A DNA stretch of 64,000 nt from Bugula neritina (taxonomy: Eukaryota; Animalia; Bryozoa): the NCBI GenBank assembly GCA_964035545.1, contig OZ037766.1:10158722-10222721 (forward strand). The letters are read 5' to 3'. The notes under the pieces are model-generated. The model made no database searches. It had not been told where the DNA came from and worked only from the letters and a program-made list of their open reading frames with translations. The position numbers were made by a program, and so were the translations under genes. How positions within the stretch are numbered: the first letter of the stretch is position 1; every line of letters starts with the position of its first letter. This document shows, in pieces, positions 1 through 64,000 of the stretch.

Positions 1-283
1 CATTTACTGTGCACAACAGCTTAATCATTAATAAATTAATTTATAATTGTTTTAGTATTATAATTGTGCATTGTATTATTTTTGTTCAACTTCAACCAGC
101 TTTTCTATTCTAAAGTCACTCAGTGGTGTAGGCAACCTATAGATTACAAGATTACAGACACAATAATCAATCCTCACACGTTTAATAACCTCTGTATAAT
201 ATTAGCAACACAATCGTCTCACAAAGACACAGAGTTCATTACCATTTACTGCTGGCTAGAAGAGAAGTTGAACTGCAACTCAC

Positions 284-1989
284 TTGGCCTAATCTGTAAC
301 GATAGGATATGAGACGCAGTTGCAGTGACTGGTGACCAATATGTGCTGTGGGTGGTTTCAGTGTAACCTTACCACCTGCCTTTGTGCTCACAGTTAGATC
401 TTTCGGATTAATATCAAACACATGGTTGATCACACAGTGCGGAAGTGAGAAGGTCGCAATACTCTACAAAGCAGAATTCTACCAGAAATGTTTCATATCT
501 TACAACTGTTTTTTGCTGGTCCAAAATAAATGAAAGAAACTGAAGTGCTCTGGTATGGGCAGATTCATTGAGAACCCGGTGCAATATTACGAGTGAGCTC
601 ATGAATGTAACATTTTATACATTATTTGCTACAGAAAATAAAGATCATTAGTAAGAATAAATCTCTGTTAATGACAAAAAATCCACCAGAGTAACCTGAA
701 ATCTATCATGCTGAGGTTGCTTATGCAATATTAGTTATACTGACTGAATTCAAGTGTGCGGTCAAATCATCAAGTTAAAGAAAAAGAATATAGCATTTAA
801 GGAAGACAAAAGTGTACCAAAGCAAAGCAAAAATATGGTGCTCATGAAAACTTACGTGAAATAAATTGGATTCACTTAAATTCCAGAATGCCTTGCAAAA
901 ATCTATGCTACAATTTAGGGTTACTTCTACTACCTAAAATAAAGCATCAACATCACATTCTTGTTATCACAAAATACAAAATATATAGTTATTTAAATGA
1001 AGTGTAAAACAGAATAAGTTAACCATGCAAACATCAACAAATGAAAACTAATTACATTGCAGAACTCATTAATTTGAACATGTATACCTTTTCAGCTCTG
1101 TGGTCAGGATTCAAAACATATTTTCTACTAGAGAAAATAGATTTGGCCAATTTCATCACAGCTGGAGTTTTATCTTGATAGTTGTGACTGTAGGATGCCA
1201 AACTAATGTGGACAATCTCGAACGCTCGTTTTAGTGATTCACAATACTACAATATGAAAAAAATGTATACAATGTTTTATACAACTAAATCACTCAGCCT
1301 TCAATAATTTTACGTAAACACAGTGTTACAACTTTGAGAGTTACCTGAAAACCAAGTGAATGACCATAAAAGCATTCTTGGTCAATCATGTCCATTTCCA
1401 TTTGAATCTTATCAGCTACAGCCGAATCCAACAAAGTCTCAGATGGCATGAGTTGACCTAAAGGGCTGTAGTCCATTAACTTTCGAGTGTAGCGCAATAC
1501 ATCTCGGAGTTGACCGAGTGTCATTGTATAGCTATCAAGCTGCTTTACGTAATGTGACAGGCGAAAATTATAGGAATTCTTGTTGACAGAGATATATCGC
1601 ACCAATGCCATTAAATGGGTCAAACAACTTTGAACAACTCTAACTAAACTCCGATAGCCATTTGCCTGACAGTCTCTGAAATCATAATGTGGAGCCAAAT
1701 CTAATAATTCAAAGATGGAACCCTCCATATTTTCCAAGTGATCATAAAGATGACAGAATGTTGAGTAAATTTGATATCCGGTAGACGATTGATGCCATTC
1801 ACTGTCCTCATCACACTTTTCTTGAACAACATAACTTTCGACATAGCAAAGTGCTTCTTGGCGTAGTGCTTTAAAAATTTCTGCCAGTGATCTTCGGTAG
1901 TTATTCTCATGAATACCATCTTCACTCGTAAGAGAATGAGTGGTCTGATGATATTCACTGTTAGAATGTGACCTCCTGAATGCCGTCAT
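284..1989 (-). CDS. LIPE: Hormone-sensitive lipase, N-terminal (HSL_N) coding exons; gene presumably continues off the left edge
   Basis: Phase-consistent GT-AG exons 1989-1345, 1246-1088, 933-856, 463-284. HSL-type motifs ANGYRSL, ECFYGHSLGFQ, FCKAFWNLSE, PPTAHIG..LRLISY. Start ATG at 1989 is inferred; an acceptor at 2056-2057 implies an upstream non-coding exon. Confidence 0.9.
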
Positions 1990-3001
1990 TGTGTAGAAAC
2001 AATGTCTATATCTCTTCTGATAAAACACCGGAAATCAGCTGCTATCTATCCATAGCTACAAAAGAAAGGCAAATTTTAAATGATTATAGCAAATTTTAAG
2101 TTGATATTTTTACAATTCATGTTGATATTCACTGATATCATTGAAATTCAATTAGACATTAATATAAAATAAATGACACCCAACTGAAATTAATATATTC
2201 TAAACATTAGACTTCCTGTCCCTAGGAGCTTTACTCTGGTCGCTACAGTTGAGACTATAACAATTAGATAACTAATTTCAAAGTTTTTGCATTAGATTAT
2301 CCAACAGTGTCATTTTAAACTAAAATAGGAATACCCTTAAATTTCAGTTTGATCATGTTTTGTGGAACACAACCATTAAGCATTTTAACGCAACATCCAC
2401 AAAATCTAGTAACTTATCCTTGCTAACTGAAAAATACTTTGTGAAAAAAAGTAGTAGAATATTCAGTAAAAACTTAGCTGTTTTATTATTACTACAATTG
2501 AGCTTTCTACGCCAAATAATATATGCACAGTATCTAATATAAGCATAATAAATATTTATAAACAATAGATATACATTCACCAAATGTTCACATTTATACT
2601 CAATATGAATATAAATATTATAACAATAATATTTATAATAACAACACTAAATATTATGAGAATACAGTGAGTTATAATTATACCATGGTAAAAGAAAACT
2701 CCAATAAAAATTATAATAATAATTATGATTATCAACATCACTTTTATTTAAGTTTATCACCATCAGTTTTAGTTTAACTGCATTTAGCAAAAACTAATCG
2801 CTAACTCACTATTACTATTAAATTTAGTATGAGTGTATGAGAGTGAAAGCGAGTATTAGTATGATATTGAGTGTAATATTTACTGCATCAGGTTCAGCAA
2901 ACAGAAAATTTACACTTTACAGTTACTAGCTCGCATTTGACTTTCTCCCTTAAGTTCAATTTGAAGTTGAAGTTCATCATAATCACCGTTTTGATTTTAA
3001 T

Positions 3002-3334
3002 TGTTGTTCGGAATCCCGAAGCCCCTGTGGTGTAATGGTTTAGTGCGCCTGCTTGCAAGCTGGAGGTCTGTGGTTTGAATCCCGGTGGGGGCAATTATTT
3101 TACAAGCTATTTCGGCCTTGTCTTGTGGAAGTAATCTCAGGGAGTTGAGTGGAGAGTGGTACCTATAAACTGACAGAGTACATGGTGGGGGGGGGGGGGG
3201 CAGTCCAGTTCTGAAGAAAATTGGGTGGGATGTTGCTTGGAATCCTGAAGCCCCTGTGGTTTAATGATTTAGCGCGCCTGCTTGCAAGCCGGAGGTCTGT
3301 GGTTTGAATCCCGGTGGGGGGCAATTATTTTACA
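3002..3334 (+). mobile_element. Non-autonomous miniature LTR retrotransposon (TRIM) with tRNA-derived LTRs, copy 1
   Basis: Direct repeats 3002-3104 and 3231-3334 (TG...CA, about 92% identical), each with a tRNA-like A-box/B-box cassette. Purine-rich tract 3213-3230 abuts the 3' LTR. Perfect 5-bp TSD TTAAT (2997-3001, 3335-3339). Confidence 0.88.
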
Positions 3335-4408
3335 TTAATTTCATAGATTAATAACAACAAAAATTTAGAGCAAAAGGCAAGTGAACTGTGAGTGTGAATT
3401 CAATCCTCACCATGGGCATGCTTATGCTAAATTAAAACTTGAAGTTGAACTTTAAGTTTATCACAAAATAAAAATGATAAATCTAATCACTGTCACTATC
3501 ACTGAGTATCAGTATCATAATCATAATGATCATCATTATCATTATGATAATGTTTATTGTTTGAAGATCTGTCTCTCAAACTGCAAAATAAAGAAGAGTG
3601 GTAAAAAATGTTACTGTTGGTGTTACTGTTAGGCTGTCACTTTGACTTAGAGCACTGAGTGAGACTTACTCTTAGTGTTAGTCTAACAGTAACTCTAACT
3701 CTAACTAACTCTAACTGTCTAACTCTAAGTCTAAGTCTTACGCTAGCAGTAGCAGGGACTCAAACTCACACCCATAGACTATACAGTATACACTATAATT
3801 GCTTTAATGATCAGCGGTTATATAAATATTAATAATGTTTAATATAAATAACGATACCTATCCTGATACTCACACTGTCACTGTGATACTGATACCAATT
3901 CATTTCTCAATTTTATAAATGCACTGACACTGATTCATAACGATTATTCTGAAATTGGATAAGAAATAGCTTAGGTCTTAAAATCTTCAAACACAGGAAA
4001 TGAGTTCGCAACTAGGCTAACTGAGTGTTAACCAACTTTTTAATTATAATACATAAATAAGCTGAGTCCACAGTCTAATAATTGCTAGTGCTGCTCGAGT
4101 TGTATTCTCGTCGTACAACTGTACTGTGTACACGCTGGTTCAATTTCAGTCAATTATAAACGATGGAAGATTCAACCGATTGAAGAATAAAAGTTCACAG
4201 TATAATCTTTTTAATCACAAGGAAACTACTTCATGTAAAGAATACAGTATAAAAATAGTAATGATATACACATCTATAATTATTACTATTATTAAAATGT
4301 GAAAGGATTCATATTTTCAACGTCACAAAGGCGACATTCAGTAGTTATAATTAGTACTTACAAAACCATTGTTTTCTAAAAATTTACTTAAGTAGACGAA
4401 AATTGCTT

Positions 4409-4530
4409 GAAGCAGCACCAAATTGGAGGTGACTTACAGTTGATGCAGGAGTTGGGGATGGGGTTTGAACAACGATGTGTCTGAAAATACTTATACTATA
4501 CTCAATCACCCCCCAACTTGGTGATGCTTC
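4409..4530. repeat. Degenerate inverted repeat, possible old MITE
   Basis: GAAGCAGCACCAAATTGGAGGTGACT (4409-4434) is an imperfect reverse complement of 4504-4530. No clear TSD. Confidence 0.45.
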
Positions 4531-4775
4531 TAACGATATCCAAACTATATATACTTGTAGCAGTTTCAGTTTGAGATTATCATAATCATGAATGAGTTAA
4601 GCTTTATCATTGTGATTATGGTTATCAATATGAATAGCATTATGATATTATGCATTGAAATTCAAGAATGAATAGCATAGCGAAAGTACTGATAGTGATA
4701 GGGATAAGGATATTGAGTTTTATAATTATTAATTATAATCATAACGTTTATGAATATAATAATAATATAAATATT

Positions 4776-7300
4776 TGTGTTTCGGGACCGGCCCCCGACC
4801 TCCTTGTGAAAGTCGACAGGGATTATCCGTCGTCTCGCCCAACGACGGCCCCACATTTCCTTCTTGGACTGAGGGAAACCGGCCCACCATGGACCCAGCC
4901 GACAGCTCCACCGCGAAGGGATTGACTCACTGCACTAAGATCTCTTCTCGCACAGTCAGCTGGTTTAAGCTGCTGGCGAGTTGGATTCTATCATGAGCGC
5001 CCTCCACCACTCCCAGATCTGCCTACTGTTCACCCTGCAGGGAATAGTGGTGCGGGCGCGTCCAGGTATCGTACAGTTCCGTACTACCTGTACGCCCCCC
5101 ACAAGTGGACAGCCAAACTTGTCGACACAGGTGAGCTCCCACCCAGCAATAACCACCGCAGACTTGCTAAAATCAATATGGCATTCGGGTCTCTTCAAGA
5201 ATGGCATCTCGAGGATAGCACCTCCTTGAGTTGACTGACAATGAACGTCTCCTGAATCGCCTGATCCCGGACACGTCCCGTCAGCCCAACTATGCCATAG
5301 AAGCGAATACACGACCCGTCCGCCAACGTGCCGTGTTCCCCATCGTATGGCTCCAGACCAGCCTTGTCTCTAGCGCTTAGGGTGTTAAGGAGCTGGTGGC
5401 TTAAGAGGTTAGTAGCACACCCTGAATCCAGCAGGAAGGTGACAGTTTTACCGGCTACCTTGCCTGGTAAGAAGTAGCTGCCACCATGGGGTTGTACCCG
5501 CACTCTCCTATTGCGCTCGTTCTTTGCAGGATACACCTCTCTCGCTTTGAGCTTAGGCTGGGGTTGCGTCCGACAGCGGTGGACAGGTCTTCGAGAGAGA
5601 GAGGAAGCATTCCACCAGACACTAAGTCCTGTTACTCCTCCGACTCTGGCTCACACAACCGAAGCTATTGCGGAGTGGCAAGGTGAAGGTAGCAGGCTGG
5701 CCGCACGGCTTGCCTGTCTGTCGTGACACCTACCACTCCTGGGAGGTTGCCCGTCGCGTCTATACGGACTGCTGACGGCTCTCCAGCGGGAGAAGTCTTA
5801 TCTCCGGCCTGCAGCTGGCGGAAGTTCCTGTGGGCCGTGAGAGTTTAACTCCCTCCGCGCTGAAGAGCACTCCTTGCGGCGGTGCCCGAGGCTACCACAC
5901 TCCCAACATGTGGTAGCCCGCTCCCTTGACGGTCCCGCTCGTGACCGCAAGGGTCTGTGAGCAGGCTCAGCTGCTGGAGCCTGAGTGAGCGCCTCCACCA
6001 GTTTTGCCACCATGTCGGTCACTTGTGTGACCTTGGAAGCAGTTGCCAACTGGGTATTGGCGGCAGCCACACGGGTCGTCGCTTCAGTTTTGCTCTGAGC
6101 TGTTGCCAGCTCTGCGTCAACTTGGCAGGGCCCCGCGCGGCTCTTGTGTAATTGGGCGGCCTAGCCTAGGTAGGCCCCACCGTCGCGCAGTGCGTCCTCG
6201 ACCGTCGCGATTCTCCTTGCCAGAAACTGGTGATGGAGACTGAGGTAATTTACCGACTGCACAAAAGCGTCGAAAGTGTACCACTCACGGTTGGCAAGTG
6301 ACAAGTTGCTGTATGTGATCCGTGTCAACTTCTTGACCCTGGCGGCATGCTCCTGCAGTGAGGTGTGCGGATCACGCCGCAACCCCTGTAAGCAGACTCG
6401 CGCATCTCTGGGAGAGATGCTAAATCGAGTCCTCAAAGCAGCAAAGATGCCATCGACATCGGGTCCCAACTCATAGGGTTTGGCCTTCTCTGCCAATGAC
6501 ATCTGCAACTTCGACAGGGCCACGCGAGGTGACCACTGAGTGACTTCTGCCATGTCACTAAATTCTTGAATGTATTGCTCCACATCCTCATTGCCAGTGA
6601 AGACAGGAGCTTTCAGGCGATACCTATCGCCGGGTAACTCCCTGTGAGCCTCCTCGTCCTTCGGCATGGGATTTGTAAGAACAATATTGTTAACAGGCTC
6701 ATCGTCTTTTTGCCGCAAAAACTACGCCAGTTCTTCTGCTATGGCCGGGACTCCTTCGTTGTGTTCCGCCATCATAATCCTTATTGACTGTCCAAATAGC
6801 AGTTGCATTACACACAATTATCCCACTGCTGCCACCACTGTTGTAGCTTTGCGCACTGCTAGATCGGGTGTTATTGCATGATAATAACTACTGCATTTCC
6901 ACTGCGAGGTTATGTGAGGAACCGAGCAAGTCGATCATAGAACGATAGAATTATATTTAGATAATTATACACAAATAAAAATGTGATGCATAAGTAAGAA
7001 AGATTCACAACAGTTAAAGATTACATAGAGTTATCCTGCTGGTTACCATTACTGTCCAAGACTGGCTGTGGGCATCCGAAGGCGTTGCTTATAAAGGAGT
7101 GGTCGACCCTGATTGGTCGACCCTGATTGGTCGACATAGATCTCTGTATTATTGCCCGTATGAACTCACGGTGCTGCCGCATGTAGACGGCATAACTGAA
7201 AGTAGAGACGGCATGACTTGGAGTTGCCTTTCCTGACCATAATCTATTACACTATGTCTATCAGGGGACACTGGGGAGTATACTTTCGCTAGCCATTACA
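4776..7300 (-). mobile_element. Truncated, decayed Gypsy-type LTR retrotransposon (5' LTR, PBS, gag, protease; no RT/RNaseH/integrase or 3' LTR)
   Basis: GC-rich block. Gag-like ORF 6718-6161, zinc knuckle CWECGSLGHRRKEC (Cx2Cx4Hx4C), aspartic protease FLLDSG (5536-5195), with stops and frameshifts. PBS TGGTGGCAGCAGTGGGAT (6837-6820) is complementary to the tRNA-Leu 3' end. Confidence 0.9.
6839..7300 (-). promoter_or_regulatory. 5' LTR of the Gypsy remnant with CCAAT and TATA elements
   Basis: Minus strand begins TGTAATGGCT and ends AGCTACAACA, one base before the PBS. Two CCAAT boxes (7130-7126, 7116-7112) lie upstream of TATAA (7093-7089). Confidence 0.7.
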
Positions 7301-7776
7301 CCATATTCACCACCATTGCTGATTGCCCATACATAATGAGTGTTTAATTTTTAACAAGACAAAAATTCAAACCATTATGAATATTACTATTTCTCCATAA
7401 TAGTGATACTGAGTATTATTACTAGTATTATTATTAGTGTTTATAAAATGCTATTTCTATTAACATTACTATTACTGATGGTATTACTAATTAATGTTAT
7501 AATGATAAGTAGTTGACAAAATTATGATCTATAATTATTAATATAATATCAAATCTAATGGGAATATAAATTATTATATCATTTATATGATTATCATTAT
7601 GAATATTCCACAGTCAATACATATATCTATAAGTATTACAATCCTAAATACTATGTTGATACTTATTATACGTGTATAGTATTAGTTTTGTCTATTAGTG
7701 TTGGTAATACTATGAGTATTCATTATGCCTTTCATAACTGTTATAATTACCAATGTATAGTAATATTATTTATAAG

Positions 7777-7970
7777 TGAGCAAGTGTGATGTAGTGGTCA
7801 GAGCACTAGCCCAGTAAATATGAGGTCAGTAGTTTGAGCCCAAATTCCAGCGACAATGTTAGAATGAGCATTCAGTCATAATTGTTCCTGTGCCACTTAT
7901 GAATAAGTCCTTAGTGTGCTTCAAAAAGAACCTTTTCATCAAGGGTTCTGGATAGTGATCATAAACTTGC
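7777..7970 (+). mobile_element. tRNA-derived SINE, older copy
   Basis: A-box-like TGATGTAGTGG and B-box-like AGTTTGAGCCC. Colinear with the reverse complement of 7984-8206. Confidence 0.7.
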
Positions 7971-7983
7971 ATAAGTTTTTGTG

Positions 7984-8206
7984 AGAAACTCATGCATGCA
8001 AGTTTATAGTCACCATCTCTGTGAGAAACCCTTGATGGAAAGGTTTTTTTTATTAAATCGGGCTAAGGGCTTATTCAGATGGGACACAGAAGCAATTCTA
8101 ACTGGATGCTCTTCCTAACATCACCAATGGCCTTTGTCCGAGTTCAAAACCATGACTTCTCGTTTACTAAGCAAACGGTCTAACCCCTAGACCACTGCTG
8201 CTTCTT
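7984..8206 (-). mobile_element. tRNA-derived SINE of the same family, inserted at the tail of the first copy
   Basis: Minus strand GCAGCAGTGGTCTAGGGGTTAG...GGTTTTGAACTC head and GGAAGAGCATCCAG core. Flanked by near-perfect duplication ATAAGTTTTT(T)GTG at 7971-7983 and 8207-8220. Confidence 0.75.
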
Positions 8207-8312
8207 ATAAGTTTTTTGTGTAAGGCTGATTAAAATAAAATTAACTTGCATTTTTTTATTTTACTTTTTACTAAATATTTTGTGGAAAAAATATTTCAGT
8301 TAAAAGCCCAAT

Positions 8313-11300
8313 ATGCCAGGAAAAAACAAGCAACAGAAAAATGCATTTTACTTCTACATGCAAGAGCTCATGCAAGATTTGAAGAGAGAAGGGAGGGTAT
8401 TTCCAGGAGGCTTGGCTGATGTTGTACCTATCGCCCATCCTCGATTTAAGGTAAGCACAAGCTGCAGGTCATATTTAGGCTGTTGGACCATGATGGTTGC
8501 TGTAAACAATATTTAAATATAGATCTGATAGACATCCAGATTTGATATATTGTTGTAAACAATATATTAAAATTGGATATCCGTCATATCATATCGAGAT
8601 GCTATGTGAACATTTACATTACATTCTAATAGGTTATTAAATTAAACTTTTTTTGGTGTAGGCCCTGGATGACAAAGAAAAGGAAAGGTTTGAGAATATG
8701 GCAAAAGAATTTAAAAAACGTATGCGTGGTCAACCCGGAGATGCTATTAGACAGGATAATGTTGGAAATATAATTGCTGTAAGTTTGTCACGTGCTGAAT
8801 TTGTTTTTTCTATGCATTTTCATATATTTAATTTATTTTTCCACTTGATGAATAATAAGTAATAATTTACTCTTTGAAATATTTTCATGTAGCATAGACG
8901 TGATGATGTCATGGAATATGAAAAAGATCGAGAAAAGGAAATAAAAAGTTTCGTACGAAAATGGCCTCAAGGTATATTGTTTAATGATCGATAATCAATA
9001 TGCTCTGCTTGGCATGTATAAGTAATTTCACAAAATCTTGTATGAAATTATTCTTCATTCTGTTGATCTTGTTTGATTTTTGAATTTTTAGAGCCATCAG
9101 CGTTTTTATACCTTTAGTAACATATTATGTGCAGATAATGAGACATTCGCTATACTATTATCATTGCCACTCTCTTTTAGATCTATCATGGGTAGCAGAG
9201 AAGAAGTTTTATTTTATTGATGTTCAAGCTCTATGCAAAACCCCTGATGATGATTATTTGCCAGTTGAAATTGCTTTAGTGGAGTTTAGTATGAAAGAAG
9301 GCATGATGAAATGCTACCATCAATTTCTAAAGCCAGGAAGTATACCTTCAGGAATGAGATATGAATGCATGAGTAAAAGTTAGTAGGCTTGATTTCTATT
9401 TCTTTAATAACTCTGATAACTGTGTTTATTACATTGCCCAATGCTTATTCTAATATTATTAAATTTTACATTTCATTGCTTTTTCCCTCGACACTCATAC
9501 TCTTCAAGTTTTTATATGCTAATTAGACAATATTAGGGTTTCAACAATTTGCTACCTTGGATTTAAAGATTTGATCCTACTATTTCAGGTTTCACTCTGC
9601 ATGCCAAAGTAATATATAGGCTACTGTATGTAAGATAGTGACTCCTATTTCATTTAGGCGAAGAGACACATCAAATTCCAGTTGAAGGTCACCCGGATGC
9701 CACAAGCAATTATCTTTCTGTGCAGAATAGTATTGAAAACTTCCTCAATCCTGGGGGTGCTTTGTCTCAGTACCCGCCTGTATTTGCTTTGAGGGAAGAA
9801 TGGCGAAAAGTGGAATCGGTCATTGGCCTTATTAGACAAAACTCATGTTTGGGTCCGAGAGCTGCTCATATACCGGTTTGATAGTTTTAAATCTATTCAT
9901 TATTAGTGTTGGTGCTCAAATTTTGAAGTTTCTGGTGCTAATTTGTTTAAGTGAGGTCTTTTTACCGTTACTTGAACGTTTAATAGTGCATAAAATATGC
10001 ATGTAATGCTTGAACTAAACTATTTATGCTCAAGAGGTGCGATAATAGCTTTAAATATGGGTAAATAGTGCATTTTTCCCAATCAAAGTTTGCTATTTAT
10101 GTTGCAACTGTGTTACTCTAAAAATGATATTTTTTTATATTTTTAATTCCATATACTGCCAACTTGATGCAATTAGTTACATTACTATGCTATAATTTTG
10201 TTCAGGTGTATGAATTGGAAAGTCTTTTCATTGCGTTATTGGATCATGCGGGCCAAGCTGCACCAAGCAAACAATACGCTGTTGAAATCCTTACCAGCAC
10301 CACACATGATTTCCAACCTGGTATAAAGTGCAACTTTCATGAAGAGTTGGAATGTCAACATTGTTCCCTTCTTTGGGTTAGAAAATTCTGGTATGTCCAT
10401 TCCATATTTACCATAGCTTAGCATCTTTTCCAGCATTTTATACATTAAAGTTTTATAATCTGCTATCAACTACAGTTTTACTTGAAGAGGTTAAAGTATT
10501 TTCTAAAATATTATCCTCTTTTATAAATCCAACAGGCGGGTGTTGATGGTATTAGACTTATATACTATATTTTAAAGCTAATTTAAATTGAATCATCATT
10601 CTGTTCTATAATCGATTATCACTATTTTTGTTACAGCTTTGCAATTTCTGATGCCATGGTGGATTATTATAATTTCGAAATAAAACCTCGTCGTCATCTG
10701 CCTTCTCGCAAGGTGCAGCAGTTTCAAGCTTCAGTAGATTCTGAAACAAATTGGGTTATGAGCAAACCAAAATCTAACCAAGAAACTAGTTCATCAAAGG
10801 TGTGCCAAACTTTTCTATCATTAACATTGCCATGATAGTTTTAATGTTAAAATATCTCTTGTTGGTAAGTGTGTTTAAATGGTCAAAATTATATCATATT
10901 GTGCTTATTTAGTATAAATTTGTATTACGTGACCTTTAAAAGATTTTTTTGTAAAATTGCTCTACTGTCATTTGCCTTTCGTGCTGGGCTGCCCAGGAAT
11001 TCAAATGTCGGTAAACGCTTTTTTATTAAAAAGCTTATGATTTACTAAATTCACATAGCATAAAGAATCAGGCATGTTGTAAACATGGCAGTGTCTTATG
11101 AATATATTGTTTGAGGTTGAATGAAACCTAAATATCTTTTTGGGACATTTACACACTAGAGTATGCTTCTACAGTGTACACACAACAATACCTATACTTC
11201 TACAGTGTACACACCACAATACCTATACTTCTACAGTGTACACACCACAATACCTATACTTCTACAGTGTACACACCACAATACCTATACTTCTACAGTG

Positions 11301-12984
11301 TACACACCACAATACCTATACTTCTACAGTGTACACACTACACTACCTATACTTCTACAGTGTACACACCACAATACCTATACTTCTACAGTGTATACAC
11401 CACAATACCTATACTTCTACAGTGTATACACCACAATACCTATACTTCTACAGTGTATAAACCACAACTCAGTTAGCTCAAGGTTTCTAATGATGCAGAA
11501 GGGTTAAATGACAGAAGACCTTCAACTTGCCTCAAGTGCAGCAAAATATTTTTATTAGTATTTGTATTATTTAGTATAATTATTTGTTTAGGCATACAAT
11601 TCACCAGCATTAGTGCCACTTCCAACAACAGCATCAGTTTTGACTTCAGCACGTATTCCACAGCCAGCTCCAATATTTCGTCCACCTGGTGCCCCCAATA
11701 TAAATTACGGTGTGAATAAGACTTCCGGCACCAGATATCAACAACAGACAGCTTGGAGAGCTCCGGCACCAGAAGAATCAGGTATGACAGCATAATAACA
11801 TGTATTTCATTAATTCCTGTGCTTTTGAATAATTACACTAGTTGCTGTGTACTTTTGGTGCAAAGGAGATTTGGCACTAGTACCGTTTAGCTGTTCACCA
11901 CATCTCATGTAGGCACTAACTCAACTGTCAACAGTAGTCATCAAATTCAGTAAGCATTGAGATTCTTATATGAAATAACATGGCTTAAATTTCATCCGCA
12001 GTTTATGTCTTGGTATTCTACTTCATGATCAGAATCACTCTTATCATTTAGGCAAAACCATTTAAGCGCAAGAATAATTTTTTAGCTTTGCCGTCACAAA
12101 ATACAGACTTGGCAAACTGTAGAGAAGCGACATGGGTACCCAACAGTCAATCTAGAGCTTCTTGGAGTCGTAGAACCACTCCTGCATCAACTCCAAGAGC
12201 TACTCCGATGGCAACACCCCTGGCAACTCCTCACCACTCCCCTCCTAGAGAAGGCGCTTACTTTCCTCAGTCGTTTACAAGACGTGATCATGTGAAACCT
12301 CCACCAGGCTTCAGCTCTAGGCCACAACAGTTGCATGACAACACTCAAGCCGCAGCAAAAACTTTTAACACACAAATGAACCCCCAAAGTATCCCTCAAA
12401 ACTTCAGTTCAGAAGTTTCTTATGGATCTCAAATGGAGTTTGGATTTCAACGTGTTACTCCATCTCCCTGGGGTGGTAAGCATTTACACTTGGAAATGAC
12501 AAATCTGGCTGGGCTCTGTTTTGAAAAACTGCCTATATCTTTGTTACAACTTGTGTGATGGCATGTTATCCAGGTGGTGATCAGAGAGAAGCATTGGATC
12601 TGGATACAAATTTTCCCTCCCTTTCTATACATCCTTCACCAGGTATCCAACAAAAATCTCTAGTTTCAGTTATTTATCTAAATTATCGGCTTTTGTGCAT
12701 ATACAATTTGTAACCTTTTTTGTTGAAAAAATTCTATAATTTGAAGTTCAATCGTAATTTAACTTTTAATTCTGCTGCCGTGATAAGTTGGGAAAGTCTA
12801 AAATATTTTCAAAACATACATAAAAGTGCTGCATTTCAGAGACAAAAAAGAAATCTGTTTTACCTTTTATTTACAGTACAGAATTTTAATAGAGTAAATT
12901 TTGAGATTTCTAATGGTTTTTATAAATTAATTTCATCTTTTACCAGGCAAAGGAAGAGGTCGTGGGCGTTTTGCCAGGATGTAA
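8313..12984 (+). CDS. mael: Maelstrom (HMG box + MAEL domain + long low-complexity tail), about 594 aa
   Basis: Eleven phase-consistent exons: 8313-8450, 8662-8778, 8893-8971, 9181-9378, 9658-9875, 10206-10390, 10637-10799, 11592-11781, 12086-12475, 12574-12642, 12947-12984. HMG start NAFYFYM; MAEL motifs YLPVEIALVEFS, PGSIPSG, ETHQIP, CNFHEELECQHCSL, CFAISD. The last four exons rest on splice phase only. Confidence 0.93.
11166..11468. repeat. 31-bp minisatellite, about 9.8 copies, in a mael intron
   Basis: Unit CTTCTACAGTGTACACACCACAATACCTATA repeated head to tail with few substitutions. Confidence 0.97.
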
Positions 12985-13415
12985 AGATAACTTATTACCG
13001 AAGAGTTATTTTTGTTCAATTCTGGGTGCTACAAGACTAAATGTATATATTTTTTACAAAATGTAAATACATATATTTTGTCATCATGGCTGTATTACTA
13101 GAAATTCATAATTCTCACAAGTTTCGAAAAAATGTTTGTACATCTATACACGTGGTGTTTCACCCTTTTAGTTCTGTATTTCTTTTACTTGGTTAAAGTC
13201 CATAAAATTAATTAAATGCTTTTTAGTTATTTTGAAAGTTCATTTCATTCTTTCAACCAGCAAGTGAATCTGGAACTGTAATAGACCTCATACCGAAATA
13301 AGATACCCCCAAGCATTCACATTTTTGTAACAAATATTATTGTTATTTTCTGAACCACAGTTCAAAAAATACACATCATCCTGAGAGCAATAAACTAATT
13401 TACAGTCTTTTTGGC

Positions 13416-16400
13416 CTAATAAAGTTGAGTAGATCTTGGGATACCAAAATCACCAGTCCTTCCATATTCATCTACTGCACGTACTGCAAAATGATATATG
13501 TGTCCAGTTTGAAATTGAGTGAGAGTACAAGCCATGGGTAGAGGCAAAGCCTTTAGATCTCCAACCTAAAACAAATGAACTATTATTTAATAAAATTAAT
13601 ATATTATGAGAAAATGGATGAGCATACACTACGTCTCCAAGCTTTGTATAATGCGAATAGAATTTTCATTTGAATAAACCATTCAAATGGATTTGCAGTT
13701 AGGTTTTCTTTCAATGCAACTATTTCCAAACATCAAATGAAAAATCCAAATGGAAGCACAGTGATTGTCAAGAGTTGGGCTATTATATAATATGGAGGAG
13801 TGAAACAAGACAAGTATCCGTATAATCAAGTGCTAAATACTTGATAAATTTTGCTAATTTAGTGTTGCAGAGATATAGTGAAAAAAGATCCATTCTGATA
13901 GCTAGTGTAAACTAACTTGTAGTTGCTAATCTATTAGTGGCAATTTTTTTCCGTTATTAAAAAGTTCCAACACTTGAGATTTGGACACTAAAACCATCTT
14001 CGAAAATGATGGTGAATTGAATTTTCCCAAAAATTTTAAACGTGCACAAATGCATTTTCGCTTGTAATGTTGATTTTTTAAACAAATTTGGCTTACAGTA
14101 ACTAAAGATAACTTTTAAAGCACATTGCGGAAATGTGCTTGCAACTTTAAAATGTTTTTCTTAAATAAAACAAAACAGTCGACTTTTAAAATTTTACTTT
14201 AAATAAAATTTTTTGAACAAACTCTTCTCCACTACTTGCTTAATATAGGGTGGTTCAACTTATCTTGAAGATATCGAGAGCATTTGGCAATAAATAATGT
14301 TAAATTTGTAGAAAATTAAATTGCATCGATTAGATATTAGAATTAGTACTTGTTAACTGACCTGGCCTGTTGGTGGGAAATAATTCCTAAGACATATAGT
14401 TTTCAAGACATGTATTTTATTATTAACATTCTCTATAAAAAGACTAAGTCAAAGCAAAAAATACTTTTAGCACTAGCTTACCTTTTTCCATTCAGTACCA
14501 GTAAGTGGCCCAGGCCTTTCCTTATAACCAAATATTTGATAAGTAGAGATTTTTGCGTGGCTTTTGGTTACTTGCATATTCCACTGTAGAACAATACCTA
14601 AATCAGACATAGTAATTGCAGCATAATGTTTACTTGCTGAGTTATTCATATACCCGAACAGTAATATGCTATTAATACATATGACTTATTAATAGCGACA
14701 GAGCGGAGATAGTTGAGGATATATTATATATGTGCCTTATAGCTATTAATAGAGTCAGTTCTCTCAATGCTGCCAAGCTGTACAATTTATACCTTACTAC
14801 ACATTATTCCAATGGTCTCATCATGATTATTACCCATGAAAACGTACAAAAACGAAATATCAGGGTAATTGTAACAATCTATTTTGAGGTGATCAATATC
14901 TTCAGGCAAAGCAGCTTGCACATTTAAAAAAAAATAAGCTAGAAAATAGATTATATTAGAACCACAAACCATCTGCCTTAGAGGTCAATTCTAGTCTAGG
15001 GGATGGTGGTTTGAGCAGGTGATTTAACTTTCCAGTCAATGGTGTAGCAGGAAGTGGGGCAGGATGCAAATTCTTCAGACTTGAACCGGTAAAGTTCAAA
15101 AGTCTAGATGGAGAGCTAGTTGCAGAAGTTTTAACAATGGCCTCATCCTCGGCAGTAAGATCAATAACTTCACTGCTTTTTGCTGAAGAAGGCTTGGGTA
15201 ACAAGAACTTGTTTGAAACTGGAGTTGAATGTTGAGGTGAAAAATGAAAAAGAACAGGTTGTGAAACGAGAGCAGTGGACAGCTTTGGTGAACTTGATGC
15301 CATGCTTGACACGCTGGGCAACTACAACACAAACACACAGTTTGATTTGTTAAAGGTACATAGCAACCAAAGGAGGTGCTGTATGACAATTATGTAGTAA
15401 TTTATATTTACACCGCAGCTGCACCCACCAAGAAACCCTACAGCTGCAGTAGAAAATTGCATAACTGATAACACTAAAAGCTAAAAAGAGGCAGTATAAA
15501 CAAGTTAACTTAATTGCTTCTTTATACATCTAAAGTGAAGAACTAAGGTTAGGGATTTAGGAATGACTCAATCTTGGAAATTGGTTTTGATAAAATTCTC
15601 CTTCAAGTAGAGCGACTATCACTAGTGATGAAAAGAATAGTCCCATATCAATTGTAATGTTACAATTGTTATAAAACTACTCTTTTCTTGTTCAGGCAGT
15701 TCATTCAACTTGATTTTTTCTGTCAAGTGTGTTTTAGCTATTGTGCACCTGTTTGTATGCTTATCTTCAATCCTCAGTGTTCCATGTGATCTGCATGTTC
15801 ATGATAGCAATCAAAACAACTATTTAAGAGGTAGTAGGTAATTAAATCTGCCAAACATTATTAAGATTTCTCCTATTTTCAAAAGTTTTTGAAACTTTTA
15901 AAACACTAGTCTACCCTGTACAACTCTATTTTACACCCTGTACAACTCTATTTTACACCCTGTACAGTGGAGTTGTACATGTAACTATTCAAGTAATGGT
16001 ACAACTACCTTGGCTTTAGTTTGCTCAGCTAAAGTGGTCAGCTGGCGGACTCCACGACCTGGGATATTCTCTGAATATTTTTGCCTCTGTTGGGCCTCCA
16101 CAAGAGCCTTCTGTGATAAAACTTTACTCTTGATTATTGTAGTTCCACTCTGTTCAAGGGCTTGCAACTATTAAAAATATCTTTTAAAGTTGAATTAAGA
16201 CAAGCTAAAGAAAATTACTTTAAAAATAAAAATATGCCACTTCGGTGCATAAATGGGCCCATCATCATCTACTTTTGGGCAGCACTCTTTATTATCTACT
16301 TTTTCATTAAACTTATCAATGAAATAAACAAGTAAACAAACTAAAAGAACACACTGAAGAGAACAAATGTGCCAGTAATACTCACCTTCGAGGAGAATAT

Positions 16401-19400
16401 CTGAGTGCTGACGGATCTTTGTACCGGTCTAACGTTTATCGATTTCAATTTCTCTCGAACAGATTTCACTTCATGCAGTATTTTTGTTATTTTTCGAGAA
16501 TCCACGTTTCCCCTTGATTGCAAATCGTTGTGCCTTCGAGCTAATTCTTTGTGAAAATCTGATTTCATAATGTCTTTCTTGATAATAGCATCATAAAAAG
16601 AAGCTAGTAACTACAAATTATATGACATAGAGCAACGAAATTTTCAAAATAGAGTGATAGTGTAGACTGTAGTGCATAACTAAAGGAGTGTTTATACCTT
16701 TATGATTTCAATCAGAAAGTTGAATTGGCCAAGAGGGACTATTTAGCCGAGTTTTCTTGGCATTATAAAGACCAATCTTAAAAATACTGTCTTGTGTCAG
16801 TATAGTAAGCATAGAATGATGACAGCTTTGGCCGTTGATTAACAATGGCTTCCTATATTGCGAAATATCCTTGAGCCAATATACTATTTTTTGAAAGGCA
16901 TTATTGAAGATTATTTAAGTTATCAGAAAGTGATGCATTTCAGTGAAAAAATGGCTTAGCTTAATTAAATTACCTGAAGCCCAGCACTTTTTTCAGAAAG
17001 GTATAAATTATCTTTTTCACACTACAACTGCTGAAACATTGAACTTCTATGAAGCTGTTGCATTATTTAATATGTAGAAATTTAAGTAGACAAATTACAT
17101 CAACAAAAATTATCATGCATCATATGAAAGACAAAAACCGACCAACGCAATGCAAGTTATGATTTCATCACTAATTACATTTACTTGGTAAGGCAGTTTC
17201 AAATTCAATCAAAAATATTAGAAATAATATGCATTAAATTATGTAGCAATGCAAGTATATAAGTATAAAGTATAAACTGTTTATTGCCATATGATGTAAG
17301 CTCAACCATAAAACCATATGTCTTACATTTTTTTCCAAGTATACAGCATCTTGTAAAGTCTCCGTTGTATGGAGGTGATTTTTAGAGGTGTCTTCCACCA
17401 AGGCTGTATTTAAATGAGAGATTAGCTAAAGGTTGAAATAAAACAAATGAGGAAATATTAAAACGTATTTTAAAATAGCAAGATGATGGCCACGATATTA
17501 GTTGCTCAGAAATTAAATTAGATTACACTAAACAGTCAAACTGTAGAATAAAATTAAAATATACCAGCCAGTTGGGCCCATAAAATAATCACAATTTTAA
17601 TAAAACCATATTGGTAGATATCAATTTACCGATTTTAGATACTGGTCAGCTTCAAACACACTTATTATTAATAACATCGCATAAATAATATAACTGAAAT
17701 TTGCTCTAATGCCAGAAACTATATGACTAAACTGCACCTTATCAAGACGACCTCCAGCTGGTGACATGTCTAGTTTAACTTTTTTAGCAGGAATATCATT
17801 TGAAGAGTCATCATCAGAAATTTCTTCTGGGCTGCCAGCACCAATTACAAGATCTTCACATTCATCATCACTATTAGATGGCGACACGTGAGGAGAAGCC
17901 CGATTTGTGCGTACACTAGTTACTGGATTACCATCAATCTTTGCTACAGTTTTTTCTAGCAAATCCTCCATTACATTTTGAACTGCTGATAATTCTTGCA
18001 GAGAAGTTAACTTGTCAGATGAATCCAACTGCTCGGTTGTTTCATTTACCACTGATAATGAAGACGACGAGTGAGCAGTGAATACAGAGTCTTCTTTGGT
18101 TACAGAAGCAGTACCTGTTTTGATGATAGTCTTGCACTTTTCATGAGATTCATTAGGTAGTTTTTTTGATTGATCTGTTTCAGTTATCTCCATTTCTTCA
18201 GAGTTGAATAATTTTGCTTTCAAGTCAGATTTTCCCTTATCATCGTCTTTCAAAGATGAATTACTATTCGTAGTTGGCTGTATATTAAAATTGGATTTAA
18301 TACTAGATGAGTCTTTTTCTTTTAACATAGCATTTACGCCTTTAATACGACAAGGCAAGTTAGTTAAAGAAGTATCTGTTTGTGAGCTGCACAGTTTTGA
18401 TGAGCTGTGCAAAGTTTGGTTATTCTCTGATTGGCAGTAACTTAACTTAACAGATATTATTTCGATGTCATTATCTTTTGAATTTACACGAAGGTCAATT
18501 TGTTCTTTTTGATTTGGTGGAGAACGTAAACTATGGTGATTATTAGTTACCACTGAAGCTGATTGTGCGGATAGTTCCTGTTGAAGCTTCTCTGTAATCC
18601 CCTGTTTACCAGACACATCATCTAATAAAAATTATTCCACAGAAAATATTAAAAATGAGCCTTTGAAAAAATATTTCCAATTGTCTGTGACTTTTTAAAT
18701 ACTAGCTCTAAGATGTTGCCTATTTTAAAATACTGTTATCATGTGTTTATTTTAAGCATTACTCTAAAAGTTTTTTATAGTTGGCGATATGAATAATTTG
18801 GTGACACGACATTTCAAATATGACATTTGGAAAACACTTATATGGAAAACCGACAATTCACCAATAGACAATTGGAAAATAGACAATTAGAAAATGGACA
18901 TTTGGGAAATAGACATTTGGAAAATGACATTTAGAAAATGAAGAATATTAAACATGGACTAGTCTGGAGGGAGCGTTCTGCATCTGGTCAGGTCCAAAAT
19001 AGCTTTTTGTAGTAAATATGTGCAATTTAAGATTGAAACTATTCGGTAACTTATTTTACTTTCATGATAGGCCTAACTGATTCGGACTTTATATTTATTG
19101 TTGAAAGCTATTTTGGGCCTGGCCATATTTTGACCGCCCATCCAGACTGTTTAATATTCTTCATTTTCCAAATGTCCATTTTCTAATTGTCTATTTTCCA
19201 GTTGAATATTGGTGAATTGACCGTTTTCCAAATAAGTGTTTTCCAATTGACATTTTCCAATAGTCGTGGATTCGAATAATTTTACCTCCGAGAAGTGCAT
19301 CATTGCAATCTTCATCTCCATGCTCTGCGTCGCCCAGAAGAGCCTCGTTTACTTCAACCTCTTGCTCTTGACTCAAAGCATCAACTGAAGAAGATTTCAG

Positions 19401-19535
19401 TCCAATAACAGGTTTAGCGTAATTGTCTCCATTTGCTTTGGGTGGAGACTTTAAATTTCCTAAAGCAGACTGTAAGCCAGTTTTAAATCGAATCCCTAAA
19501 GTTTCACTGATTGTTGAATTAGTATTCTTTTCCAT
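13416..19535 (-). CDS. ATF7IP: ATF7IP / MCAF1 / Windei-like SETDB1 cofactor with C-terminal FN3 domain
   Basis: Last exons 14597-14482 and 13565-13416 encode GIVLQWN...YQIFGY...[34 protein letters not shown], the ATF7IP FN3 signature. SIM-like VIDLT in exon 15321-14970. Upstream low-complexity/coiled-coil exons at about 19535-19286, 18621-17738, 17425-17327, 16610-16386, 16167-16009. Start codon inferred. Confidence 0.9.
15913..15967. repeat. Short tandem repeat, about 22-bp unit, 2.5 copies
   Basis: ACCCTGTACAACTCTATTTTAC repeated in an ATF7IP intron. Confidence 0.8.
18800..19273. mobile_element. Mutator-like foldback MITE
   Basis: Long imperfect TIRs (about 170 bp) built from ~15-bp GACA(A/T)TTGGAAAAT subrepeats, G...C termini, perfect 9-bp TSD GAATAATTT (18791-18799, 19274-19282). 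Confidence 0.85.
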
Positions 19536-19714
19536 ACCTAAAAATACAAAGTATCTATTACAGTTGTATAAACTACCCTTCAACAATCAGCAATACCTCA
19601 TCCTGAACATTTAATATAGCAAAATCATCCAACTTAAGAAGTATGTACAGCAATAGCCAAACTGAAAAAAAAACTGTGTTCTAAATGAAAAATATAGCAA
19701 AAAAGTTAGAGGTA

Positions 19715-19872
19715 GGTGCAGTAATGGAGAAATTGAGAAAAGCCTGTGTTCTAGATTAAAAATGTAGCAAAAGAAGTTATGTTCTCGCGAGAATTTCAAC
19801 CCGCGCCCCAAACCAAAATTTAATAATAAAATTAAAGAACTTAGGCTATCTCAATTTCTCCACTACTGCACC
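19715..19872. mobile_element. Small MITE with ~30-bp TIRs, TA-flanked
   Basis: GGTGCAGTAATGGAGAAATTGAGAAAAGCCT versus AGGCTATCTCAATTTCTCCACTACTGCACC, with TA on both sides. Confidence 0.7.
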
Positions 19873-19959
19873 TAAATGAAAAGTTACGACTTTATGAGTA
19901 GGTATGAAATCTATTTGTATTAGTATTGTAGTAATTCGTGCAATTACTGTGCATGAGTT

Positions 19960-21030
19960 TTTACTTGCGTATTTAGTAGGCTATTCTACTAGTAATTACT
20001 AGGGACTTGGAGTTAATGCTACATTTGAACATCTATACTCACAAGTTATAGTTATACTACTAGTGGTACTGGTATCCGTACGGGTAGTACTATTACTAGT
20101 ATTTAGTACTAGTATTAGCATTTAGTGATTTAGTATTTAGTAATAGTAGTAGTAGTACTACTGCTAGTAGTATTTAGTAGTACTGAATCTGAAGTACTTC
20201 AACTTGTAGCAATACTATTACTATTAGTATTAGTAATAGTAATAGTTTAAGTTAAACTTATAGTTATACTTAAAGGTTCTATTACTAATAGTAATACTTA
20301 TCAGTTATTACTATTAGTATTACTACTACTAGTAGTAGTACTACTATTAGTATTACTATTACTACTACTACTAGTACTACTACTACTAGTACTACTACTA
20401 CTAGTACTACTACTACTAGTACTACTACTACTAGTACTACTACTACTAGTTTTACTACTACTAGTACTACTAGTACTACTACTACTAGTACTGTAAGTGT
20501 AGTAGTAGTAGTAATATAACTATAAGTACTACAGTACTAGGTTTAGTGTCAATACAAATACTTATGCTTATACTTATTAGTTATTTATTATTATAGTTAT
20601 ACTATTACGGTATTAGTATTACTTGTAGTTCAAGTTCAAGTTGTAGTCAAAACACAGTTACTGTTACACTTACAGTCAAAGTAATTGAGTTTAATCAACT
20701 GTTACATTTTTTATTTTCGATGAAAAACTAAAAGTATAACTATAAGACTATAAGTTATACTATAAGTATAACTATTAACTATAAGTACAAATATTATCAT
20801 TATAATTAAATAATAATATTAATTATTATAATGATAATACTAAGTCTAATAGTAATACTAATAGTAATAGTAATATATCTATAACTTAAACTATAAGTAT
20901 AAGTTAACCTAAATCAAAATGTAATACTAATACTTATACTAATAGTAATAGTAATAGTAATACCAATAGGCAATTGTATAACTATTAGTATTACTATAGT
21001 AATAGTCTAGAAGTATAGGTCTAGTCTATG
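19960..21030. repeat. TAC/TAG/TAT-rich low-complexity zone including a 15-bp TAGTACTACTACTAC array
   Basis: Directly visible; the array core is at about 20365-20490. Confidence 0.9.
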
Positions 21031-21681
21031 ATTCTCGATTATGCAAAGTAGCACGCATTTGGAGCAAAAATATATCTACAATCAAATTCGCATGGTCAAC
21101 TTTAACTTACGTGCAAATTTTTAACTTACAGTTGTTCAATATTCCCACAACCATTGGTGATTGGCTATTTATGTCTGCCACATTTCTATGTCATCCCTTG
21201 ATAAGTCAACAAGTATGTGGGTCAACAAAACAGATAAGTATTGGAGTCGTTAAATGACCTATTAAGCATTCTTGATTTAAAAATAGTAATCTTTATCTGC
21301 TAAGAATGTAGATTCAGAAATGTAGTAGATTATTATTCATGTGTTTACTATCTGATATTTAAATTTATAAAAGCCGGGGAAATTCAACACAAAGTAAATC
21401 AACACCAAGCGCATACTCAAGTAAGTACGAGCTTAGTACATGTAAGTGTAGATTAAAATTATATAATGTCAACTAAAGAGTTATCACACCCTAAACTAAC
21501 TGTTGGTTGCTGGGAATCCATCATTGCTGATCTGGGAGAATTTATCATCTCTTGTAATAAATAATTATGCGGGCGTGTGTGTTTGGTTATACTCTTGGAT
21601 AGGTTTTTCATCTGTTTTTGAATTCATGTGTGAATATGCATAATTTTATGATATAAATAACATATTATATTTCATGAATGT

Positions 21682-22126
21682 TGTTGTATCATAAATTGTA
21701 AGTTAGTTGTAGTTGTTTTCTTTTACTTTTGTGCGTATAGCGAGTGCACAACTCTATGATATTTGCATCAACATACATATAGTGTGGCTTGTTTGAGTGT
21801 TGAGATATAAAACAGAGTGTGTATGAGAGAGGTGGTGAGAAGATTGAGTGATTGAAGATTGTGGCAAGAAGAAAATATATAAGTCTGAATAGAATAGAAT
21901 TTGTTAGTGAGTGCTAGCCCAGGATCGACGGCGGAGCGCCCACAGACAAATACCCTTACCAGGAGTCTTAACTTCACCCCTATAGATTGACAGGAGCTGG
22001 AGTTACCTCACAGCCGAGCCAAGCAACCCGTGCCTGTATACTGACCCCGAGCTCATCTGAAGGCTACAACCCAATTATATTATTCGGTGAGTTGCAATAA
22101 CTCCAAACTGCATACCCGATATAACA
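21682..22126 (+). mobile_element. Solo LTR (445 bp), Gypsy-like
   Basis: TGTTGTATC...GATATAACA terminal inverted repeats, 4-bp TSD ATGT (21678-21681, 22127-22130), and TATAAAA near 21805. Confidence 0.8.
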
Positions 22127-22293
22127 ATGTTTGCCAACATGATATAAAATATGTGAATATTTTGAGCAAAATTTAGCCAAAATTAATATATTTCCAAGTT
22201 TAAATAATATGCTAGAAATAAGTTTAAAATTATTGCAATAGTATGAAATGAAAATATTTCAAAAAGCTCTGAAAAAATAAATTCTAAAACGTT

Positions 22294-22958
22294 TTACTTA
22301 ATTATTGATATTCCCAATGCTCGGGCATAAAATACCAAAGCAGCAGCTAAAAGATAATGAAATAAATCAACACGGGGAATTCCATATATACTCCCTTCAG
22401 CTCCAACTATTGATGCCAAAATGATAACAGTTGCCGAGAAAATGCCAAAGACATTTTTAGTTATCGTAGAACTTATTAGTATAGAAACAACAGATATTAC
22501 AGCTATCAGCAAGTTTCCATAAGCTTTAACATCTTTTGGTAACATTTTATAGAAAAACAAAAACACAACAGGACAAATAGAAAATGCTAACACAAGTTCT
22601 TTATTGTAACCATTAATTCGAAGTATGCCAGCTGCTAAAAATGGCATACCAATAACACTTCCAAGCCAAGACAGGAGCTTGTGGGCATCTATTAAGTCAC
22701 GATCTACAAAAAAATCAGCCATCACTTGATTAAAAACTTTGGTAAAATCTTGAATCAATACTTTCAAGTGATAATTATAATTTTAGGTTGCTTACTGGGA
22801 TTATTCAGGCTAAACCGGCAAACACCAAGTGAGGCTGCTATAGCTATAATAAGAGCTCCATAACAAGATTGATATGGGTGCCCTTTAGTCTTAAAAGCCA
22901 CAACATAAGAAACTGCTGCTAACAATAAATCAGAAATAGCGGTTGATAGCTGAGCCAT
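22294..22958 (-). CDS. TMEM276-like multi-pass membrane protein, 190 aa
   Basis: Two exons, 22958-22796 and 22703-22294, joined in phase. Several hydrophobic helices. Motifs STAISDLLL, WLGSVIGMPFLA and YARAL resemble human TMEM276 as recalled. Confidence 0.75.
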
Positions 22959-23689
22959 CTTTTCGAAGATTTGTCTACAACAAACAACATATTGATAATT
23001 TCAAACTATATAGAACGGGCTGTTTCATTGACTAAAAATTTGATTAAGAGGTTTGTGCTGCAGAAATTTTACAAATTAAATACCACAACGAATTTATAAC
23101 TTATTAAAATTTATTTAGTTTTTTGACAAAATGTTCAGAAGCAAATTAACAGTCATGGTCCATAATATAGGATAATAATACTCATCTTCATTCAGCTATT
23201 ATTGTATAGCAGTTTAGGAGCAACTGCTAAGTGGCAGAGTTGAGAGAATGTTTAATTGATAAAAAACATTAAAACTTTCAGATATTATTTCTAAGGAACT
23301 TAAATAAATACCACTAAAAGAAGTTAGTGAATACTTGGCTGTTTACATTTCCTGCCAAATCATTAATAAATTATAACTATTTAGAGACTTCAAAAACTAA
23401 CAAAAAATAAGTTATTATAATGTAAAAATATTATACGTGGCAATATAGGAGGATCAGACTACCAAAAATGGCATCACAAAGCATCATCTGAACTTCTGTG
23501 AGACATTTATAAAAAATTGTGCCTTCTTTTCAGCATACATCTTATGTTGAGTAGATTAGGCAAATGTTAAGTGCGTTAATGTTGGGGGAGAGAAAACCTT
23601 CAAAATAGTTTTTAACTACTTATCACTAGTTGTTGATATTTGATTATTGGCCTGAGAAGCCAACGGAACAACTATTTAACACTTCATTT

Positions 23690-25540
23690 ATTCATTGGCT
23701 GTCCTTCGTATCTGAAGATGACTTCTTGTGAACCATGTCTCTCTATTGATATCTGTTTCTGCTGAGGGATTGCCAGCTACCAACAAGGATCTTTTTATCA
23801 TTGGGGCTTCTCTTTACCTTGTCCTTGCACCTCAGCCTTGGTCTGCCTATACCACATACAACTTCTTTGAGGTGTGAGTACAGAATTTGTTTGGGTAGTC
23901 TGGAGTAATCTGGATTAGGAGTTCATGCATGCTGGGTAGATTTACTTGAGCAAGGATGTTAGCATTTGAGATAAAGTCTCACCACTTAACATTCATAATT
24001 TGTCGCAGGTGTCTCATCTTATAGGTATTGAGTTTATGTGCCGCCAGTTTGTATACGGGCCAAGCCTTGACACCACACGGAAGGGGAGAGAGAATAATTG
24101 CTCTGTATACCGAGCACTTTGTCTTGAACGTAAGGTCCTTGTTGCGCCAGGCTGTTTCCTTCAGCCTGCCATATGAGATCAAGGCGTTTGACATCCTAGT
24201 GTTGAGCTCCTCATCCATCTTATTGTTGTTCATGACAGTCGACCCTAGGTACTTGAACTTGTGAATGCTGGCTAGCTGTTTGTTATTGATGTATATAGAC
24301 TGGCCTTCATGATCATTCCCAGGGACTGGTTGATACAGCATCTCCGTTTTCTTGATATTTATCTCAAGACCAAAGGCCTGTGCACATCTGGCAAATCTGC
24401 TGACAATTTCCTGATCATCATCATGGTTGTGGGCAACAAAGGCAGTGTTATCAGCAAACATAATTTCTCGTACTAGGACTCTTCTAGTTTTTGTTGCAGA
24501 TTTGTACTGGTTGACATTGAATAAATCTGCTCCAGGCCTGCTTTGAATCCACACACACTTGTTGCAGTCATCAAACGCGTGATGCAAAACAACTGACAGG
24601 AATATGGAGAAGAGAGTGGGAGCCAGCACATATCCTTGTTTGGCGCCGTTGTTGACTTAAAATTGATTTGACAGCTCATCCTTCAGTTTAATCGTAGCTT
24701 TCATCCTGGTATGTAAGGCGCTGATAAGATTAGTAAAGTGACCTAGAAATCTCAGCTTCAGGAGCATCTTCTACAGAGTAGTTTGGTCAATGTGTCAAAC
24801 ACTTTGGTAAAATCAATGAATATCCGGTATAAAGACAAATTTCGTTCAATGCTTTTCTCCTGAAGTTGTTTCAAGGAAAAAATAATGTCTGCTGTACCTC
24901 TTCCACTCCGGAATCCACACTCTGCCTCTAGTAGGGAGCTTTCAGCTTACGATGAGAGCCGGTTGAGTAGAACTCGTGTGAAAACTTTTCTAAGAATGGA
25001 TAAGAGGGAGATCCCTCTGTAGTTGCCACATAGTTGTCTGCACCCTTCTTGAAGATGGTGACAAGCTGGGCATCCTTCCAGTCTTGAGGAGCTGTAGCAG
25101 TGTTTCAGGCTTCTTGAATGATCTCATAAAGCACACATAACAGTTTTGAACCTTCTCTCTTAATCACTTCAGAGTGAATCCCGTTAGAACCAGGTGATTC
25201 ACCATCACTAATAATCTCAATAGCCGTGGGGATCCCATCAATTTCCGGGCACCTATCTATCCAGTTTTTAACAGGGGCTTGTCTCAGATTGCCAATAGCA
25301 TATTGATCTATTGCTGGAGCCTCATTTAGCGGCTTGCTGAAATGCTCTGTCCATGTATTGAGTAACTGGTCCAGGTGGGCGATACAAGAGCCCCAGATGG
25401 CCTTCATACTCTGATAGAATCTTCTCATATTGTTGGTATCTGCTAGAACTTGAAGTTCTGCTGCTTTTGTTAGTCATCAATCATTAGTCAATTCTCTACC
25501 TCTTGCAGTGAGCTTCCTGCTAGCTGTTCTATATTTGTGA
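23690..25540 (-). mobile_element. Decayed, 5'-truncated RTE-clade LINE
   Basis: RT fragments NYRGISLLS, GFRSGRGTADIIF, LAPTLFSIF, MFADN, FKYLGS with frameshifts and stops. 3' end GATACGAAGGACAGCC followed by a short repeat tail. Confidence 0.88.
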
Positions 25541-26881
25541 TTACAACTACGGTTTAATTCCAGATAGACAAACCCCAGATGGACAACAATAATATATTCC
25601 ACTTACTTGACCTCCAACTAGATGACTTTCATTTAGATGACTTTATTTAAAAAAACATCAATAATTAAAAAAGTTAATATTTGATAGCCTATTAAGTTGC
25701 ACTACACCGAACCCTATATTCATAACCTTAAAGTTAATAGTTACCACTCATCATAATAATGATAATAACAATCAATATGACTATTACCACTAGCTTGTCT
25801 GACTTAAATTTTTTATTACTATACAAATCACTCAATGAGTCTGATAATTATTGTGAGCAATACAAGCACTATGATTGGTAACATAAATACACCATATTAC
25901 CTATCTGATTATAGGTATAGGTGCAACATTGAATTTTAATATAATTATGCCACTATGAATATAAGACTAAGCATAAGTTATAACTATAAATGCACTAGCC
26001 ACTAGGAGTAAGAATTGCTTGATTTATCAAGTGGGTAATTTTTTAACTTTACAACTTAAACTTACATTGATTTATTGCAAATTTATTAAACTTCAGTCAG
26101 ATTATTTATACTTTAAATTTATGGCCTAATTTAGTTTGTAACACTTGTAGCACTAGCAAGTATTCACCCTGACAAAGTTGTTGAACTATTATGATCATGA
26201 TGATATTGATAATCAATTCATAATGATTGAACAGTGTTTTAGTGAAAATTCCATATCAGCTATAAACCTATAAGTATAAGATTAAGTATAAGGCTATAAC
26301 TTAAAGTAAATACTTTAACCATAACTATTAACTTATAATAATAAATATTTTATGACTATCAGTATGACTATGACTATCACTATGGTATGACTATAACTGT
26401 ATAAGTATAACTCAACTGTAAGTCATACTATCACTATGAGTGTTAGTGTTACACTGACTTACAGTATGAGTATTAGGACTAAGTCATACGTTGATGTTAT
26501 ACCTATACTTATACTTATAGTTATACTATGCTAATGCTACAGGTACAGCTATGGCTATTGTGATACTAATACAAATAGTGATACTATTACTAATTCAGTA
26601 AATGTAATACTAATACTAATAGTAATACTAATAGTAATACTAATACTAATAGTAATACTAATAGAGTAATTGAGTAATTGTAACTCAAATTTTAATAGAG
26701 TTTAATGATTAATCAGAAAATTAAAATAGCTACAATTATAAACCAAAATAGCTAAAAGAAAGGATCAGATCCTGATAATATTAATAGATCATAGCAAGCT
26801 ACATACTAATAGTTATAGCCTACGGGTATATTAATATCAAAGGGTAAAGTTAAATAAAATAACGTTCAAGTTAAATAAATA

Positions 26882-28947
<2,066 letters not shown>

Positions 28948-29174
28948 AATAAATAAATTGTATATTAACAGGAAATATATGGGAATCGCTAAAAGTATAA
29001 CAAAGTTGGGATCATTGAGTGCAGTCGTTATAGGTTGATTACATTTGACATTAATTTTATAGGATTTATGTTTTAGTCATTAGTGGCTAGATATATTTAC
29101 GATAATTATTACGTCGGTAATTTGTAGGCAAGTCTGAAACACACAGCGAGCCCATGTAGGACACATTTTGTATC

Positions 29175-29188
29175 GTTGCCGTAGCAAC
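29175..29188. promoter_or_regulatory. RFX X-box
   Basis: GTTGCCGTAGCAAC fits GTNRCC(N0-3)RGYAAC, 204 bp upstream of the C10orf53-like ATG, in a locally CpG-containing patch. Confidence 0.75.
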
Positions 29189-29391
29189 GAGTTTGCTTAA
29201 AAATACTCTTACCTATTTAGCAGTGTACCACAAGGTGTAGCCAATAAAAGCTCATGAAACTGACATAATCTTTAATTTATTTTTAAACAAAATTGTTATT
29301 ACTCTACTTATATTTACCTCTGGTCAAATAACCAACAAGTTATACTTTTATTTTACTACTATTACTACTACTTTTTGTAGTTGCTTAATAA

Positions 29392-30726
29392 ATGGATTTA
29401 CCCAAAAAGCATGTTTTTATTCACTATGGACCATATGAAACTTGTGGAATTGTCTCTTACCAAACTGAGCGTTTAGAGGGAATGCAGAGTAAGTTATACT
29501 TGCACTTATACGTTAATATAAGATTAAGCGCCACCATAGTCCATAATCATGATCATCATAACCGCCTATGAACTTGAGTTCAAAGATACTTATACCGTTG
29601 TTTATATACTAATACAATACATTTTTAATAATTTTAGCGGTTTATCTTATTTACAGCCTTTAAAATAATCATTGTCAACTATGTAGTTGACACAGATGAC
29701 AAAATTAAAGCTCTTTTTTTGGTCATGATCATGATGAGGATGGACAATCGTTAAAAAGAAATCAATTTGAATTAACTTTCGTATTGAATATTGCATAATT
29801 TGTTGGTATCTTAAATTTTAAAATTTTTGGTTTTTAACTAAACTTTTTGAATCTTGCCATTTTTTAGAATTATTTAAATCTAAAGGCCATAAAGTGGATT
29901 TACATGAGATTTCTGATAGAAACTCAGTTGAGTTATGGGTTAAAGGAGAGCTAATATACAAATGTAGTATTAAAAGCTTAGAATTTGGTAAGTTTGTCTT
30001 TTAGTACGAATATCAATTTACTCAAATGAAAATCTTTGTTTGTTCAGTGACAATGTTTTTTATCTTTACATTCGTTTTAACAAATAATTGTCGACTTATC
30101 ACAAATTTTAGCAAATAATATTTTTCAGTTACTGAAAATAAAAGCCTTGTATGACTGGGTTGCTCATTAACTGTCTATGTTCAACTACAAATATATATGT
30201 GAACTATTTACATGCAGGTACTTGGTTTAGAGCTCATCATCTTAGAGATTAATATCTCAGAAAAGAACTTATAATTTAGTAGTTTAAACATTTTATATGT
30301 GCTGCACAAAAAATAAATAATTTTTTCAACCAAACTGAAAATCCTAATGCTAATTACAATTTAGGTATGTAATGATATATTCTTTCTGAAGTTTGATGAT
30401 TATACAATAGCCATCACAGTACAGCTGAAGTCAACATTACTCAATGAAAAAATCATGTAAAAGCTATATTTTCCATCTAGAACTAATGTTATAAGCATGT
30501 TGATCAGGTTTGATGTGCCTGTTGGCTCACTTCCCAAATAGTAGAAAGTTGGGTGATCTCATCAATACGGTACATCAAGGTTGGGTAAACATTATATTAC
30601 AGAGAACAGTGTATGTAGAACAATAGTGTTCATTTTATTGCAATGTATGTTAATAATTTAGGAGGTGATGGATTAATGGATAACATATGTGCTGAAGCCC
30701 TGTCAGCAGTTGAAAAAGCATTCTGA
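29392..30726 (+). CDS. C10orf53: UPF0728 protein C10orf53 homologue, 93 aa
   Basis: Exons 29392-29488, 29868-29987, 30662-30726 (282 nt) give MDLPKKHVFIHYGPYETCGIVSYQTERLEGMQKLFKSKGHKVDLHEISDRNSVELWVKGELIYKCSIKSLEFGGDGLMDNICAEALSAVEKAF. YGPY, RLxGxQ, VELxV and LEFGGDG match the family. Confidence 0.92.
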
Positions 30727-31467
30727 AGAAGATGTTTTTAAATTCCCAATACTTACAGAAATTTCAAGGTTATGACCATGCTTATACCATTATATTTTCA
30801 AAATTCTTTTTTTACAAACTTTGCTCATCTCTATAATATTTAAAATTTCAATGTTTGTGAAAACATATATTAAAATAAAATGTTCAAGATAGAAGACTTA
30901 ATCTACCATATGAAATAACTCTAACATTTGTATAGATGAAAAGAACTCACATTACTGATGAAAGTTAAAATGAATTTTATAGAAATTAGAAATGCAACTA
31001 TGGATATTTACTTTGATGAGATTCATTTGCGTTGAACCCTATCAAAGCAACTAAATAAAATTTCCTAATTTAACAAACATTGTGCAATCATTATTTTTCT
31101 GTTGAGCAAGCAAAGATAAGTTTAAGACGTTGACAATACTTTAGACAAAATTCAAATTGAATATAAATGTTAAGATATTGTGCAGAGCTAGAAGGCTAAC
31201 TAATATGTTATCAAATGCACATGATAGAGACAAACTGGGCATATGAATATAAGATGTTGTATACTTGTATATCAATTAATTAAACGGTAGTATATAGTGT
31301 CCCACAGCTTGTAGGATAACCTTATCAATGGATACTACATACTATATAGCCTATGTTACTAAAATTATAATTTATCTAATATTATGATAGTCTTTAGCAT
31401 GAACTAGAGATAATGACAGCTCAAAAGCTAAAATGTTGTATTAGTGGACGAGCAAATATCGTATTTC

Positions 31468-44210
<12,743 letters not shown>

Positions 44211-47039
44211 TTTTTAAATATGGAGGTAGATCTGACTGTTGATTATTACGAGGTCTGCAGACTAAAAAAATATGGTACAACTTCATTCATTAACCCTAAA
44301 GCTTCTTTATTATTTATTAAAAGCTATAAAAAAATAACACTTCGATAAAACAGGTTTTTGTACACTAGGTACAAGCTTTTAAAAATATTCATTACTTTTT
44401 ATATTACCTGAATTGTCACTAATTACCTCCATCTTTTTACTATTTAGATAAGCAGTGGCTTGTGTAAAAATACCTAGTCATTATTGAATGGATTTATATC
44501 TATAACATTACTTTGATCTTGTGACAAATGCTTTAGTTGACAGCAACCAACTAAATTGTTTTCAAGTGATAAACAATGAGTTGATTTTAATTACTGATCT
44601 GAAAAAATATTTTAGTAAGACAAGTAGCTTTCCACCTCCTAGTATTCAACCAGTATTGAATCAGATTCCAGGCCTATCAAAGTAAATTTTCCATACATTC
44701 TAAATGTATGGAGATTAAAAAACTCAGCACATTATGTGCTTATATTTTACAAAAATGATATTTTCATCAAACAACAACATCTATGAAATTTATGTAGTAC
44801 AAAAAAGTGATTAATTAGATTAGTTATTATTCACAGTCATTCCCTAGCTTGAATAACAAGTATGAATAAATGTGATACTATTTTCAATAAATACCACCAA
44901 CTGCAGTAAAAAAGAAGTGGTTGCAACTTGGCACAAAAAGTAAAAATGGAACATTAAAAACCTTTCAACAATGAAACTGAGGAATATGCCAAAAACTTTG
45001 GTCTGAGCTGCATGTGTGGCTGTAGAAAACTTTTGACAAAGTTTTGTATGAAAGTAGTGCGATGTCATAATAAAATATGTTTATGATTTAATTGTAGCTT
45101 TGTAAAGAAAAGTAACTTGTCTACCAAAGCTTTAATGCATCTCCAATACAAGTGATCAGGATGTCTGGTGGGCAAAAAAACTAGCTCATAAAAGTAGCAG
45201 ATTTTTGTAGAGAAACAACACACAATTTTTATCCATATCAATGCAATGTTTGAAATTTTTCAACATCATACTTTGACAAAAGTTATAAGAAAATAGGGAT
45301 TTGCTTCTATTTTCCGGTATCAATAATAAAAAATTTAAGTAGAATATAATTACTAGTTTCTTTGAGCTAATTTATTTATTGCACTAGTATTTCAAAAATA
45401 GAATAAAAAAAGATTTGTATATAATGGATTTCCATAAAAGATATCAAACCTGAAACTTGGTACATGTACAGCAAGTATACAGCAAGTGAACAGCTACTTG
45501 CATCACTAATACAGCATTCAAAGTATTTATGTAAGCTTTCATGAAGATAAATCTGCTGGTACAAAGATTGGTTTACAGTAATACAGCTAAATCCAGTAGG
45601 TATAGCTTACCCATATCAGTTATAAATCTGTCATAATAAATACAAATGGTTCTTAGGGGCAATCAGGTCAATAATGCTCCAATTTAAACAATACTTTCCG
45701 AGAAAAATTCAACACAATTATTATATCACTAAAATCAAATTTATTGTTCAGTAAAAGATACTTTAATAATATAATGGGTTTAGTGGTAGTGGTGATAGCA
45801 GTAATACACTACACTGCAACTAGTGACACGACCTAGCAGTAGTATTATTAATAGCAGTAGTCTTATTAGAACACATATCATAGGTTTTGGTAGCAGGCAT
45901 AGTGATAATTAACTATATAGAATAGGACTACCACTAGATCCAGTAATCGTAGCTTTAGAAATTTATAAGAAACCATAAAAAATATAATGTAATATTTGTT
46001 TCCACTGAGTTTTAGTTTAATAATTAAATATCATAATGATCACTATCATATAATATTTATTCATACCCATAATCCTAATGGTTAGTGGTCCACTTACCAT
46101 CTATCACTTATCACTCATCGCTTAAGTGGAGCTACCAATAACATTAAAAGTAAAACTAAGAGCAAAACTAAATAGAAGTACATATATCAAATACTAGTGC
46201 TATAAGTATAACATCAACTTCAGTAATAGTATTACTATTACTACTAGTACTAATATTACTAGTAAACTTGCCGAGTAACTCTTAGTTTAATAATAATAGT
46301 TACTGATAACTATTAGTAATAGTTATATTACTACCAGTATCCTTAGAACTACCACTATGACTATCATTATCAGTATCACTATGACTATCAGTATCAGTAT
46401 GGCAATATGAACATGAATATCAGTAGGCCTATTAGGTATGAGTATCACTATCAGATACAATATCAGTATAAGTATGATAGTATATAAGATGTACTTTTAG
46501 TATCCCTCCAAGTGTAACAGTAGGAGTACCACTATCAGTATGCTTATGGCTATGCTGATGATCATGACATCATTAAATTTAATGAATCATTAATCACTTT
46601 AAATTGAGTCAAAGTTAATCCCATTCAATTTCATATTCAATCAACATCATATTGATATTCATATTGAATTTGATATTGATTATGATATTCTTAATTTAAA
46701 TTATTCACCAATATGATTATCATTATGATTTATCATTTATGAGTGATTTACATTATCATTAATATTATAATTGTTAGTTAGGATTATAATAATTAATATT
46801 AATTAATAAGTTGAATTATAATCATTTATAGTTATAAAAATTAACAATTTTGATCACATTTTTATTCTGATTAACTTTCAAGTTTTACTTTAACTTTAAG
46901 TCTTTGGAGTAATTAAATTTAATACTATTACTATTAGTATTAGTAATTGAGTATTGTCTTGTCTTGTCTTGTCTTGATTTAGTTCCAAGACCCCAAATAG
47001 GGGAAAGGTGGAACTATCGGATGTTCAGGTCTTTTTTTA

Positions 47040-49775
47040 TTAGTCTGCTAGTGTTTTTCCCGTGCGTAGTTCACGGGCTGTTCTAATGAGGAAGCTATGC
47101 AGGAAATTATTAGTATTACAGGATATTGAATTAAAAGAGTTACTGTCCCCAATATTGGTATTACGGAGAGATTTCGTGGAGTTAAGAGTGTTAATTAGGT
47201 TAGGGAAGAATGCTTCATGCTGCAACACTTTGAAGAATAGCGTGAATCTGTGTTCTTGTCTGGATTTATTTAAAGCCTTTAAGTTTAACTCCGCCTTGGA
47301 TTCGGTCACTGAGACATCCCAGCCTTTTAAGTTTTTTACAAAACGTACTGCCTTGTTTTGAACTTTCTCTAGATTGTTGCTCAGCATGAGATGTGCAGGA
47401 TCCCAAATTTCGCAGGCATACTCTAGAAGCGGTCTACACAGGGTAGTGTATGCTATGAGCTTAACTTTAACTGGAGCATCATAGAGTACATTTTTGATTA
47501 ATCCTAAAATACGCATTGCTTTATTGACTACTGAGTTTATGTGATAATCCCACTTTAGATCATGTACCAAATAGATTCCTAGGTATTTTACACAGCTACT
47601 TTGTACTAATTGTTCGTTGCTCAAATAATAAGTGTGCGTTATAGGTTTAGGGCTTTTATCAAACACAATGATGTTGCTTTTTGTTGCATTGAATTTCATG
47701 GAGTTTTTAATACTCCAGTTGTGTAGAGCGTTAAGGTCATTTTGCAAATTTTCCTTGTCTTCGTCTTTAGATATATGCGTATATAGTATAGTGTCATCCG
47801 CGAAAAGCCTTACAGTGCAGTATTTTACACATTTAGTGATGTCATTAATGAAAAGTGTGAAAAGTGCAGGCCCTAAAACGCTACCTTGAGGGACACCTGA
47901 AGTAACAGCTACAGCATCAGAATTGTGGCCTTTAATCACCACTCTCTGAAAACGACTGGTTAGAAACGAGGATATCCATTTTACTAAAAGAGGATTTACT
48001 TTGTACTCAATAAGTTTCTGAATCAACAGATGATGGGGAACTAAATCAAAGGCCTTAGAGAAATCTAGCACTGCCGCATGTGTAGCCATTCCATTGTCCA
48101 TATTACTCAATATGTCATGTGTTAGGCAGGCCAATTGAGTTGTGCAAGACAGGTGACTTCTAAAACCATGCTGGTTTATGGACAGGATCTCATTCAATTT
48201 GTTTTGCATAAGGTGAAGTATAATGTGCTCCATCATTTTACAGACTATTGATGTTAAGGATATTGGTCTATAGTTAGAGGGCAACTCACGATTTCCTTGT
48301 TTGAATATTGGTGTGACATGAGCCAGCTTCCACTCTGATGGAAGTGTACCTGTTGTTAATGTATAGTTGTAGATGGAAGCTAATAGGGAAGAAATAATTT
48401 CAGGGGAGAGCAGTAGCTTTTGTTTGTTAATAGAGTCTGGCCCTGAAGCTTTACCATTTTTGAGAGACTTAATCAATTTTAACACACCTTCAGAAGTTAC
48501 TAATATGTTATCTGCATCAGTTGGAGCCGGAGCTTCTGGGAGCACACGTGCTGGTGTAAAAACACTGTGAAAATACAAGTTCAAAGTATTTGCAATGTCA
48601 GATAAATCATTAGAGCTGGTCTTTTCACTAATTTGAATGCTTTGAATACTGTTATTGTTGCCTTTAATTTCTTTAACATATCTGTAAAAAGGTTTCGAGT
48701 CTCCATTTGCCAATGGGTAGTATAACTTTTCACACATGAAGTCTTTTTTGAGTATTTTAAATAGTTTTTTGTTTTCACGCCTTAGTTTTTTGTATTTGTC
48801 AAATAAAACAGAATCACCTGTGAGCTTGTATCGTGAGTAAAGTTTTCTTTGCTTGTTGCAAGCTCTTTGAGCATCTTTATTAAACCAAACAGGTTGAAAA
48901 TGTTTTCTAGGTTTAAATTGCTTTTTAGGTACATGGTCAGTTATTGCCGAATGTAATCCATTTCTGAATGTAGACCAAACAGTATCAATGGGCTGTATAT
49001 CGTTTATTAGAGAGTTCACTTCTGAGAGCAAGGCTGCCATTGAGGAATCAAAACCGTTTCTATTTATTTTGTGATACACAAAAGTATAACTATCTTCTAC
49101 ACTTTCTTTAAACTTTTGGGGTGCTTCTATTGAGCATTCAATCATAAAGTGATCACTGACACCTGGTTGGATTACATTTAAGTCGCAAATTAAATGTTTA
49201 GAATTAGTGCAAAGAAGGTCAAGTATATTGCCAGCTATATGAGTTGGCTCATTAACAATTTGATCCATGTCTAATTCCGATAACAAATCTATGAAGTCAT
49301 TGTAAAAAGTTCTCCAACTGTTAGAGAAAGTGAAGTCATTCCAATTGATGCCAGGTAAATTAAAATCGCCAGTTAGAACTATTGTTGACCCTGGAAAAAG
49401 TTTTTTGATTTTTGACATGTAATCTACAAGTGGTTTAATGTTGTATGTTGAAGGCGGTCTGTAGTATGTTACCAAAATATAAGGAGCTACGTTAGATTCA
49501 AAATTAAACTTGATTGCTGTTATTTCTGCTTCAGATGGTATATCTATTGGAGAATGTGAGATTTGCGAATTAACAGCTATTAGTACACCCCCTCCATATT
49601 CATTCCTATCTTTTCTGTAAACCAGTTTGTTATTTGGATGGAAGATTTGAGCATTAGCATAGGATGGGTTTAAATGAGTTTCAGTGATAGACATCACATC
49701 GTAGTCAGAAGCTATAGCTTGTAATTCAGCAATTTTACCTTTGATTGATCTTGCATTGATGCTAATTAATCTGTA
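47040..49775 (-). CDS. LINE ORF2: AP endonuclease + reverse transcriptase
   Basis: APE motifs INARSI (upstream of the ORF-track start), ITETHL, YRPP, GDFN, LDL, SDH. RT motifs NYRPISLT, QHGFR, LDFSKAFD, GVPQGSVLGP, LFADD, KYLG. Confidence 0.95.
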   Translation of the reverse strand, partial: YRLISINARSIKGKIAELQAIASDYDVMSITETHLNPSYANAQIFHPNNKLVYRKDRNEYGGGVLIAVNSQISHSPIDIPSEAEITAIKFNFESNVAPYILVTYYRPPSTYNIKPLVDYMSKIKKLFPGSTIVLTGDFNLPGINWNDFTFSNSWRTFYNDFIDLLSELDMDQIVNEPTHIAGNILDLLCTNSKHLICDLNVIQPGVSDHFMIECSIEAPQKFKESVEDSYTFVYHKINRNGFDSSMAALLSEVNSLINDIQPIDTVWSTFRNGLHSAITDHVPKKQFKPRKHFQPVWFNKDAQRACNKQRKLYSRYKLTGDSVLFDKYKKLRRENKKLFKILKKDFMCEKLYYPLANGDSKPFYRYVKEIKGNNNSIQSIQISEKTSSNDLSDIANTLNLYFHSVFTPARVLPEAPAPTDADNILVTSEGVLKLIKSLKNGKASGPDSINKQKLLLSPEIISSLLASIYNYTLTTGTLPSEWKLAHVTPIFKQGNRELPSNYRPISLTSIVCKMMEHIILHLMQNKLNEILSINQHGFRSHLSCTTQLACLTHDILSNMDNGMATHAAVLDFSKAFDLVPHHLLIQKLIEYKVNPLLVKWISSFLTSRFQRVVIKGHNSDAVAVTSGVPQGSVLGPALFTLFINDITKCVKYCTVRLFADDTILYTHISKDEDKENLQNDLNALHNWSIKNSMKFNATKSNIIVFDKSPKPITHTYYLSNEQLVQSSCVKYLGIYLVHDLKWDYHINSVVNKAMRILGLIKNVLYDAPVKVKLIAYTTLCRPLLEYACEIWDPAHLMLSNNLEKVQNKAVRFVKNLKGWDVSVTESKAELNLKALNKSRQEHRFTLFFKVLQHEAFFPNLINTLNSTKSLRNTNIGDSNSFNSISCNTNNFLHSFLIRTARELRTGKTLAD

Positions 49776-50617
49776 GATATTTTGACTATTTGGTTTTTCT
49801 GTATTTTGTATGTGCTTAGAGGATCCTGTTTTCTTACGTCTCTTAACTGTTGTCTCAACTGAAAATCCTTGTTTTGCTCTTCTTTAGTTAAGTCTAGGCG
49901 TGCAAAAGTACCTGGTACTTTGAGATTGTTGATACGTTTTAAAAGTTCCCACTTGTCAAACTCTGAGTCAAGTGAGAGTCTAACAGGTCGAGGTTTATCT
50001 ACTTTTTTAGCCCCTAGTCTAATAGTATTAGATTTTGTGGCATTAAACATAAAACTACACTCAGAAATCATAGAATTTACCAGTTCGACTGTGTCAGCAG
50101 GGGATGATTCACCCTCATTAATGCCAAATATGATGACATTCTTCGCTCTGTTTTCAGTTGATAAATCATTTCTAAGATTTTTTATTTGTTTTTCTTGGTC
50201 TTTTATACATTTCTCTTGGTCATTTAGATGCTTGCTTAAAACACCTTCAGATTTTTCAATTTTGGAAACTACACTAGCATATGTTTCATCACTCTTGGAC
50301 TCTTGTGTGTCAATAAAAGTTTCAAGCTTTGTTTCTAATGCTTTAAACCTAGAGTCAATCGATTTGAGAACATGATCACACTTATCACAAAACCAGTGGA
50401 TTCCCCTCTTTTCAATTGTGTTCATGTCACTCGCATCTAAGTCCACGCATCTAATATGAAACCAGTTAAAGCAGGACTCACACTCGATCGTTAAGTCACT
50501 CAGGGTTTTATTGCACTTTTCACATTTTGATTTTTCAGTATTTTTCCTGCTACTAGCAGCATCACCAGAGGCAGCACTGTCCACACGACCTCTTCTTGTT
50601 TGCGTTTTGGGGGGCAT
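49766..50617 (-). CDS. LINE ORF1: PHD finger + coiled coil + L1-ORF1-like RRM region
   Basis: C4HC3 pattern CEKC..CESC..WFHIRC..WFCDKC, followed by a coiled coil, NVIIFGINE, RLG...PRPVRL and DLT motifs typical of CR1/L2 ORF1. Confidence 0.9.
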   Translation of the reverse strand: MPPKTQTRRGRVDSAASGDAASSRKNTEKSKCEKCNKTLSDLTIECESCFNWFHIRCVDLDASDMNTIEKRGIHWFCDKCDHVLKSIDSRFKALETKLETFIDTQESKSDETYASVVSKIEKSEGVLSKHLNDQEKCIKDQEKQIKNLRNDLSTENRAKNVIIFGINEGESSPADTVELVNSMISECSFMFNATKSNTIRLGAKKVDKPRPVRLSLDSEFDKWELLKRINNLKVPGTFARLDLTKEEQNKDFQLRQQLRDVRKQDPLSTYKIQKNQIVKISTD

Positions 50618-51886
50618 ATTAAAATAAAAGAGATAGAATGAGAAATATAAGTATTAACATAAATAATATTATACACTTAACAGTATGAGTACTATAGTAT
50701 AACTAGTAGTGATAAACTTATAAAGAGAAAGGAGGGTATGGAAAGGAAAAAGAACAATAATAAAGTTGGTTAAAGTTATAATAATAATGTTAGTAGTATA
50801 GTATAGTTAATTGTTAAGTATAGTATTAGTATAAGTTTAGTATTGAAGACAAGGAAAGAGTTCACCACACTTCCTCCGCAATAGTCCAGCCAGATTCAAC
50901 CACTGCTAAGGTCCAACTGGGCGCAGACAGAGCTAGCAAGCCAACTCTTGGTGCCTGTTCCTCACGATAGCACACCCAACCCTACCGGTGTCCAAATCAA
51001 ATCTCTGTGCTGCTGATTGCTGTACTTGTGTTTCGTAAATGTAAGTTGTAGCTCCAGCCTGTACCAGTACTCTATGGGCTATATCTTTTCCATTATTATA
51101 ACTATTCCTATTAGTATTAGTATTACTATTACTATTGTATTAGTATTTGTAATTTGATAAATATTTCATAATGATAATCATAATGATTATAATTATGAAA
51201 ACCCTATTGATATTGATCACTCATCAGTATGGCTTAGAATAACTTTAAGATAATTTAGGGCTAATTTGAGATAAGACTAGATAATTTTAGAAGCATTTAT
51301 ACCGTTTCACCTTTCGTCAACTTCAACTTGAACTTTGCAACTGTGCCACACGGCACACGGGACTCCCCAGCCGGAATTATGCCAGCAATAGAAATATTTC
51401 AATCTAATGTTCTGTTATACATTGTTCATGGATACAAGTATGCTCTTTTAATTGGCTGATAATAACTGCAAGAATTGTAGCTTTTTTAAACATCGTAATT
51501 TTATTGACTGTTCTTCCACATCCGATTAGTAAAAGATAACTCCATTCTCACTCGCAGCCTTTTCACCGTCTAAAAATCTATGCGTGTTCATGCAATGTAC
51601 TATTCTATAGGCTACCCTGTTCTACTAAAATGCCTGTAATTCTTTCTAAATGTAGGCGCTGATATTCTTCTTATCAACAACATGTCAACATAGACCATGA
51701 CACATGCAGCTAGCTTCAAACACTAAGCAAGTAATCCTAGTTGAAAGCAACTGTTTTAGTTTTTGGACGGGCAACTTGTTGCTACTTAAACTTTGCTTTG
51801 AAACATTTTTTGTGTATATTTTTTTAAAGCCAATGTCTAAGACTTGCAAAACCTGTAAGACTGCTAGCATACCATGACTTTCTCTC

Positions 51887-51930
51887 ACTCACTCGCGCCA
51901 CACGCACGCACGCACGCACACACGCACACA
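51887..51930. repeat. Compound (CACT/CACG/CA) microsatellite
   Basis: Directly visible. Confidence 0.8.
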
Positions 51931-52751
51931 AATGTAGTGACATAACATATTATGTTTTATTTTTCCCAATATATAGTCCACATATTGGAATAGTTACTTC
52001 ACAAGACAGCTAGCCAGACCAGTATATCTTGAGTAAATGCAGTTTAATGTTTAATAAAAGTAAATTCCATATTTATTTACATAATGATAATTTTTTATGT
52101 GTAATTACTGCTTAAAGTCAGATAGAATGATACTAATCAAATAGAGAAAATAATGTTCAAAGGCAATATATTTTTAATTTAGATTGATGAATTCAATGTA
52201 CGGCTTTATAACATAATGTTCAATGTTATGACCTACATAGTTGCAGCAAAAGAATTATTCTTATCTGGTTTAAAATTAATTGAATTAATGTTCTGGGTGT
52301 ACTATAGAAATTGTCAATAAAAAGTTTAACTTCATATTAGTTGCATTAAGAAAAACACTTTTGAAGGAATAATCTAAAATTAACAAAAGATAGCTTTCTT
52401 TAAGTATATATATTTGTCAGTGGCAATTTAACCAACTGAGCAAGTTGGGTTACCTATCTAGCTTAAAGAAAAGTGAATGGTGCATAATAGAAAAATGTAA
52501 ATCACAAAATTGCTATGTTGCCATGAGAAATTATAAGGTTGGACACCATATAACATGTAATAATAACTGCAGTCCTATGGATCCTTTATCATTATTATTA
52601 TATGTTATACTGCAATTTTGAATTTGATAAACAGTTATTCCCTCTTGTCACAAAAAGAGAGCACAACTATTATTTAAATATATTTGGCTGCTGCAATATA
52701 GATTGTAATGTAGGCAATTTGTGTGATGAATGGGAAATAACATGTTCAAAC

Positions 52752-52877
<126 letters not shown>

Positions 52878-53507
52878 GCACCAGAGAATAAATATAAATA
52901 GAGAGAGAGTGCATATCGGGATTTTGAAGAATGCGTCTGAGCATGCAGTTGAGAAGGATAGATTGAAAATACACAAATTAACATTGTGTAAAAAGTCAAT
53001 GCTCTGCTCAGAAGCCAATTGACTGTGGAACACCACCAGACAAACACTATAACCATGAGGTTTCATTTTTTCTACAGATCAATTTTAGGAGCTGTCAAGG
53101 CCAGAATACATATCAATGCACCAATCCCTAGACTATAGTAAACGGTGTGACGGTATGACGGAAGATATACCTATAGACTGCCAATATCAATGTAAAAACA
53201 TTAATATCATATGCATTATTATTTTTGTATTCCTTTAATATAGTTTATGATCAATATTTTAGCTATTACTTATTTGCCACTTTCTTTTAACGAGAAAAAA
53301 TAGTCAGCAAATAGTTGTAAAAATTGAAGGCAGTCTTACAGGCGTACAGGAGTTGTGCCCTCCTTTAGAATTTAGCCTTTCTATAGAGTGTTACATGTTC
53401 TCAAAATTTTTACATGCGGGTTTTATTTAAGCCATAATTTGTAAAATAATGTTTTAATAGTTTAAATACTTCTGTATATTGTCTATTGTTTTAGAATTTA
53501 TTTGCTA

Positions 53508-53850
<343 letters not shown>

Positions 53851-54937
53851 CAAGAAAAATGAAGTTTTGCCTTCACTTTACTAAACTCTCACAATTCTGA
53901 GCTGAGTATACCAAATATTATAAAAGTACTATGGGAGACCAGTGCTAATTCTCCATGATATATCATACAATAATGGTATGTTCATAGTAATGATATGCAT
54001 GTGCACTCAGAAATCACACACATGTATGCATTCTAGCTGGCACAATAATATAACTGGCATTTACCTGCTTCAGATTTTCAGCTTAGACTACTGAAGAAGC
54101 TGCATAATGTTGCCTAATGGTAGAATGTGTTGTGAATATAGTTATTATTAACCACTATAATAATATATGTTGTTATTCTATTAAAAGCACTTCACATCCA
54201 ATCATTTTGTAAAAAAATTAATTAGACTATTTTTTGAGGAATACTGAAAACAAAAATAGAAACATTGATAGCACTTAAGTAGTGTGATGGTTACTACAGC
54301 TTATAACGCTGCTGTGATATATTTATTATCTTACATTGTGAAGTTATATATAATGTCATTTGTTAGAGATTCTTATGGTAGTAATAGCTGGTTTTGTATG
54401 TTAAAAAGTATAAACAATGCATTCAAGACTTAAATCTACCTTACAGCCACATGCATCTTTATTGTCATAAGTTTTAATTCAATTTAATATCAAATCAGTT
54501 TCAAGTTTATACTGCTTTTTAATAATGCATTACTTTGTTGCTAATTATCACACAGTTATATTCTGCTATTTAAGACAACTTATATATGATAATGGTTATA
54601 GGCCACCAAATCCTGTTCAAGTATGTAATAAATACGACTTTATTCACAGATATATCATAAGATCATAACGATGTCTAGTTATACACAAAATACTATTTAA
54701 CTATAAATGGTATGAATTTAAAGTTGATATTTTATTGAATAGTTAAATAAAAGTTTATCCTTTGGAATTTCTCATAGAGATAATATCTCATATTGTTTCA
54801 TAAATATTCATCTTCAAAAAAAGTTAATTTTAAACAGTACCAAGTTTTAAATAAGGGCGTGTCTAGCAGCAATATTCTTAGTGTCTAGTTTAAATAAAGA
54901 GTTATATTACTTTATAAAACTAAGCAGATAGAAAAGC

Positions 54938-57900
54938 TTATGGCTTTCTCCATTCAAATTTGCACAACTCATAAATAAAATCGCAGAAAGCTGGATAGTC
55001 TACATCATGCCTCAGCCCCTTCTTCACTTGGAATCTCTCTGTGATTAAATTGGCTTCTTGTTCGGAGATTAGGCTCCAGAGTTCAAGTTCCATCAAGACT
55101 CTTTTAAATTGTGAAGCACCCACAAAACCATTATGAACTCTGTCAAAGTCTTCAAATAGTGGGTAGAGTTGCATTCTCCTTTGTCGTACCTACAGAAAAT
55201 TTGCTTCATTTTTAATATATTACAATAATCAACTATAAGTACTATAATTACTGTGTTTGCCTATCCTATATCTGTTGCCCATGGTTGACCTTTAAAACCT
55301 TCTGTTATACTATAACATATTTGTTGACAGTAAATTATTTTCTGTGCAAGTACTGGGTTTAACACAATATTATGTTTGTCATTTTAACTTGTTTAAAAAC
55401 ATATACAATATAAGCAGATTAAACATCTTCAAATTCTACTATAGTGAACTGAACGTTTACAATTGCAGTATTACACGGTGGTTACAACAAGCTAAATTTG
55501 CCTCACATTACATGCAAAAATGTTTTAGCCTTTTTGTATGCTTAAAGGTGCTAAAGCTGGACTAATACTCAATCTAACAGTTTTATACCATAAAGCAACC
55601 TATCAAAAAAATAATTTAACACTGGCATTAGCATGTTTTCATAACTATGGCTCTAAGTAAAAATAAAATGGAATTCATTAACTATATATTACTTTTTTAT
55701 TATAAGTTGTGAAATATCCATGTATAAAATACATACTTTTTCAGCTAATCGCTTTAACGCTTCCAGACATAAGGAAGCATCTTCGTCACTAAGCTGATTC
55801 ATCTGCCAGTCAACTGGTGGCTTGAACTGCTCAACCTCCAGCAATGGTGCTTTCTCTAATTCTTTAATGGTAAATATAGATTCCACTTCATCAGAAAATC
55901 TAACCCACTCCACATGATCTGGCACATGAGAAGCAAATCTAAAAGACAAATTTACAACAATTAATAAACATTTCAAAACTTTCTGATAATTTAATGGTGT
56001 AGCCTTTAGAATTAATTTAGGTAGCTGTAATTGACATGATTAGATAAATAAGACATTGCACTATATAAAACATGGAGTACTACTATACTTCTGACTAGAG
56101 AAAAATTTTGTATGAATATTTTTTATTTTTAACCACTAGCATCTTTCATCTTGTGAGAATAAAAAGTTTAATTATAACAAAATTAATTTTAATAAAAATA
56201 ACCTTCCTTCATTCCTCTCAATTTTATAATTTTTTACACGGCAATATTTAAGTTTTTATTTCAGTAAAATTCTCACCTCACCTATCTGTCCTGCTCGAGT
56301 AGAGGGAATTTTTATTTCAGTTAATAGCAAATAAAATTGTTATTTTTGTGTAGTGTGACACTTTTACTTTTTACTCACTTGTCTTCTAGGAGAGCATACT
56401 CTGATTCCTTGAGTTCAAACTTGCATAGGCCAAGGGCTCTTCTGAAAGAGATTTTATGCATTCTTCCTGACCTCAGCTTGTCATAGTCTCTCAGCCACTC
56501 ATGGACTCTCACTCTGTCTTTGACTACCTGAAATACACAAAACAACACTAACACCCTTTGTTTTACTGCTGAGGCCTGGCTAATAGCAAGCTTCATTTAT
56601 AAATGCTTTTTTTATAACTTTGTATTAACTATGTTTCACTGCTGGCTCAAGTTAGCCTGGCGAATAGCGAGATTAAATAAAATATATTTTGTATATTTTT
56701 TAACAATATAATCTATTTTGTCCACATGCCGCTATCCTGTGCAGTGTGCTTGCTTGCAAAGTATCTGATCAGGTGATACTGTAAATAGTGAATTGCTAAT
56801 TATTTATACCTTGGTTTTTATTTTAAGTAACAAGTCTTCAAGATCAGATTTGGCATCGATTTCTGGCAAATTCTTTCCCTCGTTAGTTTTACGCAATCCT
56901 TTCAACCTCTCTAAGTACATGAACTGCAGTGGTTCCTGTGGCATTAGCTCAGAGAGAAACGTCATGTAGTTGAAGCCAGTGTCATTACAATACTTTGCCT
57001 CAAGGGCAGACATTTCATCTGGAGTTGTATGAAGTTCAAGCATTGTTAGTGCCTGCAAAAGATTTTTTAAAATTTTAAAGCAAGCGGTACAAGTAAATGT
57101 TCTATTTATTAGTTATAACATCCCCAGCATAATAATTATAATTTTCAGTCAATATACAGAAGATTTTGTTTGCAAAAAATGATATGATGTTTAATTTTTA
57201 ACCACATTATATATGGTCAACATATTATATTAAGTGCTGAATTTAAAAAAAAATTGCAATCAGAAATGGAAATAGCAACTTTTCATAATTCTCACTTGTC
57301 TGAACTGTTGGCGAGTAATATGCCCATTATTGTGTCTGTCGAAATCTTGAAACACAGGCTTAAGCAAGACTCTGCGTTGGTCAGCTCTCTCTCGCAATCT
57401 CTGTAGTGTTTCATCTACCAGTTGCTTATGTTCATCAGAAGCATAAGTCCAGTCCATTGTACCTGGCTTTGGTATCCTGAATATCTCTGATGGGGGAACT
57501 CTATGTTCTGGTACCTTCTCTAGGTTGGGCTGTGTGAATACTAAACAAAAAACCTATCATTTAAGATTTACATGAACATTAGTTATTGTTTAGTTTAGTT
57601 TAAGAGTAATATTAAACACAATGCTCTTGAAACAATTGTATAAACATATTTTTCTTTTTTAAATACTTGTTTTTAATTCTGAATGTTGGGCAAACTATAA
57701 AGTTTCAAACTAAAAAAAAGGACATACCTGACTCAACATCATTCATAAATTTCACCCATTGTACTTTATCTTTAGCTTTTGGATCCTCATAATATTGACA
57801 TAAAACTGCATACTGTGGATCAATAAGGTCATGGTGACCTAGTTTGCTAAGACCAAGAGAAGATAAAGCCCGTCTGAATTGTGCTTTGGTGATCGATCCA

Positions 57901-60004
57901 GTTCTTAGACCATCAAAATCTTGGAAGTATTCAATCACCTACCAAACCATTTAAATTACACTTAAATAAATAGAAAATGCCTAACATTGGCATTAAAAAT
58001 GAGATATTAAACTTATTAAAATATTGACTTTCGATTATTTAAAAACATATTATACATACCCTGAGTCGATTTGTGAGCACGTGATGCCTAACTCTGGCTA
58101 TCAAACTGCTCATATCAACCTCGCTGATATCACATTTGGGCACAGAACTCAGATCTGGGTACATTGGTTTAACTGCAGTTTCAGATAGAGTGACTCTACC
58201 ACCATCAGTACCAGGTATAGCCGTAGAGAAATCTACCGCTGGAGGACTGTCAATGGTGAATCCAACAAACTCTGTAACACAATTGTAGGTCAATGTATAC
58301 ATGTATGTGTGCATGTACATAGAAGGTACCTTGTGTTGCAAATGCATAAAATCACCGTTTGGAGTACAGCATAAGAAAATCAGTCAAAGTGAGTCATATT
58401 CAAGCTAATAATATTTAAATTACATTGCAGAAAAGTAGTCTAAATCAATCACAGAACAGCACAACATGTTACTTACTGTCGTCGATAGACTGTACAAAAG
58501 CAGGGTAGTTGACGTCACCAGTTGCCTGATCAATAAACTTGCGGCAAAGCAGCTTAAAATCTTCATCAGTTACATTTATTGTGAGAAAGTGAAGCATGCG
58601 TCTAAACTGCAGTGGGGTGATAACTCTAGTGTAGGCACAACTCTGAAAGGTATCACAACCAATTATCAAATTAAATATTAATTTGTCTAACATAACTTCA
58701 AATGAAGAATTGAAAACCACTAATTTTAATTGTAAGTTTTTAGTTGATATTGTACATATTAAAATAATTTAACTCATAAAAGTCAATTTTCTACAGCTTA
58801 CTAAAATTGTTATCAAATACTGGATATAAATTAATAGTTGGATGTTGACTATCTTTGGATAAATGTACCACAACATTTTTTGATTCTTAAAACACAATAT
58901 ATTACAGACTATATACCTTATGTTACTTTATTACTTAATTTCAAATTTGATCTATTGATCTGATAATAAACTCAGCAAAAACAGAGTTATAGATTCAGGT
59001 AAAGTCTGATGTCAAACTTTCAATTTTAAAAAAATTTAATTTTATTCACAATATTACAAACTTCCGTAAAATTAAATGTGTTTTCTTAAATTTTCCTTTT
59101 ATATGCCTGCATTTTATTGGACCTATATGCAGCTATATAACCATGGCATATAGAAGTCTAATAAAATGCAGGCAGATAATGCAAATGAAAATACAGTCAA
59201 GCTTTAGCTAAACATACCCTGTCGTAGTCTTTGAAATATTGGTACATCATAATACGTCTCTCATTAACCTGGTTGATGATCATGCTGAGTACCGTCTTGA
59301 GACGTGATTCTTCTGCGTCACTCAATGTTGGAATAGTCTAAACAAACAATAAATTACTATAATATGGAATATTGTGTGTATTCTGTTGGAGGAGACAACC
59401 CCCAAAACAGCTGCCTGTCAGCAGGTTGAGCTATACTATATTTATAAGTAGTAAATAAAAAAAATCTTTGATATAGTAAGTATTATGTACTTATTGTTCA
59501 ACTATTAGCTTCATGCTACCACACATATAGTATAACAAGTGCCATTTTAAAACTACTTTAGTTATTGTAGTGATGAGTTTACCCAGTGCCACCCCCCCCC
59601 TCGTAGTGTAATGGTTAGCACACTTGCTTGCAAGCCAGGGGTCTCGGGTTTGATTCCCAGTGGGGGCAATTATTTTTCAAGCTATTTCGGCCTTTAGTGA
59701 AATGTAGTAGTAGTACTCCGAGGGAGTTAAGAGGCCAGGGAAGCCTGAAGACTGAAGGAGTTGTAGATAGGCCAGTGGAGTTCAGAGAACTGGGTGGGAT
59801 GTAGTGATGAGTTTACCCAGTGGTCCCCATGCTGTAATGGTTAGCATACTTCCTTGCAAGCCAGGGGTCTCGGGTTTGATTCCCAGTGAGGGCAATTATT
59901 TTTTAGTTAATCATTGTATAGCTACCCCTCATTTTCAAAGAATATCTGCACTTTTATTTACTGTTCACCAACACCAAATTTTCTATACTACACACATGCA
60001 CACA

Positions 60005-60056
<52 letters not shown>

Positions 60057-60066
60057 CACACGCACA

Positions 60067-60109
<43 letters not shown>

Positions 60110-62416
60110 ATATGCATACATGTATATAAACCTAACTATGCATAGTATCTTTTCCAAATAATAATTATTCTGCGATGGCATTACTGATGTTCAGTCTTAA
60201 CTCACCCTGTTTAGGGAACCTTCTTTGGGGTGGACTGGTGTTAGAGTAGCTTTCTTATCTAAATCTGGAATATTGAAGGCTGCAAAAAAACAAATATATC
60301 GCATGTAAAAAGGAATGTTTTATATTCAGCCAAAAATTGTTTTGCACAAATCTTGGAGTTATCATTTCAAATAATATGAGGTTCAAGTCTAGGCATTGAA
60401 AATTTTGCTCTATGCTGAAATCCAGGTTACATACTTGGTAAATTCGTAAAAGTGTGCAGTCTAAATTCAACTCACCATTTTCCATCATGTCACAGAACTC
60501 CTTATACTGAACTCTACCATCAGAGGTTTTGTAAAAGTTGACAATTTTTTGCATGTCATGTCGGCTAAGTTGAGCCTCTTTGCCGACTGCTAAGGAAAGT
60601 CCACACAAGAACTGATTTTCTGTGACAATTCCAGACCGCAGACGGTCATGATCTTTGAAAAATTCCGGTGTTCGAATGCCATGCTTAAATACAGCAATCC
60701 TGATTTTGTCGAAGATCTGCTGAACTGATGGATCTTCCACTTTCTGTTGGAATAGTAAAAAAACACTAGTGGTAAGCATTCGTATTTTATTTTGTAACTT
60801 AAAGTATACATAACGAGATGTTAATATCTAAGCATTGTTTTCAATGTTTATTGTTCAAATGCTTTTTATGTTGTAAAGTTGTAAAATTAGGTATTCAGTT
60901 TATATCAAATGTTATAGAAAAATGAGTTCCTCATATTATAGAATTGATAATTTAAAATGATTTCATGCTGAAACAGATTGTTACTTCCTTACCTCATTTG
61001 GTATGTAATCAGTTTTAGCACATGTAGAATTTAGATTCAGTTGTTGAGCTGCCATATTGTCGCCAACGGCAACAAGATCATGATGCAGGTTTAAATACAC
61101 AACTAGTCCTGGCTCATTAGGATCTCCATACTTTTTTACCAGTCTAGTTATTTCTGCCTCATCAACATCAGGAGGGCCAGGAAAAGCTCGATAGAACTAC
61201 AAGCATAAAGTATGCAATTATACTATCATTCTTAATAAAAGTTTTATTTGTGATAGTATCATATAAGCAAAAATTACAATTTAAGTAACATCTTCTAGCC
61301 CATTTATCATTTAAAATTTAACTAATAATTACCATACTCTTTAATTAAAACGACTATATGTACAAATTTTTAACTACACCTGCTAATATAAATCTAATTA
61401 ACAAATAAAATTAAGAAATATATATCACCACTTGAAAATATAATAAACGTACTTGACTTTCTGTGATTTTGCCAATATGGTGAAAATCAAAGTCTTCATA
61501 GCAAGTTCGAAGGTTGATGCCATGGTACTTATAAAATTCCACCATCTTACGCAAGGTTTCTTCAACTTTCTTTTCAGAAGCTGGACTAAGTGGTCGTATA
61601 GTTCTCTGTGTCCCTAGACTGTAAAAAGCCATGACTAAATTATCACATTTAATTCTCATGCTTATTGTATATAGGCTTAGCTAAAATAATATTTAGTAAA
61701 TCAAAATACAAACATCTGCAAGAACATTTATAATAAATTATATCAACAGTTTGGTCATGAGATAATTAAACACCAATTACTTTATGAGCTGTGCATGCTA
61801 TTTAAAAATTATAGTTTAAAAACAGAAATTCAATATGAACAACTGTACTTACAACTCGAGAGGCTCAACTTTTTGTAAAGCAGGGTCAGTTTTAAAATTT
61901 GTTGCTGCAAAGGATGTTTCAATCAAGTTAGAAAATTGCTTCCAGCAAATTCTCCCATTTCTTTTGATATCATATTTTTGCTTGATGAGCTGTTCTTCTT
62001 GTGGAGTAAACTTGAGTCCTAAGTTCATCCATAGGCAACGGAAAAACTGGGAATCTACATAAAGTAATAAATACAACTTGCAAAAGTGTTAAAAAATTAA
62101 GTTGATTCATGGGCATGTAACACTCTCTTACCATAAATTTATTCATATTTTATTAAAACTTGATCACATTTTATTTTACTATCAAATATATTTATTGCAA
62201 AAATATTAAGCTTTGATGTGTGGCCAAGCATACAAAAATTTGCTCTCCAAACACAAAGACTAATAATGTATGTCTTAATATCTTAAAATAATTACCAGTT
62301 ACATAGCCAGACCGAAGCCGGTCATAGTCTATAAAGAATTCTGATGGGCGAAGTCTCTTAGTAAGACAGAGAGTCCTAACTGTCTCTTCCACTTTATCTA
62401 CTGCGGCCGCAACCAT
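54938..62416 (-). CDS. Multi EF-hand-pair repeat protein (about 940 aa, about 15 exons), CFAP115/EFCAB6-like
   Basis: Eight repeats of FxD(F/Y/H)Dxxxx(G)x(I/V)(T/S)xxxF, each followed by a degenerate second hand (e.g. [24 protein letters not shown]). Spliced exons are consistent from ATG 62416 to TAA 54938. The family name is tentative. Confidence 0.75.
59104..59174. repeat. Short hairpin / mini-MITE
   Basis: TGCCTGCATTTTATT...AATAAAATGCAGGCA perfect 15-bp inverted repeat, extended by TATATGC/GCATATA. Confidence 0.65.
59566..59905 (+). mobile_element. TRIM with tRNA-derived LTRs, copy 2 (different subfamily)
   Basis: LTRs 59566-59679 (TG...CA) and 59800-59905 (TG...TA). Same AGCTATTTCGGCC after the 5' LTR and TGGGTGGGA before the 3' LTR as copy 1. 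Flanks GTTAT/GTTAA (4 of 5). Confidence 0.85.
59990..60110. repeat. (CACG)n(CA)n compound microsatellite
   Basis: Directly visible. Confidence 0.97.
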
Positions 62417-63099
62417 TATTTTGAAGGCTTTACTGAATATCTGTACTGTTTCTGCAAGCATAAAATAAAGAGATATTATTGTGCTGTAGTTATGCAAACA
62501 GTTGCTGGAAGCTTCCAGAGAGTAATATGCAAGTAGTTGCTTTAAAAATTTATAAACTATAAGTAGGTAGTCAAAGTATTTTACTCCAGCCTGCTGAGCT
62601 CTTTAAGAATTTGTAAAAAGTGGTTTTAAATATTGATACATGCCAGTTGCCAGCCAATGACAAAAATGTCAAATTCAAATTTAATATAATGCACATATAG
62701 TACAAATAGTGTACAATAGTGAGACTTATCAGTGTCTACATTACTGACAATTGCACAGCTAAGAAAAATATTTTTTACAAATAATTAAAATAATTATATT
62801 TTGTTGATCAAATAGCATTTAACTATAATAATAACTATATATAATGTATACCTAATTTATTTTTATATTTAGAATATTTATGATAAAATTATAAACATAC
62901 ATTAGTTATTAGAATAATTATCAACAGTATAATTCTATTTTATAATTCATTATAACTATTGTTGTAGCTATACACTAAAAATGTTAATAATTATCATAAT
63001 ATTATTAATTGTAACCATAATCAGACTACATTACATAAATCAAAAGCTAAATGAATTTTCTTCACAATAGACAACATAGATTCAAAAGAGGTATGTTTT

Positions 63100-63560
63100 G
63101 TGAAACACAACTCTGCACCACATACCATGAGATAGCAAAGACTAAGCAAGCAACAAAAACAACACAAGCTGGAGTGTTGGATTTCAAGAAGGTCTTTATG
63201 CCCTTCTAATCCAAAAATTGAAGCTAATATCTGACATATTGGTAAACTGGATTCAAGATTTTTTGACCCATAGAAAGCAAAAAGTAGTTATCAAAAGTCT
63301 ATCTTACTCAAAACTAGAGGTAATTTCAGAAGTACCACAAGGTTCAGTCTTGAGCCCAACACTACTTTTAATATACATTAACATATTAAAATTTAACTGC
63401 AGTGTAAACCTATATGGTGATAAGTTGAGTCTCTGGAAATAATGCAGTAAAAGGTTGTGAGATCTATTTCTAGATTAACAAAACAGAAAGTACCACATTG
63501 GCATGCTTCTAGCTTGACCTTTAGTCTTTCAAACATAAGTGCATAAATCGTTGACTAAAT
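63100..63560 (+). mobile_element. Degraded CR1-group RT fragment
   Basis: LDFKK, WIQDFLTHRKQKVVI, VPQGSVLSPTLLLIYIN, LYGD are colinear with the RT of the intact LINE, with deletions. Confidence 0.8.
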
Positions 63561-64000
63561 CTTCTCAAGAAAATTTTGCAAGAACAACACTCAGCATTTG
63601 CAATAGCAAATGATGAATTTACAAAAGATCACCAAAATGTACTCATAACCACTACGTCTGCTGCTCGATCGCGTTAAATTAACATCGATATATGCAACCT
63701 TACTATCATGGTAGTTTCTTACCAAGAACAATTAGAGATACCGGAGGGAACATAGATTAAAAAATTTACACAACATCCACTTAACCTGCAGTAAAACAAG
63801 TTTCACACTGTAAACCAAATGTAGCACCTCTATAACTGCAAGTGTTCCAAGTGTTTGACATTTTTAAAGGTATTCAAACTCAAAGGTATACTAATGCATA
63901 CTAATCATAATCATAATGATGATGAATTAAATTTAATACTGTACTTATATTACTGAAGAATTGGTGATTCGTTTTGGATGGAATGCTACGCAAAACGAAT

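Follow-up and report, generated by a model that had tools for sequence, protein, structure and literature searches.

A 12-nt site complementary to the 5′ end of tRNA-Phe adjoins the LTR of Helenus-type TRIMs in Bugula neritina and is a candidate primer-binding site

TRIMs with tRNA-like LTRs in the bryozoan Bugula neritina carry, directly after the 5′ LTR, a 12-nt sequence, AGCTATTTCGGC, that is complementary to the first 12 nt of the host tRNA-Phe. We lean toward the interpretation that this 12-mer is a working primer-binding site, to which tRNA-Phe anneals through its 5′ end before being cut after U12; the balance in favor of this reading is modest, and it is inferred from sequence alone. 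The anatomy of the elements, the complementarity, the copy numbers, the presence of the site in more than one family and in two organisms, and the lack of any other pairing partner are shown by the data below, but the priming, the cut, and the enzyme that makes the cut are inferences for which there is no evidence from primer-linked cDNA or a 12-nt fragment. The element type is a known one, as its features show, and only the primer site is unusual; we regard it as a new variant, its use in priming again being inferred.

The window (the whole stretch of 64,000 nt that was analyzed, C2:10158722-10222721 of a 216-Mb assembly) contains two of these TRIMs, each smaller than 1 kb, with two direct LTRs, TG...CA ends, and no ORF that fits. 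Copy 1 (3002 to 3334, 333 bp) and copy 2 (59566 to 59905, 340 bp) have an identical layout, with LTR borders set by comparison of the 5′ and 3′ LTRs together with the target-site duplications (TSDs). In copy 1, on the plus strand, the 5′ LTR (3002 to 3104, 103 nt, bounded by TG...CA) is 92% identical to its paired 3′ LTR (3231 to 3334), and the same TSD, TTAAT, is present on the left (2997 to 3001) and on the right (3335 to 3339). The 5′ LTR contains a tRNA-like unit with A and B boxes (3021 to 3093; Rfam RF00005, 32.5 bits, above the gathering score of 29), which is followed by ATTATTTTACA; the T4 run at 3098 to 3101, read from the sequence as a candidate pol III terminator, is 3 nt short of the LTR end. 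The putative primer-binding site follows at 3105 to 3116, and the polypurine tract, GAAGAAAATTGGGTGGGA (3213 to 3230), adjoins the 3′ LTR and is kept across copies and in the metagenome family described below. Copy 2, also on the plus strand, has a 5′ LTR of 114 nt (59566 to 59679) with 87% identity to a 3′ LTR (59800 to 59905) whose terminal CA has mutated to TA, a tRNA-like unit at 59597 to 59668 (RF00005, 34 bits; called by ARAGORN as tRNA-Cys(GCA) at 59596 to 59667), the putative site at 59680 to 59691, and a polypurine tract, AGAGAACTGGGTGGGA (59784 to 59799), preceding the 3′ LTR. Its TSDs, GTTAT on the left (59561 to 59565) and GTTAA on the right (59906 to 59910), match at four of five positions. 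The 5′ LTRs end in ...TTTTACA (copy 1) and ...TTTTTCA (copy 2), and in both copies the base after the terminal CA is the first base of the 12-mer. These are the sole two matches to AGCTATTTCGGC in the window, even with one mismatch allowed, and 0.10 matches are expected by chance. The two copies belong to different subfamilies, between which internal identity is 0.36 to 0.70 over most of the length, compared with 1.00 for the 12-mer. We note that the copies were selected by the motif, such that the identity of the 12-mer is 1.00 by construction, whereas the divergence of the flanks is not. The internal region of copy 1 also has a run of ∼14 G residues (3187 to 3200), and similar runs of G or of C are present at four other loci (L006, L055, L058, and L063).

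Five host tRNA-Phe(GAA) genes were called by ARAGORN, each of which starts exactly GCCGAAATAGCT, and the genes are identical over 73 nt. All 12 bases of the site pair with nt 1 to 12 of this cytoplasmic tRNA (duplex, −19.5 kcal/mol), a segment made up of the 5′ side of the acceptor stem, positions U8 and A9, and three D-stem bases. The site reads AGCT... and has no TGG start, so the canonical criterion for a primer site matching a tRNA 3′ end is not met; no TGG-type site was found near the LTR in the window copies, and nowhere does the TRIM element contain a stretch of 7 nt or more that could pair with the tRNA-Phe 3′ end. The 12-mer is present at 126 sites in the genome, five of which are the tRNA-Phe genes and nearly all the others of which come directly after a CA of the LTR type; a control 12-mer complementary to nt 1 to 12 of tRNA-Lys(CTT) is present at only six sites. 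Outside of the elements, the complement of the 12-mer occurs in the genome only in tRNA-Phe genes. The base before the site is always the terminal A of the LTR, and the 13th base is C in the window TRIM family, T in the metagenome TRIM, and A in another LTR family; because the 13th base varies by family, the constraint stops where the tRNA ends. The invariant stretch is exactly the 12 bases able to pair with the tRNA, with tRNA nt 1 ending the duplex. The tRNA-Phe genes (L031 to L035) themselves share a conserved 3′ trailer, ACTGCCAA in four of them and ACACCGAT in the fifth.

The site is widespread in the genome. The 13-mer AGCTATTTCGGCC has 73 matches, compared with none for the reversed control, and all 72 sites outside the tRNA gene were read. 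These have a tRNA-like LTR upstream, with the exception of two duplicated 5′-truncated copies, a few others that are also 5′-truncated (L040 and L052, for example), and decayed copies. A typical TRIM has an LTR of ∼105 nt, an internal region of ∼120 nt, and a total length of ∼330 bp, with the family polypurine tract, AGAGAACTGGGTGGGA, adjoining the 3′ LTR. In the 31 copies with both LTRs aligned, total lengths range from 295 to 353 bp, and the 5-bp TSD is perfect in 15 and matches at four of five bases in six more; the boundary rule is crude for the remainder. The LTR pairs within elements are 78 to 100% identical, which indicates insertions of widely differing age, some old and some very recent. 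Of 70 copies examined, 61 have an LTR that ends in CA, 61 have a T4 run in the last 14 nt of the LTR, and 49 retain an intact B box. When a single internal region was used as the query, 276 genome candidates were recovered, and in the 40 of these that were scored (the best-matching internal regions, 90 to 100% identical) the exact 13-mer is kept in 22. This proportion fits neutral decay after insertion, and we therefore regard the motif as the ancestral state of the family rather than as a product of the way in which the copies were chosen.

Several of the genomic copies have features of their own. Adjacent or tandem TRIMs are present at two loci, with the two sites 465 bp apart and the upstream 115 nt 100% identical at one (L059), and with the sites 228 bp apart and an additional inverted LTR at the other (L006). 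At a third locus (L037, in the C3:29093686 region), a minisatellite of GTGTAGTGTATTGTA-like units has grown from the TRIM leader just past the primer site. Two loci on C5 (L077, C5:8187500-8197499; L078, C5:8357500-8367499) are parts of a segmental duplication ∼170 kb apart and ∼96% identical over more than 5 kb, which carries a TRIM truncated exactly at the border between the LTR and the primer site.

The same 12 bases are also found outside this TRIM family. With a base other than C at the 13th position, the 12-mer has 53 further matches in the genome compared with three for the control; four of the 53 are tRNA-Phe genes, and in 40 of them CA directly precedes the site, where the tRNA genes have TG. 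There are 27 CA-preceded sites with A as the 13th base, and the TRIM LTR end, TTTWCA, is present in only two. The TRIM LTR end is thus absent from 25 CA+AGCTATTTCGGC+A sites, which implies that these 12 bases also follow the distinct LTR of at least one other family; examples are at C1:12510207(+), C2:10820833(+), C2:20507695(−), C4:23825629(+), and C4:23828792(+), the last two being 3163 bp apart. It is possible that the family at these 25 sites is the autonomous partner of the TRIMs.

A related family was found in metagenome contigs, which were scanned for a B box followed by 10 to 40 nt and then CA+12-mer. Six contigs matched, five of which are from ERZ1740065 (L079 to L082 and L084; GC content, 0.42); the sixth (L083; GC content, 0.68) was rejected as a chance bacterial match. 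The ERZ1740065 elements have an LTR of ∼100 nt with a tRNA-like unit and TTTTACA, then the 12-mer, and then T, followed by a diverged internal part of ∼145 nt and a purine tract, GAGAACTGGGTGAGA. The TSD is 5 bp (AGTTC in L084), and the LTR pairs are 83 to 94% identical in the three contigs with clear pairs. When the 7.7-kb contig L079 was compared with the B. neritina genome, only ∼65 nt could be aligned, corresponding to the LTR end and the site (78 to 89% identity), which places its origin in another organism. When three B. neritina copies are aligned with two metagenome copies, the longest unbroken invariant block is TTTT.CA+AGCTATTTCGGC, within which the T4 run is invariant, followed in rank by the B box, the CTTGCAAG block, and the purine tract. 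Because genome copies and metagenome contigs alike were retrieved with the motif as query, its own invariance is in part a product of that selection; this does not apply to the common architecture or to the divergence outside the motif. A scan of IMG/VR for CA+12-mer gave 112 chance matches in phage contigs and no LTR pairs.

These results bear out the structural claims of a preliminary description of the window, which had been made without database searches. Its statements that the 12-mer directly follows the 5′ LTR in both TRIMs (3105 to 3116 and 59680 to 59691), that it lacks a TGG start, and that it is the exact reverse complement of the tRNA-Phe(GAA) start all held, the last with five host genes beginning GCCGAAATAGCT. 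Its statement that the 12-mer is identical in the two copies despite a diverged internal region held as well, with the caveat of selection by motif noted above, and so did its statement that the LTRs contain no complement of the site, the longest in four elements being only 4 to 5 nt. The description had named a better match to the 3′ end of another RNA as something that would refute it, and none was found, genomic complements outside the elements being confined to tRNA-Phe genes. It had likewise named a lack of conservation over many copies, and here conservation held: the motif is ancestral in a family of at least 276 copies and several subfamilies, and is present in at least one other LTR family and in the related metagenome family.

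Contigs from four sequencing runs were placed on positions 2950 to 3400 of the window; one run is recorded as RNA-Seq, and for the other three RNA is a guess. Family sequences are present in all four, and some pieces run from the LTR across the site into the internal part (3053 to 3152 and 3062 to 3185, for example). Site-bearing RNAs that extend past the T4 run of the 5′ LTR therefore probably exist. We consider such transcripts likely, with the qualification that contigs show presence and not RNA ends or strand.

The mechanism that we propose is as follows. Pol III would start just upstream of the tRNA-like unit, read in part through the weak T4 of the 5′ LTR, and stop at the T4 of the 3′ LTR, and the resulting RNA would have a repeat of ∼90 nt at both ends and a U5 of 3 nt. 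In the particle of the partner element, tRNA-Phe would be unfolded and its nt 1 to 12 would pair with the site in the element RNA. A cut between U12 and C13 would provide the 3′-OH, with GCCGAAAUAGCU as the primer. The likeliest cutter would be the RNase H of the partner element acting on an RNA:RNA duplex, with the host tRNA cut in trans; alternatively, a ready-made 5′ tRNA fragment could be the source of the 3′-OH. Whichever the source, priming from U12 of tRNA-Phe would have minus-strand DNA synthesis copy ACA and the repeat and then jump to the 3′ end, and, because it would start at the U12 3′-OH, the first base copied would be the last A of the LTR. Plus-strand strong-stop synthesis would then copy the 12-nt RNA primer to its 5′ end, rewriting the site from the tRNA in each cycle, and such recopying would account for exactly 12 invariant bases and a free 13th base across families. 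Strong-stop copying to the 5′ end of the primer is established for retroviruses, and is only inferred for TRIMs here. Priming from an RNA 5′ end after a cut has been described for Tf1 and Tj1, with Tf1 using the first 11 nt of its own mRNA (PMC4600332). To our knowledge, there is no precedent for a 12-nt primer cut within the D stem of a folded, modified tRNA, and the known tRNA 5′ fragments are longer than 12 nt.

Other explanations for the 12-mer can be considered, of which the most serious, albeit unlikely, is that it is a conserved cis element, acting for example in packaging, in dimerization, or as a signal past the pol III terminator, and that the match to tRNA-Phe is a relic or a coincidence. 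In support of this, conservation between subfamilies extends to other internal blocks, namely GGAGTTGAGTGG and the region of the polypurine tract, so that conservation alone is no proof of priming. However, a random 12-mer is calculated to match some 12-nt window of ∼50 tRNAs with a chance of ∼2 in 10,000, and here it is the very first window that is matched; moreover, the conserved block ends exactly at the tRNA terminus, and the elements would be left with no primer site at all. A second possibility, which we consider very unlikely, is that tRNA-Phe docks on the site through its 5′ end, either to be packaged or to act as a scaffold, with DNA synthesis primed elsewhere or by another 3′ end. 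The exact pairing to tRNA-Phe is compatible with docking, and auxiliary contacts between tRNA and genome are established for Ty1, Ty3, and retroviruses such as HIV. Nonetheless, the site adjoins the LTR end, where the 3′ end of a primer must sit, and the element has neither a second conserved tRNA-Phe complement, the 3′ end included, nor a TGG-type site near the LTR.

It is similarly very unlikely that the primer is some other RNA ending in ...GCCGAAAUAGCU-3′, such as a small RNA that is not annotated or RNA transcribed antisense from a sister element. Antisense transcripts would include the complement of the site, which is present on the minus strand of every copy, and the contigs of the sequencing runs are on both strands, although contigs do not reveal the strand of the RNA. 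Against this, the complement outside the elements is present only in tRNA-Phe genes, the 3′ terminus of an antisense primer would have to fall exactly on the LTR border, and such a primer would leave unexplained both why the constraint ends at base 12 and why the same 12 bases are present in an unrelated LTR family and in another organism. Self-priming of the Tf1 type, in which the 5′ end of the element's own RNA would fold back on the site, is all but excluded. The length of the pairing (12 versus 11 nt) and the 5-bp TSD do resemble Tf1 (PMC4600332), but the longest complement of the site in the four elements is no longer than the mean for shuffled motifs, and self-priming remains conceivable only if the RNA 5′ end is spliced from outside the element. 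Two further readings were rejected. Reversing the orientation of the element gives a poor purine tract, an implausible “site” of TCCCACCC, and an inverted tRNA-like unit and T run, and for a bipartite site involving the tRNA 3′ end the sole extra match is one of 7 nt to nt 40 to 46 of tRNA-Phe, which we take to be chance because it is present in one subfamily only.

The preliminary description called these elements TRIMs, and to this must be added that they are of a published kind. Helenus elements, for which TRIMp3 is the collective term, are TRIMs with tRNA-like LTRs and are the tRNA counterpart of Cassandra (Kojima 2024, PMC10886601). The B. neritina TRIMs resemble them in their size of ∼330 bp, in having two LTRs of ∼105 nt, each with a tRNA-like unit with A and B boxes, and in having a primer site and a polypurine tract at the ends of an internal part of ∼120 nt, no ORF, and many copies. 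The published animal Helenus elements all have 4-bp TSDs and TGG-type sites (PMC10886601, Table S1 and Fig. S2), which match the 3′ ends of tRNAs for Lys, Leu, Trp, Arg, His, Ile, Pro, Glu, and Ser, whereas the B. neritina TRIMs have a 5-bp TSD and a site for tRNA-Phe nt 1 to 12. We note that the 4-bp TSD and 3′-end site are traits of the animal Helenus elements described so far and not a definition. Fungal Helenus sites pair with anticodon loops, as do those of copia and Ty5 (PMC10886601). Motifs of the TRIM family were not found in the sequence file of that study, although line breaks could hide matches. As in Cassandra, a unit resembling a pol III gene, with promoter and terminator, is present in the LTR (PMC10886601); Cassandra, however, is a plant element with 5S rRNA rather than a tRNA-like unit in its LTR. 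Cassandra has a canonical initiator-tRNA site.

The putative priming shares features with each of the known modes. As in Tf1 and Tj1 (Levin 1995, 1996; PMC4600332), the 5′-terminal ∼11 to 12 nt of an RNA pair with the site and must be cut free, and the TSD is 5 bp; the Tf1 primer, however, is its own transcript, whereas the TRIM has no such complement and the sole matching RNA is the host tRNA. As for copia and Ty5, a host tRNA is used after an internal cut, which is inferred for the TRIM, and there is no TGG, but copia and Ty5 sites pair with the anticodon stem-loop region of tRNA-iMet to give a primer of ∼39 nt rather than with tRNA-Phe nt 1 to 12, and no RVT_2 match lies beside any 12-mer site. 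With canonical 3′-end priming, as in retroviruses and most LTR retrotransposons, it shares the position of the site directly after U5, the host tRNA, and probably the rewriting of the site each cycle, and it differs in using the opposite tRNA end, in lacking TGG, and in having a pairing of 12 nt rather than ∼18 nt. Full-text searches of the literature returned no description of priming from the 5′ end of a tRNA; a 5′ tRNA fragment has been described that has the same sense as the canonical site and is not a primer (PMC11962134). The suggestion in the preliminary description that a short tRNA-Phe 5′ fragment acts as primer is supported, with the priming itself inferred from sequence. A search by site location for the autonomous partner it envisaged found none among the matches that were scored.

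That search covered several classes of protein. None of the 57 copia RT matches, ∼20 of which are in long open frames, lies next to or downstream of any 12-mer site, and no BEL/Pao protease match lies downstream of any such site on the same strand and at a fitting distance. There were 1304 integrase and 2192 RT candidates, of which only the best 150 each were scored; none of these is downstream of any 12-mer site and, because so few were scored, a Gypsy-type partner is not excluded. A site at C6:10317897, with an integrase 5.3 kb on, was rejected as the partner, because the site is absent from the other copies of the high-copy family concerned. Two loci without a tRNA-like LTR upstream (L047 and L048) were also rejected, being a segmental duplication that carries a 5′-truncated TRIM.

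Textbook schemes for LTR elements derive the primer 3′-OH from the CCA end of a tRNA, from a half-tRNA (copia and Ty5), or from the element's own 5′ end (Tf1). A bolder reading, which we could defend about as readily as dismiss, is that a lineage of animal LTR elements, represented in two or more organisms and comprising Helenus-type TRIMs together with one or more other LTR families, primes from a 12-nt 5′ piece of tRNA-Phe that is cut after pairing, and that this constitutes a fourth priming mode. If so, it would combine the host-tRNA dependence of 3′-end priming with the 5′-end-cut chemistry of self-priming, and it would mean either that the RNase H of an element is able to cleave host tRNA within the D stem or that very short 5′ tRNA fragments can prime. 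Natural competitors or inhibitors at the site would then be 5′ rather than 3′ tRNA fragments. Tools such as LTRdigest seek only tRNA 3′ ends and would therefore call such elements site-less. The claim is directly testable, because the predicted by-product, tRNA-Phe starting from C13, and the primer-linked cDNA both have exactly predicted ends.

The window contains other features beside the TRIMs. A (GCAC)n/(CA)n microsatellite (59990 to 60110) lies ∼90 bp downstream of TRIM copy 2, and a non-LTR retrotransposon on the minus strand (47040 to 50617), unrelated to the TRIMs, has two ORFs, the first of 283 aa with a PHD finger and the second of 885 aa with domains for endonuclease and reverse transcriptase. 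An open frame on the minus strand at 1294 to 2028 matches the N-terminal domain of hormone-sensitive lipase (HSL_N, E = 1.6e-33) and is probably an exon of a host gene.

Follow-up and report, generated by a model that had tools for sequence, protein, structure and literature searches.

Two repeats that score as tRNAs lie close together at positions 3002-3334 of the window, the whole 64,000-nt stretch of Bugula neritina DNA analyzed here (C2:10158722-10222721 of a 216-Mb assembly). In this study, we asked what these repeats are, how the sequence that holds them might be copied, and which other elements might move it. An earlier note, made from the letters of the window, had proposed that they are the LTRs of a complete TRIM, a miniature LTR retroelement with the layout TTAAT, LTR, 126 bp, purine tract, LTR and TTAAT, and every structural claim in this description proved correct in position (Table 1). 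The element has a total length of 333 bp. A repeat finder aligned its two LTRs at 92% identity over 90 nt, followed by an identical tail of 18 nt. About 71% of each LTR is tRNA-scoring sequence. The hit to Rfam RF00005 at 3021-3093 reached 32.5 bits against a gathering threshold of 29, with the anticodon loop one base short, in agreement with the previously described tRNA-like fold that occupies about 70% of the LTR and has a 6-nt anticodon loop. ARAGORN made no tRNA call in the window copy, and an Rfam scan across the element region gave no match to 5S rRNA. We rejected a minus-strand orientation of the element, for which the sequence before the other LTR is purine-poor and has no primer site of the tRNA type. 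A search with the 352-nt left flank found no second copy in the genome and no empty-site paralogue.

The surroundings of the element hold several other features. The flanks are A+T-rich and contain direct repeats (2949-2986 and 3427-3464, 71%), and inverted repeats are present on either side of the element (2704-2732 and 3517-3545, 79%). A minus-strand exon at 1294-2028, about 1 kb from the element, encodes the N-terminal domain of hormone-sensitive lipase (Pfam HSL_N, 1.6e-33). Approximately 280 nt downstream of the element, the sequence at 3610-3705 can form an imperfect hairpin (arms of 35 nt, 74% complementary); it scored 34 bits with the Rfam model mir-2012, which has a gathering threshold of 90, and this resemblance is probably due to chance. 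Farther along the window, a non-LTR retrotransposon on the minus strand (47040-50617) contains an ORF of 885 aa with endonuclease and RT, and upstream of it an ORF of 283 aa with a PHD finger. Elsewhere in the genome, we noticed a nuclear COX1 copy (G000:C6:11174072-11175412) with nine TGA codons and a score about equal to that of the mitochondrial COX1 copy on contig C321, which likewise has nine, and a COX1 sequence without in-frame TGA (G000:C17:12213-13505) that may be bacterial or use another genetic code. The mitochondrial COX1 with its TGA codons, the lipase exon and the LINE of the window mark the genome as one of animal type.

Table 1. Features of the TRIM at 3002-3334, of a second copy in the window, and of the hybrid insertion and candidate partner elements elsewhere in the genome. 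Plain numbers are positions in the window.
Feature	Position	Strand	Remarks
5' target-site duplication TTAAT	2997-3001	+	Same 5-mer again at 3335-3339
5' LTR, 103 nt, TG...ACA	3002-3104	+	Direct repeat of 3231-3334; boundaries recur in more than 12 genomic copies
Putative U3, 19 nt	3002-3020	+	Precedes the tRNA-like start and carries TGT, the integrase end on the 5' side; U3 is a presumptive label
tRNA-like module, 73 nt, 6-nt anticodon loop	3021-3093	+	Rfam RF00005
A-box-like motif	3028-3038	+	Within the tRNA-like module of the 5' LTR
B-box-like motif	3072-3082	+	Within the tRNA-like module of the 5' LTR
T4 run	3098-3101	+	Candidate Pol III terminator and R/U5 boundary; then ACA at 3102-3104 as the LTR end
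Primer-binding site AGCTATTTCGGC	3105-3116	+	Complementary to nt 1-12 of host tRNA-Phe-GAA
Internal region, non-coding, 126 nt	3105-3230	+	Poly-G run at about 3186-3200
Polypurine tract, terminal part GGGTGGGA	3213-3230	+	Abuts the 3' LTR directly
3' LTR, 104 nt	3231-3334	+	tRNA-like part 3250-3323, T4 run 3328-3331
3' target-site duplication TTAAT	3335-3339	+	Identical to the 5' 5-mer
Subfamily B copy	59566-59907	+	Shares primer site, purine tract and LTR tail with subfamily A
Hybrid provirus	L088 (G000:C5:8187000-8196999), 3219-7152		Perfect ATATG duplication on both sides
E1	C2:10820429-10825710		5,282 bp; 404-nt LTRs, 100% identical; duplication CATTC
E2	C2:20503672-20507978	-	4,307 bp; 271-nt LTRs, 100% identical; duplication TCTAC
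E3	L134 931-5194 and L137 858-5127		About 4.27 kb; LTRs of about 210 nt, 99.5-100% identical; duplications AGTTA, ATGTA

We analyzed the copies of this element in the rest of the genome. A DNA search with the window element gave 46 scored matches among 1,024 first-look candidates, and more than 12 of the scored matches span all 333 bp, with 70-87% identity. BLAST with the parts of the element showed that other copies have the same LTR-internal-LTR layout with unchanged boundaries. Dozens of full copies with matching boundaries are present genome-wide, and the TRIM structure at 3002-3334 is therefore not a product of chance. The earlier note had named a genome-wide BLAST of the LTR and internal parts as a test of its proposal, and the search returned full copies, solo LTRs and tandem arrangements of the type LTR-internal-LTR-internal-LTR (L002/L015 and L014), with a fixed 5-bp target-site duplication. 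To size the family we used pattern counts and samples; of the contigs sampled, the nine largest measure 10.9-35.6 Mb. A core pattern of the LTR, consisting of 19 nt of the tRNA-like anticodon arm with up to two mismatches, occurs 1,337 times in the genome and its reversed control not at all. Among 20 core sites from the start of the list, 18 were solo LTRs without an adjoining internal part. By these counts the family holds at least 1,300 LTR units, mostly solo LTRs.

The ends of the copies are uniform. All 12 full copies inspected have TG..CA ends, and the 5-bp duplication is perfect in seven of them and matches at 4 of 5 positions in the other five. In a larger set, limited to copies with TG/CA boundaries, 15 of the 23 evaluable full copies have a perfect 5-bp duplication and four more have a 4-of-5 match; the solo class of this set was left out because the partners of truncated LTRs had entered it. 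For solo LTRs we relied on the 20 core sites, which at exact TG..CA ends showed six perfect duplications and three more with 4 of 5. Only exact ends were counted, because a slack of ±3 nt at both ends gave 4 of 20 perfect matches in a displaced control. A perfect 5-bp flank match is expected by chance at about 0.002 per site in A+T-rich DNA. Hence, the 5-bp duplication reported for the window copy is family-wide and is found in full copies and solo LTRs alike. The LTRs within each sampled TRIM are up to 97% identical, mostly 83-94%, with the window copy at 92%. Because the LTR pairs are at most 97% alike, the window copy and the sampled family are old. Judged by its layout, ends and divergence, the sequence at 3002-3334 is a dead, old TRIM copy of the Helenus/TRIMp3 kind.

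The family comprises two subfamilies, A with the window element at 3002-3334 and a diverged subfamily B, which is represented in the window by a second copy (Table 1). ARAGORN reads part of the 5' LTR of this second copy, 59596-59667, as tRNA-Cys(GCA), and its duplication, GTTAT/GTTAA, matches at 4 of 5 positions. The two subfamilies have diverged unevenly. U3 is about 50% alike between them apart from its TGT start, the middle of the internal region about 56% and the tRNA-like part about 73%. The LTR tail, T-run and ACA included, forms together with the initial 15 nt of the internal region a block of approximately 33 nt that is near-identical in A and B, and the purine tract end GGGTGGGA is conserved in both. 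Within the LTR, per-column conservation scores over 88 copies were highest for the TG start, the anticodon arm, the B box and the tail, and the A box, the B box and the terminal T-run were all among the best-conserved columns.

The tRNA-like module is also a property of the family. ARAGORN called 17 family LTRs across 60 loci; in 15 of these the program assigned a two-base 'anticodon', equivalent to a 6-nt loop, one had an 8-nt loop and one was read as tRNA-Cys. The Rfam tRNA threshold was passed by 2 of 20 solo LTRs. Since the 6-nt anticodon loop is a family trait, the module cannot be a decoding tRNA. A run of T4 or T5 is present within the last 16 nt in 21 of 23 LTRs. No other run of T4 or longer was found from the primer site to the terminal T-run of the 3' LTR in 23 copies, for which shuffles predict about 14. 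These copies descend from about two subfamilies and A4 or longer runs are rare in them too (four), and we take the depletion of T-runs as weak support for transcription by Pol III. From the promoter-like boxes and the terminal T-run together, we infer that the TRIM is transcribed by Pol III. Transcription would start at the tRNA-like +1 (3021) of the 5' LTR, directed by the A and B boxes, and Pol III would leak past the first T4 run, a weak one in the 5' LTR, and halt at the second, in the 3' LTR. The predicted RNA is about 310 nt long; its R would measure about 80 nt, its U5 would be ACA and its U3 would have 19 nt.

The primer site had previously been described as odd, and we compared it with the tRNA genes of the genome. 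Each of the five tRNA-Phe-GAA genes begins with 12 nt whose exact reverse complement is AGCTATTTCGGC, the sequence that adjoins the 5' LTR; the site lacks TGG and has no match to any tRNA 3' end. A 15-mer consisting of the primer site and including the CA of the LTR occurs at 63 genomic sites, all of them TRIM-type, and at none in the control, and a further 40 genomic sites have the 12-mer followed by a different base. At least five families of LTR elements carry ACA and then AGCTATTTCGGC directly. The primer is most likely a 5' fragment of tRNA-Phe that would pair with the site, and we conjecture that the tRNA would then be cut after nucleotide 12, which would provide the 3' end. In full-text literature searches we came across no primer site that pairs with the 5' end of a tRNA, which does not prove that none has been described. 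The shared site suggests a mode of initiating reverse transcription for which the literature searched gave us no precedent.

We searched for autonomous elements that use the same primer site. Twenty further sites with the 12-mer resolved into at least five LTR families (E1-E5). In E1, E2 and E3, the LTR end ACA is followed directly by AGCTATTTCGGC, and the elements have a G-rich purine tract of the same type as that of the TRIM, which in E1 and E2 precedes the TG start of the LTR. E1 and E2 encode a gag protein with a zinc knuckle and a pol with the order protease, RT (RVT_1), DUF7047, RNase H and integrase, which is the order of Ty3/Gypsy and not of Copia elements. E3, the commonest of the families E1-E5, has intact ORFs that are assigned to gag and pol by their size. 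With their near-identical LTRs, E1-E3 are young, apparently intact, small (4.3-5.3 kb) and make 5-bp duplications. The LTR ends of E2 and E3 (TGTAATG..., ...TTACA) are closest to those of TRIM-B (TGTAGTG..., ...TTTACA). The pol of E2 has hundreds of relatives with 40-57% identity, mostly on contigs of about 4 kb, and the named ones are from a bryozoan and a leafhopper (43-54% identity). The closest relative, 57% identical, is L130 (ENA contig ERZ25067901:ctg35317, 1967-6147), an element of 4,181 bp with identical 230-nt LTRs and the 5-bp duplication ATTTT, in which ACA is followed by AGCTATCCCGGC, a different 12-mer that resembles a tRNA 5' end in a similar way.

A single locus joins the TRIM to one of these families. 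Two of the 63 TRIM-type sites, L088 and L089, have the end of an E2-family LTR in place of the TRIM tail, and they represent one locus, as L089 is a segmental duplicate of L088 with about 94% identity. The provirus at L088 begins with an E2-like 5' LTR (92% identical to E2), the primer site and 84 nt of the TRIM-B internal region. These are followed by about 86 nt that we could not assign and by a nested LTR element of 3.36 kb, the 224-nt LTRs of which are 95.5% alike. The remainder of the TRIM-B internal region with its purine tract and a TRIM-B 3' LTR complete the insertion. For a single locus, the probability that the flanks match at 5 of 5 positions by chance is about 0.002. Ordinary replication or ectopic recombination between separate insertions cannot yield two unlike LTRs under one duplication and was rejected as an explanation. 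The hybrid points to co-packaging of the two RNAs and is, as a single locus, the strongest evidence for the partner. Plus-strand strong-stop DNA made on an E2-family template may have annealed, via the shared primer site, to TRIM-B minus-strand DNA, so that the template transfer would have taken place in one particle and the hybrid product would have been inserted by one integrase. Searches with junction patterns found no further TRIM/autonomous hybrids and only variants of the TRIM.

These results suggest how the family could have spread. The TRIM RNA would be packaged in particles of E2/E3-like elements, reverse transcription would be primed at the shared site, and the integrase of the partner would insert the TRIM DNA. 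The LTR pairs of the sampled TRIMs (up to 97% identical), compared with those of the partners (99.5-100%), give no sign of current mobilization. The earlier note had suspected, from the 5-bp duplication and the primer site, that the element represents a lineage of its own and depends on another autonomous partner. This suspicion is borne out by the primer site, the ACA end and the 5-bp duplication, which are common to E1-E3, and by the one hybrid.

Overall, with a probability of roughly 0.8, we read the family as a TRIM of the Helenus/TRIMp3 kind that is transcribed into a Pol III RNA and has E2/E3-like partners with which it shares the primer site. One competing view is that 3002-3334 consists of two tandem tRNA pseudogenes or of a dimer of tRNA-SINEs copied by a LINE. 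Each repeat does score as a tRNA, and a LINE with endonuclease and RT is present in the same window. The copies examined refute this view, and we give it next to no credence: TG..CA ends and the 5-bp duplication are fixed in full and solo copies, CA is directly followed by the duplication without any A-rich, simple-repeat or LINE-type tail in the family copies, the primer site and purine tract are those common to LTR elements, and a hybrid with an autonomous LTR element lies under a single duplication. The preference of the earlier note for a TRIM over two tandem tRNA pseudogenes is thus upheld by the fixed ends and duplications and by the conserved primer site and purine tract. A more serious alternative, which we still consider unlikely, accepts a true TRIM moved by E2/E3-like elements and denies that the tRNA-like module is a promoter. 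The RNA would then be made by Pol II or by read-through, and the module could be a packaging or export signal, a tRNA mimic for Gag or RT, or the relic of a SINE in an ancestral LTR. The T4 run about 80 nt past the presumed start, which would stop much of the Pol III inside the 5' LTR, fits this alternative, as does the statement by Kojima 2024 (PMC10886601) that the use of Pol III by Helenus is unproven. However, it leaves room for a Pol II promoter only in the 19-30 nt of U3, the least conserved part of the LTR, and the A and B boxes, the terminal T-run and the missing internal T4 runs suit a Pol III unit.

The mode of priming could also be different from the one proposed here. In Tf1 and Tj1, the element's own RNA serves as a self-primer, which is made by RNase H cleavage, and the primer site of 11 nt adjoins the LTR directly and lacks TGG (PMC4600332). 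If the element studied here likewise used its RNA 5' end as primer, its match to tRNA-Phe would be fortuitous or a remnant. E1-E3 are similar to the Tf1/Tj1 group in their size, domain order and 5-bp duplication. Such self-priming is unsupported by the LTRs of TRIM-A, TRIM-B, E1 and E2, in which no complement of the primer site was found within three mismatches. Moreover, unrelated LTRs keep the same 12 nt that equal the exact 5' end of tRNA-Phe, and the relative in another organism, L130, retains the tRNA-5'-end shape with another 12-mer. We therefore regard self-priming as very improbable and priming by a fragment of tRNA-Phe as the better explanation of the shared site.

We next compared the family with known systems. 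Helenus elements are TRIMs with tRNA-derived sequence in their LTRs and form, together with Cassandra and Ajax, the group TRIMp3 (Kojima 2024, Biology 13:119, PMC10886601). By that definition, and going by its tRNA-derived LTRs, the window family is Helenus, a kind of element that was already published in 2024. It shares with Helenus the short LTRs, the short non-coding internal part, the tRNA-derived A and B boxes in the LTR, a primer site and purine tract in their places, and a tRNA-like part that is not a working tRNA. Its total length of 333 bp is well below the ceiling of about 1.3 kb and near the published minimum of 311 bp. The published Helenus elements of animals make 4-bp duplications, as the earlier note had stated, and have primer sites for tRNA 3' ends that are similar to those of Gypsy elements (PMC10886601). 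The window family, in contrast, makes 5-bp duplications, and its primer site lacks TGG and pairs with nt 1-12 of tRNA-Phe instead of a tRNA 3' end. Helenus elements of fungi and plants have 5-bp duplications, Copia partners and primer sites for the anticodon loop (PMC10886601), whereas the window family resides in an animal, has candidate partners with the Ty3/Gypsy order and does not use an anticodon-loop site. We also searched the published file of Helenus consensus sequences (DataS1) with eleven motifs of 9-12 nt, a word test and not an alignment, and found no family-level match. Nine of the 11 motifs, from the LTR, the primer site and the purine tract, had no hit, and the other two, a generic B-box motif (four hits) and a 10-mer from the anticodon arm (three hits), matched only unrelated Helenus families of fungi and Hymenoptera. 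The word test and the features described above set the window family apart as what appears to be a distinct animal lineage of Helenus.

Other systems share single aspects with the window family. Cassandra of plants and Ajax of nemerteans are likewise TRIMs with a Pol III small-RNA module in their LTRs, and Ajax makes 5-bp duplications too, but the module is 5S rRNA in both and a tRNA in the window family. Tf1/Tj1 resemble it in a primer site that adjoins the LTR and lacks TGG and in an RNA cut that is thought to expose an internal 3' end; the same likeness extends to copia and Ty5, which are credited with half-tRNA primers in work cited in PMC10886601. The complementary RNA is different, being nt 1-12 of tRNA-Phe and neither the element's own 5' end nor the region of an anticodon loop. 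SINE2 elements also have a tRNA-like Pol III head and are non-coding and present in many copies. Unlike them, the window family has LTRs bounded by TG and CA, makes a duplication fixed at 5 bp, lacks a LINE-type tail and is presumably mobilized by LTR machinery.

The results have a practical consequence for the annotation of this genome, as the tRNA-like LTR units, at least 1,300 in 216 Mb, will raise the number of predicted tRNA genes if left unmasked. For the Helenus group, the family adds an animal lineage that departs from what has been published as the rule for animals, namely 4-bp duplications and primer sites for tRNA 3' ends. It also comes with a concrete candidate partner, which is rare for TRIMs of the Pol III type: intact elements of about 4.3 kb and a hybrid that joins them to the TRIM. 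For Cassandra, no partner is known according to Kojima 2024 (PMC10886601). We see the added value in the partner clade and the hybrid insertion, and find the primer site the most surprising aspect. A bolder interpretation, which we offer tentatively and as somewhat doubtful, is that in this family, for the first time, a partner lineage has been identified for a TRIM of the Helenus type. It would be a Pol III-made mini-genome that parasitizes an undescribed and widespread group of small elements of the Ty3/Gypsy order, primed by the first 12 nt of a tRNA, and the hybrid would be the fossil of a particle in which a Pol III RNA and a Pol II RNA were packaged together.
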